DNA of 64,000 nucleotides, from contig NC_068986.1 in assembly GCF_001194135.2 (NCBI RefSeq), positions 83,179,674 to 83,243,673 of the forward strand. The letters are read 5' to 3'. Under the pieces are notes generated by a model. It had not been told where the DNA came from. It did no database searches and saw nothing but the letters and a program-made list of their open reading frames with translations. Both the position numbers and the translations under genes were made by a program. Positions within the stretch are counted from its first letter, which is position 1; each line of letters begins with the position of its first letter. Origin of the DNA: Octopus bimaculoides. Lineage: Eukaryota. Shown piece by piece: positions 1 through 64,000 of this stretch.

Positions 1-24
1 GATATATATATATATATATATATA

Positions 25-706
25 NNNNNNNNNNNNNNNNNNNNNNNNNNNNNNNNNNNNNNNNNNNNNNNNNNNNNNNNNNNNNNNNNNNNNNNNNNNN
101 NNNNNNNNNNNNNNNNNNNNNNNNNNNNNNNNNNNNNNNNNNNNNNNNNNNNNNNNNNNNNNNNNNNNNNNNNNNNNNNNNNNNNNNNNNNNNNNNNNNN
201 NNNNNNNNNNNNNNNNNNNNNNNNNNNNNNNNNNNNNNNNNNNNNNNNNNNNNNNNNNNNNNNNNNNNNNNNNNNNNNNNNNNNNNNNNNNNNNNNNNNN
301 NNNNNNNNNNNNNNNNNNNNNNNNNNNNNNNNNNNNNNNNNNNNNNNNNNNNNNNNNNNNNNNNNNNNNNNNNNNNNNNNNNNNNNNNNNNNNNNNNNNN
401 NNNNNNNNNNNNNNNNNNNNNNNNNNNNNNNNNNNNNNNNNNNNNNNNNNNNNNNNNNNNNNNNNNNNNNNNNNNNNNNNNNNNNNNNNNNNNNNNNNNN
501 NNNNNNNNNNNNNNNNNNNNNNNNNNNNNNNNNNNNNNNNNNNNNNNNNNNNNNNNNNNNNNNNNNNNNNNNNNNNNNNNNNNNNNNNNNNNNNNNNNNN
601 NNNNNNNNNNNNNNNNNNNNNNNNNNNNNNNNNNNNNNNNNNNNNNNNNNNNNNNNNNNNNNNNNNNNNNNNNNNNNNNNNNNNNNNNNNNNNNNNNNNN
701 NNNNNN
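25..706. other. Assembly gap (others at 5200-5409 and 22859-22871)
   Basis: N runs adjacent to (TA)n or poly-C. Confidence 1.
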
Positions 707-1486
707 ATGTCTTTTCACGTGCCACTGGCACAAGTGCCAGGAAGGTGACGTTGGTAACGTTCACGCTCAAATGGTGCTATTTACATGCCACTGGCATGGA
801 AGCCAGACAGCTGGTGCTCTGGCAATGATCACGCTCAGACGGTGCTCTTAGTGCTCCACTGGTACGGGTGCCATCACGATTTCGCTTTCGCTTGCCCCAA
901 CAGGTCTTCGCAAGCTGAGTTTAGTGTTCAATGAAAGAGACGCTGGCATGCGTGCCAGTCTACAAATTTAGTTCGATTTCGATTTCACTTGCCTCAACAG
1001 GTCTTCACAAGCAGAGTTTAGTGTCCAATGTTACGCGTAAGTGGGCTGGTTACATCCCTGGTAAAAGCCTTGGATTTTGGTCTGACTTGGCTTGTCGGGT
1101 CTTCTCACGCACAGCATATTTCCAAAGCTCTCGGTCACAAGTCATTGCCTCGGTGAGGCCTAATGTTCGGAGGTCATGCTTCACCACCTCATCCCAGGTC
1201 TTCCTGGGCCTGCCTCTTCCACGGATTCCCTCAACCGCTAGGGTGTGGAATTTTTCACACAGCTATCCTCATCCATTCTCGCCACATGTCCATGCCAGCG
1301 CAATCGTCTCTCTTGCACACCACAACTGATGCTTCTCAGGTTCAACTTTTCTCTCAAGATACTTAGAGGACTATGATAAATAGGAGGGGGCTGAGGACAG
1401 AACCTTGATGGACCCCTACCTCTACCCGAAATTCTTCACTGTACTCTTTTCCAACCTTCACCTTACTGACAGCGTCTCTGTACATG
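707..1486 (-). mobile_element. RTE-type LINE 3' fragment with internal deletion and duplicated 3' UTR units
   Basis: The minus strand translates to VGVHQGSVLSPLLFII and ERRLRWHGHVARMDED...GRGRPRKTWDEVVKHDL. Confidence 0.85.
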
Positions 1487-1680
1487 AATGAATGGATGGA
1501 TGGATGGATGGATAGATAAATGGAAAAATTCAGTGAAATCCATGTAAGTAGAGTCCTTATATCCAGTGGTAATCTGGGTGGAGTGCTGGTATGTAGATGA
1601 AAGGTGCAGAAAGTTCAGGAAGTAGTTGAGATATGCAAGGCCAAAGAATGGGATGTTAAAGCAGAATACCTGCTAGTTAT

Positions 1681-1912
1681 TCATACACCTGTCTTTGTCT
1701 TTTGTTTTCTATAAAGTTCATAAATATATATATGTGTATGTGTATATGGATGTAGTAATTCGTGTAAAAGTGTATGTGTGTGTGTGTGTGTGTGTATATA
1801 TGTATTTGTATATATGTGTGCATATGTATATATACATATAAATATATATAATAATATAAATGATATATATATGCATATATACATACATATATGTACATAC
1901 TTACATCTATAC

Positions 1913-1965
<53 letters not shown>
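1681..1965. repeat. (TA)n/(TG)n microsatellite tract, one of many (also about 16660-16740, 18790-18890, 42710-42750, 61540-61610)
   Basis: Direct reading. These tracts explain the YIYI/CVCV ORFs in the track. Confidence 0.95.
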
Positions 1966-2716
1966 TATGTGGGTACAGGATGTCACAAACATGTGCAACA
2001 AAAAAATGCGAAGTACGTATACATGCAATATGAACTATTTTTTCGAACAACGAAAGACACAAATGGAAAACAAGACAAACAACACAAAAAATGACCTTTC
2101 ATCAGTTGTTGGCTGTTTTTCTACTCTCATATTTCGAGCACTTAACAACAATATACGCTTTCGATAAAACACTTGCTCCCACAGAGCAAATTAAATAAAA
2201 TTTGGGATTTTGCAGAGAGTTGAAATTGGTAACACAAACAGGACAATGAAAACAAACAGGAAGGGCTGCTAAGCCTAAACGAGGTTGTGAATGTGTAAAT
2301 CAAGCTTGGACAGAAGACAGACAAGAACATGTCTTCCTTGATCCAGCTACAGTGGAGTAGGAGAAGAAAGAAGATGGCCGATGGTAACGTGGGAGCCACG
2401 TGAGCAAGGGAGGAAAAATGAGGGAGAGAGAGTGACAGACAGAGAACTGTGAAGGGGAGAGGAAAAAATTGGAGATAGGATAAGTGAGAAAAAACAGGAG
2501 GGGAGAAGGGGTGGTAGAAGAAAAAATGAAAGAGTAATAGGATAGAATAATGGGAGAAGAGGAGGTAAAAGTATAAGAGAGAGAAAGGGAGAAAAACGAA
2601 AGAGTAAAAAGATAGTAGAGTGCGCATCAGAATTATTAAGATAAAACTTACTTGGAAGAGAATGTGTGACATTCAATCATATAATAATATAAATAATATA
2701 TATATATATATATATA

Positions 2717-3380
2717 TAGCAATAAGAGAATGGAGGGGAATATGAGGTACTCATCAACTTGCAGACACTACTCTGTTGATTAATCCGTTTATTTTACAAC
2801 CAGAAGGACAATAAAGACAATATACAGACACTTATGACATACTATGTCATATCAACAATTAAAATTACAAATTTAAAAGCACATCTAGCAACCAAAGAAG
2901 GGACAAAATCTGTCCTCCTCATATATAGTTACAATGACTCTTGACTCTTTTGGTATGCATGTACGACCATCTCCATACGTGCATCTGAACAATCATATGG
3001 GTATTCATATGTTTATGTTTTTGTATTCATGGGTATCTGTATGTGGTAATGTATACATGCATATACATGTATATATGAATTTTTATGACTCTTTATATGT
3101 TTTTTTATATACTTTTTGTCTGTCTTTTTTTATATGCTTTTATATTTTTATATTTCTATTTTTATATTTGTATTTGAATTTTGCAAAATTCATGAATTGA
3201 ATTTTGTAAATCTCTGAAGAGGCCTAGTGAATCATGCATGTACCCCATTGCACCCTTTTCATCTACCAATCACTCTAGCGTACTGGAGCTATATAGATAG
3301 AATGGGGCATGCCAACGCTAGGCCGAAACAGCTGTAAGATTTTGTCCCTTTGTCCCAGCTGTAAGATTTTGTCCCTATGA
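2717..3380. mobile_element. Probable Penelope-like element terminal (pLTR-like) remnant carrying the hammerhead
   Basis: Hammerhead with palindromic stem III, a 14-bp inverted copy of its 3' flank at 2898-2911, and a short tandem duplication of the cleavage region. No ORF. Confidence 0.45.
3208..3342 (+). ncRNA. Type I hammerhead ribozyme with extended stem II
   Basis: Stem I AAATCT (3208-3213) / AGATTT (3337-3342), core CTGAAGA (3214-3220), stem II GGCCTAGTG / CGCTAGGCC, GAAA (3325-3328), palindromic stem III ACAGCTGT, GUA cleavage triplet with the cut after 3336. Confidence 0.8.
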
Positions 3381-6300
3381 CGTATACATATATGCAGAAA
3401 ATTGTCAAATATTACTTAATTGCAATACTATAAGAACTTTTCTAGCACAAATATATGTACATGTATACATACATATATACATACATACATACATGTATGC
3501 ACATGCATGCATGTATGTACACACACACACATACATATATGCTGCAACTGCAATGTTGATCAAGATAATTTAATTCAATAAACAGTTTATTGTTTATAGT
3601 TAACTTGATACATATAAACAAGCATAATAGTAAAATGTACTGAAAATTCTAATCCTGTCAAGAGCTGTTTTACTGTTGATTATATTTCATGATTTTAAGT
3701 GCAAGTTTAAAGAGATATTTTCTGTGTGGAGTAATTATATGTATGTGTATTGAAAATGAATGTATTAATTTTCCTGTGCTAAGAGGAGTAAAAAATATTA
3801 AGTTTGGTGCTGTAATTTTGTCTTTATCAAAAGGAAGAATAGTTAATATGTATGAAGTTAACAAACATACAGAGTGAAAAATCCACAAATAATTGACTCT
3901 GTCTTTGTGTTCATTAAATGATTGTTAAAGGCACATTTTATTTATGTCACCCAATATATGTCAAACATATTATGTACAATCTCTAGGCTTAGAATTTAAT
4001 GAAGAGTAGCAGAAGAAGTGTGAATTTGCATTTGATCATAAATATTAAACTGTCTCTATGGCAAATAACAAGACCGACTTAAAGTACCTAGTAAATAAGG
4101 TACAAAAATAAATTACTTTTGGAAATGTACCAAATTGATCAGAAACTGAATGTAATTCTTCAATAGAACTCAAGCTTTTTAATTCTTTTTCTCAAGAAAA
4201 AAAGCATTGCTTTGAGAGCATTTCTGTCACTGTCTTGTATGAATGTCAAGGAAATAGTAGTCAGTCCCATTCACTTTTGAAAATAACTGTTGAAATTAGG
4301 AGTAATTATCATGATTAGTATAATTATTAATCTACTTCAGTAAAATCAAGTTTTCAAGCTGAAACAGTTTCAGATTTGTAGGTTTCATATTTATGAGTAG
4401 AAGATGGATTCTAAAGCTTAAATAATTATGTCTTTGTTGCAACACATGAATTTTTTGACTTATTCAATCATTTTTACTTCGTTGAATGATGGAAGTTCCC
4501 AGTAACATAAAATAAAATTTAGGAGCACTTAAGGCTTTGAGTTTCTGAGTCAAAAATCCATCAAAACCCAAACTTTTTTAATGAACCTTACGAAAAGTTT
4601 AGTTACTAACATGCACACATAAGTGAAGAAAATTCATTAGTAGTTCTTTAAAAATAGAACATTTACAAAGCTAAAAATGTTAATCAGATTTTAAGTGTTC
4701 TATTTCACAATTATCAAATATTAATTAATTGCAATACTGTAAGAACTTTTCTAGAGCAAATATTAAAGTTTATAAGTATTTATTGAACAGAATATGGTAT
4801 CAAATTGCAAAATGCCAACAGTTTTCATTATTATAGATTTAATATTCCATATTACCTAACTAAATGATTAAATTAGGCCACAAGTTGAATACTTTTTTAA
4901 AGCTTCTCATTTTTACATTTTGCATACTTGCAATAAATTTTCAAATTTACTCAATGAGATTTTGCAGAAGTGATAAGTGTTAGACATACTGAGCATGTTT
5001 TATAACTTGATGCCCAGAAAATAAACTGGATGTCAATTTGACATTGGACTCCTTTTTGATATTTCAAAAATATCAGACATGGTTGTAGGGAAGTTCACTT
5101 CAAAATCATGTTGTTTCGCATTCAGTTTTATTGCATAGCACTTTGATTAAGGGCAACTAATGCTTTACAATATATATATGTATATATATATATATATATN
5201 NNNNNNNNNNNNNNNNNNNNNNNNNNNNNNNNNNNNNNNNNNNNNNNNNNNNNNNNNNNNNNNNNNNNNNNNNNNNNNNNNNNNNNNNNNNNNNNNNNNN
5301 NNNNNNNNNNNNNNNNNNNNNNNNNNNNNNNNNNNNNNNNNNNNNNNNNNNNNNNNNNNNNNNNNNNNNNNNNNNNNNNNNNNNNNNNNNNNNNNNNNNN
5401 NNNNNNNNNTATATATATATATATATATATATATATGTAGGAAGATAATAAGAAAACTGATTTGGAGGTGAAAATACACATGGGTCTGAAAATGAAATGT
5501 GGTTTTAAAGAAATATTTTAATCTAATAAAATGCCATTTCAGTTTCAATAATTTATTTTATTTTTCAATGGTAAATAAAACTGAGATGAAGATCTAAAGG
5601 AAAGAGAAAAAGTTTCAAAGGATAAAATTTGCTCAAAATTAAATGCTCTAAAGATTTCATAGTAATAAATTAGACATGGAGACTTTAATGTACAAGAAAC
5701 AATTTTTTCACAAGTTCTGTCATATTATATGAAGGTGAATTGTTTGTTATTTGCTTTATTTGTTCAAACATGGAACTTGAACTATTTTTCAAGTTCCATG
5801 TTATTGCTTTGTATATATTGCTACTAAGACAGGTTTAAATCCCAATTGGCTACTTACTCAAAGGCATCACTTGTTTTTGTCTGCCTGTGACCTAGCATTC
5901 TGGTGGGTTGACTATTTGGGCAAGTCATTTGTTTATCATATGTTCTGGTCACATTATTGTTAGTCCAGTATTCTAGTTGGTTTACTGCCTGGTGATGTCA
6001 TTTGATTATCAACTTGTTTTTGTACAATAGTAGTCCAGCACTCTGGTTGGTTGTCTGTAGATGTCATTTGTTTACTAAATGTCCTGGTTTCTTGTTAAGG
6101 GTTGACAACAGGAAGAGCATTCATTCATTCATTCATTCAAGTGTATAATCCTGCATCAATTAACTTCCTGTCTAACCCAGTGTTTTCAACCATGGTCTTG
6201 GATTGAACAATAAACTTGCAAGCAAAAATTTGTTGCATGTGTGTGTATGTGTGTATACACTTACACACTTTCACTGATATATTTTAGTAAAGGATATATA

Positions 6301-7466
6301 TTTGTCTAGTAACTTAAATATCAATGTTTTATGAACAATGTCAATAAGACATTTTTCTGTATCAAGTTAGACATTCTTTTATTATTCTTGTCATCAAAAA
6401 TGCAAACCATTGATCCATTATGAACCTCTAACTAACAAAGCTATTGTTTACATACTTTGACATACAATAAATTATTAATAAACAAATGAAGCACAGAGCA
6501 CTAAACATGACTGCCCACAAATTTTTAATTCAGACAAAAAAAAGTATGAATGAATAGAAATTTTGAGAATTAACAACATATATTTGAATCAATAATCATG
6601 TAATTTTTTTTTTTTAATTTCCTGTTAATTTGAATGGTAAATAAATAAAGACCTTGAGAAGTGAACATATAACAAACCAGCTGACAAAATTAAGAGTTGG
6701 CTTAATGTGTCTATTTTGATAAGACAATCAAAAGATGCAGATAAAGGAAACCTTTATAACAGAGCAGCTGTACAGGGTGGAAGCAAGACGGATGTGTGTG
6801 GATGGTATTTTTGAAAAATTGTAATTTTAAACAGAAAATGTAAAATGAAATATGAATGGTGCATCTGTTTTGTTTGTTGCTATTCATAGACTTGCAGAAC
6901 AGCTTCTGTTTTACTCTTAACCATCATTTATCTACATCTTGTTATTTTTCTAAAAATTGCTTCTACTCCTTATTCATGGAACCTTTCTCAAAGAACATTA
7001 TTTTCTCAAGTCTTTTGCTTGAACCAATAAACATCTCCCATATCAGTTGCTTTGTTTAAACAACCAAATTGAGGGATGCACAAGGTTGATACAATAAATG
7101 CAAGTTATTATGAAATCCTTTTTCTTCTTAGAAATCTTTTTTTTTCACTACTCATTTAACAAGCAGAAATACATGATTTCATACATTTACCACAAACCCA
7201 AACAATTTTTTAAATATTACCTGGTTTATCACAGGCATGACAATTTACGACATCTTTATTCCTTAGTGTACTATCTTTAATTTCCAACAATTTTATTTCT
7301 CTCACAAGATTATAGGCAGTAAGTTTCTACCTTACTAAAGTTACTCTATCTCACTAAACATTTAAAATGTTACACATCAAACAGCTGTTATATAATTCAA
7401 CAACTGCAATAAACCTTCATATTATCTATACCCACCTATTGCAAGCTGTCTTTTTGTTTCTAAGTA

Positions 7467-9385
7467 CAGTGGTACCTTGTCTTATGAGTGTCCCAACTAA
7501 TGAGTTTTTCGAGATATGAGCCATCTCACAGCCTATTTTTTTGTTTTGCAATGTGAGCTAAAATTCAGGTTATGAGCCAGGTTCAGATACCCTGCCGCTA
7601 GTTGGCATAGTGAATGCCACAATGAATGTCGTAACATCCACCCAGCATCCCGTGTCTCACTCGATAGCTAGACAGATATACACATTAGCAAGTGCAAAGA
7701 CCACTAGTAGATTGATAGATAGACAGACATGCACATTAGCAAGTGTGAAGATCCTCAGTGGGTCATTAGCTAGACCAGTGTTAAAATGCTTACTTAATCG
7801 TTGCAGGCTACAGAAGTATCAGTGTTGTGCTTGCAATTGTGCTTGTAGTTATTTTGCAAAACTTCCGAAGAAAGTGTGAAGGACAGTGCTGAGAAGAAGC
7901 GGATGATGTGCATTGAATTAAAGAAAGAAATCACCGAAAAACATGACCAAGGTGTGCATGTAGTCAACACTCATACTGCTTCACAGTACGAGTGTAGCAC
8001 TTCTATGATCTGCACCATACTGAAGCAGGAGTTGATAAAGGCTATAACACCAGCCAAGGGCATTAAAATAATTTCTAAACAGTAGACATCTATCTATGAA
8101 AATATGGAGAAGCTGCTGATGATGTGGTTGATGGAGAAGCAGCTTGCAGGAGATACCATAATGGAGGTTATAATCTGCGAGAATGCATGAGCAATTTATA
8201 CTGATTTGCTGCAGTGGACTCCAGAAACTTATACAGACGAGGCATTGGGCAAGCTGTTTAAAGCTAGTTGGGGCAGGTTTAAGAATTTTAAAAAGAAGAC
8301 CAGTTGGGCGGTGAGAGCACATATGAAAGCAGCTGAGGATCACCTCAAAACTTTTGCCAGAATTATAGCAGCTGAAGGATACATCCCCGCTTCAACTGTG
8401 ATGAGACAGGGCTTTTTTGAAAGAAGATGCCATGGAGGACTTATATAACGGCAAAGGAGAAGAGGGTTCCAGACCACAAACCCATGAAAGATAGGCTGAC
8501 CCTTGCACTGTATGCCAGTTCGAGCAGTGACTGCAAGACTAAGCCTTTAAGTCACATAAAATTCTGAAAGAAAAACTACAGGTCATGTGGTGGGCAAATC
8601 CAAGGGTGTGAGTCACCAGGTAGTTCTCTGTGGAGTGGGTAAATTTGGTCTTTGGTCCTGAGGTTAAGAAATATCTCCAGGAAAATAACCTACCCCTACA
8701 AGCCCTTCTCATTCTGGACAATGCACCTGCTCGCCCACCTAACCTTGAAGATGACATCCTTGAAGGGTTCAAGTTTATAAAGGTTCTCTACTTTCCACCC
8801 AACACTACCCCTCTCCTGTAGCCCATTGACCAACAGAAGATTTCTGATTTCAAGCTCTTCACAAGCACCTGTTCCACTGCTGCTTTGAGGTGACAGAGAG
8901 TACAAACCTCACCCTTTGAGAGTTCTGGAAGAACCACTATAATATCATGATATGCCTCAGAATTATTGATATGGCCTGGCAGGGTGTTACAAAAAGGGGT
9001 TTGACCTCTGCATGGAAGAAACTGTGGCCTGAGGTTGTGTCTGAAACAGACTTTGAAACACTTGAACCTGAAGCGAAAGTGGTGAAGGAGATTGTATCCC
9101 TCGGTAAGTCCATGGGCCTGGATGTGGATGAAGATGACATCAATGAGCTCATCAAGGAGCACTCCAAGGAACTGACAATGGAAGAGCTAAAGGAGCTACA
9201 GACGCAGCAGCACACAGAGGTTTTGCAGGAAATAGGTGACGTGGAGGAGATGAAGGTCATCTCTACAAGTGAGATAAAGGAAATGTTAGGAATGTGAGAG
9301 AAACTTTCAGACTTTATTCAAAAGAAACACCCAGAAAAGTTGCAACTGGGTGAGTGATAGTGCTATTTAATGACACTTGAGAACA
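7467..9385 (+). mobile_element. Degenerate pogo/Tigger-like DNA transposon (CENP-B HTH plus DDE), right end missing
   Basis: TA|CAGTGGTACCT terminus. Fragments KRMMCIELKKEI, EKLLMMWLMEKQLAGD, LLILDNAPARPP and YFPPNTTPLL with stops and frameshifts. Confidence 0.85.
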
Positions 9386-9389
9386 GCTG

Positions 9390-9760
9390 CTTTTGGGGAC
9401 TCTTGTATAGTGATGATTTAATTGTATGGAATTGTGAAGCACCCAGCAAGTGCTAATCACATTTTCCAACAATTGGATAGTTATCATAGCTGAGTTGATC
9501 AAAGATATAGAGAGGAAATTCTGAACTTGGAAACAAAATTTGAAATTGAGAGTCAAAAAGTAAACCTAACAATGACTAAAGTTTTAGAAGTGGCTGAAAT
9601 TCATAAGCAGAAAATTAGAGAGGAATTCCACAGAGTGTACCCAGCAAAAAACTATCGATACACAAGGTATAGTGAGATCACAAGCAAGCTGACAGAGGAA
9701 GTAAAATACATGTACAGCAGACACACAAAAGTAGTTAACAGTAAGACCACACATGAAATA
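9390..9760 (+). mobile_element. RTE-type LINE reverse transcriptase fragment
   Basis: LLYSDDL (YADD-like) followed by degenerate ERKF-TWKQ and VNLTMTKVL. Confidence 0.65.
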
Positions 9761-9860
9761 AATTACTTTAAATGCTCAGAGGGCTCTGAAAATAATGACA
9801 TACAAGTTTTGCTTAAGGCCAACAGAACTATTCTATCATGTGCACATTTACCATTTAGCT

Positions 9861-10278
9861 TTTACTTGATTCAGTCACTGGACTGCAGCCATGCTGGGGC
9901 ACTGCCTTAAAGAGTTTAGTCAAGTAAATTGACCCTAGGACTTAATTTTTAAAGTGTGGTACTTTTTCTATCGGTCCCTTTTGCTGAACTACTAAGTTAA
10001 GGGGACATAAATGAACCAGCACTGGTAGTGAAATGATGGTGGGAGACAAACACAAATACAAAGATATTACACATACAGACGTATATGTATGTGTGTGCAT
10101 GTGTGTGTGTGTGTGTACACACACATGATGGGCTTTTTTCAACTTCTATCTAACAGATCTACTCACAATGCTTTGGTCAGCCCAGGGCTATAGTAGAAGA
10201 CCCATGCTCAAAGTGTTGTGCAGTGGGACTAAACTCAAGATCACATGTTTGGGAAGCAAACTTCTTAACCACACAGCC
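9861..10278 (-). mobile_element. tRNA-derived SINE (octopus-type family with central AC/TG microsatellite)
   Basis: Minus strand begins GGCTGTGTGGTTAAGAAGTTTGCTTCCC with A/B-box-like head. The same family recurs at about 17357-17495, 25130-25322, 26840-27212 (minus) and 47325-47680 (plus). Confidence 0.75.
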
Positions 10279-11179
10279 AAATCATCTTGAAGTATTTATA
10301 TAAAATCATATTTGCCTTGAGTATTTTTAGTTTAATTCTGTAAGATAAAATACTATAGGGAACAGATAACCATGTTTAAGAAAAAAATCTAATTAATTAA
10401 ATATATTGAAAGGAATTTTCAGCATTTAAACAAAGTATGCAAAGCAGTTCATAATTCTATGATTGAGGTAGCTTCTCAATAACTAATGAAAAATTGTGTT
10501 AGAAATTCAGAATGGCAACTTAACTCCAATTTAAAAGTCTAAAATAAAAAGTTGAGAAAGGTTACACAACACATGTATCTGATAGAAAAACCTTTAGTTA
10601 TCTAAGCCATATTTTTGAAATCACCCACCTATGTTGGACAATATTTTCTTCATTTGGGAGGTACTTAGCATTTACAACTATCTGTGCATCTCATTTCCAG
10701 GTAAAAATAAAATCTATCTGGCTTGAGTGTGTTTCATGATTAATAGATGATCAGGTAGCTGGCTGACTGGTTTCCTGACATTCATATCATAAAATTTATT
10801 TGAAAGTTAATAATTAAATAGGAGACAAAAGAAAAAACTGCACAGATGCATTTATTACCTCTCTTCTTACTATCCCCTTTGTTCCCTGGACCTATATAGA
10901 ATTTTCCACTACCCACCATGGAGCCTTACTATCCACTTTAAGAATCAGGTCAGAAATGGGGGCATATGCCATTGTAGCATGTTGCTGCATACACCATTTG
11001 TCCCAGGCAATCCTCTGAGCAGTGTTCCAGTCATTCCTCACCTGTGTAAGATATTTCCTCATCTGCCATGGCTATGTGGCAAGCCATGGGTTGTCACCTC
11101 AGCCAGATCCTCAGAGAACAGAACACAATACGCAGGATCTAACTTCAAAAATAAAATAACATGACCAAACAGTCTGAGC

Positions 11180-12865
11180 TGACACTCCTAAATCATGCAA
11201 GTAACAGGAAATACCCCAGTTTCTGAGTATAACCATTAGTTGGATACAAAATCTGACCAATGGTAACCCGTAATCCCCCAAAACATTCTAGTACTAAAGG
11301 AGTTCAGGTGGCTCACAAGGGCTCTGGATGGTGTCCAACTCTTGCAACTGTAGAACAAGATAGGGAGGACCAGAGACTTGAAGATCTGAACCTTTGTCTT
11401 CCTGCACAGATATTAGCAGCACAAAACACTCTTGTCCAGTGAGTCCACAACTGTATCAGGACATCCAAGTCTTTCTAAGACTTCAAACTCATAGCTGTGG
11501 GTCACACTGCCAAGATAAGTGAAGTGGTCAGCATCCTCACCTACAACAGATGCAGATGAGATAGAGTCCCCCAGGAAGCCAATGAAACACTGGATTTTTG
11601 TCTTGACCCAAGACACTCTAAAGCCAAGTGGTTTTGCCATCTCACTTAGTGAAAGAAGAGTGCTGCTTAAGACATCCAGAGACTCAGCAAGAATAACTGC
11701 ATCATCAGCAAAATCCAGATTAGTAATCCTAGTTTTGCTAATGTGTGTGCCACAACTCAATCAAGTCATCATTTGGTCAAGTATACAGTTTGTGCAGACA
11801 TTGAACAGAGTAGGAGCCAAAACACAACCTTGACAGACCCCAGAGCCAACTGAGAAAAAGTCATTAAGCATTATGATTTCACTGTAGGCAATACATGAGC
11901 CAGAAGTGTGAAGTTGCCTCTGAACCTCCTCACAAATTCCTTGAATATACTTTCCTTTGTCAGACCTCAGTGCTCTGACTACCCCACATCTCAGCCTCCA
12001 AAGCATATCAGCAGGGGGCCCACACAGTCTCACCCTGTGGCTGCATACCATTGATGTGAGGGTCTCCCTGGAAAGGAAACCAATACATTCACTAGCAGTT
12101 GACAGTAGGTTGTCCTTGTAAGTTTCTCACATTCTCACAGGCATAACTAAGGGACCAGCCCTAAGTAGCACAGACCCAAGCTAGTGTGAAAAGTCTTGCT
12201 TACACTGTTGTCTTTGAGTCTGTTGACCTATAATCTGGGATCTGCTGCCTTCAGCCTTTCAGACTTCGGTCATAATCTCAACTCAGTCACCACAAATTTA
12301 TGACCAGTGCCCACAAAGCTAACACTCTGAAAAACCCTGCAGTTCTGTAGGACTTTCCAATGGTCATCCACAAGCTTGTGACTGATCTCCTTTGCCACAT
12401 GACCAGTATTAGAAGACCAAGTTCAGCAATGCAGCTCAGGATATTCATACCAGGAACCAGCAATGTGAACTCTGTGGCTTGTGGCAAAGTCCAGGAGCAT
12501 CACACTATTTTCATTTCTAGTACTGGACTCAAAAGGGCTGGTGACACTCTCATATCCCATTCTGTCAATGCCAGTAGATGTGGTGAAATCTCCCATGACG
12601 AAAGATGCGTTTCTGTTGGAAATACTCCCAATGACAGAGCATAGTCAGGCATAGAATGCCTCACTCATCGACCTGTCACTCACAGCATACACTGCAACAA
12701 AGGAAATGATACCCCGAGAAAGTGGGATCCTCAGCGACATAATATGCCCTTTGACAGGTGTTACATCTGATATCATTGGAACCAGTCAGTTGGCTACTGC
12801 AACTGCTATCTTCCTGACATATCCGTCAGCAGAGCACCCAGACCAATAGTTTCAGAATCACTGAT
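11180..12865 (-). mobile_element. Degenerate LINE (RT domain)
   Basis: ORF track shows GVCQGCVLAPTLFN and NLDFADDAVILAES...LGFRVSWVKTKIQ...FTYLGS. Confidence 0.8.
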
Positions 12866-12899
12866 CTGAAGTAAGAGCTACTGTAGCTTGCATAGTTAT

Positions 12900-13720
12900 T
12901 TCCATTATTATAAATATAAGTTTATTCGTGAAAATAATTTTAATCATCTTCATAACTCAAGTTTTAGCTCAAGAATATTATTGTGATATATATTCTAAAA
13001 CTGAAGTAACTAGATTACTGTGGATAACATTTAACCAAAAACAACTTAGAGCTGAATTATATCAAATTATTTATCATTACATAAACTCCAAGATTGTGAA
13101 TATTGGTAAAATAAGGCAAACATCTGATAGACCAGATTTAATGAAGAGAACTTCCATATGAAACTTAAATATTAAAAAGACATTTTATAGAAGCTGTAGG
13201 TTATATATGAATTATCACATTTCAGAAATGTGGCCTAGTTCATTGTCATAAGCTAGATCTAGAATATGGTAGATGTGTGCTTGTAGAACTATCAAATCAA
13301 GAAATGCAGCCAAGACTATTTCAAGCTGTTACAAAGTATGATGCATAGTCTATGTAGAGAGATAATCTTAATATGCCACGCGTAGTTGATAGTAAATGTT
13401 AAAAACAATGCCATGAAAATTTCTTGGGAACTACTATCCAAAATATTAAAAACTATCCGCATTACAGACATCAGAATAATGTTGCTACGGCCATCTGAAT
13501 TTAATGTAGGTTTTGATAATCAGTTATAAGTACATTTTTTGCATCGCAGTATTAAAAATGTTAGTCATTCTAATATAGAAACACATGGAATGGCTAGATC
13601 AGTAAAATATATTAGTAAATAATATTCAGAAAGTTAACAACAATATAACAAACTATTAAGAGTATATTGTTTATGCCAAAGAACAAGAAGTACTACAAAT
13701 CACCAGTTGACATGATCTTT
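12900..13720 (+). mobile_element. Decayed Helitron Rep domain remnant
   Basis: QEYYCDIYSKTEVTRLLWITFNQKQLRAELY and SHSNIE...RSVKYISK match the Helitron Rep motifs QQYIVDMYAKIE...NQKKLRAE and HINVE...SIKYICKY. Confidence 0.7.
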
Positions 13721-13769
13721 TGACATCTTCATCAAATATAACTTATTGAGATAATTTTTCTTTCTCATC

Positions 13770-16430
13770 CTGAGTCTTCTTCTTCCACAGGTGCCATTCA
13801 CTTTGAGTTTGCTTATGCAGCTATCATCCTCCATCCATATAATGTGCCTATACCATCATAGTCTCCTCTCTTGCATGCTCCATCTGATTCTCTTTACATT
13901 CACATTGCCTCTCTGCTCATTACACTTTATTGTCCATACACAGTAGCATGACACATCCAGTGAACCATACTTGTCTCATTTCTTTCTAGTTTTGGCAGGT
14001 CCTCCGAAAAACCCATGTTGTGCTGCCATGCAGTAGTACACTTCACATACAAGCATCATACAATCTACCTTTGACCTTGAGGGATAAGCCCTCTGTTGTC
14101 AGCCAAGGTAATAGCTCCCTAGACTTTCCTCAACCTGTTCTTATTCTAGCTAACTCACTTTTAGAATATCTACCCCCAATGCTAATTTGGTCACCTAGGT
14201 AGCAAAAGCTATTAACTATTTCTAAGGAACAATTGCAACATTTGAGAAAATGCATTTCCAATGTGCTTAAATGTTTACAGTTCCACTACACTTGCTGCAT
14301 ATGAAATCTACTTTCTGTTAGCCTGCATGTGATCCCACTATACTATTTTGTGCCCATTGTTTATAGCAGGTGCACTTTATGGAATTTCCATTAATTCCCT
14401 TTTTGCAGATGGAGTATGGCTATTTTCCTGATGCTTTAAAGATCCTGTCTACCTTCCCATTTACTAAAACTTTTGTTTTAGCTAAGTATACTTTAAAGCC
14501 CTTCAATTTCAGATTTTGCTTCCATGACTGGAATTTTAGTTTCAATTTTATTACAAATTCTATTAGAAGAGCTGAGTTGTCAGAATACAGGAGCTCCCAA
14601 AGACAACCAATCTTAAACTCCTCTATTATGCTTGGAAGACTATAATAAATGGGTGCAGACTGAGAGATAAGCCCTGCTGTACCCCTACCTGCACAATAAA
14701 TTCATTGTTGATTCTCACCTTGCTGACTGCCTCTTTGTACATAGCTTGTACAGCTCTCACAAACCATTCATCTACTAGTTTCCTTAGTGACAATCAAATC
14801 ACAATGCAAGGAGACCCTGTCAAAAGTCTTCTCTAAATTGACAAATGCTAAGTATACAGACTTATTCTTAACCATGTATTTCTCTGGCAGTTGTATCACA
14901 AGGAATGTGTTATCAATGGTGCTTCTTTCTGCAAAAAACAAACAAACCATGCATCATCCAGACTAATCCTTTCCTAATCAGTTATCCTTTCTGTAACTTT
15001 CATAAACTGGTTTGACTGTTTGATGCCTATGTAGTTTTCTCTCTCTAGAGCATTTTCCTTGTCACTGGTTATGACACCTTCCGGTTTAACTTGATTTACT
15101 ATTATGTACCTTAGTCTACTAGATATTTTAAGATTTGCAGTGACTATCCTTGATGGCCCACTTGCTTACCCTACTTTTCAATTCCTTACCACTCTATCAA
15201 ACAGCTGATTTGTCTTTTGGGTCTACATGGAGTAGGCTCTCTCTCCTGTGCATTCTCCACATTCAACAACCTCTCATAGTAACATTTACATGTCTCTTTC
15301 TTTTCAGTGTCAGTGAGAGTAAGTGTGCCTTTATCTCCCCAATAAGATCTCAATTTTCTCTAGTATACTGTCTAGCAATGTCTCATGCATTTGCCCCTCA
15401 TGTCAAAATACGTGCAAGTTTCTTTGCCATGTATGCCTAACATTTAGCTTCCTTTTTAGCCATCTGCTGCTCCCTCTCTTGCAGTCTTTCCAAGTCTCTC
15501 TTTGCTGTTATGACATTGTTTACAGTATTGTTTTACCACCATGTAACCTTGAGTTTGGCTGGTATCTTGCACTAGCCACAAGTCTAGTCTATAGTCTCCA
15601 AAAGATTGTCACATAAAAACTGCCAGTTCTGCACTATGGTATATATATTTCTCTCCTCCTCACTACTATCGTTAGTGTCAGTTACTTCCAGATCATCTTT
15701 TGTCTCCGTGACGGGATAGCTCTTATTTTAAAGTCACCAACCACTCATCTATGTTGTGAAATACAGTCATCACCCAGGAAGGTCTCAGCACACAGTCACT
15801 CATTTATCCCCTTTTCTGATGAAACTAAAATCTTTCTAGTTGTTTACTCACCTGATTGGGAGCTCATTAGGTGACTGGGTCATGTTATATGCTGAAGTTT
15901 ATGTTACAGATCATGAGAGTGTTTGCATCACAGAACTCTAGGAGTTTTGATCCCTATTCATGTCTCATACTGAACTCATGCATACCATGTGCTAAAAAAA
16001 AAAAAGGCCTTCATGGTACTGTTCAACTTATCCATTAAAATCACTAGCTGTGACAATAAAATAGTCTGCAGGGGCAAGCAGAGTAGCAGCCACAAATGTT
16101 TTGCTTGGCTTGTCTAAGTTTAATAATTCAATCACTAGTTCTGACTACCTCAGTTACTCTCTCTATCCCTGTTTCTGTTAACAGAACTACTAATTCCATT
16201 TACAAAGTCACCCTTATCTTTCAAGAAGAATTTATACACCTGTTTCTTGCCTGCTTGGCTAAGAGACTCCTCTATCTTGATTCCTGCACACAGAACACAT
16301 CCACTTGATTATGGTTTAGCATTTCTGCAAGCTCATCTGACCTACTTCTCATCACGCCAACATAGGGTGACTGCCATAAATTTTTGACCTGACAGGAAGA
16401 GCAGGTCTTCCAGTGGTACTAAGGTTGGCT
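13770..16430 (-). mobile_element. Long, highly decayed RTE-type LINE (endonuclease to C-terminus)
   Basis: RSTIDNTFLVIQLPEKY...VYLAFVNLEKTFDRV (14768-14950), an endonuclease-like segment near 16300-16400, and a GTCGRRR tail near 13790. Confidence 0.7.
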
Positions 16431-16678
16431 TGTTTTGGTTCTCAAACTCTGAAATAAAAAAGGTGTGTGCAATATACTGCGATCCTTGTACATCTTGTAC
16501 ACAACAAAGATAATTTCTGCAACTAGTTGATTTGCTATTTATTCTACCATTCACTGACAAACCACAACAAAAATCATTGTCAGTCATTGCCACTTTTAGA
16601 GAGCATTAGTGAAAGGAACATTCATTGGCACAAGTACACAAGCAGATGTAAGGATGAGTGTGTGTGTATGTATGTATG

Positions 16679-16734
<56 letters not shown>

Positions 16735-17714
16735 TATACATAACCATGATAGTGGGAGCAAGGGGATTGAGTGTGAGAACTGAGAATGATGATGGCTCCA
16801 TTAGCCAATGTAGTGAAAGGCAGCGATGTTGCAAGCAAAGTAAGTGGAAAACACATTGCTCAAAAAGAAAATCTTAGCTTTGAAACATCAAGGTCTGGCA
16901 AATTTTACATAATGTTCTGAGTGAAAAAAAAAACCTCATTAAATTGTGCATAAAACATTAGAATGATATCAATAAATTAGGTAGATAGATGGCAGGAAAA
17001 AGAGGGAAGACAAATTGAAAGAGAGAGGCTGACTGAGTGGGTCAGTATGCTTAGTCTTGAAACAATAAGGTATGTATGTTTAAAGAGAAGAAAGAAATAG
17101 AAAAACCAGCATGGCCATAGGTTTCAAGAAGTGATCAAATAGAAAGGATTAATGAATTTAAATTATGGCCAGCAAAAATTGAGAAAGAAAATGGTTCAAA
17201 GAGAAAATCTGAAATTTTAAACATTACACTTACAGCAAGGAAAATTTTACAATTCATTCTTTCAGAGCCCAAACAATCAAATGATATACAAAACCTTAAG
17301 AACAATATCAATATTTAGCTAGCTAGAGCAATAGGGAAAAAAGACACACACATACATAATGGGTTTCTTTCAGTATCTGTCTACCAAATTTATTCACGTG
17401 GTTTTGATTAGACTGGGGACAGAGAAGATACTTGCCCAAGATGTTGTGCAGTGGGACTGAATCCAAGACCACATGGTTGCAAAGTGAACTTCTTTAGAGT
17501 CATGCTTGCACCTATGGTGATGACATGTTAAATATTTGGTATTTGGTATGGATACTATACTGCGCTTCAGAATGCATCTATGGATTTTTAGCCAATACTG
17601 CATGTAATAGATGTAAACATCTTCAAATACACTGTATAGCTTTGAAAGATAACAGTTGATGTATCAGTTGCCACAAATGTGGTATACATGTATATGTAAG
17701 TTAGTAGGTTTTTA

Positions 17715-18272
17715 GGATCTTTTTTAAAACGGGGGCCACATTTTTCATTAACGAAACACTTTGAAACTTGGAACACTGGTAGAATGTGTCATATAAAACA
17801 TCTTTTTCTCTTAGTCTTCTTAAAAGAAAAAAGAAATCCATAAATTATTCCATGTTAAAGTTGTCGTATTTCTGTAATTTCAACCAATCACTGACGTCCA
17901 TTCAGCCGATATACATTAAGCGCCGACTACATAAACAAACGATTCTGAAACAATTAACCCTAACCCTAACCCTAACTCTAACCCTAGGGTTAGGGTTGTT
18001 AAAGCAAATTTAAAATGAAAAAAGCAAATAAAACGAAGAATCGTTTGTTTATGTAGTCGGCACTTAATGTATATCGGCTGAATGGACGTCAGTGATTGGT
18101 TGAAATTATCGAAATAAGACAATTTTTTACATGAAATAAATTCGAATACAAAAATATTTTTCTGTTCTATAACACAAAATAGATAAGTATACGAAGTTTG
18201 AAAGTCTTTCGGTACCAAAAACACTACGTAAAACATTAATGAAAAATGTGGCCCCCGTTTTAAAAAAGATCC
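17715..18272. mobile_element. MITE, 558 bp, perfect 37-bp TIRs, 8-bp TSD (Merlin/hAT/P-type signature)
   Basis: TIR GGATCTTTTTTAAAACGGGGGCCACATTTTTCATTAA at 17715-17751 and its complement at 18236-18272. TSD GGTTTTTA at 17707-17714 and 18273-18280. Confidence 0.9.
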
Positions 18273-18792
18273 GGTTTTTAAAGTAGTATCTTTGTGGACA
18301 TTTAAAGAGGATAATCAGTCACTAATGAAACCCAAAGCATGATGGAATTTGGATTTTATGTCTATGGAAGGACATCTTTTAGTATATTCCTTCTCTTTAC
18401 AAACACATTAGTCTCCATACATTTGTATGTCTATATAATTTTATCAATCTATTTTGTAGATATTTATGCATGCATAGCTCTTTGCGTGTATATGTTATGT
18501 GTGTTTTTGTGCATGCATATACATTCATATCAGTCTGCATTAGAATCTACTTACGTGTTCATGTATGGGCCTCTCACTAGTCATGATGCTTTTCTGCATC
18601 CACTTTCTCTCTCTCATCCACCCACATACGAACAGATGGTTTTCTGTTCCTACTACACAATACCATCTCCTAAACATTACTTAACACCTCCCATAAACAA
18701 ACTATTAATCAAATTGACTCCAACTAAAATGCCTTCTCAACTTCACCATTCAGACATTACATTGTGTTCTCTGAATATAGATATATGTATGC

Positions 18793-18881
<89 letters not shown>

Positions 18882-21800
18882 TATATGTAAATAAAATTTA
18901 TGTATATACATATCAATCTATTCCATGACCTTGTTGCTTCCTCCGTTACAGATAAGAAATATGCCAGCTTTCAGATTTATTGAGAATTTACCACTTTCAA
19001 CGAATTTTTGAAAAATAGGCCGTATGTATGGTAGCTGTATGGCCGAAAAATTTGCTTCCTAATAATGTGACACCTTATGCAAGTGTCTCCAGCTAACCAA
19101 AGCTTTGATAGTAGATTTGGTAGATAGAAAGTGAACGTTTTAGGGGTTCAACATTCTATGCTCATCTATCTTTTATTTGTTGTAAGGGGAAGAGAATATG
19201 CCCATAGCTTTTGTAAGCTCTTGGATATCACTAATGATGCTACAGAACTCCAATATGACAGCTGCAGGAAAAACATGAAAAGGAAATTCCAGAGTTGACA
19301 TTCTGGGGAGGAAAGATTGAGTATAGTGGTTAGCACAGGAAAATATGAGAGAAGAGAGAGAGAGATGAATGAGCTAGACAACCCTGAATAGAATGGTATG
19401 AAATCAGCCAGCTCAGAGGAATAGGGGTCAGGGTTATAGTGGTAGAAAAAAGAAAAAAAAGAGGAGCCAGAATATAGAATGCTTGTTTGTATGTAGGAAG
19501 TAGCAGCATCTTACAAGATATAGAAACAATATTTTGTTATGTCTCACTTGAGCTTTGTAACTATTAAGAACAGCAATTCTCTGGCCCTGAAGAGAAAGAC
19601 CAACCTTTGTGATGCAATTTTTGTTGAAATAAAGATATAAGATTGTCATGAGAGATCATCAATGATAGTGAAGGTTAGCATTTGTAGTGACTTTGAAGTT
19701 TTAGTTGCTTATTCTTTATGTGTGACCCTTCAGCATTCAAATTATTCTGTCAAAAGTAATGCTTATTTTTTTCACACCGTTTTGAATTAATCATGCAATA
19801 TTTTGTAGTTTTGAGATTTTCATGAGGTAACTGTTAATTTTTAGAATGATATTGTAAGATTGGTGTGAGAGGCCAGACACTGCCAGTTTGAACATAAAAT
19901 AGGTAGAATATCTTGGCCAGATATGGCTGGTTTAAATGCAAAAGAGTTAAGGAAGACAAGATTGTTTCCTTGATATATGTAGCAATTGTGTCTTTATGCT
20001 ACTGAAGAAAACAAGACTGGCATAACTCTAACGGAAAATGCTTTTGGTCCATGAAGACATACATTTAGCATGGTGTCAAAGTTGCATATGGATGTATGAG
20101 GGGACAGTATGCAGATCATTGACAGAAGTGTGTGTGTGGAGAATAAAACTAAACTTTGGGACATCAGAGTTGACAGTTAGAGAGAGCTCCATTCACATAG
20201 ATCATAACAGTGCAATCCAATAGAAAACCTATGATTCAAGGCATTAGCAGTGGATAGAGCCCATAGGCTTTAGTTAAGTTTGGAGAATTGTATGCCAGAC
20301 AGAGTCAAATGCAATTAGTCTATCAAGCCAAGATATTGATAAACAATCAGAAAAACTACATCTGCCTCAAGCAAAAGATTCAGGAACAGGCATGCTCAAC
20401 ATATTCACTCATTGAAATTTATAAATTCCATAAAACTAACACTATATATTACTAAGTTGAGGAAAAGAGCATCAACAATATTGAAATACTCTGGTCTGCT
20501 GTCTAAACTAAACACCCCTATATTAATGGATCAAAAGGATACTTTCACTGAAGAATAATATAACACCCTTCTAAGATATTAAACAAAAGATGAGATACTC
20601 TAAACATGACAGCCAACATATGGAAATTAACAAATCCCTTTATCACATACCTGTTCATCACTTATGCCACTATTACCCATTGCCTTCACCTGTCATATTT
20701 ATGCCCCTATTGCTCATATTAATCTCACTGCACTTCATTGCCAATATGACAAAGGATCTTTTCTATTTACTGAATGAGATGTGATCCTCTGACACACCTA
20801 GTAGAAGCAACAACTCAGCCAACCCATGCCAGCATGGAAATACACCTATATTGTCCTTTCACCAACATTACACTTTCCTTATCACCCTTGCTCTCTTACC
20901 TAACTTGAGGCATGTGCTTAAAGGACTTCATCAGATAGGCATGTACTTCAGCTATTCAACATATAGTCTCCCACTGGCCATTTGGTTTCAACATCCATCA
21001 TCCAACCCCACCATTTACCCACCTCTTGTTATCCATCATACTCTCACTCCTCTCTAGTGCTGGTACCATGATAACATGAATCCAGTGCACTGTTAAATGT
21101 GATGTCAGGTGTCTCATTAGTCTTGAAGATGTGGACAACCTCCCTAGTGCTGATGCCATGAACAAAATACCCAGTATACTCAGTACAGTGGTTGGTTGTA
21201 GAGAGGGCATTCTGCCATAGAAACCAAGCCAAAAATAAAACTTTGGGCCTCTGACCCATGTGAAAGCAAATGTAAAATGACAATTTCCCCCATACCTTGA
21301 TAGTTTGTATTTCAGATTAGTTCATGGTCATTATAAGCCATAAACTCACTGGAAACTGGAGGTGTTTGAAATTGAAATGTAAACCCTTGAACAGTCAAAA
21401 TAGTTTCTTTTAGTAAGTTATTTGACTAATTAACTGGTGTCATTGAAACATCAAAATTACAAAGTCAGATGACTGGTGCTTCTCCTTTTAGTTTCAAGTT
21501 GTGACATTGTATTGTTGAGGATTGAAGTGCACTGAATTTGAATCATGTTACTAATGTCTTTTCAAACTGAGATATTATTTGTATGAAAATTCTTGACAGG
21601 CAATTTATTAAAGTATTCTGCAACTTAATTTTTGGCAGTGTCACTCTTTAGAGTAAGCGGTGCTCTTTCTTATATTAATGTTTCAGTAATCTTTTAGTAA
21701 ATTCAAGAAAACTTTGTCTATCATTTTTATTATAATCAAAGTGATTCTCAAGTTGGTTGATGGGATTTTCACTTTGATTAATATCTGTATTTTGAAACAA

Positions 21801-22789
21801 GAGATTTCTAAAGGAAAAGTTCTTACAATCCCTTTGTTTACACAACACTCATGCTGATCTGATGATGCAGGGTGTGATGTGCACACTTCAAGCATGTTTG
21901 AATTTCAATTATAGATGTTCTACAGAAAATTGCTAGAAATGTCCCAAGAAAAGTAGGCCATAGATTACTTCAGCACTTTTTTTTTTATATAATGAAGTGT
22001 CTAGAGAGGTGCATCAAATACACACACACACATACATGTGTTTGAGTACTTTTGTACAAATTTCATTCATCGTATATGGTGGAGCTTGAAATAAATATTG
22101 GAGGAGGCTTGTATATTATTCTTTTGAAAAACTTTATGAAGTTCTGTCTTCATTACAATTAGAAAATTCAGCAAAGATAATATATCTAAATTGTGATAAA
22201 CATGGTATACATGTTTTCAATTATATGCAAAAAACAAATGATATTACAAAACTAGTTACTCTATATCACAAATACCAATTTTATCAATATACATCAAGAA
22301 GTTTTTTAATGATATTTCTATCACATTTACTGCTCACAAAAATAAACTCATAATAATTCAAAATTAGTATTTGGCAAGTGTTTTTCCATGCATATAACAG
22401 AGTGGTAGCTGTTTTTTATGCAGAGATGTCTAAAGACAACAGACTCATAAACATGTCTTGCATCTTCCAAATGAGCTTATTAACCAACATAAAAGTATTT
22501 AATTTACTCTTGGCACATATTTCAACAGCTACTGTGCAGTCAGAAACTGCCAAACTCAGTGCATGATCAATTAGTTACAAATAAAGATCTGCACAAAACA
22601 GTTTTGTGTTGACTGATCTGAATCTATCAGATTAGTATACCAGAGAATAGGTCAGAGTATGTTACTGAGTTGTAACAGATAACTGATTCCTTCTCATTTC
22701 AAAAGCTACATATTTGTCTTTATTCAGATGTTTGTTTTGAAGTGGAGTTTTCTAGATACAGTTCTATATTTAAGAGATGAGGAATTATG

Positions 22790-23199
22790 TACATTTGATG
22801 GATATTTGTCCTCATCTTGTTTGTTGTTAACACGTTTCGGCTGATATACCCCCCCCCCNNNNNNNNNNNNNCCCCCCCCCAGCCTTCATCAGGTGTCTTG
22901 GGGAAATTTTGAACCTGGGTTCTCATTCCTAAGGTATTTTTCGATAATATTATTATTATTCAGGTCACTGCCTGGAATCTAACTCAGAGTCTTGGGGTTA
23001 GCAGCCTGCGCTCTTAACCCCTAGATTCCAACTTCGATTCCAGGCAGTGACCTGAATAATAATAACATCAAAAAATACCTTAGAAATGAGAACCCAGGTT
23101 CAAAATTTCCCCAAGACACTTGATGAAGGCTGGAGGGTATATCAGCCGAAACTTTGTGTCAACAACAAACAGGATGAGGACAAATATCCGTCAAATGTA
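22790..23199. mobile_element. Head-to-head pair of tRNA-headed, hammerhead-motif-bearing short elements forming a roughly 200-bp inverted repeat
   Basis: Arms 22790-23000 and 23015-23199 are reverse complements around a 14-nt loop. B-box-like TTCGATTCC, and (C/T)TGATGA-A-GGCTG...CAGCC-GAAAC in each arm. Confidence 0.8.
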
Positions 23200-23589
23200 A
23201 ATAATATAGTTTTCCAGATGTTTCACAGTAGATAATAATCTTCCTGTTATATCATGCTTTTTCATAAAATTTACAGCTGTTGACAGTCACTGTGATGCTA
23301 CTTCATAATCTTGATGTCCAATGACACCAATTAGTAGTCAAATAACTTACTGGAAGAAACTATTTTAACTGTTCATGGGTTTACATTTCTTCTATGTCAA
23401 ATATCAAGACAAGTTTTATAAGGTCCTGAGTTATGTATTGGGATGTCAAATGAAATTCTCCATTTCCTTCCAATGTTATTTAAATGTAAAATATTTCTAT
23501 CACAGTTTTATGGAGTTTTTAGCTTTATTCTTCCTCTACAACTTTTTATTTATCATTTTTGAAATTTGAATAAATTTTACCTCTTTTCA

Positions 23590-23928
23590 GACATGTGACA
23601 ATGAAGTGCCACATAATTCAAAAGCTCAGTTGGGAAGTTCTACCATGCCTGCCATATTCTCCTGATATAGCACCTTCAAATTATCACCTTTATCAGTTGC
23701 TATCCATCAATCTGCAAGGTGTCTCATTCAACACTGACATGAAGCTGAAAATATGGCTCTATGAATTCTTCAAGTCAAGACTTCGTAATTTCTACCATCA
23801 AGACATTGAAAAGAACACTAGCAAGTCATGATCAATGAAGGAGAATATATTATCAGTTGATTTGTTAAAACTGTTGATAAAAATAAGAATTAAAATGGTA
23901 AAAAATTCATTCATCTGGCAACTGAATA
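23590..23928 (+). mobile_element. mariner transposase C-terminal fragment
   Basis: WEVLPCLPYSPDIAPSNYHLY (HPPYSPDLAPSDYHLF motif). Confidence 0.85.
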
Positions 23929-26900
23929 TAATTGCTGGGTTTCACCAACTTTTTGATGAAATAGATTTATCTAAATTTGTGATCATTCCTACTTCCAAAC
24001 AATTGGACCTGGTCACTTATAAGCTTAGTATGGCTGTTTGTTTGGGACTTAGTGACGTCCTTTCAAAAACAACTGTTCTATATTTGAATATTTGCAGTTC
24101 CAGCATGATTTCTATCAAAGAGGGCGTTTTCCTGACTAAGCCATAAAAAAAATGTTTATTCTACAGCTGGTTACTTTAACCAGATGGAACATGCATTATA
24201 ACTGTGTGACAGTGTGTGTGCATGTGATATGCACATACATCCAAATATAACATACATACATACTAATACTGAAACCTACACATGTATAATTAAATTGATC
24301 TAGGCTTTACTATTCTGAACAAATTTCTTTGAAATTATTTAGCTAGCAAAATTTAGTTGTGAAATGATTGAGCAGAGTATCATATTCCAATTTTTTTCAT
24401 TTATATATTTAAAAGGATATTCTCATATTTCTCAGTGCTAGAAGAAAAGGTTCTAGTTTAAACCAGTTCTTGATATAAGACCTTGATGGATTTTTTTTTT
24501 GGCATTGTTTACAACAATGACTATTCATACTGTTTATGGTGTTCAGTATTGCTTTTTCATGCAATTTCAATATAAATATCAGTTTTTCAACCCCAAAAAT
24601 GGTATTTATATTTTGTCAGGTAAAATATTTCACTATTTTTAAGGTGTCATTTTCAAAATAGCAAAGACTGAATTAAATTAATACTAATGAATGACAATAA
24701 CATTTTAAAAACTGATTAACAACTAAAAACTATGGAAATAGTAACACACAGTGCAACTTCATATCACTTCACTTCTGAATCACTTTAATGGTATTGATAG
24801 AATTAAATGTTGGGCCACTGTCAGCTCATCTATGCACAAGTTAAAATAGAAACCCAAATTAGGAATGCAAATTAACAAAACATTCTTCAATTTGTTTAAC
24901 AACAGTGACTATCCCAGCCTCTGGTACCTACTTTCCTGCTAACACGAGTCAGACAGAATATGTTGAAGCAGATTTTCAATGGCTGGACAACCTTCCTGTT
25001 ACCAAGCCCAACCTGTTTCTAGGGAAGGTAATATTTTCTCAGGGTCAGATATATTTTCTTTTCACAGATTGGAAATGAACACCACAACAGTGATGCTTTT
25101 TTACAATTATGTGATGCCAAGACAATGTGCACATGCACACACACACATATATGTATGTGTATACCTACACGCAACAAGCTTCTTCCATTGATCCTCTACC
25201 AAATCCACTTGTAAGGATTTGGTCAGCCTGGGCTATAGTCGATCTTACCCAAGATGCTTTGCAGTAAAAGTATACTTGACACTACATGGTTGTGAAGCAA
25301 GCTTCTTAACCATACAGCCACACCATGAATTAAGAGAACATTTAGTTAAAGAAGTGAAATATTTCCACACTCTAGTAAATACATGAAAGTATCTTAGAAG
25401 GATATATCTATATCATGTAGAATGAGACTATATAACACTATAATATTCTGCTACAGTCTAAGTATGTTACACTTTAAATAAATACTATCTTAACTATATA
25501 AACAATGTTTATTTTATTTATAAGACAAATGGCTGATAAATATTTCAAATTAAGTGATATGTCTTTTTTTAATCCACAGCTCAAATGGGGCAACTGTTGC
25601 AATTCACTGTGACTATAGGCTCATGTTGAGCCCATTGTACATTCCTCTGATATGAAACTAATGATGTAGTACATGTATTAAGATTTGTTAAAGTATTACC
25701 AATATAGTAATACAGTATATCACTATAGATAGTTTATGTCTTTAATTTCACTCCATCATAAGATTGCTTAAAGTGTATGCATTATTCTTTCAACACATTT
25801 TTAATAATTTTAATAACAATCAGATTGGAAAGATGAAGAGAAGTGAACCAGCATTTTCTCAGATAGTTAGTTGTATGTAGCACTATCTAGAGCATGTGCA
25901 CTTCTTCATGTAAGAATAAGAATACTAGACAATGACCCTCAGTGTAGAAGAGAGGACAAATGTACAACTCCAGTTTGATGTTCTCTCCTAACTACAACTT
26001 ATACAGACTTTACAACACCTCCTGAACACATCAGTAAAAATACAATTTTAAAGAAAATTATCAATTTTATAGTTCCCTGCTGACTTACTATAACCTCATT
26101 GTCTTCATAATTGTGGAATTTCCAGACACTACTAGTATCTAGTAATAAAAGTAAAAAAAAGTAAACCAAGTCACTGCAGTAAATAGAGAATGCCAGGAAA
26201 TATTATATGGAAAATACTAACTTTATCATCATGTCACAAAAAAAAAAAAAAAAAAAAAAAAACCTAGCGCAATACTGCCTTATTTTTATTGTTCAGATAA
26301 AGTAGGATTTTCTCCACAATACTAATCACTAAATTATATACAAGAAAAAATATTGCACTCTTATATTTAAATTTAGCTGTCATACTCAGTGGGATGTTAA
26401 GATCACTAGGTTATTATATTGTCTTAACAAGACAGAAAACTATGAAAATAAAATTATTGCTCTAATTCAGATATATATCCTCTAAGATTACCTAGTTATT
26501 TTTTTCCTGGTCTCCACTGACTATCATCATCATGATGTATAATAAATGTTCATTTTGTTATTAATTCGCTGTATGTATAAACTGATCACTAAAGGATTTA
26601 ATGTACTAAACCTTAACAGAATGTATATTTTTTAACACTCAAGCACCCGTGTATCCTCAACTGGTCATAGTTACCTAACTTTAGATTTATTGTTCACATC
26701 ATATGTTTTAGAGACAGCATCACAACTTTTTAACTATAATTAACCAATGGTTTATGACTTGCATAAAGTTTCAGCTAACCCAGGTCTATTCTATAGTTCA
26801 AGTCTGATGTTTAAAAACTCTTTTTTTTTTTTTTTCTATGTTTCAGTCATTAGACTGTGGCCATGTTGGGACACCATCTTGAAGAGTTTTAGTTGAACAA

Positions 26901-27323
26901 ATTGAAACTGCTTAAAATTTTTTTATTTTAAAGTCTGATACTTATTCTCTTGGTCTCTCATGCCAAAATGCTAAGTTACAGGGATGTAAACAAACCAACA
27001 CCTGTTGCTAAGTGGTGATAGTGGACAAATACAAAGACATACATAGATACACATACATATGGCAGGTTTCTTTTACTTTCTATCTACCAAATACATTCAC
27101 AAGGCTTTGGTCAGCCTCAGTATATAGTAGAAAACATCTGCTCAAGGTGCCACTCAGTGGGAGTGAACCCAGAAACATGTGGTTGGGAAGCAAACTTCTT
27201 ATCACACAGCCATTAAATCCTACAAAAAAAGTGAAATATGATATGAATAGTGTGACTTGCAGTTGCATTTTCATGCAACAATAGAACGTTTTTAATAAAT
27301 TCCTGCACTAATTAGAGGATTAT

Positions 27324-27389
27324 AACTTCCCTCAAAGCTATATTGGTGCTGCACCACAACTTCCCTCAAAGCTATATTGCTGCTGCACA
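27324..27389. repeat. 34-bp tandem duplication
   Basis: AACTTCCCTCAAAGCTATATTG(G/C)TGCTGCAC occurs twice in tandem. Confidence 0.85.
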
Positions 27390-27642
27390 TATCAAAATAC
27401 TGATGCATCTGTTTGATAATCTGAAAGCTTGAATACCCCACACATGCTTTGAATTTAAAAGATTTTGGCTCAAAGTTGCACAAGTTCCACTCAATGGTTT
27501 GGAAAAACTTGAAGGAACATTGCACCACAGTCATAACTTGGGGGCAGGAGTTAGTGTTTTCAAAATCATAAGAATTGATCCAAGTCAGTTAAATATAAAA
27601 GAAATATACACAGATGACAGGGTTACTGTCATCAGATGAAAA

Positions 27643-27875
27643 GCGGTGAGCTGGCAGAATCGTTAGCACGCCGGGCGAAATGCTTAGCGGTATTTTGTCT
27701 GCCGTTGCGTTCTGAGTTCAAATTCCGCCGAGGTTGACTTTGCCTTTCATCCTTATCCGGGTCGATAAATTAAGTACCAGTTACGCACTGGGGTCGATGT
27801 AATCGACTTAATCCGTTTGTCTGTCCTTGTTTGTCCCCTCTATGTTTAGTCCCTTGTGGGCAATAAAGAAATAAG
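27643..27875 (+). mobile_element. Near-intact tRNA-derived SINE (second family), followed by an older decayed copy to about 27996
   Basis: GCGGTGAGCTGGCAGAATCG A-box-like head, GAGTTCAAATTCC B-box, CpG still retained, A-rich tail. Confidence 0.8.
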
Positions 27876-30800
27876 ATGACAGGGTTGCTAGTGCTGAATG
27901 AAATGCCTTGCAGTATTTATGACTCTGTGCACTCTATGTTCAAATACCATCAAAGTAAACTTTGCTTTCCATCCTTTCAGAATCAATAAAAACAGACCAA
28001 TCCACAGTGGTGGCTTGGCAGTTCTGGAAGAATGTTGGATCTTATGTCATTTGTTCCAGTTTTTTGCATTCTGTGTTCAAATCCAGCCATGACCTACTTG
28101 GATTGTAAACTGAATTTGTTACCCAGTTTAATACTACCTCCTGATTTTTGGTTACCTTTAGTTGAGTTCACTCAGTAGCCAGATTTGGGCCAGGTCTTCA
28201 GTCTAAAGATACCTCCCTCCCTCAATCGTCTTGAAGGCCCTGTAAAGAGTCTGGGGCACTGCCTTCCGACGTGACTAAAAGATAAATTTTTTTTATTTTT
28301 TAAGCGCGGTGCCACGAAAACTATAAGCTGCTCAAATGTTTATAAAATTATAGATATACATTAACAAAAATATTCAACTATGTTATTATAATAAGCTTGT
28401 AGTAAAATCCCATAACAGTAGCAAATTTTAAATTAATCTTAGTTGAAGGATATAATCTTATAAGTACATTTAACCGAATCAATAGCAAAATGTTTGGTAA
28501 TTAATAACCAGTTTGAAATAAAACCATAAACATTTACGTTATAAACATATTTTAAAATTTGTTTTTCATCCAATATATTACAACTAAAATGTTCTATTTA
28601 AGCCTTGAAATTCTTTTAAGTTGCGGATCAAGTTTGCTGTTATGACAGTTATTTTGAAACCGGTACGCGCTATTGATCCTCGACATTCCCGTCAATGTTA
28701 CAAATCGTGTTACACTTCAAGGTTAGGATAAGAAGATTTACGTTAATTTTTAGATTGAACATAGAATTACTATTTATGTCAATTATACGAGAAGGTTCGA
28801 TTGATTAAAAAATAAGCAACTTTACGACCGATTTTGTTGGAAATTAATTTAAAACAATGAACGTAATTGTTTATTCGCTTCGCATAATGATGTCCCATGT
28901 TCGATGCAATTACGCGGTACCTCGGACAAGTGTCTTCTGCTGTAGCCTCGAATCGACCCAAGAAATCTGAATGAAATTGGATAAACGAGAACAGCGGAAG
29001 TTTGTCGGATGAATTGTACTTTTAATTAAAAGGCCCAGCTTTTATACAGATGGTGTCATGCTGAATATGTTCTTTAGTTTATTTAAACCATTTCGGAAGA
29101 TTACGTTAAAAAGAGTACAAATGTTTGTAGAATTCTCGTGCACGTATAATCCAATGAATGGGTAGTACCGTTGATCGAATGGAATACTCATCGACGAAAC
29201 GGACGACGAATCAATTTACTTTTTAAATAAAATCAATAAAACTCCGCGATATATTACTAATTCTATGCTAAAAATGTAAATATTTTTCCAATAAATAATA
29301 TTCACTTCATCGCATAAACTCAAATAGAGACTTTTACTGGTGATTATAAATCTCTTTAGAATAAAGGAAAACCATTATAAATGTTCGTCCTAAAATGAAA
29401 AACAAAACTAATTTTTTTCCTTGGTCCTTTCGTATTTTACTCACTTTTCAGATAATTCAGAAACGACTTCAATATTGGTAGAAGTTACGCAAACCAGGTA
29501 AGAGTTCTGAATAGGAATTAGGAAAATGTGGAGAGTGTGAGAGAGAGAAACTGAAATAGTTAAATGACAATTCGTTATCTTATGAAAGTGAAGTCAACTC
29601 AAGAGGAAGCAAGACGGTTTAATAACAGTAGCTAGGTGCCCGGCCTCGAAGTATCGCAACCGACCGTTGCCATTGATAAAGCAAGCAGTCGGCCGACAAT
29701 GTCTTCAGACAAATTAGCTGTCTTTTACTATTGGAGAAAAAAAAAAAAAATTGCAGGCAGCACCATCTTTGTCGTCTTTCCACACCCTCTATTTCTGTTG
29801 ATGTGTTCTTGCAACATAAATAGTAACAAGTTGTCACACAAACTACACACACATACATACATACATATATATATACATACATATGGTAAGCAAAGAGCTC
29901 TTTAATTGTAAGTTGTGGGGATCTGATATAATCATGAAACCAACATTAAATAAGTAAACGCGAAATGAAAATATATTCGGAGCAATCTTAAATCGCACAC
30001 ACACATATACATACCAATCGATATTTTTAAATATATCTTTCTATTCACACGAGTAAACTTCCATTCAAGTGCACGATTGCTGTAACTGCACGTTCTTCTC
30101 CCACCCCTCTACTTTTGAACTGAAAGGAATGCAAAAAATTGGTAAAAGAAAAAAGTTAACGGTATATAGGGAGATGACATATGCACGATTCAACTGAATC
30201 GTTATTCGCAGTATGAAATAAGTTTTAAACCAAGGTCAGAGGTGTACTGGAAAAACGACTTAACACATGCGCAGAGTAAATAGAAAGCTGATCTAATACT
30301 GGGCTCTATGCAGTTGATTGACGTCACCATCACTAGTTTTAACAAGAGAATCTTCTATTGTTTTCCATCTTAAACCATGTGTCTGCTCTCTGCTCATTCT
30401 TTCAACGCACCTTGATAATGACAGAATGATTGCGTCTCTAACAACCTTGTACAAAACTACATGTACACATTAAAAAATATACTACGTGCAACTGGTCTTC
30501 CTGTTTGATATATATATATATATCCCATATTCGCGTAATTTCATTTCAGTCGTTTTTATTCCACTTCTCCTCCAATTTAAGAATCGAAACTATATTTATT
30601 ATGCCAGCATTGTGAAATTTATCAACAAAGCCGGTTTTCAATTTAGTTGGGTTTATGCTAGATTGCCATCTAGCAAATCTTCACCAACAGCCATCACTAA
30701 ATAATACCCACGTGTCAGTCTAAAAAATCTTATTGTGAACGTAAGTGCTGTTGGTTTATTTAGTTCATGTTATTTATTTGACTGTATATTTATGTCGCAA

Positions 30801-31208
30801 CTTTCTTTTGGCTGTTAAAACGATTTTTCTTCGCTTCTTAAAAAAAAAAAAATCGATATATTTCTTTACTCCCTTGTTTCCCTCAACCACCCATATTTTC
30901 AGTTTCGTGTAATGAAAGAGAGAAAAAATGCTTTCTTGGCAGAGACATAAAATTTCCTACATATGAAAATTTTATAAGTAAAGTATGGATGATTTAAAGT
31001 ATATCGTTTTTATACCTCTCAACGGTCGTCCCATCTTTAGCGTAGCCAAAAACTTCTTTCGTAGTTATTGAAGACATCTTTTTATGTAATGGGGGAAAAT
31101 AAAATCCTAATTCATTCACTATTTTATATGGAAGGACGAGGGGGAAATCAGGGAGGTAAGAGCCGCCTTACATTATGCTTATTGGTATGGAAGCGGGCAA
31201 GACATTCA

Positions 31209-31234
31209 AGTCATGTGATTTAGGTCACATGACT
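31209..31234. promoter_or_regulatory. Inverted pair of TCATGTGA E-box/M-box motifs upstream of hnRNP L
   Basis: Perfect 10-bp inverted repeat AGTCATGTGA-tttagg-TCACATGACT, about 540 bp upstream of the ATG. Confidence 0.4.
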
Positions 31235-31770
31235 ATACTTTTTCATCTTAATCTCTAACCCTTCTTTCTAAAATCATTATTACAATAGTTGTTAATTCTT
31301 TAGAAAAAAAAAGCTTTCTGCATTTACAAATTAGACTTATTCGCTTACTTTTTTTGTTTATTATTTTGCAAAAAGAGCTACGTTTTAAACTGACTGGAGA
31401 TTCTCTTTTTTTTTTTTTTGAAATACTTGAAATTTGTCTCCGATATAATATAATAGTTGCATTTAAGAGGAAAGAAAAAGTGCTCAATAATTTTCCGCTC
31501 TTTCTGCTGCTTCTTTCCTAACTGCCTGCTGCCTTCCCCCTCTCTCTGTACTTCTTACAATCCTTCTCTTGTTATATTATTAGCGAAGTAGAAGTAGTAA
31601 TAGTGGTGGTTGTAGAAGTAGTAGTAGCAGTAGGTTTCTCTGTTTTCCTACATAGCAACGTGCAGCTGCTGCGAGAAGTGGAGGGTATTATCAGATCCTC
31701 AGCTCTCACACAGACACAGAACTGCAGCGTTGAGCTCGTTTACAACTTTACAAGTATTTAGCGTTAGTGA

Positions 31771-31781
31771 AAAATGGCGGC
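31771..31781 (+). promoter_or_regulatory. YY1-type motif AAAATGGCGGC overlapping the start codon
   Basis: Close match to the AANATGGCGGC YY1/Kozak-overlapping element typical of housekeeping RNA-binding protein genes. Confidence 0.5.
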
Positions 31782-31851
31782 TTATGAGGGTCATGTAGCA
31801 AAGCGTCAAAAAACTGAAAATAATGGATATGGAATGAACCAAGGAGGAAAA
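31774..31851 (+). CDS. HNRNPL: hnRNP L exon 1 (MAAYEGHVAKRQKTENNGYGMNQGGK)
   Basis: ATG in AAAATGGCGG context, KRQKT NLS-like motif, donor AAA|GTAAGT, phase 0 matching exon 2. Confidence 0.85.
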
Positions 31852-34800
31852 GTAAGTGCTAGTAGTTTTGCAGCTCCTTTTTTGTTATTACTACTATTTA
31901 TGCATTCGGATGTGTGTGTGATGTCTCTTCGTAGTAATTATTTCATTTAGATATGATAAATCAATCAGTAATTGAATTAAAATTACTCTTTTCTTTGGAT
32001 AAGAAAATTTGAAATGAGAAGAAACTGAAAAATTTGAGTTTGTTTTCCTTTTTCTTTAAGAAATTTGCTAACCGGCTTATTTAGATACCCTTTTCGTTCA
32101 TCCTACTTTATAAATTGCCTGCGTATGGTTTCTTTTATTTTTAAATAATATTTGTCTGTCTAATGATATTTTATTTAAATCTGCTTTATCATATTTCAGC
32201 ACAAGTAGATTGTTTTTATGTTCATAATATTTAAAATTTGTTGTTTTTTTGTTCTTTTTATGACCGCATGGTCTTCGTGTGTTGGAAGAAGAAATGATGG
32301 CTACATCATCTTTGAAATAGTGAAAGCAAGCTCTCGCTTATATTTTCCTTTTTTTTTTCTTTCTTCCCTATGCATACATAAACAGTAAGAAAATATGATA
32401 TGCAATACTACATGCACAATGCTCTTTGTACTTAATTAGTGAAAGAAAAGCCACTCGTTTTTCTAACCTCATTATATTTCATTACAAAACAAAGACCGCT
32501 TTAAGGCTGTCATAGCTGCCCCCCCCCTTCTTTCCTTTCTCTCGTCTTTTTCAATTTCTCTCCCTATTTGTGGCGATGACTAATATTTGCTGCTCCAAAT
32601 AAAAAGAATTCATGAAGTGTTATTCATCATAATAATTGCAAAAGATACTATTTTATTTTTTACATTTCTCATTTATTTTCCCATTTGTAGAATTTCTTTC
32701 AAAAATGGAACTGATTACACATCTTGCTCTTTAATTATTGATTTTTGTGAATTTCTTGTTATTGCATTTATTGTTTAGTGGAATTAAGATATTGTCAAGA
32801 CTACATTTTAATAATATACTATAAACAATTAAAATACATAAAATTTATATTTTTATATTAACCACTTTAAAAAATGAAAAAAAAAAATTTTAGAAAATTC
32901 CTAGTTTAATTCTGTATAAAATTGTGGCTGTTTATATATTTTATGGTTGAATGCAAATCTGTCCACAAACGTTGTGAAGGCGGCTAGCTAAGGAAATATG
33001 GAGATGGCATTAATGATCTGGTGGCTGGCTAGCAACACATCAGTAGCCGACTACTTGCCAAAGTAGTAGCCATGTTCATTTCACTTGTAACAAAAATAAA
33101 ATCGATGTGACCTTTTTATTACTCTGTCCGGCCGACAGTAGTATGGTGCTTTTCATTTTCACTTGGGAAGATGGGAAGATATCCAAAAAATAGTCTAAAT
33201 AATGTCGTATAAAAAGGAACCAGTGTTTATTACAATTTGGGATTTTCTGCAAGCGCTATACCTTTAGCACTATTATATAACATTAGTCACCTTTTTATTA
33301 TAAAACTAGAATATTGAGATTATCAGTACAAAAATGCTTGGAATCTGTCACTCTCAACACACTTGTCTCCATAATTGTTAATCGTTTATTTTCTATACCC
33401 ATTAAAGCGACTTAATTTAGTATGATATATAATTTACTATATATAGCCTATCATGAAGGCGCATTTGCCGATCCTCCCACTTTGTATTTTGAAAACTGCC
33501 GGGTTTCATTTAAAGGTCGGATCATTTTTTATTATTGCAATTAATGCATATTCGATCATGTATAATATTTAAAAAAAAAACGTTGTTGAAAAAAAAAAAA
33601 ATATTGCTCTTTTTTAAAAAAAAAAAAAAAAAAAAAGTAATAAGATCTAGACAGTCGAACTTCATTTCATTGACTAAATACTCTGTATTTATATGAATAT
33701 AAACTTTATTCGACTTGAGTATTTTAAATCTATGAAATTGGTGTCCCGTACATAAGGTTTTAACCGTCAAAACTCCCCTCGGCTACTTTTCATTCACCTA
33801 ATTGGCTGTTTTCGTCGCTTCACTGTCCTAGCGAACATTCAATCTTCTTCCTCGTATTACAGCAATGCGCCTGCGCAAATCTTGGCTGTATTTCCTTAAC
33901 TTTTTTTTTTTACATCCTCCGCCCATCCCCATCTTCTAAAACGTTAATGGAGGTGGGATATACTATTTATAATTTCTGATTTATTGCTACTTTCTTTTTA
34001 TCCTACTTTCCATTACTTCGTTCCGATAAGAAAGAAAAATAATGAATTTCGTTGTGTTTTGAGGATTTTGCTTTTATAAATTCATTGGTGAATGAATACG
34101 ATAAACTAATTCTTGGTGCCAAAATATTTGGTTTGCTTCATTTTAAAATGAAAATCATTGTTCAGGTGATGGTGCGGAATCTATCATCGTTTGCCAAATG
34201 GTTGTTATTCTCTTGCTAAGAAGCTTCATGTTTAAAATATATTGAATTTATCGTCATCCGTTGCAAACGTAAAAATTTACGAGAAAAGCTATCTAAATGC
34301 TATCACTAATCTGATTACCTCATATATATTATATAACCAACTACGTTGTATTCCATAAAATTTTAGATTAAATTTTTGCAGATTTACTTGCGTTATGTCG
34401 ATTGATTTAATAATTTTTATTTATATATCGATGGAATTTTTTTTTATAGACGGTTATCTAACTAAATCGGTTAGGTTTTGATGTGTATTAAATGAAACTC
34501 GGTCGGCTTCCTTCCAATTTATCGAATAATCAAATTTTCCAAAATATTTGTCAACAATTTACTGATAAGAAGCATATAAGTATTGGGTTTTTTTTCTTCT
34601 GTAATTCGACAGGATAAATTAATGGAAGATCCTCACAAACCATCACCATCACCCGTGGTGCATGTCCGTGGTCTATCTGAGACTGTGGTAGAGCAAGATT
34701 TGGTTGATACCTTGCAAAACTTCGGGTGCATTAGGTAAGTTCATTAAGATATATATGAGCTTTTTCTGCTTTAGGGCTTCGCGTGTGATTATGAATTAAT

Positions 34801-37800
34801 ACTGTAAATGTTACATCCGTATACCAATCATTCCCCCTTCTCTATTACAGTTATGTTATCATGATGCCAAAGAAAAGACAGGCTCTGGTGGAATTTGAGG
34901 TGAGTTGGGCGATTTTACTAAATCCATTGGAAATATTGAAATTTGTATTTGCTGATTAGATGGTATTTTATCACTCATCAAATCAAGTTAATTTAAAGAT
35001 TTTTTTTTTTTTTTTTTTCCAAATCGTGTATATTTAACTGTAAGGAAATTATTTACTGTTGTATAGGATATAGCCGGAGCGACTGAGTGTGTGAACTATG
35101 TTCAGTCCAATCAACTTTATGTTAGTGGTCACCCTGCTTTCTTTAATTTCTCTACCAGTCAGAAGATCCAGAGACCAGGGTAAGCTTTATATATATATAT
35201 TTTAGAAAATATTGGGTCTGTTTACTGTGGATATAATTTCATGAAGATGATTTAAGGCCACTTAAAAGTATTGTTTGTAAATATTGTATTTTATTAAAAA
35301 GGAAGAGGTACAGAATAACGTACATATTTTACAACTTTAATATATATATAATCCATTTCTTTTGTTTGTAGTGGCCCAGAAGATATGCGGACTGCAAACC
35401 ATATTTTGCTCTTTACCATTTTAAATCCACAATATCCGATCACTGTGGTATGTAACCATTTTATTATTTTTTATTCTAATTGGGCATTTGTTTAATAACC
35501 ATTACAAATATCTTTGCATTTAATTTTCCAGGAAGTGATGCATACAATCAGTTCTCCATATGGGCAAGTACAAAGAATTGTTATCTTCAAAAAGAATGGT
35601 GTCCAAGCAATGGTTGAATATCCTTATTTTACAAAGTGAACATAGCTTTCAATAAATTGAAATTAATTGTTTGTTTATTTGCATTCTGACTTTAAAGGCA
35701 CTTTATTTACTTGCATAAAGCTGTTACTGGTTTTGCTGGAATGGCTTTTCCACTGTTGTACTATTATGATTAAATGCTTGGGGTGGATTTGTATAAATTG
35801 TTGGGTAAAATGCTTATTTGATAGGGTCATTTGTAAAATAACAAATTAATATCATATAATTGTTTCTAGATGTTCTTTGACATTTGGGAATTTTTACATT
35901 GTGTAATGTATTCATATGCTGAGTGCACAGGACGAAAATATACTGACATTCATTAAACTCTAATAGCTGGGTATTTGCTTAAAAACTCAACAATCCTTTC
36001 TGCTTTTTCTGGTGGCAGGAGGCAGGATTTCAACTCAGCCAAATCTGGTAATTTAACCCAAGATAAAGGCAAAGTTGGCTTAGACAAGATTTAGACCCAA
36101 GTGCAGTTGAACAAAGTATTTTAGTGATCACTGTACCAACTCTGTTAATTTGACATTTTCTCTGTGTATGCATTGCTGTGCAATTTAGAATTTTGAAGTC
36201 CATTTGCATGATTTTAGGTTCAATCTCAGTGCATAGCATTTTTGCAGGTCTCCTCTTCTGTAGCTCTGTACTGACCAAATCGTTATGAGTAGATTTGGTA
36301 TTGTTGCAGAAATTGCAAGAAGCCTGTTGTGTGAGCGTAATGTTTGTCTCTGCTTCTTTTGACATCACTGATAGTTGTGTTGCTATTATTCATTTCCAAT
36401 TTGCTGTGGAAACGTGTCTGGCTACGGGGAAATATTACATTCTTTGGAAATGAATGTTGGGTAACAGGAAGATCATTCAGCTGTAGTAAGTCAACCTCAG
36501 TAAATTGTGCAACCCATGCAGGCACAGGAAAGTGTATGTTAAAATGGCATGACTGTTTTATAAAATGTATATCTTGTAGTTAGTATTCCTTAACCATTTG
36601 TACGTTTGAAAGTGTTGATCAAGCAAAACGTGCAAAGCAGGCTCTGAATGGTGCAGACATTTACTCTGGTTGCTGTACACTCAAGATTGAATACGCAAAG
36701 GTAAATTTTCAAGTTTTTAATTCAGTATTAGAAATTATATTCACTGTTATAGATCTTGCTTCAACTATTTCTGTAATTTTTAATTTGTTGGCTTGTGAAA
36801 ATGAATTTAAGTTTCGCTGTTTCACTTGTTAAGTTACTTTCATTGCAGGGTTGTTTGTATTGTGAATCATTCAATGCTTAAAGTGGTATCATCAAATATG
36901 TCTTGTAAAGAATTTTATTTTGAAATATCTTACGGTCTAGTTTTTTTTTTTTTTTTTTTTTAAATAAATTCACTTCAATGGGTTTTTTTAATTTGTTTTT
37001 TTATCAGCCTACAAAATTGAATGTTGTCAGAAATGACAATGAAAGTTGGGACTACAGCAATCCTTCTCTCGGTAAGATGCAATTTTTAACATTTTAAATT
37101 TGATGGACACCAGCACTCTTATTTTCCTTTCTAGAACTGGTGGTAATCCTGGTTAACATACGCACTATCCAGTTGAAAATGACCATAACTTGCTTAACTC
37201 TAACCTATTTAATGTTTCAATATTGCAAGCCAAAGGCATGGCTGTAGTTTTAATGTAACAATAGTTGCTACTAACATACTCTTTCTTAAATTAGCACTAA
37301 GCAACCAAAACAATGAAATTATTTGTTATCTTGGTTCCTTAGTGATGTCTTCTGGTCTTGTTTAGAATAATTCTGTTCTCTTGTTGCTTAATTGGGATAG
37401 TTTGCGAGTTTTTCCTTCGATTCCATAAGGGTGCTAGTGAACAACAATACCATTACATTTTGCAGAACTTAGGGAATCTGTCACCTTTGTTTAGTAGATA
37501 GCCCAGTGATGGGTAATCTGCTAGTCAAATTTCTTTAATTGGTGTAATTTATAATGGCTTGGTTGTGGTATACTAATAAATTATTCTAAGGTAGGTGGTT
37601 TTAAAATTGGCCATGGGCTTCTTCAGTCATTAACTTTAAATTATCTTTCTATTGTTTATTAGTATCTTTTTGAGGAGTGGTTATTAGGGGAGGAAAAATG
37701 CATGCATACAAATACAAACAAGTGACCATTTCAGATAACATACAAAACATTTGTCTCAGTCATATTGAAACTAAATAAACTTTCAATTACAAAACATTTT

Positions 37801-40800
37801 ATATCGTATCATAGACTTAACATTCCAAATTTCGTTACAAAACATGCACATTTTATTAAGCACAATCATCTGTATTCTCAGTAAATGAATTAAAATGATC
37901 ATGTGCTGGCAGGGAACTACTATTGTCTGAAAGATGGTAGTAGGTTAGTGCCCAGTGAAACCACTTGTTTGTGAAGTTATTCACTTGTTTTATTCTGCAC
38001 TAGCTTTTTACATTCAGCCAATTTTAAGTTGTTAAAAGTGATTTCCCCCTTATTTTTTTTTATATTTTGAACATTAAAAAAATCTTGCCAGCCCTTTTTT
38101 AAACAGTTGATTATGAAGCAAGTTGTTTGCTGTCTGAGATGCCATCCTTTCCAAAATCCCCAACATGAAGACAAGTCATCCATCTTGAGAAAATCCATTT
38201 GAAAACAAACTTTAAAATCATTACACTAACATTTGGGTTTTTATTAAACCCATTAAAACAAGTCAGCCACATACAACGTAGAAAAGAAGTGGACATGTTA
38301 CCTAATATTCAGAATTTGTAAATGTTCCACCTTTCTATCCAGCAAAATTACAAACAGAAGCTGCTATTCTACATCTAGAACAATAGAAAAAGTTGCAGAA
38401 TAAACTCAAGCACAGAAAGATATCAACATCCACATTACTCATCTGACCGTCACAGGTCACAGACTGGAGCATTCTCCACCTGCAGACAGACTTCCCATAC
38501 ACAGAAGAAGCACTATTCAGTCAGTCAAGTACATCAACCAAACTTAAAATACAATATCATCACCACCACCATCACTACCAAGCAGATACTCACCACCGCA
38601 CAGAACAAAACATAAAGCGGCCAGGTCCACACAAGGTGTCACTATACCCTGTAAACCCATCCATCTGTCTGACTCCTACGCTTGTTTGCCTTCCTACAAC
38701 CAAGTCTGGTTAGTTTACTGACCTGTGATTCTGTGTGCATTATACAGGGTGTAGGCCAGTGCAGGCTCGGCCCTCCTGCTACTACTACTACTGCTGGATG
38801 AGGAGGAGGAGGAGAATGTGAGCAGCATCGTGTTGATTGAACCATATCAGGCTCAACTACTTCATTGACCAACAGCTACTTCTGGCTTTAACCAAATCAC
38901 CATGGCTCCTTCCATTGCTGTTATCTCACCAGAAAATCAACTGGTAGATTTTTTATTTTTCTCCTTATTTTCCAGGATGTCTTTTATTAAAAATAATATT
39001 TATTTTTTAATATTTAAGTTTTCCATATATCTATTATACATTTCCTGTTTTTCCTTTTGGATTACTAATTTTCATTCTCTGAAGCCATTTAAGATATTGG
39101 CTTGCTTTCAAAAAATTGACATTACCATCTAACATTAAAACAGAAAAGGTTAGACTATAATGAGATATTTATTTCCTTCAATTTATTATTTTCATACATT
39201 AATCTTTTATAATGCTGGAACCTTTTAGAGCAAATGGAAGAAGTGTAGTCATCTTCATTTGATTACCATACGCTGACTGACTGACTGCTGCTGCTATCAC
39301 CAGTTTTGTGTTTTTAACTGCAACAAGTAATAGTTTGGAAATATAAGAAAATTCAGTTTGTATACAGAACACTGCATCTGGTTTTACTGTATTGAAAAGA
39401 TAAAGTATTTGTACTCTAGCAAGATCTGAACATATTCACAAACACACGTAGGCTGATTCTAAGTAGTGTAAGCAGAATAAACCCAGTGAAATGTTGAAAA
39501 TTTACATTTATTACATTACATCTAAATTGCTAGTCGAATGAATTCTAATTTAAAACTTCTTTATGCATAGGTAATTAGTGTAATGTGGATCAAATTAATT
39601 TAAAGTAATATATGCAGTGACTGCTCAATCATTCCCTACCTCCCCCCATACGATTATTTCGATGTTGATCCATTGAACTCTAAATCTAATAATCTCAGGC
39701 ATCTGACAAACTTTCCCAATTCCAAATATTTGGATTTAATCTTTTGTATTTTTGTAAATATAAAAATTTCACTTGGACTTCTTCACATTCAATGGGTTTC
39801 ACTTTTATTAAATGAACTATGAATTGAGAACTCCTTTCCATTTATTTTTTAAAATGTATGTATACCAAAAAAAAAAAAAAAAAAGCATTAGTTTATATTG
39901 CTGGGGTGAGTTTTCCATCCAGCTCATAGGTAAGTTGAGTAGAAAATTGCCAGTTATGTTTTGTTTTTGTGTGTGGGATCATGTGTTGATTTTTTTTCTT
40001 CTTCTTCCACTCCCTTTTCTGTGTCGTACATAATAGTCCAAACCACTGTAGTCAGATTCCCAGGCTGTAGTGAGTTACTTTCCTTGTACAGAATTGATAT
40101 TTGCCGGATCTTGCAACTGGGCTTTTTTTCTTCATCCACCTCTCCTCTCCCTTCACCACAGGACTTTTAAGAGAGATTACTACATTCTGGGAATGTAGAT
40201 TTTCTTTCTGGAGGACACACAAAGCAAGCTGTTTTAATTCATAAGTGCATGAACTGGTTAAATTTTAAAATTCCTTTGGATATATTAACATTTTTTCTTA
40301 AGGCGTAGGTGAGGTTGAAATAGTTCGATTTATGAGAATGCACAACTTGTGCTTGATTTTATATATTCTATACATTATCTCTGGTTTAGCTAATTCGCTT
40401 ACTAAATCTGCAAATTAACTCTTCCCATTCATCTTAGTTTTTATGATATTAACATTTTAATGTGTTTCCTAATTTACAGGGGTGGGGTTTTAATTTCTTT
40501 TTTTTCTCATTTCTAATTTACACTAAAGCTTTGTTTCATAATGATTCAGATCGAGGAGTTAATTTAGTTAGATTTACATTGCCACATTTCCTGAAAGTTA
40601 TGGCTGGTAATTTATGTTGACCAATCTTGTGCCAGCCAAATTCTTAGTAAATTCTTTCAGCTGAGAAAGTTAAAACCATAGTATACTAAAAGGCAACAGC
40701 AGTCAGTTTATCTGCGGTTTGTTTGGCAAACTAGTAACTTCACTGTCTGCCGCTTTCCTTGCTTGCTCTGAGACTTATCTCACCTGTGTCACTTTGTTTC

Positions 40801-42705
40801 AGGTAAGAGTCCTGTGGTTGCTAAAAATCAGCCTTTGCTGCAAGATCCGCGCTATGCACCAGGGCCCACTCCCTATGGTGAGTGTCCTCAATCACCAGGT
40901 GAAGTATTGTTCTAAAGCTCCATTTTCTTCTTAGTTGTTGTCACATCTCATAATGCTCTAGTTTTGAGTTGCATAATATTTAACAATAGAGCTTCTCTAT
41001 CTTGGTTACTAGAATTTATTTTAAGCAATACCTCTCTTTTAATATATTTTGGTGCCAGTTTTTGATACTGAAAAGTAGTGTCCTGTATAATGCAGAGTGC
41101 TACTTGGTCACACGTGTATTGAAAGTGATTGAATATATGCATTTAAAAAAAAAAAAATTTTTTTTACTTTATCTAAAAAGTGCTATACGGCAACTATTTG
41201 TGGTATCTGTTAGTGTGAATTGTTTACTGTGAAAATGCTTGTTAAATGGCATGGCAGGCTGCTGTTATTTTTTCAATATATCTTGGCCTTATGGGCTGTT
41301 CTCCATACTTTTTTTCTATTAGTGCAGATATTTTCTTCAAACTGTCTGCATCCTTAAACTATATTACAATGTAGATTTTAACAATCATTTAGTTCCTGTG
41401 TGATATTTTTCTTCTCCATTTGTGGATTTGGTATCTCTGGTTGGTTTTCAAACTATAAAATATACAGCCTTTATGTTTTAGCTAATTAACCTGAAATAAT
41501 TTTTGAACCCCTTGTCCTGTCAAGCTTATAGTAATTTTCTCCCCTCTCACTTAGTATTTTTCCCTTCTATTAGAATTAGCAAAATGTATTGAATCTTGCA
41601 TTTCTTAGTTTTTTCTTCTTTTTTTTTTAGCAACCATTTAAAATGTTTTCTACAAATTAAAGAAAATTTTTAAAATGTAGTTAAGGGCTAAAGTGAAACA
41701 AATTTTAGTATTCAGATTGAAAAATAAGTAATTTTGTACAAAAATGAATTATTAGCACCATTTCATATTTCATTATTTGCTTGCTGAATTTAATTTATTC
41801 ACATTGTCATCCAATCATTAATTCTTATACTCTAATTTGCCATAATGTTGATTTGCTTCATTTTATTCATTTGTTTATTTTTCATATCTAAAGAAGTTGG
41901 ACTCTTGGGTAATTTGCTTTTTATTTTTTTTTCTTCTTCCTCCATTTTGTCTTGGATGATTGCTTTTCTAGTGCTTGCTAGTCGTGTCATCTAAGATGTT
42001 GTAAAGTTACTGTTGTGCTACCTCGTATGTTTTGACTTAACTATACCTTTGGCTGGCATTAACACTTTCACAATCTTTCTTGGGTTGGGCAAGATATAGT
42101 TAGGATTAAAATAGTTTTTCTTTTTATGAGTGTCGTCTTGGTTTTTGTATTGTGTGTGTGTGTATATATATATATATCTATATATATAAATATATTAAAT
42201 GTGGCAGCTCTTGTACTGTTTGCCACCCCCTCAGCTTAATGGCTCTCTCTCTCACACCTATATTTGAATAAATATGGTACATATTCTTTTAGATATATAT
42301 ACATACATGCATAAAATATAAATGGAAATGGGTTTTTTATGAATACAGCTGCTCTGGTTCTTTTATGTTTGAACATGAAAGTGAATTCAGAGAGAAAGTT
42401 GGTATTGATATTTTAAATGTTTGGTATCAGCTTATGAGATTGTTTTTTATATAAACAAAAGAAAAAATACTCTTGATATTAAAACTCTTTGAGTTTGCCC
42501 TCTTTTGTAGATCTATTAAGAAATGGAGTTTTTCTCTGAAGTGTTTTAAATTATTGGATTGTTACATATGTGCAAATTTTGAGTTTTACACTGTACATAG
42601 CTGAGTGAGCCTACTGTTTCTGCAAAAGTTTTATTTAGTATTGAAAATGTTATTTTCGTATAACAGCTGATTTGGATTTTTTATTTTTTAAAAGAATTTT
42701 TTAAA

Positions 42706-42752
<47 letters not shown>

Positions 42753-45700
42753 AATACATTGCATTTGAAATTGTCTACATCTACAAAAATAGTATAAGTA
42801 CTGAGGTAAATTAATGGCTGCCTAAGCCCTGAACATAATAGTTTGATAATGATTGTTAGGAATTTTCCAACTATTAAATTTGGGGGATTTATGCTGTAAA
42901 TATTGCTTTGATTGTTATTGTCTTGCCAATCTCTCCTTCATTTTTTTCTTGTTAGTTAAAACTTAATTTGCTAATACTTTGTGCATTAGTTTTCATTATA
43001 TATTACTCTCTTGCTTTCACTCTTAATACACATTATGCCTCTAATTTTCCTTGCATGCTTTAACAAAACATTTCATTCAAAGCACTTGTATAGTAATTAG
43101 CAACTATTTTCCTTCATATTTTATGAATAAATAGTATGGTTTAAGCTACTTAATTAAATTTAAGGAAAAATATTGCCAGTCAGTAGCAGAATGCAAATAA
43201 TTTAGGACTCCAACTTTATTTACCTGCTCAGATTATCATAAAATGGTTGCGAGTTAGCATTAACAGCACATTTAAAATATTTGTTAAAGCTCTTAAGACA
43301 TAGAAATTAAAAGTTACAATGGATATTTTTGCCTTGGGATGGAAACTAAATCTCAGCAAAGCTACTAACCTGCGATTCCAGTTGGTAAGCAGTATAATAA
43401 ACTTGTAACCTATTGCTAGACTTCTTCATAATCTTATATTGAATAGGCAGCCTACTCATTAGGGATGTAGTCACAAAAGTTTGGTTGTATTTTATTTTCT
43501 TAAATTTTATAGAGCAGTAGGGGTGTTATTCATTATCATACGATTATCAACTGGCATGCCAACAAGTACATGTACTTCAATTGAAGAAATTTTCTGTTCC
43601 TCAATGATATTAGGATGATGGCTATGAAATTTGTAGTATTACTTATGTGGCCCATGGAAATTATTTTTATCATTTTGAGTCTTGGATATTTTGATTTGAT
43701 TGCTACTGAAATTGTTCTTTACATGTAATAAAGTTTTTATTTATTTTATTTGAATTAGCTATTGCAGAATTTTGGATCATAATTTAATAGAAATGTAATT
43801 GGAATTTTGGGCTGTGGTTTTTACTGCTTTTTTTTTTTTTCTTGCCATGTTTTCTCTCATGCTTAAAGTTGGTTGTTCTGTAATTTCTACATAAATTTAT
43901 TCTCAATTATTTTACAATGGATCATTTTATTGAAAGCTAATTAAGTGTAATTTGTCTGAAATAATTTTTAATATAATTAAACTGCTTATTAATATGCAAG
44001 ATATATGAAAGTAATCAATTTGATGCTATTATTTGTTTTAAATTCAAATTTTAGGGAATCATCCAGATGTGCGAAGAGGTGGTGGTGGTGGTCCTGGAAT
44101 GGGACCTCCACCTGGTGGCCATGGCGGTGGATATGGTGGGCCAGGTCCCATGTATGATGGTGATAATTATGACAACTATTGTGGTGGAGGAGGAGGGGGC
44201 AGAGGTGGCTATGGCATGCAAACTGAGCGTTATGGACCAGGCAGCACTGGAATTCTTGTAAGCTTTCTTTATATGTTAACATTAATTTCACTCATTTCCC
44301 TTTCCCCGCCAACAGCCTACACACAAATAAGTGCGTAGTGAATCACAAGTTCGCTTCCTGTTTCAAAATATTGAAAGACTGTTCAGGCAAGTTCTTTGCA
44401 AGAGTTTAGAGCTGTTCATGATAAATTTTATTAATCTAAGTGCTTATTCTCTGAATCTGTTAAGAATTTCTTGTGGTCCATTTCAGTATTTGTCTGTTCA
44501 AGATAAGCATATTGAATGACTGGTATGCTTTTATGGGTATTTTTTCAAAAACGAATTCAAACAAGAGTACTCAGAGAGCATAACCCTGTGACAAGAAAAC
44601 ACCAACATCCTCTCAATGATTAGCCACAGAAGATTTTTAAGATGGAAATATCTGAAATAAACTTTCTCTCACAAACAAAAATAAAAATGAGCCTGACTGT
44701 TCTTGAAAATTAAGTATTAAAAAAAATGATGGCGGGGTGATCCAGAACCCTTGTCTGGTTCCTGATCAATCTCAATGGTAGTCAAGGAATGTGAGGGTGG
44801 CTGTAGAAAATTTAGCAACTATCTAATAAAAGCCAGTGAACAAATTCCTCATTCAAAGTTGTTACAGCCTAAAGGGGAATAATTGAGAAAGACTTGAAAG
44901 TTAACGTGGGATCATAATCATGTAAAGTAGATATAACATAATCCAGAATCCTTGTCTGGTACCGGATTGATCCTAAAATCTAATCAGTTTGTGCCAGTCG
45001 TGAGGCCAAACATCCCTGAAAGTTTCATCTGGATCCACCCAGCGATTCTTGAGATATCATATCTTGTCCATGGACAAAGGACGCGACTGAAAACAATGCC
45101 TTCGCTAAGGTGGGGGTAATGATCTGTTTAATCTCAAGCACAGATTTTTTTTTAACTAGACATTTTGGGACTTCAGATACTGGTTTTACAAAATTAGTAC
45201 TGAGACAGACCAACAGAGCCTGTATGTGGTTGCATGACCTGCTAGAAAAAGTAGCCAAACTTTATTTACAGAATAGAAAATCCTGGCACATTCAACCAGT
45301 ATCCGAAGTTTCAAACTGTTAAAAAAAATTTTTGATCTGTGACTGAGATTGACAAGTTCCATGAAACTACTCTCATACAACACTGGATATTTTAAGAGTA
45401 AACCCTGTTCTGTGTACAGCCAGTATCCCAAGTTTCAAAGTGTTCAGTTAAAAAAGTTTTAAAAATCTGCTTGAGATTGAAAAGGTCCGAAATGTCTTTT
45501 TTGTAATGTATCATGGCTACATGAGCAAGTTTATCCTGTCCATATTTTTTTTTTTTTTTAGAGAGAAAATTTTAGATAAGCTGTGTCAATTCTTGTTACA
45601 GGTTTTTTGTGCATTACTATTATAGTGCAGGTTTCTCTTAGCCTTTTTTTTTTTTTTGTGTGTGTGTGTATGGCCAACTCAGAACTTATTTCGTTCTTTT

Positions 45701-48700
45701 TACTGTTTCCAATTTTACTTTTGACTTTTACTGACATCAGAAAGTTTATGGGTAAACTGCATTTGGAAAGAACATTTGTCGTTAATCTGGTTCAGTTGCA
45801 CACCATAAGTTAACTTATTAATCAAGTTCTGTGGTAACTGTTTCAGGCTGCAGGTAGATTGAGTTTTAGAAAGTGCAAAATGAATTGAGGTTAGGAAGTT
45901 AGCATTTGACATTTTTTGTGTTGAACGGTTTTAAAGTTTTGTGTTTGTTCTTTGAAGAATATACTTTTTACTTCCAGGATCGCTATGGTGCTCCTCCAAT
46001 GCCACCTTACGAAGATCCTAACTCGCGTATGATGGGGCAACACCAAAGTGGTGGTGGTGGTGGTGGTGGCGGTCCTCAACAAGGAGCAGTACTTATGGCT
46101 TATAGCCTTAATATGGATAAAATTAACTGTGATTCAATTTTCAATTTGTTCTGCCTTTATGGTAATGTTGTACGGGTAAGTTATGGTTGTTTTTTGTTTT
46201 GTTTTTCTTTCAGTAGAAATGTTTCTTAAACTACAAATTGTTTGCTTGAGATAACTTTTGTTTTTTTCTTTTTATAATTAGATTAAGTTCTTAAAGAGCA
46301 AAGAAGGGTCAGCAATGATCCAAATGGGGGATAATCAAGCAGTGGACAGAGTCATTCAGAATCTCAGTGGCTGCTACTTTGTTGGTAAAAAGATACAACT
46401 GGGGTTAGTATTTTTCATTCACTTAGTATATTCTTTTTGGCTACTGCTTCTATATGGGTAGCGTGTTTTACCAGCTGTGTTTTGTCTAAATTTGATTTAA
46501 GTGTCTCGGTGTGTATATAATGATTCTTCAATAAATCAAATTATTTGTCAAATGATTATCTTTGCCACAGTTTTATTAGTGAAAAGATTTATGGAAAAAT
46601 AGCCTTTTTTTTTTTGTCCCTCTGGAAAAATTGGCAATTATCTTCCATGTTTATTTTTCTTTTTAATACAGATATTCTAAGCAGGCTTTTCTGCAAGATG
46701 TTCCTAATCCACATACTCTTCCAGATGGATCTCCATCATTCAAAGATTTCATGGGTAGCCGAAACAACCGTTTCACTAACCCAGAAGCTGCAAGCAAGAA
46801 TCATATCCTTTTTGAATTAATTTTACATGAATAAATAACATGCATGCATTGTGTTAATACTTGTTGCATATAGTAACTCGTTTTATAGGTGGGGGGTGCA
46901 TTTAATTTTCTATTACTAAAACAGGATGGAAATATAAAATAAATTTAGTATAACAGAAACAGATAACTATTTGTTGTTGAATTATGTTTCCTTGTAAATT
47001 GTACAAATGTTTACAGTTTTGAGTTTTGCTTGAAATCCTTAACATACGTCAAGTATCCAAGGGCCTGCTAAAGTACTACACTATTTCAATGCTCCACCCA
47101 ATATAACAGAGGATGAAATCTGTCAGGTTGGTTATAATTATTTACTTTTAGTCTTTGATGTAAGAGAATGTTATGTTCTTCAATAAATTCCCATTCTATT
47201 TTGTACTAACTGAGCACATTTTTTATACCAGGTGTTTACAGATGCTGGAGCAAAGAGTCCTGTAAGGATTAAACAGTTTCCTTCCCGTAGTAAGTATTTA
47301 CTTTGTCTTTGTGTTTTCCTTCAGCTCATAGATGTGGCTGTGATGCCAGGCTTAGTCTTATTGTGTCACTGTGACCAGGTGTTTTTGATTATAGCCCCAG
47401 GCCAACCTAAGACTTGTTAGTGGATTTGGTAGATGGAAATAGAAAGAAGGCCATTGTGTGCATGTGTCTTTGTGTTGATTTCTCCCTCACCGCAACTATT
47501 TGACAACTAGTGATGGTTTGTTTGGAGCACCATAACTTAGAGAGGATCATAAAACTCATAGAATGTGCTAGGCTTTAAAGAATAGTACGTGGGGTCTTTT
47601 TTCTTTTTTTTTTTTAAGGACCCTTCAGGTTGGTGTTCTAGCATGGCCGCAGTGCAGTGACTGAGGCGGGTAAAAGATTAGTGTCAGGAAATTTAAGCAG
47701 GGTTTTCTTTATGGTGTTTGGTTTGATTTGCGTCAGTGTTAACTGAATATTTTTCTTAATAGTTTTAATTTGTGTTTCAGCGGAAAGAAGTTCTACTGGG
47801 CTGGTTGAGTTTGAAACTAAAGCCGATGCTATTGAAGGCCTTGTGGCTTGTAACCATCAAAGTATTCCCAATCCTAGTAAGTTCTGTTTTCATGAAATTT
47901 TTTCAGCTTTACACATAAATAGCACCTATGTTCACTGTGTATTATGTGCAGTGGTGAATTAATGATGAACTGAGGACCTCGTTCTATGGTATTTGTGAAT
48001 TTAGACTGGTTTTATAAAGTAAGACATCAGCATAGGAAATTGTTAGATAATATTCAATGAGTTATACAACAAAATTTTAATATTGAAGGATTGTGCAAAT
48101 TACTGGTTATGTGTTAACTTAATATACATTAAACAGAATGAAATACTGAAATGTAAATCAAATTTACATGCACAGGCTGGCAATATTCCTAGAAATGCTT
48201 GGATTTCTAACTTCTGAACATGTATGAGATGTCTCCTTTCCTTCTGCATAAGGTTTAATTTCTACGGAAATCACTCCAAAGGATAAAGTAAAAAATTAAT
48301 CTAATAGTTTCATTTCCTTGAGAGGATTGTAGCCACATCTAACATCTTCCTTAAAAATTACTAAGAAAAGTATTTTAAAAATTTTTACTATATTCAGGTG
48401 CAAATCAATGGAAAAATTGATAGAAATCTCCAGTGGTTTGCAGCTCTCAGATGTAAAATAGTGTAAATTTGTTTACATGGTGAAATCATGTGTTATCACA
48501 AATGTACGATTGAAATTTGCACTGAAATTTTCCATTTAAACACAACTAGGTTATTACAGTCATTTTTGAGCAGGTTTGCAACATTTGCTTGTGAAATTTT
48601 AAGCCAGCTATACCATCTTGGTATCGAAAGGGTTAAAATTTGTAATTAGTATGTGACATTGTTTACTTGACTAAATTGCTTACAACGGCTCAAGTATATG

Positions 48701-48746
48701 ATTCTTATAGTAGTACTCTAATATGACTAAAATAAACATACTTTCC

Positions 48747-48780
<34 letters not shown>

Positions 48781-48980
48781 CCCCTACCTCTGTTAGATTC
48801 GTTTGTATCTCTAGGATTTTACCGGCTGTTAGTTTTCACTTACCCACCTTGCTTTTCTTTTTTTCCATTATGACATGGGCTCGTTACTTCAGTGCTGTCT
48901 TTCTGCTTTTGTTTATTTCAGATGGCAAGAATCCATTTGTCTTCAAGCTGTGCTTTTCTCAGACCCCTATAATGGGTTAA
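31774..48980 (+). CDS. HNRNPL: Heterogeneous nuclear ribonucleoprotein L (hnRNP L / smooth orthologue), 17 coding exons, 1701 nt, 566 aa, four RRMs
   Basis: Manual exon chain with consistent phases: 31774-31851, 34613-34734, 34851-34899, 35067-35179, 35372-35447, 35532-35617, 36604-36700, 37008-37071, 40803-40877, 44055-44257, 45978-46175, 46282-46403, 46672-46802, 47053-47126, 47232-47289, 47781-47876, 48922-48980. It translates without stops into hallmark hnRNP L motifs: SPVVHVRGL, NHILLFTILNPQYPITV, QRIVIFKKNGVQAMVEF, LNGADIYSGCCTLKIEYAKP, NCDSIFNLFCLYGNV, KDFMGSRNNRFT, KNRIQGPAKVLHYFNAP, FKLCFS. Confidence 0.95.
34613..34734 (+). CDS. HNRNPL: hnRNP L exon 2 (start of RRM1)
   Basis: CAG| acceptor, DKLMEDPHKPSPSPVVHVRGLSETVVEQDLVDTLQNFGCI, donor AG|GTAAGT. 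Confidence 0.95.
34851..34899 (+). CDS. HNRNPL: hnRNP L exon 3 (RRM1)
   Basis: YVIMMPKKRQALVEFE, GT-AG boundaries. Confidence 0.95.
35067..35179 (+). CDS. HNRNPL: hnRNP L exon 4 (RRM1 end)
   Basis: DIAGATECVNYVQSNQLYVSGHPAFFNFSTSQKIQRP, GT-AG boundaries. Confidence 0.95.
35372..35447 (+). CDS. HNRNPL: hnRNP L exon 5 (RRM2 start)
   Basis: GPEDMRTANHILLFTILNPQYPITV, GT-AG boundaries. Confidence 0.95.
35532..35617 (+). CDS. HNRNPL: hnRNP L exon 6 (RRM2), ends at a U12 donor
   Basis: EVMHTISSPYGQVQRIVIFKKNGVQAMV-E, followed by ATATCCTT. Confidence 0.93.
35618..36603 (+). other. U12-type (minor) AT-AC intron, hnRNP L intron 6
   Basis: 5' site ATATCCTT at 35618, branch point TTCCTTAAC at 36586-36594, terminal AC at 36602-36603, no polypyrimidine tract. 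Splicing restores QAMVE-FES. Confidence 0.93.
36604..36700 (+). CDS. HNRNPL: hnRNP L exon 7 (RRM2)
   Basis: FESVDQAKRAKQALNGADIYSGCCTLKIEYAK, preceded by TTCCTTAAC...TAC, donor AAG|GTAAAT. Confidence 0.95.
37008..37071 (+). CDS. HNRNPL: hnRNP L exon 8 (RRM2 C-terminal extension)
   Basis: PTKLNVVRNDNESWDYSNPSL, donor TCG|GTAAGA, phase 1. Confidence 0.95.
37700..38640 (+). promoter_or_regulatory. Bipartite CA-rich intronic cluster (candidate hnRNP L binding platform) in intron 8
   Basis: Dense ACAT/TACA/CACA/ACAC motifs at about 37700-37870 and 38160-38640 on the sense strand of an otherwise T-rich intron set. Confidence 0.65.
38748..38817 (+). other. Candidate poison cassette exon, 70 nt (alternative longer form to 38943)
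   Basis: Branch-point-like TACTGAC at 38716-38722, CAG acceptor ending at 38747, purine-rich (GAG)n enhancer-like tract, donor AAT|GTGAGC at 38818. Inclusion gives a premature stop. Confidence 0.6.
40803..40877 (+). CDS. HNRNPL: hnRNP L exon 9 (75 nt, symmetric phase 1-1)
   Basis: KSPVVAKNQPLLQDPRY resembles the QPPLLGDHP linker motif. Acceptor TTTGTTTCAG|, donor ATG|GTGAGT. Confidence 0.85.
44055..44257 (+). CDS. HNRNPL: hnRNP L exon 10 (Gly/Pro/Tyr-rich linker)
   Basis: Open Gly-rich frame in phase with exons 9 and 11. Acceptor TTTTAG|, donor CTT|GTAAGC. The donor position is the least certain boundary in the model. Confidence 0.8.
44560..45122 (-). mobile_element. DINE/Helentron-like non-autonomous element in hnRNP L intron 10
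   Basis: Reverse complement of the element at 59815-60190 (TTATTACC...GTTTGTTTGT...GATATCTCAAGAA...GGATGG type start). Confidence 0.6.
45978..46175 (+). CDS. HNRNPL: hnRNP L exon 11 (linker plus RRM3 start)
   Basis: ...GPQQGAVLMAYSLNMDKINCDSIFNLFCLYGNVVR, GT-AG boundaries. Confidence 0.95.
46282..46403 (+). CDS. HNRNPL: hnRNP L exon 12 (RRM3)
   Basis: IKFLKSKEGSAMIQMGDNQAVDRVIQNLSGCYFVGKKIQL, donor GG|GTTAGT. Confidence 0.95.
46672..46802 (+). CDS. HNRNPL: hnRNP L exon 13 (RRM3-RRM4 linker), ends at a U12 donor
   Basis: YSKQAFLQDVPNPHTLPDGSPSFKDFMGSRNNRFTNPEAASKN, followed by C|ATATCCTTTT. Confidence 0.93.
46803..47052 (+). other. U12-type (minor) intron with AT-AA termini, hnRNP L intron 13
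   Basis: 5' site ATATCCTTTT at 46803, branch point TCCTTAAC at 47036-47043. Only the AA at 47051-47052 restores KNRIQ. Confidence 0.8.
47053..47126 (+). CDS. HNRNPL: hnRNP L exon 14 (RRM4 start)
   Basis: (R)IQGPAKVLHYFNAPPNITEDEICQ. The start is fixed by the conserved KNRIQ frame, donor CAG|GTTGGT. Confidence 0.88.
47232..47289 (+). CDS. HNRNPL: hnRNP L exon 15 (RRM4)
   Basis: VFTDAGAKSPVRIKQFPSR, donor GTA|GTAAGT. Confidence 0.92.
47781..47876 (+). CDS. HNRNPL: hnRNP L exon 16 (RRM4)
   Basis: ERSSTGLVEFETKADAIEGLVACNHQSIPNP, GT-AG boundaries. Confidence 0.95.
48922..48980 (+). CDS. HNRNPL: hnRNP L exon 17, terminal coding exon
   Basis: GKNPFVFKLCFSQTPIMG then TAA at 48978-48980. LKLCFS-type C-terminal motif. 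Confidence 0.93.
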
Positions 48981-49771
48981 GCTGGTTCTCTGATTTTAGG
49001 AGATTGCCAACCATGGTTGATATAAGCTGTATACTTAACCCATATATGTCTATTTGTCTTTATTGATGATAAAATGTCTAGAATCATATGAATTAAATGG
49101 AAGCAAGAGAACTCCTCACTCAGGCATTTTACTTCACCTCCTCATGTTCTCCAAAGCTATGTAGCTACCATTATTCATGTCTTAGTTCTTCTCATCATTC
49201 ACATCATAATTAAAAAAAAAAATTAAAAAAAAAGATTGACTCCAATTTTTATTTTCTCCTTTTTATTGAGAATACTTGAAATTCCTCATTTTTACATGTT
49301 TCATTACTGGGAAGTTTGACTTTGGGCTTGCTTTTGAGGTTGACAATGAACGTGGTAGCCCATTCTAATGTACTTTTTTTTTTTTAAGAATGTATCAATT
49401 ATTGCTCTAGGTCCTGTCTCTGTTCCTGTCACTCATGAATTTATCATTTTAGTTACAATGTGTGTGTAATATGTGCATGCACTGCTTCCTATTTATTGAT
49501 GGCCAGCAAAATTTTACCATTCTAATGCTTAGTTTTTAACATCATCTAAATTTAGGTTAACATTCAGTTATGCACTGACTTCATTTAGTTCTTTGCCTGC
49601 CAGTATTAAAATAATACCCTTAGAACTGACTGCTGGGCAATTCTTTGAATAAACAAATTATAATTTTAAAAAAATACAGCTTTTTTTTTTTTTCCTCTCC
49701 CTTTATATAATTAATTGTATCTTGGAAATACGTAAAAGACAAAAATTTAAGTTTAATTTTCATTTTTTTAA

Positions 49772-49777
49772 AATAAA
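49772..49777 (+). terminator. Candidate polyadenylation signal AATAAA (another at 49648-49653)
   Basis: AATAAA about 790 nt after the stop, followed by TG/T-rich sequence. No transcript evidence. Confidence 0.4.
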
Positions 49778-51043
49778 ATGTATTTATGTAGTGCATTGTT
49801 ACATGTTATTTTGTTTATCATATTGTTATCCTTCATTGTGCAGATATATGCATACTAATTTCCACTGTAGGTAAATTTCACATTTGTAAAACTTGTCAGA
49901 TCACACGTCGATGCTGTTTCTGGGTGTTTTTTTTCAATTCTTAGTATTAACAGCTGCCTACTGATTGTGAGTCAGGGTTGGATCCCCAGTGAGTGTTATA
50001 AACTGTCTGAAATTGCTTATTTTCTAAACAAACAAGTTAGCCTATAAGTTCGGCATTATCTGTACTTACAGGGGGCTTGTTGAGAGGTGAATATATATAT
50101 ATATTCACATATCACTTAGGGGGTTGTTTATTTTGCTGAGAATTGATCGTATTAAGAGGCAATGCAGTTATTAGCAGTAGCAAGCTGTTACGATTGAATT
50201 TCTTATTTTGTATATATGATATAATTGGAAAAAGGGCTTTTTGAAAATTTGGTTGTGAGCATAGATGTTAGAAAATAGGTCCACAGCAAAGGTTAGTAGT
50301 ATGTAATGTAATTTACTACACAATGCATTTCATCAGATATTGCTGTTCATTGGATCTGACCAATTTGAGACTGATTTTGTACACAAGACCACCATTTTTA
50401 TTGTTTCAGGTGGATATGATTAAGCTCTTTACAGTGGAAAGCAATTCACTCACCAAGTAGCAGGTTATCCCTTTCATTACTGTATTTATTTTGAGATGCT
50501 CTGTTTCATTCGATTACTTTAAATATAACAAAGAATTTAGTAAAATAACTTGGTTATCATTCATCTAGTGCTGGAACATAAATTGTCAAAGCTTATGGAA
50601 AGCAAGACCTTTATGAACGGGGTTTACTTGGTTTCTGTTTATCAAATTAAACTGGTAGAAGTTGGTGTGCATATCCATATGCAATGCTAAGAATGTGGTG
50701 TAGGAAATCTAAGAGTACTAGTGGTTACTTTTGTGAATTTGAATCCTTTAGTATGGACAATAATGTAAGAACTGGGGTCTGATATATCAAACTATTCTAC
50801 CAGTCCATTACCTCAAAACGTTTTATTGTCCCACCTCCAAAACTTTATTTGAATAGCATGCAGATGGCATGACTAGAATGAGTTACAATTGCTTTTAGTG
50901 AATGGTATATTTAATAGTTGTAGAGACAAGCATGCCTATTTCTGAGAATTGCATCTTTCTATAATTTATTTTTCTCAGTCAGAAGTGCTCCAAAGTGAAA
51001 CCTGTGTAGATGTTCAAGTAAAGATGTTGATTTTTGAGTTTAA

Positions 51044-52835
51044 CCCTTTTGTTACTATATTTCTGACCAAAATACACCCATCATAAGTTTCAATTAAATT
51101 CTAAAATAATCATGAATTTAGCTGTTTCATTAAACAACTGTAACTTTTTACTTAGCATATTAATGTGATATTTGAAACATAATTAAAGTGTTCTTAATCA
51201 ATTCTATTGCATAACTTTTGTCTCAATGTGACTAATTACAGGTAAATCCAGGTAAATTTATTAAAATTTAGTTTAAACATCACCATAGAAAATGAATCAT
51301 CAGCTAATATTCAATTGGATGTGCAACACAATTTTGATATAGAAGAATTGTGCACATTACTACATTATCAGTTGAATTTAGTGCACAACAGAACAGGTGT
51401 ACCATTAATGTGAAATACTAGAATCCACTGCAAATCGGTCAAAAAATATACGGTTATGGTATGGGAGTGATAAATTCCGGACCACATCGTATCCTAGGCC
51501 ATGCGGACTAACATTATTTTCCCTGTATAAAAACTAAATCCACAGCAGTACCCAGTATTTGCTTCACAAATTTTTCAAGCTTTGATCCCCCCATTTCGTG
51601 GGTATATCCTGGCATATACTGCATAATAGTGTAAAATCGCCTTTGCTGTCGTTGGTTTCAGATACAGAAATATCCTTTTCATTCTTGTACACTACGTGCT
51701 TTTGTACCTCATTCATTCTTTTTCTCGATGTCTCCATATTTTGTTTTGAAAAACCTTTCAATTCGGAATCTCTGCTTGATGGCATAAAACTCCTATCAAC
51801 ACCGAAAATATGTGAAGAAGTTTCCCAAAATTCACTGAGAAGTTAAATTGTATTTTCACATTTAAGTAACAATGGATACTTATGGCCGGGTGGTCTTGGA
51901 AGGACCATAAAATTTTTCGGCGGGGTTAGTATCGAAAGGGTTGATTGAGTTATATAATGAATATACAGGTGATTAGTGTTGGAGTCTACATTCTATTCTA
52001 GTTTTATAGGACAAAAGTAAATCTCATCCAGAATAGACTTTTATATATATATATATATTGAGAGAGAGAGAATGGTTTTGGCAATGTTTCTCTTGAGATT
52101 GAAGCATGTGACTTTAAGGGCTTTAGGAGAAATGTAATTTTAAAGTGTTTTTGGATTTACATTGATGAAAGCAGTAGTTGGACAGAAAATCATGGTTGGT
52201 ATAACCGAAGACACAGTTATAAGGTTCACCTATGTCCATTTTGATGAATATGGAGAAAGTACATTGGAGCTGTCTACAGAGAAGCGGCTGATCTGATCCA
52301 GTTGGTAGGAGGTAGTTCGTAACTTCAGGTATTTAGGGAGGTTGCTGGTGAACCATCTGGATTTTGGTTGTGATGACTTAGTAGTAATTCTGTTTAGATC
52401 TGTGGGTCCCAACCTTTTTGCTACCAAAGATCCCTTTAATTTAAATGAATTTTCCCATGAACCTCAGGATATTGAATGGTCTGTCAGCTTAACATATTTA
52501 TGGACCACTGGTTTTAGATTTGATACTATTCTCTCTCTCCGCTGGATTAAAGCACATTTGCTACCAAAGAAAGAAAAACTTACCTGATTAGTTGACTGGC
52601 TTAATTTTATCTGGGTTCAGTGTCAAAAGGTTGTACAATAAGTAGGTTTAACACTTTTGTTGCCATGTTTCTGTTGAGATGTATTGGTTTCATGTCAATT
52701 AATTTTGAAGACATTGAATTTAGTGAAATACTTTTGTCATTAGCAAGCTGGTGTTTGGAACATCACATTCAAGTTTGAGAGATTTTAATTTAGATCAGTT
52801 TCAGGGAACCAGGGCAGTTTGGTATTGAAAGGGTT
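51044..52835. mobile_element. piggyBac-like MITE ends with nested insertions
   Basis: TTAA|CCCTTTTGTTAC at 51040-51055. Right-end-like GTAT(C/T)GAAAGGG-TT(G/A) at about 51929-51944, 52823-52836 and 48621-48636. Confidence 0.4.
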
Positions 52836-53229
52836 AGGGAGTATTCTTTTCAGTAGGATTTTGTACTTTGATGGCAACAAATTGAAAAGGCATAACTCGT
52901 ACAATGATTGGTAATGAAATACACATTGAAGCTTTAACAGATGATTGTAAAAAAGAGGCAGTTGGAAAATGATGATTATCCAGTTTATTAGAGTTCACAG
53001 CACTAGATCATGCTTTAAAATCAATTCACTGTAGTACTTACAAGTTGTGTACCTTCACCTAATTACCACATTTAGTCTCATTGTGATCAAATCTGGCTTG
53101 CAAAACATTACCTTGTAATGCAATGTGTTATTGGACCTAGTCATAGACCTTAAATTTAGGTTTGAGTGTCTAAGTTAAAAATTAGTGTAAAAACTGATTA
53201 TGAAGACTTATTTCATAAGGATTTTTAAG

Positions 53230-53960
53230 ATGTTTTCCATCTGAAGTAATACCATATTGGTAGGGTACCGATAGTTGCTTTGTTGTTACTCACTTTGATT
53301 TTAGGTCACAGACCCAATATGTGCAATGATGCATCATTTTATATGCACATTACCAAGATGCTGGTTGGATGGATACTGAGGTCCTTTAAGACAAGAAAAT
53401 ATGTTGACCCTGCAGAGAACCATTGTTCTGAGCTGCCTGGACTACTGCTCCCAGTTATGATCACCACATAGTGCCAGACTAACAGCAGGGCTTGGTGCAG
53501 TCCAATGCTACTACACTAAAATGATTGCAGCAGATGAGCTACAGGTACAGACTGAAAAAACTCAAACTTTATTACATATCTCTCATGCCTTTGCTCTGGG
53601 GAGTAATCTACAAATGGAAAACTAGAGGGGCTAGTACCTAATTTCAGCATTGCTACAGAAAGGGCTGCCATTGTATTGTACCAATGGTACTGACTCTCTA
53701 AATTCAGGACCAAGTACTGTAATAGTCCAGGGTTCAAAGGCTCAGATTTTCAATACCCTGCCACATAAATTAAGATATGTACATAAGGTGGAAGTAGATG
53801 TCTTCAAAAGGGAGTTAGATTTCCTCCTCTCCACAATACGGGATGAACCAGCAGCCCAATGTGAAGTGCAAATGAGGGTAGCGGAATCCCTTGTACACCA
53901 AATGGGACAAAGGCGCATACAGGAGTGGTGATGTGAAACTCACCAGACTGAGGAAATTAG
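53230..53960 (+). mobile_element. CR1/L2-like LINE 3' fragment
   Basis: GSKAQIFNTLPHKLRYVHKVEVDVFKRELDFLLSTIRDEP, homologous to 58760-59330. Confidence 0.7.
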
Positions 53961-54843
53961 ACCATGTTGGGATGACCTAATATATATATACATGTATGGA
54001 TCGAAGGGTCAAAGACACCACTTGCAGTGGACACTTTGCATCATTGCAGAAGGGGAAAATTAGCAATCATCCCCTTTAAGTTACGGTCAGACAATGAACA
54101 TTTTTGGAAATATAAAGAATAAGTACAAACCACTACTGAACACAAAAAATGATATTCCGCCCCACCAATAACAAGATTCTCTTCTTTTTTTTTTTAATAT
54201 GCATATATCCAAATAGAAGTGGATGACCCCCTACATTTTCAGTCATTCGGCCATTGAAGAGAATAACACTGGGAGGTACACTACCATTTCACTAATCCCC
54301 CTCCCTCCAATGTATATGTAAACTTAAATACTTGAATAGTGTTGATACGAATACATACGTATGTAGGTATATGTAAATATATGGGTTCGTATGGACTAGA
54401 AAATTGTGTAGATATATATGTGTGTATGCTTGTGACACACAGTCACTGACTTTGTAAAAAGAAAAGCTTAGTTCTAAATCTCTGAACAAGAAACATGCAG
54501 CAACAGTATTTTAGAGTAAAATTATTTACCAACGTAAAGTCATTTTAAAATAATACACTTCAAACAAAACCTAGTGGTGCCATTTCTAGCCAAGTGATTA
54601 TTCTGTGCTGATGAAGAGAAATAACCCAGAAACCATTGGCACACAGATATCGCTTTGAGCTGAGTGGGGACACAGTGTCGATAGCCAGCTAGAGAAGATG
54701 TTTTCCTGGGGCTAAAAAGTAGTAGCATTCATCCTAATCAGGACTACCACTTTACGTTGACAAATGAACTTTACTCAGAAGTACTGTGGCTGCATGTTTC
54801 TCATTCAGAGATTTAGAACTAATAGTTTTTCTATTTATGTGTA

Positions 54844-56438
54844 TCTATCTATATATATATAACGTGTATGAAATTGTACAACAATGCAGAGTGGACTATA
54901 TTATAATAGCTGTTAAGAATAATTTAATTATTCATAGTCTAATATAATATTTCAGAATATAAATAAATAAATGAATGGAAAGAAAGATGTACCATTTTTC
55001 TATTCATTTATTTATTTATCTTACCCCATATAACTCTCAATAGCTGTTTTTTTATCTTTTAATTTTATCAGATAGTTAGCATGCAATCAACCAATGAATA
55101 TATATTTATATATATATTCAGCTCTTCGAAGCGCCGGTGTTAAAACGGTGGTAGCTGACAAAGGAGAATGTTCTCTGTGTGGCTTGTGTGTTTTCTTGTC
55201 TACGTTTTGTTTGCAATGTCCTGCACCTATACATACAGGTGGATGTCGGTATGCACATACCTGTACGTATATATGCATATACTCATTTACTATTTGTTTT
55301 TATATATATATATATATGCACATATATATACATACATATATCTACTACATATGTGGAAAATCAGTGTGTTTGTTTGTGGTGTTGTTAGCTATCTCCTACT
55401 ACATCGTTTTATTGTATTTGATAAAACTTGACACGTGAGTAGAACTCATGTCTGGAAACCTCGTGACATACTTAGATTGTTGAAAAATCGATAATACGGT
55501 CCCTGGAAGGGACCTTTATATCTACACCATATAACTAATTGTTTTTAAACACCCAAGGGAAATAACCCATAGGACCTATACAGTATTTTTCTAAACACTC
55601 AAGGGAAATAACCCATTGATTTTTTTTTGTGTGTCCTATTTCTAATTTTTGCAGACGATATCACTTTTATACTTTGACACATGAGTAGAACTCATGTCTG
55701 GAAACCTCGTGACATACTTAGAGTGTTGAAAAAAATTGATAATTGGGTCCATCTATCTACTACATATTACTAATATTTTATTTCAACAACCCAAGGGAAA
55801 TAACCAATACCACCTGCAGTTTCTAGCGCAGCGATCAATATTTGATTCTCACAATCAGCTGACCTAATTCTGTATTTCACTACTCACAGTTTTGAACTGC
55901 TAAACATTATTATCGCACTTCATTAATACATTTCTATACATACTTTTTTGAATGCCCATTACTACGATAATTCTGCATTTTTACAGTTACATTTTTTCCA
56001 TGACAGTAGGTAAATTTTTTGTTGCACAATATATTTATATTTGTAGTGGTTTCGTGAAAGCATAGTGTGGATTCGATCCTCGATTGCCAAATTTCACTTA
56101 ACCCTTCAACAGCACTTTTCTCTCAGTAAAACAATAGTTGTTCTGTGAATGACAGCAGTTATACATTTCCCAGATGCCTTCACTAATAAGAATAATGTCT
56201 TTGCCTCTCGCCAACCTCCACCAACCTACGGCAATCTTTCTCAACAACCTCCGAAAATCTGTCTTGCCAACTTCCAACAATCTCTCCCTCCTCCTCCAGC
56301 TGACAGTTTCTTGTACTTTTTCATGACGGAAAATACACCTTTTGTGGCAGTTATAATGAAAGTGCTTTCTTATATCAGAGTAATAAAGCATTTCAATAGT
56401 ACATCTTTACCCCCGGGAATTACCGGGCACACCAGCTA

Positions 56439-56439
<1 letters not shown>
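54844..56439 (+). mobile_element. Non-autonomous Helitron
   Basis: A|TCTATCTATATA 5' end. 3' hairpin CCCGG-gaatta-CCGGG (56412-56427) followed by CTAG (56436-56439) then T. Confidence 0.65.
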
Positions 56440-56469
<30 letters not shown>

Positions 56470-56471
<2 letters not shown>

Positions 56472-57716
56472 AGGGTTGGACAAAATAATGGAATGGCCTT
56501 AACATTTCAAACAAATTTATTTTAATATAGCATAAGACTGCCTCTGGCAGTAATTATAGCTTGAATTCCATGTGGTATGGGTTGTACAAAGTTTGAATTT
56601 TTTCAAGAGGGATTTTTATCTATCCTTCAGCTAAAACACTCGCCAGTTCTTGTAGTGATGATGGTGGAGGATATCGACTCCTTACTTGTTTTTCTAAAAT
56701 GCACCATAAATCTTCGATAATATTGAGATCTGGGGACTGTGGTGGCCAGATGAGATGTTCAACTTCACTAGAATGTTCCTCATACCATTCAGTAACAACT
56801 TTAGATGTATGAATTGGTGTGTTATCATCCTGAAAGATTGTGTTTCCCTCCGGAAACAGTTTTACAACCAGAGGATGAATTTGGTCAGATAAAATGCTTA
56901 AATAGTCTTGACTATTGATTCTGCTATTAAGGGAAACCATTGGGCTGGTGGATTTCCAAGATATAGCCCTCCTAGATCATCACAGATCCTCCTCCATGTT
57001 TAAAAGTTGAAAGAAGGCAGTCTGAGTCAAATGCTTCTTTTGGCTGTCTCCGCACGTATACTTAGCCAATTTTCAGAGATAAGGTAAAGGATGACTCGTC
57101 TGAGAAAATAACATTCTTAGGGACCAATTCTGTAGGTTTTTACTCCACTCTAAACTTTTGTTTTTGAAAGTAGTGGCTTTCTGATTGCAGTCCACTCATG
57201 AAATCTGGCTATGTGAAGCTCCCAGTGTACAGTTTTTGTGGAAACTGGGCTCTCAAGATGGTCATTAAGCTCTGCAATAATTTTGGGAGGTGTACTCTTG
57301 TGATCCTTTCTAACAATTCGCATAAGAGCCCGACGGTCCCTATCTGAAAGTTTTGGTTTTGTTCCAGAGTTTTGTTTCATTGAGGTTTTTCCCTCTTTCT
57401 CAAAGACTCATTATTTTCAAGACAGTACTTCTTGATACACCAAACATTTCGGGTATTTTCATTATGCTAGCGCCTGCCATACGAGCACCAACAGTTTGAC
57501 CTTTTTGAAAGTCCGATAGATCTGTCATTTTAATGAATTTTAATTACATTTTCCTGATGATATCTGAAAAGAAACAGCAACTTTAGCAAAACATATTAAG
57601 CAACACTAATAATAAATTAAAAAACATAAAAATAAACAAGCTTTGACAACTTTATAGATATTTCAAAATTATGGTGCGATGATGCCAGATGTTTCCATTA
57701 TTTTGTCCAACCCCTG
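56470..57716 (-). mobile_element. Full-length but decayed Tc1 element (DD34E-type), 1247 bp
   Basis: TA-flanked TIRs CA(A/G)GGGTTGGACAAAATAATGGAA. ORF fragments KPKLSDRDRRALMRIVRK...RKPLL and IFQDDNTPIHTS...WPPQSPDLNIIEDLW. Confidence 0.92.
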
Positions 57717-58254
57717 TATATATGTATATATACAGTATGTGGGTTTAGTTCACAGGTGATCTAAATGATTAGGTACTTTAGGTAAGTGCTGTAACAGATT
57801 ACTGGGGCTGTAAGGTTATAGCCGAGACAGTAGTTATGGAGCCATTGCTGATTTCCAGTGCAGCGGATCTAGAAGTGTTAAACAGGACGTCAAACGTTAA
57901 TGTAAGGCAAACATCTCAAGTCATATACAATATTATTATAGGAAGAGATTCAAAATCTTACAGCTGATTCTGGGATATTCCGTCATCAGAGATAAATAGG
58001 GGGAAAAAATATGGAAAATGAGGATGGTATATATCAGTAAGATGACAACATAGAGGAAGGGAGTAAAAGAATAAGATGGAAAAAAGAGGCATAAAAGATC
58101 ATAGTTCAACTTTGGCTTTCTCCCTCGTTCTCAAAGGCTGTCAAGACAATACAAGCTTTTGATGGTCTAATAAATATTTCAAAATTATGATGTTAGTTGT
58201 TTCCATTATTTTGTCCAACTCCTGTATATATATATATATATATATTATCATCAT

Positions 58255-58660
58255 CATCATCATCATCTTCGTTTAACGTCCGCTTTCCATGCTAGCATGG
58301 GTTGGACGATATGAGGACTGGTGAACCAGATGACTGCACCAGGATCCAATCTGATCTGGCAGAGTTTCTACAGCTGGATGCCCTTCTTAATGCCAACCAC
58401 TCTGAGTGAAGTGGGTGCTTTTACATGCCACCGGCATGATGGCCAGTCTGGCGATACTGGCAACAGCTACGTTCAAATGATGTTTTTACGTGCCACCTGC
58501 ACAGGAGTCAGTCCAGGGGCACTGGCAATGATCTCGCTCGAAAGTCCTTAGACATGCTGCGGGCACAAGTGCCAGAAAGGCGATGCTGGGCACATGTGCC
58601 ATCACAATTTCGCTTTAGCTTGCCCCAATAAGTCTTCGCAAGCTGAGTTTCGTGTCCAAA
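58255..58660 (-). mobile_element. RTE-related 3' fragment / SINE-like element with (GAT)n tail
   Basis: (CAT)n then GTTTAACGTCCGCTTTCCATGCTAGCATGGGTTGG. The distal part is homologous to 707-930. Confidence 0.7.
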
Positions 58661-58759
58661 TATATATATATATATAGATATATATATATGTATATATATG
58701 TATATATATATATAGATATATAAGTGCAGACAACTGGCGGGATCCATACTAAGGACATT

Positions 58760-59330
58760 GAGGACAAGGGATCAACAAGTCATGTTGACTCTATGGAAGA
58801 CCTTTATCCTCAGCCGCCTAGACTACTGCTCTCAGCTTTGGTCACCACACAGTGTCAAGCTAACAATGGAGCTTGAAGCAATCCAGCATCACTACACTTA
58901 AACGATTGCTACAGTCCAACAGATGAACTACAGGGAGAGGCTGAAAGAACTATGACTCTACTCCCTAGAGTGCAGACAGGAGAGATATGTAGTAATTTAT
59001 ATGTGGAAAATACTGGAAGGGCTAGTACCTAATGTTGGCATCAAGTGTTATATCAATGCTTGTACTGGACGCCACTTCATAATTCCGAAGGTACTGTCCA
59101 ATGCATCTAATATAAGAACCAGGTACTGCAACAGCCTAGGGTTCAGAGGACCACAGCTCTTCAATGCTCTGCCAAAAGAATTGAGAAACTTACACGAAAT
59201 AGATGTGGAAGTCTTCAAAAAGAAACAGGACACTTTCCTATCCACAATACCAGAAGAACTAGACATGAGGCACAGTTGAGAACAGCAGTGTCACATTTCC
59301 TCATACACCAGATGGGCTATCAACAATTTT
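58760..59330 (+). mobile_element. CR1/L2-like LINE 3' fragment
   Basis: ERYVVIYMWKILEGLVPN...NSLGFRGPQLFNALPKELRNL...VFKKKQDTFLSTIP. Confidence 0.8.
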
Positions 59331-59814
59331 GTTGGGATTGCATTTGTCGGAGGAGAGGAACCACGGAAGGATTCTGCAGAGGGTACAAAAATAAAGAATG
59401 AAAAAAATCATGGTGGTGCTCCAGCATGACCACAGCCACCTGGCTGACACACAAAAGAATAACTAATACAGCTTTTCCGACGTTGATCTCATTTTCTTCT
59501 TGGAAATTTACAGATTTTACATGCACAAATGAAGCAGGTAAGAACAAATATGCAAGGCTTTTCCCAAGTTCAAAACGAGACATTGTTTGCATTATATCTA
59601 CATTCCACACACATAAATACCTCCGCCTTAAAACCTCCATGCTTCCTGAAATACGCCAACACTACACCTGATATCCTTCCCTCCATAAGCATGCATACAT
59701 GTACATCATGACTCATACACTGTTCACTTTCCTGACTTTTGTACATAATTCTATATACTGTAGGTGCACCTTTATGAATTGTAGTGCACCTGAGTATTAT
59801 ACACAATAATTTCA

Positions 59815-60190
59815 TTATTACCTCCACCTTCACTAAGGCTGAGGCATTGTTTTCATTTATGTTTGTTTGTTTGTCTGTGGACAAGATATCTCAAGAACTG
59901 CTGGATGGATTCGGATAAAAGTTTCAGGGATGTTTGGCCTTGGGGCTGGCACAAACTGATTAGATTTTAGGATTGATCTAATACTGGACAAGGATTCTGG
60001 TTTATTTTTCCTGTTTTTTTCCTTAATTTTTGACAGCAGTCGGGCTCATTTTTAGTATTCTTGTTTGTGAGAGCAATCGAGTTTATTCTAGATATTCTCA
60101 TTTTAAAAATCATCTTTGGCTAATTGTTGATAGGACGTTGCTGTCTCAGAGTAACAAATTGTTTGTTTGAGTTTTGTCACTTTTGACCAC
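59815..60190 (+). mobile_element. DINE/Helentron-like non-autonomous element
   Basis: TTATTACCTCCACC start with subterminal hairpin and GTTT microsatellite. Second copy at 44560-45122. Confidence 0.6.
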
Positions 60191-60199
60191 GGTTGGATT

Positions 60200-61350
60200 G
60201 TTGAAGGCTTTCTCTTTGAGACTGTCTGTTGTTGAAATTGTTTTATATCACTGTAGAAAATTATTGTTGAAGCGACTCGCGCATAATTATTTTTTGCTGT
60301 TTTCTCCCCATTGTTGGGGTGAAAGGTTGGTTTTTCATTGTGGAGGGCTATGCAGGGGCCGCTGCAGTGGGAGCAACTGCACCGTTGGAAGCGAAGCAGA
60401 TAGATTTAAAAATGGAAGATATAGTGGGAAGTGGACGGTTTGTGCAAGGGGAGGGAGGTGCAGTTGTGCTGGTCCCTCCAGAGGAAGTGGTCAAGGATGG
60501 GACAGTGGTGTGCCGCACGTGGGTAGTTTCCACCAGTAAAATTGAAATACTATTGGAGGACAATGTGGAGGGGTGCTTGGAACCAGTGATGGGAGTGGCA
60601 GCTTTCATGGGTCGAGGGAGGTAGTATGGTGTGGTGGAGGTTGGGGTTTGCCACCGAGAAGGGAGCGGCCTCACATTCCACTACAATTTTGCACACTGAC
60701 AGGGTGGCACTGCTGCCCACGTATGGGGGCGGGTGAGGCATGTGGGTTTGAGTTGGAGGGGTGCCACCAGAAGTGGAGACGGAGTTGTTGGTGGTGATTG
60801 TTCTAGCTGCCACCAAGGGGGTCCCGAGTTGGGACTGGTGGGAGGAGTGAGCATGTTGAACTTTTGGGGATGCGGTGTGAAGATGTGGCTTTTTGCATCT
60901 TTCGAAGACATTGTGAGGATCCCCTACTAGATGGAGATTACAGGAGTGGGTTCCCTCAAAGTGGTTGTTAAGGGTTGCAACCAGCTTGTTGCAAATGTGG
61001 GGAGAGGGACATATGAGGACACGGTTCCCCAGGCATGGGCCTCCTCAGAGTGAGAGAGCTGTAGAGGGGGACCAGGAGGAGGTGGAAATTGGAGTGCCAG
61101 TTAAAGCAGTGAAGGATGGAGATGGCAGAAAGCAATGCGGAGTGCACTAGAGATGCAGAGGAGGTGAGGCAAGGGGAAGGCGGAACGAGGGCAGCAGGGG
61201 AGGGGAGTGACAGGTTTGTTGACCCCAAAAGGAGGAGGGGGCAGGATAAGGAGAACACTCACAGGGACCGGCGGTGGAACCAGATGAGATGCCCAAGAAG
61301 GTTGGGGAGCCACCTGTATTCGAGCATGTGCAGACGGTGGAGATGGAGCT
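60200..61350 (-). other. GC-rich, Ser/Thr/Pro-rich decayed coding-like segment, probably retroelement-derived
   Basis: Abrupt GC-rich block with several overlapping low-complexity ORFs and a degenerate Cys/His finger-like stretch (CPSPHICNKLVATLNNHFEGTH). No splice structure. Confidence 0.35.
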
Positions 61351-61547
61351 GGGGAAGGTTGGTCTATGGGATTACCTTAAATTTCCCGTCCATAAAGGGT
61401 TTAACGCTATGGCATATCGTCATATCCCCAAAAACCCTTTATGGACAGGTAACCTAAGGTACATCTCATAAACCGGCCTTCACCATTTTTAATATATACT
61501 ACTTTACATCTTACAGTGTGCTTCTTTCGGATATGTTTTTTTACAAA

Positions 61548-61617
<70 letters not shown>

Positions 61618-62125
61618 TGGGAAAGGCCGGTTTATGGGATTACCTTAGGTTTCCCGTCCATAAAGGGTTTAGCTTTATGGCGTATCTTCAGATCCCAAAA
61701 CTCTGTTCGCCTGTGACCTCTTAAAAATACGGAGGGGAAATACCCCATTACTCAAAGTAACAATTGGGATTATCTCCCGTTGCTAATAGCTATCGACTTC
61801 CGGCTGTGTCGTCATTCTAGCAGGAACATCCTGAAATGTAAGCATGGCCCGTAAATCTCCGTTTCGGTGTTAAAGATGTGCCTTTGTTCGAGTGAGTGTT
61901 TTAAGATTCTTGCGTGTTCAGCTCTATATATATATATATAACAGTCTGGAAAATTGTGAAGAAATTTCAGGAGACTGGTTCCATCGCTGATCGACCGAAA
62001 AAGAAGGGTGTGGACTCCTCAGCTTGTCAACAATACCAGAGAAAAGATATGCGAAATCCTCAGAAAAACTGTAAGCTGAACACCGATGTATATTTACGCG
62101 CACACACATACACACACACATATAT

Positions 62126-63062
62126 ATTGAGTCATCCATAAATAGTGCAGATTTTGTATACTTCTTTTATTTTCAAAATTATGATAAAGTTCTTATTTAA
62201 TCTAAAATATACTCCCCTTCATTTTCTACAATGCTCTTCCACCTATCTGGTAGACTTGCAAGTCCCCTCTTCCAAAATTCACTTGTCCGCGACGAAAAAT
62301 ACTCCTCCAGTACAGTTCTGACCTCGTCTACGGAATTCATATTTTTACCATCTAAATGATTTTGAAGACTGCAGAATAAATGATAATCAGATGAGCAATG
62401 TCCGGTGGGTGGGGCAGACTTTCCCATTCCAACAGCTTCAACCTTTGGAATGTCATCCTCGCTGTATGTGGCTGAGCCTTATTCTGATGGTAGAACACCT
62501 TTCGTCTTGAATCCAAAGATGGTTGCTTTTCTTCTAGCGCTGACTTAAGCCTCTCAATCTGCTCGCAATAGATCTCTTTTGTTACGTTTTAGTTTGGATT
62601 TAAAAGTTCAAAGTGGACTAAATCTTTCACATCCTGTCAAACAGATAACACCACCTTACGTAGGTGAAGACCTTCTTTAGCCTGGGGGTACTGGTTTTTC
62701 TCCTTTTCCTACCCACTATTTTCAGTGCTTGTCATTTTTATTGAGAATCCATTTCTCGCCACCAGTCACTATTCGGTCCAAAAAAGGTTCATTCATGAGA
62801 CGTGACAGTAAAGAAGCGCACACATTCACTCTCTGCGCGCAATTAGACTCGGAAAGTTTGTAAGGAAACCATCAACCCAATTTGCTGTCTTTTCCAATGG
62901 CACACAGGTGTCGATGAATAGTGGAAATACCAAATCCAAGCCTCTCTGCTAGTTCCTCAACAGTTACGATGGGATTTTGTTTCACCAGGATTTGCAAGAT
63001 ATCCTCGTAGAGCTCTACATATCTTTCAGGATGAAGCTCACTTTCTAGGCTGTAGTTTCCGA
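62126..63062 (-). mobile_element. mariner element, 5'-truncated and decayed (D,D34D type)
   Basis: SSDYHLFCSLQNHLDGK...LPDRWKSIVENEGEYILD, upstream DRIVTGGEKW-like motif, TIR-like end TATTGAGTCATCCATAAAT. Confidence 0.85.
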
Positions 63063-64000
63063 CTTGGAATTTCTGAAACTGCCGTTGACATTAGCTTACA
63101 CTTATTATCCAATCTCCCTATACTGCATTAATATTCCTTGCACTTTCCATTGCGCTGTTGCCTTTATTGAACTCATAAAGCAAAATATGCCGAATATGCT
63201 CCTTTATCACTATAGCTTTGAAAAAATGATTGTTAAAATCGAATTGCACTCTTCAAAACTTGCACTAAGAATGAATTGATTTTTTTAATTGTCCACAAGG
63301 GGCCAACATAGATGGGACAACACAAAGGCATGTGGGGACATATAACACAACTTAAAATAAAATTATAAGAATCATAATATGAAATGAGAAAATGGAATTG
63401 AGCTGCCTGCCGCATCACTTGCTCCTTTACAGTCCTTTCTTCACGTCGATCACATATTTTTTCAACAGATCCTCACATTCAATATTGTCCGGTATTTTTT
63501 TTTATGTCCTCATGTATTCTCCGCATCTTCACACCCTTTTTATACTCTTTAATTTCTTCCATTTGTGCTTCTGAGATCAGTACACACAAGTGCCACTCTG
63601 GTGTTTCATTATATTTTTCAGTATTCACAAATCTTACTGTTTTCCAGCTTGTTACTTTTTGAATTAGCTCTGTATTTTCTCTGTTTGTCAATATGTAAAC
63701 ATAATTCACTTCTTTGTTCTTTCTTGTACATGGGTTTCTTTTTTCTTTTTTGCTAGTGTAGGAGGGGGAAGGGTGGGTTTGGTGTCTGTAGGGAGGGAGT
63801 GGGTCGCAGAGGGTATGGTGGGTGGGTGGGGAATGTTTGGGGTTCCACAATATACTGTTCCTTTTTTCTCTTCCTTTTTCCTTCAGTAATCTTCCATTCT
63901 TTTTCTCTTTCTTCCTTCTTTTTCCTCTTCTTTTCCAGTATCCTTTCTTCTGTCTGCTTCTGCAGAGGGCAGTGTGCTCTAATGTGCCCTTTTTGGCCAC

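What the first reader, a model, noticed from the sequence alone, without database searches (positions are those of the whole stretch)
37700..38943. Candidate hnRNP L autoregulatory module in an invertebrate: split CA cluster followed by a 70-nt poison exon
Seen in sequence: intron 8 (37072-40802) switches from T-rich to CA-rich in two blocks, about 37700-37870 (CATACAAATACAAACA, AACATACAAAACAT, AACATGCACAT) and about 38160-38640 (CCACATACA, CATCCACAT, CATACACA, CACCACCACC, CCACACA). Immediately downstream are a branch point TACTGAC (38716-38722), a weak pyrimidine tract, a CAG acceptor (38747), a GC-balanced exon-like block with a (GAG)n purine enhancer-like tract, and a donor AAT|GTGAGC at 38818, defining exon 38748-38817 (70 nt). 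Joined to exon 8 (phase 1) and exon 9 it reads ...AGA AT|G TAA, a stop upstream of eight more junctions. The longer form (donor CTG|GTAGAT at 38944) stops at TGA 38819-38821. Established knowledge: hnRNP L binds CA-rich RNA, and vertebrate HNRNPL autoregulates through an intronic CA cluster that activates poison exon 6A and NMD. From memory, that intron follows the short exon homologous to exon 8 here (PTRLNV...WDYTNP). Inference: the same feedback circuit exists in this probable mollusc, either as a very old conserved mechanism or by convergence in the same intron. I am not aware of it being described outside vertebrates.
Basis: partly seen in the sequence, partly recalled or inferred. Interest (0 to 1): 0.9.

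Follow-up and report, generated by a model that had tools for sequence, protein, structure and literature searches.

The report
Conserved poison exon in octopus HNRNPL
An intron of the octopus gene for the splicing regulator hnRNP L holds a CA-rich stretch followed by a stop-codon-carrying exon-like block that is almost unchanged between octopus and cuttlefish, at the same gene position where vertebrates use this layout to limit their own hnRNP L level, so the feedback loop is probably far older than vertebrates.

Summary
The sense-strand CA density of the whole 64-kb window peaks at 38141-38640.

- Window 38257-39015 is the highest-scoring Octopus-cuttlefish match in the whole gene. It is 94-98% identical around the branch point and acceptor, 86-87% in the exon, and falls to 46% about 40 nt past donor CTG|GTAGA.
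- Every other conserved block in the gene is a known exon.
- The intron is the positional and phase homologue of mammalian intron 6, which holds the known HNRNPL-activated poison exon 6A.
- The same intron carries the gene-wide CA maximum in cuttlefish, oyster, amphioxus and a mammal.
- In scallops and oysters a conserved, stop-containing exon-like block follows the cluster.

Corrections:
- The conserved poison exon is the long form, 38748-38943. The 70-nt form is in frame and has no stop in cuttlefish.
- CA block 1 (37700-37870) is shared only among octopods.
- The elements of different phyla show no sequence similarity.

No transcript evidence could be obtained.

The parts
37008..37071 (+). 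Exon 8 (PTKLNVVRNDNESWDYSNPSL, 64 nt, ends in phase 1). It is the upstream constitutive exon and the homologue of mammalian exon 6.
37700..37870 (+). CA/A-rich block 1. It aligns to Argonauta but not to Sepia, and is probably not a core part of the module.
   Evidence: 14.6 CA per 100 nt, 99.5th percentile, but only 2 CACA/ACAC. Alignable to Argonauta only.
38160..38557 (+). Distal part of the CA-rich cluster, the putative hnRNP L binding platform. Its composition is conserved more than its exact sequence.
   Evidence: It holds the window-wide CA maximum. Identity to Sepia is 62-74% with many indels. CA dinucleotides are kept more often than other dinucleotides (57% against 42%, p about 0.05), and the Sepia-specific insertions are themselves CA-rich at 14.7 per 100 nt.
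38558..38700 (+). Proximal C/A-rich stretch, nearly invariant (CATCACCACCACCATCAC...CACCACCGCACAGAACAAAACAT...CCACACAAGG).
   Evidence: 94% identical to Sepia and 99% to Argonauta.
38716..38747 (+). Branch point TACTGAC (38716-38722), a weak pyrimidine tract and the CAG acceptor.
   Evidence: Segment 38701-38747 is 46/47 identical to Sepia and 47/47 to Argonauta. The acceptor score lies within the range of the gene's real acceptors.
38748..38943 (+). Candidate poison cassette exon, long form (196 nt). It has an in-frame TGA at 38819-38821, 122 nt upstream of the junction to exon 9. It contains the CTA/CTG repeats and (GAG)5 at 38800-38814.
   Evidence: It has an in-frame stop in all four cephalopods although the lengths are 196, 199, 180 and 215 nt. 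Identity to Sepia is 86-87%, with indels that are not multiples of three.
38748..38817 (+). Short form (70 nt) using the internal donor AAT|GTGAGC. This is the better donor by consensus in Octopus, but in Sepia the short form is not a poison exon.
38944..38975 (+). Donor 2 plus an invariant U-rich tract, GTAGATTTTTTATTTTTCTCCTTATTTTCCAG. It reads as a weak 5' splice site followed by a strong 3'-splice-site-like or U-rich element of unknown role.
   Evidence: Segment 38944-38985 is 93% identical to Sepia, and conservation drops to 46% beyond 38985. It has the second-best acceptor score in the intron.
40803..40877 (+). Exon 9 (75 nt), the downstream exon. It is itself an annotated cassette exon and starts with GTAAGAG.
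   Evidence: The exon and its flanks are 91% identical to Sepia.

Best explanation
Intron 8 of Octopus bimaculoides HNRNPL contains an unproductive-splicing module.

The parts are a 400-600-nt CA-rich cluster on the sense strand (about 38160-38700) and, directly downstream, a cassette exon. The exon's acceptor is at 38747/38748. Its main conserved donor is at 38943/38944, and a possible internal donor lies at 38817/38818.

Inclusion of the exon places a stop codon (TGA 38819-38821, or TAA at the start of exon 9 for the short form) upstream of eight further junctions. The mRNA would then encode only RRM1-2 and should be removed by nonsense-mediated decay.

By analogy with vertebrate HNRNPL exon 6A, excess hnRNP L protein would bind the CA cluster and promote inclusion of the exon, which holds its own level constant.

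Shown here: the anatomy, the extreme conservation, the positional homology, and the recurrence in other phyla. Inferred: that the exon is spliced in, that the isoform is degraded by NMD, that hnRNP L binds the cluster, and that the effect is activation rather than repression.
For: 1.

2. The CA cluster is the maximum of the window and of the gene, and it is strand-specific: 52 CA against 5 TG per 300 nt, z = 5.5.

3. Octopus-Sepia blastn over the whole gene gives 17 coding exons, the annotated 15-nt microexon at 41894-41908, and one further block, 38257-39015. That block has the highest score of all (515 bits, E 5e-147).

4. The conservation profile has the shape of an exon. Identity to Sepia is 94% in the proximal CA region, 98% at the branch point, tract and AG, 86-87% in the exon, 93% for 42 nt past donor 2, and then 46%.

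5. The frame is not conserved but an in-frame stop is present in all four species.

6. Elephantulus exon 6 is PTRLNV...SGQ in phase 1, so mammalian intron 6 corresponds to octopus intron 8. The literature places the HNRNPL-activated exon 6A in intron 6 (PMC8652244, PMC7547044).

7. Positive control: the same procedure applied to Elephantulus and Alligator recovers a conserved CA cluster (73%) followed by an 82% conserved 222-nt block that contains an AG...GT segment with an in-frame stop.

8. The homologous intron holds the gene-wide CA maximum in Sepia (z 6.8), Crassostrea (z 4.4), Branchiostoma (z 4.3) and Elephantulus (z 3.5).

9. In scallops and in oysters the only conserved intronic block lies just after the cluster. 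It is bounded by a conserved branch point, tract and AG on one side and by a GT on the other, and it has an in-frame stop.

10. CACA and ACAC are enriched about 3.5-fold (mean log2 enrichment 1.8-1.9, at least 2.8-fold in every lineage) in the clusters of five independent lineages.

11. The element is not a repeat, has no Rfam match, and shows no unusual folding stability (z = -0.21).
Against: - No transcript evidence was found. Neither a profile of the predicted truncated peptides nor the exact full-length truncated proteins occur in the protein collection, which includes RNA-seq assemblies. The annotated octopus isoforms listed are all full-length (539-579 aa); the two I read, X1 and X7, join exon 8 to exon 9 or 10 without this exon. 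These tests have low power for an NMD substrate.
- Donor 2 is weaker than every real donor of the gene by a crude matrix (0.6 against 1.6 or more). Exon boundaries are therefore uncertain.
- Core CACA/ACAC motifs are only moderately enriched at window scale. The cluster is also rich in CAUC and CACC, which other proteins bind (from memory: SRSF3, YBX1, PCBPs).
- There is no sequence similarity to the vertebrate, scallop or oyster elements, so common descent of the element itself is not shown.
- From memory, hnRNP L bound upstream of an exon often represses it, so the sign of the effect rests on the vertebrate precedent.
Confidence: 0.6

Rival explanations
1. The block is a real conserved unproductive exon, but it is controlled mainly by other factors such as SR proteins on the (GAG)n tract, PTB or TIA-like proteins on the invariant U-rich tract, or CAUC/CACC binders. 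On this view the CA richness is not an hnRNP L sensor, and the exon mediates cross-regulation rather than autoregulation.
For: The cluster's most over-represented tetramers include CCAC, CACC, CATC and CAGA as well as CACA. Purine-rich and U-rich tracts are invariant. Window-wide enrichment of CACA/ACAC is modest.
Against: CACA and ACAC are enriched in the same intron in five independent lineages. In vertebrates the cluster at this position is the documented hnRNP L target (PMC8652244, PMC7547044).
Confidence: 0.17
2. The element acts as a decoy or non-productive splice unit that causes intron 8 retention or nuclear detention rather than cassette inclusion. The result is still negative regulation, but not through a spliced poison exon.
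For: Donor 2 is weak and is followed at once by a strong 3'-splice-site-like tract, an odd arrangement for a simple cassette exon. No spliced product was detectable in protein collections.
Against: The literature cited here describes the positional homologue in vertebrates as a spliced poison exon (PMC8652244). The available data cannot tell the two mechanisms apart.
Confidence: 0.1
3. The block is a DNA-level conserved non-coding element such as a transcriptional enhancer, or an unannotated non-coding RNA, that merely happens to lie in this intron.
For: Conserved non-coding elements are known in cephalopod genomes (from memory). There is no transcript evidence for an exon.
Against: The limits of conservation coincide with sense-strand splice signals. 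Composition is strongly strand-asymmetric. Every other conserved block in the gene is an exon. The same layout recurs in the same intron in bivalves and amniotes with unrelated sequences. There is no Rfam hit and no structural signal.
Confidence: 0.08
4. It is a chance pseudo-exon next to a compositional fluctuation or a transposon fragment.
For: Seven pseudo-exons in the intron score as well as the long form, and all would be 'poison'.
Against: It is the strongest Octopus-Sepia match in the gene and is single-copy in the window.
Confidence: 0.01

Closest known systems
Vertebrate HNRNPL autoregulation through the intron 6 CA-rich cluster and poison exon 6A (Rossbach et al. 2009, Mol Cell Biol 29:1442; I could read it only through citing reviews PMC8652244 and PMC7547044)
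   Same: It lies in the same intron: after the PT(R/K)LNV...WDY exon, in phase 1, and 2.9-4.7 kb long in every species examined. A long sense-strand CA-rich cluster lies directly upstream of a highly conserved cassette exon that carries an in-frame stop. The conservation pattern over a comparable divergence is similar: for Elephantulus-Alligator 73% in the cluster and 82% in the exon block, and for Octopus-Sepia 62-94% in the cluster and 86-98% in the exon with its acceptor.
   Different: There is no detectable sequence similarity. The octopus exon has two candidate donors and an invariant U-rich, 3'-splice-site-like tract after the second one. Splicing, NMD sensitivity and hnRNP L dependence have not been shown for the octopus.
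HNRNPLL poison exon cross-regulated by HNRNPL (same paper, cited in PMC8652244)
   Same: The paralogue is regulated by HNRNPL 'in a similar way' (PMC8652244). I recall, but did not check, that its poison exon lies in the corresponding intron.
   Different: The protein search listed one hnRNP L-type protein cluster for each mollusc species I looked at, and I did not test for a second gene. If there is only one, any circuit here is auto-regulation, not cross-regulation.
Ultraconserved poison exons of SR and hnRNP genes (Lareau 2007 and Ni 2007, from memory; PMC13228269 for SRSF3 and TRA2B)
   Same: A non-coding cassette exon with flanking intron is more conserved than the neighbouring coding exons. 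An in-frame stop is maintained while the frame is not.
   Different: Here conservation is extreme within a class (cephalopods), but the sequence has turned over completely between classes and phyla.
PTBP1 exon 11 skipping autoregulation (PMC7547044)
   Same: It is a related RRM protein family that feeds back on itself through alternative splicing coupled to NMD.
   Different: PTB represses a constitutive-type exon, so skipping causes the frameshift. Here a normally skipped exon would be activated.

Membership tests
HNRNPL exon-6A-type autoregulatory module | Lies in the intron that follows the PT(R/K)LNV...WDY exon, between RRM2 and the Gly/Pro-rich linker | tested here: met
   Elephantulus exon 6 (L005 4991-5063, phase 1) corresponds to octopus exon 8 (37008-37071, phase 1). 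Exon 6A is placed in intron 6 by PMC8652244.
HNRNPL exon-6A-type autoregulatory module | Extended CA-rich cluster on the sense strand upstream of the cassette exon | tested here: met
   It is the maximum of the window and of the gene, z = 5.5, with 52 CA against 5 TG. CACA occurs 9 times against 1.4 expected in the 500 nt upstream of the acceptor.
HNRNPL exon-6A-type autoregulatory module | The cassette exon introduces a premature stop more than 50 nt upstream of a later junction | tested here: met
   In silico only. TGA 38819-38821 lies 122 nt before the junction, and the long form has a stop in all four cephalopods.
HNRNPL exon-6A-type autoregulatory module | High conservation of the exon and its flanking intron | tested here: met
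   It is the highest-scoring Octopus-Sepia match in the gene, 86-98% identical.
HNRNPL exon-6A-type autoregulatory module | The exon is spliced into a fraction of transcripts and that isoform is stabilised when NMD is blocked | tested here: inconclusive
   No predicted truncated peptide was found in protein collections that include RNA-seq assemblies. This is a low-power test, and no read-level data were available.
HNRNPL exon-6A-type autoregulatory module | hnRNP L binds the cluster and activates inclusion | not testable with these tools
   This needs binding assays, CLIP, or a minigene.
HNRNPL exon-6A-type autoregulatory module | The element descends from the same ancestral element as the vertebrate one (sequence homology) | tested here: not met
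   Sensitive blastn of the cephalopod element against the mammalian and scallop introns gives only chance-level hits, E 0.03 or higher. Positional homology alone supports common descent.
Structured intronic ncRNA (snoRNA or miRNA host) | Match to a known RNA family or unusual folding stability | tested here: not met
   No Rfam hit in 37000-41000 apart from one chance match at E 0.8 elsewhere. Folding z-score is -0.21. No compensatory changes were seen.

The most novel reading that the evidence does not exclude
The pairing of a CA cluster with a poison exon in this one intron is ancestral to Bilateria. It would have been kept for more than half a billion years in chordates (amniotes, amphioxus) and molluscs (cephalopods, oysters, scallops) while the sequence of the exon turned over completely. 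That would make it one of the oldest traceable autoregulatory splicing circuits of an hnRNP, recognisable by position and composition rather than by sequence.
Probability: 0.45. Interest if true: 0.75.

Novelty: new member of a known kind. Interest (0 to 1): 0.62.

Why it matters
hnRNP L autoregulation through a CA cluster and poison exon 6A is, in the literature I could search, described only for vertebrates.

If the octopus element works the same way, the circuit predates the split of protostomes and deuterostomes, or else it evolved repeatedly in the same intron. Either way it would show that a homeostatic splicing loop can persist by position, composition and logic while its sequence is replaced.

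It also adds an unannotated functional exon to cephalopod HNRNPL. The four cephalopod sequences provide a near-invariant 430-nt element on which minigene, binding and antisense experiments could be based.

The procedure used here was to find the CA maximum in the homologous intron and then the nearest lineage-conserved block. It could be applied to find such modules in any genome.

Tried and rejected
- Transcript evidence. A profile of the four cephalopod peptides spanning exon 8 and the poison exon found nothing among 5.8 billion proteins. Exact look-up of seven predicted full-length truncated proteins (octopus, Argonauta, Sepia, oyster, scallops) found none. A Crassostrea query spanning exon 7, exon 8 and the poison exon returned only fragments and intron read-throughs; no hit covered the poison-exon part of the query. 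The oyster RNA-assembly proteins P0153 and P0156 turned out to be read-through of the intron directly upstream of exon 9.
- Deep sequence homology. Blastn of the cephalopod element against the mammalian, scallop and oyster introns, and of the amphioxus intron against the mammalian and octopus introns, gave only chance-level hits. A shared 11-mer, CACCACCGCAC, at a similar distance upstream of the exon in octopus and elephant shrew is not significant (E 0.44).
- Repeat or transposon origin: rejected, because the element is single-copy in the window.
- Coding cassette exon: rejected, because of the stops and the indels that are not multiples of three.
- Structured RNA: no Rfam hit, folding z-score -0.21, and no covariation. 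A predicted pairing of (GAG)n with the downstream CUCCUU tract involves only invariant columns, so it is neither supported nor refuted.
- The primary paper (Rossbach 2009) and the hnRNP L iCLIP paper are not held in the library. The vertebrate facts therefore rest on two citing reviews and on my memory.
I used it only for ranking.

Full report
**What the window is.** Its translation matches Octopus bimaculoides XP_014776468.1 with no mismatches. Exon 8 is 37008-37071 (PTKLNVVRNDNESWDYSNPSL, 64 nt, phase 1), intron 8 is 37072-40802, and exon 9 is 40803-40877.

**Checking the observation.**
- Joining exon 8 to 38748-38817 and then to exon 9 reads ...RRRRRM*. Using the donor at 38944 instead gives a TGA at 38819-38821.
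- The CA richness is real. The densest 500-nt CA window on the + strand of all 64 kb starts at 38141 (74 against a mean of 34.4, sd 9.5), and the densest 950-nt window starts at 37691.
- Inside the gene the 300-nt peak has 52 CA but only 5 TG (z = 5.5). The next best value elsewhere in the gene is 27.
- The cluster is A- and C-rich with a CA observed/expected ratio of 1.46. It is not a microsatellite and not a repeat within the window.
- Block 1 (37700-37870) is weaker. It is A-rich, at the 99.5th percentile for CA, and has only two CACA/ACAC tetramers.
- The splice-site pattern alone is not compelling. By a crude consensus matrix the acceptor ranks 14th of 191, donor 1 ranks 6th and donor 2 ranks 19th. 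Seven pseudo-exons score as well as the long form, and all of them would be 'poison'.

**Conservation among cephalopods.**
- I fetched the orthologous loci of O. sinensis, Argonauta hians and the cuttlefish Acanthosepion (Sepia) pharaonis.
- Across the whole gene, the Octopus-Sepia blastn hits are the 17 coding exons, the annotated 15-nt microexon (41894-41908, isoform X1), and one other block, 38257-39015. That block has the highest score of all (515 bits, E 5e-147). The rest of intron 8 does not align.
- Identity of Octopus to Sepia by segment, from the four-species alignment:

| Segment | Identity to Sepia |
|---|---|
| 38160-38400 | 62% |
| 38401-38557 | 74% |
| 38558-38700 | 94% |
| 38701-38747 (branch point, tract, CAG) | 98% |
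| 38748-38817 | 87% |
| 38818-38943 | 86% |
| 38944-38985 | 93% |
| beyond 38985 | 46% |

- The conserved unit therefore begins inside the CA cluster, peaks at the 3' splice site, runs through the exon, and ends about 40 nt past CTG|GTAGA.
- Its core is more conserved than the coding exons, which are 75-93% identical.
- Indels inside the exon are not multiples of three, so it is not coding.

**Which exon.**
- The long form has an in-frame stop in all four species although its length varies: 196, 199, 180 and 215 nt.
- The short form is 81 nt in Sepia, in frame, without a stop, and has the poor donor CAT|GTGACC.
- Donor 2 and its flank are invariant in all four species. Donor 1 is the better match to the consensus in Octopus.
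- I conclude that the conserved poison exon is 38748-38943. The donor at 38817/38818 may be an alternative in octopods.

**Comparison with vertebrates.**
- In the elephant shrew locus, exon 6 is PTRLNVFKNDQDTWDYTNPNLSGQ, also ending in phase 1, followed by a 3.3-kb intron 6.
- Reviews state that intron 6 of human HNRNPL holds a highly conserved poison exon 6A that is activated by HNRNPL binding immediately upstream (PMC8652244; PMC7547044). The primary paper was not available.
- As a positive control I ran the same procedure on elephant shrew against alligator. It recovers a conserved CA cluster (73%) followed by an 82% conserved 222-nt block that contains an AG...GT segment with an in-frame stop.
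- The octopus and vertebrate patterns are alike in layout and in degree of conservation, but they share no significant sequence.

**Other invertebrates.**
- The homologous intron is 2.9-4.7 kb long and follows a phase-1 exon in every species where I determined the exon end. For amphioxus the boundary is only approximate, so its phase is not established.
- It contains the gene-wide maximum of sense-strand CA density in Sepia (z 6.8), Crassostrea (z 4.4), Branchiostoma (z 4.3) and Elephantulus (z 3.5). In the two scallops it is only in the top 3-6%.
- In Pecten against Argopecten, the only sizeable conserved intronic block (85% over 218 nt; three 27-47-nt matches lie inside the CA cluster) starts at ...TTGTCCCTTGACAG| just after the cluster and ends at AATG|GTGATG. 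It is 163 or 167 nt long and has an early in-frame stop.
- In Crassostrea against Saccostrea, the only conserved intronic block again starts at a conserved TAATGAC...TCTTTAG| acceptor, ends at G|GTAAAT, and has an in-frame stop.
- CACA and ACAC are enriched about 3.5-fold (mean log2 enrichment 1.8-1.9, at least 2.8-fold in each) in the clusters of five independent lineages.
- Within cephalopods, CA dinucleotides are kept more often than other dinucleotides, and the Sepia-specific insertions in the cluster are themselves CA-rich. This suggests selection on composition.
- The elements of cephalopods, scallops, oysters and amniotes do not align with one another.

**What could not be shown.**
- Searches for the predicted truncated proteins found nothing. 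The annotated octopus isoforms listed are all full-length (539-579 aa); X1 and X7, the two I read, join exon 8 to exon 9 or 10 without this exon. For a low-abundance NMD substrate this is weak negative evidence.
- Binding by hnRNP L and the direction of its effect are inferred from the vertebrate precedent and from the logic of homeostasis.
- There is no Rfam match, no unusual folding stability and no covariation, so a structured RNA is unlikely.

**Verdict.**
The anatomy, the position and the exceptional conservation make a regulated unproductive exon by far the best reading, and the cross-phylum recurrence favours an hnRNP L feedback loop.
- The 70-nt exon and the 'split' cluster are not the conserved features.
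- The functional steps remain to be tested.
- I found no description of this circuit outside vertebrates in the searchable literature.

Noticed in passing
window 35618-36603 and 46803-47052: Two U12-type introns in octopus HNRNPL. The first has donor GA|ATATCCTTAT, branch site TTCCTTAAC and ends in AC. The second has donor C|ATATCCTTTT and branch site TCCTTAAC at 47036-47043, and the reading frame requires it to end in ...CAA (AT-AA termini). Read-through signatures 'MVEY' and 'KNHI' in tblastn show the same donors in Sepia, Argonauta, scallops, oyster and amphioxus. The first is also present in alligator. The second intron is absent in the elephant shrew.
   Followed up: partly
window 40803-40877 (exon 9) and 41894-41908: Exon 9 (75 nt) begins with GTAAGAG directly after CAG, which resembles a recursive splice site that regenerates a 5' splice site after joining. 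Annotated isoform X7 skips exon 9, and X1 extends it and adds a 15-nt microexon (AAGTTGGACTCTTGG). Both exons and their flanks are conserved to Sepia at 87-91%. The interval from exon 8 to exon 10 is a hub of alternative splicing.
   Followed up: partly
window 38944-38975: An invariant 32-nt GTAGATTTTTTATTTTTCTCCTTATTTTCCAG follows the exon. It reads as a weak donor followed at once by the second-best 3'-splice-site-like tract of the intron. RNAalifold pairs its CUCCUU with the exonic (GAG)5 at 38800-38814, but all those columns are invariant, so the pairing is untested. Its role is unexplained.
   Followed up: partly
window 38591-38601 and L005 6850-6860: The 11-mer CACCACCGCAC lies about 157 nt upstream of the putative poison exon in octopus and about 176 nt upstream of it in the elephant shrew. 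It is not statistically significant (E 0.44).
   Followed up: no
L002 1-1305, L003 1-778, L009 1-432: An aldose-1-epimerase gene lies head-to-head just upstream of HNRNPL in O. sinensis, Argonauta and Branchiostoma, which points to conserved microsynteny between molluscs and amphioxus. I did not check for it in the window upstream of 31774.
   Followed up: no
window 56623-56976 (-) and 11764-12126 (-): Transposon remnants: a Tc1/mariner-type DDE_3 transposase fragment (E 3e-13) and a weak reverse-transcriptase match (E 0.007).
   Followed up: partly
window 60000-61400: A GC-rich block (GC 0.44-0.47, GC skew up to +0.36) has long open frames on both strands and no Pfam match. It may be an exon of a neighbouring gene or a low-complexity region.
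   Followed up: no
window about 1-720 and about 5200-5400: Assembly gaps (905 N in total) are flanked by TA/CA microsatellites, which raise the window-wide background for CA-type tetramers.
   Followed up: no

What the first reader, a model, noticed from the sequence alone, without database searches (positions are those of the whole stretch)
46803..47052. Minor-spliceosome intron that fits the protein only as a rare AT-AA intron
Seen in sequence: a perfect U12 donor (C|ATATCCTTTT) and branch point (TCCTTAAC, 47036-47043). The nearest AC (47046-47047) lies only about 5 nt from the branch A and frameshifts RRM4. The AA at 47051-47052 lies about 10 nt from the branch A and restores the conserved K-N-R-I-Q (AAG AAT C|GT ATC CAA). 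The AG one base further (47052-47053) also breaks the frame. Established knowledge: U12 3' sites are set largely by branch-point distance, and AT-AA termini are a rare known class. Inference: three competing acceptors within 8 nt (AC, AA, AG), two of them unproductive, could act as a fidelity-dependent expression switch. The terminal A sits in an AAG context favoured by ADAR, so in a heavily editing cephalopod AA-to-AI editing is a testable side hypothesis.
Basis: partly seen in the sequence, partly recalled or inferred. Interest (0 to 1): 0.7.

Follow-up and report, generated by a model that had tools for sequence, protein, structure and literature searches.

The report
AT-AA minor-spliceosome intron in hnRNP L gene
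This is a real minor-spliceosome (U12-type) intron in an hnRNP L-like gene that ends in AA instead of the usual AC, the same AA ending recurs at the same intron in three other distantly related animals, and it belongs to a known rare class with no evidence for the proposed switch or RNA-editing roles.

Summary
The exon ends ...AAG AAT C at 46802, followed by ATATCCTTTT. The branch site TCCTTAAC lies at 47036-47043. Only the junction 46802|47053, where the intron ends AA, keeps the frame.

With that junction, the last seven exons give a 208-aa product. It aligns without gaps across the junction to solved hnRNP L RRM3-4 (PDB 3TO8, E=5e-65).

I recovered the orthologous intron from 18 other distinct intron copies (17 genomic sequences):
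- AT-AA in 3 more (L004, L016, L026), all ending CAA|G.
- AT-AC in 12.
- AT-AT in 1.
- GT-AG in 2.
- Several further taxa lack the intron.

Exons are saturated at third positions and intron interiors do not align, so an assembly error is very unlikely. The branch A lies 9-13 nt from the intron end in every copy. The AA (10 nt) fits this range; the AC (5 nt) does not.

AT-AA is the commonest non-canonical minor-intron ending in the literature. The "fidelity switch" has no supporting evidence. The ADAR idea lacks its prerequisite, because no duplex is predicted around the site.

The same gene also has an ordinary AT-AC U12 intron at 35618-36603, orthologous to the human HNRNPL/HNRNPLL one. No RNA data could be accessed.

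The parts
46672..46802 (+). Upstream coding exon of the hnRNP L-like gene (RRM3-RRM4 linker); ends ...AAG AAT C in phase 1
   Evidence: translation G-YSKQAFLQDVPNPHTLPDGSPSFKDFMGSRNNRFTNPEAASKN; preceded by a pyrimidine tract and AG at 46670-46671.
46803..47052 (+). U12-type (minor spliceosome) intron, 250 nt, terminal dinucleotides AT-AA
   Evidence: this is the only junction that keeps the frame. The orthologous intron was found in 18 other distinct copies.
46803..46812 (+). U12-type 5' splice site ATATCCTTTT (consensus RTATCCTTT)
   Evidence: The same donor sits at the same codon position in L001-L004, L006-L008, L010-L026 and L028-L030.
47036..47043 (+). U12-type branch-point sequence TCCTTAAC; presumed branch A at 47042
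   Evidence: the branch A is 10 nt from the last intron base, within the 9-13 nt seen in all orthologues.
47046..47047 (+). Close-in AC, 5 nt from the branch A; using it shifts the frame to a stop
   Evidence: frame; several AT-AC orthologues carry an AC 4 nt from the branch A that the frame shows is not the productive site.
47051..47052 (+). Terminal AA of the intron (productive 3' splice site)
   Evidence: The same CAA|G ending occurs in L004, L016 and L026.
47052..47053 (+). AG formed by the last intron A and the first exon G; using it shifts the frame
   Evidence: The G is fixed by the split Arg codon C|GN, so any A-ending version of this intron has this AG.
47053..47126 (+). Downstream coding exon (start of RRM4), 74 nt, followed by an ordinary GT-AG intron at 47127-47231
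   Evidence: (R)IQGPAKVLHYFNAPPNITEDEICQ.
35618..36603 (+). Second U12-type intron of the same gene (in RRM2, ...AMVE|FE...), canonical AT-AC. Donor GGTTGA|ATATCCTTAT; branch site TCCTTAAC at 36587-36594; branch A 10 nt from the 3' end
   Evidence: It lies at the same position as the human HNRNPL (AT-AC) and HNRNPLL (AT-AT) U12 introns listed in the supplement of PMC8280824.
34622..48980 (+). hnRNP L-like gene: the part that could be traced, from RRM1 to the stop codon at 48978-48980
   Evidence: tblastn exon map; Pfam RRM_5 and RRM_10; PDB 3TO8 hnRNP L E=4.8e-65.

Best explanation
The stretch 46803-47052 is a 250-nt U12-type intron of the A-type (AT-AN) class in an hnRNP L-like gene. It lies just before RRM4, inside the Arg codon of K-N-R-I-Q.

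The inferred mechanism is the standard one for this class. The U11/U12 di-snRNP recognises ATATCCTTTT and TCCTTAAC. The 3' cleavage site is set mainly by distance from the branch A, so cleavage falls after the AA at 47051-47052 (10 nt). This gives the mRNA ...AAG AAT C|GT ATC CAA....

The AA ending is a tolerated variant of AC, one mutation away from it. At this particular intron it has persisted or recurred in several deeply separated animal lineages.

Shown here: the motifs, the frame, the homology across the junction, and the conservation of position, spacing and AA ending. Inferred: that the minor spliceosome actually uses this junction, and that it is the dominant one.
For: - The motifs and the three frames were checked.
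- The seven-exon model reads through to a stop. All five other introns in it are GT-AG with pyrimidine tracts.
- The product matches Pfam RRM_5 and RRM_10. It aligns without gaps across the junction to hnRNP L RRM3-4, PDB 3TO8, E=4.8e-65.
- In homologues K and N are invariant, and R and I are at least 90% conserved.
- Genomic read-through ORFs translate 'KNHIL' or 'KNRIL' in other species. This shows an ATATCCTT or GTATCCTT donor at the same codon position.
- 18 other distinct orthologous intron copies were resolved: AT-AA x3 (L004, L016, L026), AT-AC x12, AT-AT x1, GT-AG x2. The branch A lies 9-13 nt from the 3' end in all of them.
- The AT-AA loci share only 34-51% third-position identity with the window and with each other. 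Intron interiors of the window, L001, L004 and L005 do not align better than shuffled sequence. The loci come from independent assemblies.
- The gene's own canonical AT-AC U12 intron has the identical 10-nt spacing.
- Literature: the 3' terminal base of AT- introns tolerates C, A, G or T (PMC1635337). AT-AA is the commonest non-canonical minor-intron ending (PMC10639083).
Against: - No transcript or read data could be reached. The protein database held no spliced product of this species; the best hit was 76% identical. The junction is therefore inferred, not observed.
- A shift of both boundaries by +1 (a TA-AG intron, giving K-N-H-I-Q) is also in frame. It is rejected only on mechanism and on conservation of the Arg.
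- The NJ tree on 67 aa places the window next to the AT-AC locus L001 rather than with the AT-AA clade. The history of the AA state (shared or convergent) is unresolved.
Confidence: 0.85

Rival explanations
1. Assembly or sequencing error. The true genome reads ...TCAAC|GTATCC (a dropped C) or has AC in place of AA, so the intron is an ordinary AT-AC one. The mRNA would be identical, so the reading frame cannot exclude this.
For: The nearest relative by exon protein identity, L001, has ...GCCAAC|GTATCC. This differs from the window's ...GTCAA|GTATCC mainly by one extra C.
Against: Three other independent assemblies (L004, L016, L026) also end this intron in CAA|G with the same spacing. They share only 34-51% third-position identity with the window. 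The site is not a homopolymer for the supposedly missing base.
Confidence: 0.05
2. Fidelity-dependent expression switch. The AC, AA and AG acceptors within 8 nt compete. Use of the AC or AG yields frameshifted transcripts with a premature stop, so hnRNP L output tracks the accuracy or activity of the minor spliceosome.
For: Both alternative junctions hit a stop about 20 codons on, well upstream of later exon junctions. Selection of the U12 3' splice site is described as error-prone (PMC3584512). The AA|G arrangement is retained in four lineages. A-type introns are spliced less efficiently and depend on CENATAC in human cells (PMC8280824).
Against: The AC is 5 nt from the branch A, outside the 9-13 nt used in all 19 distinct copies, and similar close-in ACs are bypassed in AT-AC orthologues. 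The AG is an unavoidable by-product of the Arg codon. AT-AG is reported as disfavoured. The extra AC is specific to the window and absent from L004, L016 and L026. There are no expression data.
Confidence: 0.07
3. ADAR edits the terminal A (47052) to inosine, so the spliceosome reads AT-AG.
For: Nothing further was found.
Against: The 200 nt around the site fold no better than shuffled sequence (z = +0.45). No inverted repeat covers 47052. Editing would create AT-AG, the disfavoured combination. AT-AA introns are spliced in organisms without heavy editing. The claim that the organism is a cephalopod was not verifiable here.
Confidence: 0.02
4. Both boundaries lie one base to the right, giving the intron TATCC...CAAG (TA-AG) and an mRNA that encodes K-N-H-I-Q.
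For: It is in frame and ends in AG (derived).
Against: No spliceosome is known to use a TA 5' end. The Arg is at least 90% conserved. In AT-AC, AT-AT and GT-AG orthologues the same exon start, G of C|GN, is required.
Confidence: 0.01

Closest known systems
AT-AA / 'A-type' (AT-AN) U12-type introns (Levine & Durbin 2001 and Dietrich et al. 2005 as cited in PMC8280824; survey in PMC10639083)
   Same: ATATCCTT donor, TCCTTRAY branch site about 10 nt from the 3' end, no pyrimidine tract, and a terminal A in place of C.
   Different: Nothing in kind. This instance sits in a protostome-type hnRNP L gene, at a position not mentioned in the HNRNPL/HNRNPLL minor-intron papers I read.
Human HNRNPL (AT-AC) and HNRNPLL (AT-AT) U12 introns (PMC8280824 supplement; HNRPLL twintron, PMC3564746)
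   Same: Same gene family. They are also A-type, and HNRNPLL also has a non-canonical 3' base. The window gene carries the orthologue of that intron at 35618-36603 (AT-AC).
   Different: The human introns are in RRM2 (...MVE|F...), not before RRM4. At the RRM4 site, vertebrate-like homologues instead have a presumably U2-type GT-starting intron about 20 nt further downstream (...PSK|V).
Subtype switching and loss of U12 introns between lineages (established knowledge: Burge et al. 1998; surveys PMC7367187, PMC10639083)
   Same: The orthologous intron is AT-AC, AT-AA, AT-AT or GT-AG, or absent, depending on lineage.
   Different: Seeing all of these states at one intron position is unusually complete, but it is not a new phenomenon.

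Membership tests
U12-type (minor spliceosome) intron | 5' splice site matching RTATCCTTT directly at the exon end | tested here: met
   ATATCCTTTT at 46803-46812.
U12-type (minor spliceosome) intron | Branch-point sequence TTCCTTRAY a short distance (optimum 11-13 nt) from the 3' splice site | tested here: met
   TCCTTAAC at 47036-47043. The branch A is 10 nt from the last intron base and 11 nt from the first exon base. The optimum is from PMC3584512.
U12-type (minor spliceosome) intron | No pyrimidine tract before the 3' splice site, unlike neighbouring U2-type introns | tested here: met
   The 3' end reads ...AACATACGTCAA. The other five introns in the model end in T-rich tracts plus AG.
U12-type (minor spliceosome) intron | Orthologous introns in other species are also U12-type | tested here: met
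   18 other distinct copies have U12 donors and branch sites at the same codon position.
U12-type (minor spliceosome) intron | Removal depends on U11, U12, U4atac and U6atac | not testable with these tools
   Needs knock-down or in-vitro splicing.
AT-AA subclass | The junction actually used leaves A...A as the first and last intron bases | tested here: inconclusive
   Frame, homology and three AT-AA orthologues require it. No RNA evidence was reachable.
ADAR editing substrate | The edited A lies in a stable RNA duplex | tested here: not met
   Fold z-score +0.45. No inverted repeat covers 47052.
ADAR editing substrate | A-to-G mismatches between RNA and genome at the site | not testable with these tools
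   No reads available.
Regulated unproductive splicing switch | Measurable, condition-dependent use of the frameshifting acceptors | not testable with these tools
   No expression data. The sequence argues that the AC is too close to the branch A.
hnRNP L / hnRNP LL protein family | RRM3-RRM4 tandem with full-length similarity to hnRNP L | tested here: met
   PDB 3TO8, E=4.8e-65, residues 1-203 of the model against 12-213 of the chain. Pfam RRM_5 and RRM_10. RRM1-2 exons were found by tblastn.

The most novel reading that the evidence does not exclude
The CAA|G ending, kept at this intron in at least four deeply diverged lineages, might be selected rather than merely tolerated. It places a frameshifting AG one base past the productive site in a gene for a splicing regulator that carries two A-type U12 introns. 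Output of hnRNP L would then be coupled to minor-spliceosome accuracy or to an A-type-specific factor of the CENATAC kind.
Probability: 0.06. Interest if true: 0.6.

Novelty: new member of a known kind. Interest (0 to 1): 0.25.

Why it matters
Gene predictors that accept only GT-AG, GC-AG and AT-AC introns will break or frameshift this gene at RRM4. The call is therefore useful for annotation. The set of orthologues is also a compact natural series for studying how U12 3' ends drift (AT-AC, AT-AA, AT-AT, GT-AG, loss) while the branch-to-3' distance stays at 9-13 nt. It does not change what is known about minor splicing.

Tried and rejected
- I looked for transcripts of this species, or of the AT-AA species, in the protein collection. 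None was present; the best hit was 76% identical, and the full-coverage hits I inspected read into flanking introns (genomic, lacking this intron) or came from other taxa.
- L002, L003 and L006 carry the donor, but the contigs end before the 3' splice site.
- Intron interiors do not align between the species compared, so no conserved intronic element could be sought.
- An Rfam scan of the whole window found nothing.
- A long-ORF scan gave only low-complexity ORFs and no clue to the organism.
- Dietrich et al. 2001 and 2005, the primary mutational studies of U12 3' sites, are not held in the library. I relied on reviews that cite them.
- I considered a duplicated alternative exon in the window, as seen in L001. 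None was found at E<1e-3, and the 105-nt downstream intron leaves no room for one.
- I ran no further search on naming the organism, because the verdict does not depend on it.

Full report
**1. What is in the sequence**

- The upstream exon ends ...GCA AGC AAG AAT C at 46802.
- The intron begins ATATCCTTTT at 46803.
- TCCTTAAC lies at 47036-47043.
- It is followed by ATACGTCAA and then GTATCCAAGGG.
- Joining after the AC (47047) or after the AG (47053) gives ...KGLLKYYTISMLHPI* in both cases.
- Joining after the AA (47052) gives ...NRFTNPEAASKNRIQGPAKVLHYFNAPPNITEDEICQ.

Other in-frame ends three bases either side would require GT or TA as the last two intron bases, read directly.

The two motifs are not statistically unusual in 64 kb. 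RTATCCTT occurs 11 times against 5.8 expected, and TCCTTAAC 4 times against 2.4. The significance lies in their placement at homology-defined exon ends.

**2. The gene**

The last seven exons are 46089-46175, 46282-46403, 46672-46802, 47053-47126, 47232-47289, 47781-47876 and 48922-48980. They read through as 208 aa only if the intron is 46803-47052. The five other introns in this stretch are GT-AG with pyrimidine tracts.

The product hits Pfam RRM_5 (E=1e-37) and RRM_10. It aligns without gaps across the junction to the crystal structure of hnRNP L RRM3-4, 3TO8, E=4.8e-65. In that alignment AASKNRIQGPAKVLHYFNAP lies opposite AAKNRIQHPSNVLHFFNAP. Among homologues K and N are invariant, and R and I are at least 90% conserved.

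**3. The same intron elsewhere**

The protein search returned mostly short ORFs called on genomic contigs.
- Four of them run from the exon into 'KNHIL...', which is AAR AAY C|AT ATC CT. This is an ATATCCT donor at the same codon position.
- One runs into 'KNRIL...', a GTATCCT donor.

Fetching those contigs, plus one pattern scan of metagenome contigs for the exon end and donor, gave 29 loci with a U12 donor at this position (L027 matched only as uninterrupted exon). In 23 of them the downstream exon could be found.

Collapsing identical copies leaves 18 distinct orthologous intron copies besides the window:
- AT-AC in 12.
- AT-AA in 3: L004 ACCTTAAC+ATTTCTCAA|GT, L016 TCCTTGAC+GATTTCCAA|GC, L026 TCCTTAAT+TCCTGCAA|GT.
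- AT-AT in 1: the second copy of a duplicated exon in L001.
- GT-AG in 2: L005 and L009.

The intron is absent in L027 and in the genomic ORFs P0001, P0002, P0004 and P0006. Vertebrate-like sequences have a different intron, beginning with GT and presumably U2-type, about 20 nt downstream (...PSK|V).

**4. Why an assembly error is unlikely**

The four AT-AA sequences come from different assemblies. They share only 34-51% identity at third codon positions. Intron interiors of the window, L001, L004 and L005 do not align better than shuffled sequence.

All four AT-AA copies end CAA|G. A dropped C in the window alone (compare L001, ...CCAAC|GT) remains formally possible. It would have to coincide with the genuine AA state seen in three other lineages.

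An NJ tree on 67 aa groups L004, L016 and L026 together and places the window next to the AT-AC locus L001. With so few sites this is weak. I therefore leave open whether AA arose once or more than once.

**5. Site choice**

Across the 19 distinct copies the branch A lies 9-13 nt from the last intron base. The count includes the window's intron and the gene's own canonical AT-AC U12 intron.
- The window's AA is at 10 nt, the same as that AT-AC intron (TCCTTAAC+CATTTGTAC|GT).
- The AC at 47046-47047 is at 5 nt.
- Several AT-AC orthologues carry an AC 4 nt from the branch A (TTAACtac...) that the frame shows is not the productive site. Such close-in ACs are therefore commonplace and are skipped.
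- The AG at 47052-47053 is at 11 nt, so distance permits it. However, it exists in every A-ending version because the exon must start with the G of the split Arg codon C|GN.
- Reviews state that mixed combinations such as AT-AG are disfavoured, that the optimum distance is 11-13 nt, and that U12 3' site choice is error-prone (PMC3584512).

**6. The two side hypotheses**

The 'switch' has no positive evidence. What can be said is that mis-splicing to the AG would give a premature stop.

For ADAR, the 200 nt around the site fold no better than shuffles (z = +0.45). No inverted repeat covers 47052. Editing would also convert AT-AA to the disfavoured AT-AG.

I could not verify that the organism is a cephalopod. 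Rfam, long ORFs and the protein search gave no named close relative.

**7. Comparison with what is known**

- The 3' terminal base of AT- introns is known to tolerate C, A, G or T (PMC1635337).
- AT-AN introns form the 'A-type' class. In human cells they are spliced less efficiently and depend on CENATAC (PMC8280824).
- AT-AA is the commonest non-canonical minor-intron ending in animals and plants. Non-canonical endings make up about 3.8% of conserved animal minor introns, and molluscs are relatively rich in minor introns (PMC10639083).
- Human HNRNPL and HNRNPLL each have an A-type U12 intron, AT-AC and AT-AT, but in RRM2 (...ATGGTGGA|ATATCCTTTG and ...ATGGTTGA|ATATCCTTTA; supplement of PMC8280824).
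- The HNRPLL intron is conserved to lamprey (PMC3564746).
- The window gene has the orthologue of that intron at 35618-36603...ATGGTTGA|ATATCCTTAT, AT-AC.

The gene therefore carries two A-type U12 introns. The one under review is at a second position that I did not find mentioned in the HNRNPL/HNRNPLL minor-intron papers I read.

**8. Verdict**

This is a genuine U12-type intron whose productive form is AT-AA. It is well supported by frame, homology and comparative data, and it lacks only direct RNA evidence. It is a new example of a known class.

The regulatory and editing ideas are unsupported. The comparative series at this one intron (AT-AC, AT-AA, AT-AT, GT-AG, loss) is the most interesting by-product.

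Noticed in passing
window 35618-36603 (+); branch site 36587-36594: The same gene has a second U12-type intron, canonical AT-AC, in RRM2 (...VQAMVE|FESVDQ...). It lies at the position of the human HNRNPL (AT-AC) and HNRNPLL (AT-AT) U12 introns, so it is an ancient conserved minor intron.
   Followed up: yes
L001 5264-5337 and 6558-6631: This relative has two tandem 74-nt copies of the exon that follows the U12 intron: RIQPPAKVLHFFNAPPSIDEDGLKK and RIQSPTRMVHFYSAPPGITEAEVSQ. Each is preceded by its own TCCTTGAC branch site (AT-AC and AT-AT endings) and followed by a GT donor. They look like mutually exclusive exons. A U2-type donor cannot pair with a U12-type acceptor, which would enforce the exclusivity, as described for JNK genes (my recollection of Letunic et al. 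2002). The window has no such duplicate.
   Followed up: partly
L008, L010-L014, L017-L021, L024, L025, L028-L030 (3' ends of the orthologous intron): Many AT-AC orthologues have TTAAC followed by tac/cat... and then the used ...TAC|G at 13 nt. They therefore carry an unused AC only 4 nt from the branch A. This is a natural control showing that close-in ACs are not the productive site.
   Followed up: yes
P0001, P0002, P0004, P0006, L027; P0059-P0066: Several lophotrochozoan-like genomes lack this intron altogether, and some also lack the next one. Vertebrate-like homologues have a GT-starting intron about 20 nt downstream (...PSK|V). The position has a history of loss, and possibly of replacement.
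   Followed up: partly
L009 and L026 (contigs JAAUYG010214965.1 and JAAUYG010025735.1): Two contigs with the same accession prefix, presumably the same sample, carry different versions of this gene region, one GT-AG and one AT-AA, with about 76% protein identity. They are either two host species or two paralogues in one genome.
   Followed up: no
window 46791-46803 and 47020-47032: A 13-nt imperfect inverted repeat (85% complementary) could pair the exon end and 5' splice site with the stretch just upstream of the branch site. Sixteen repeats of similar quality occur in 1.5 kb, so it is probably chance.
   Followed up: no
window 46049-46072: A run of GGT repeats (GGTGGTGGT...GGCGGT) lies directly upstream of the mapped start of the RRM3 exon. 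It probably encodes a Gly-rich linker. The exon start, and any exons in the 9-kb gap 37071-46088, were not resolved.
   Followed up: no
window 1795-1962 and 18775-18913: Long (TA)n / (ATAT)n microsatellites.
   Followed up: no
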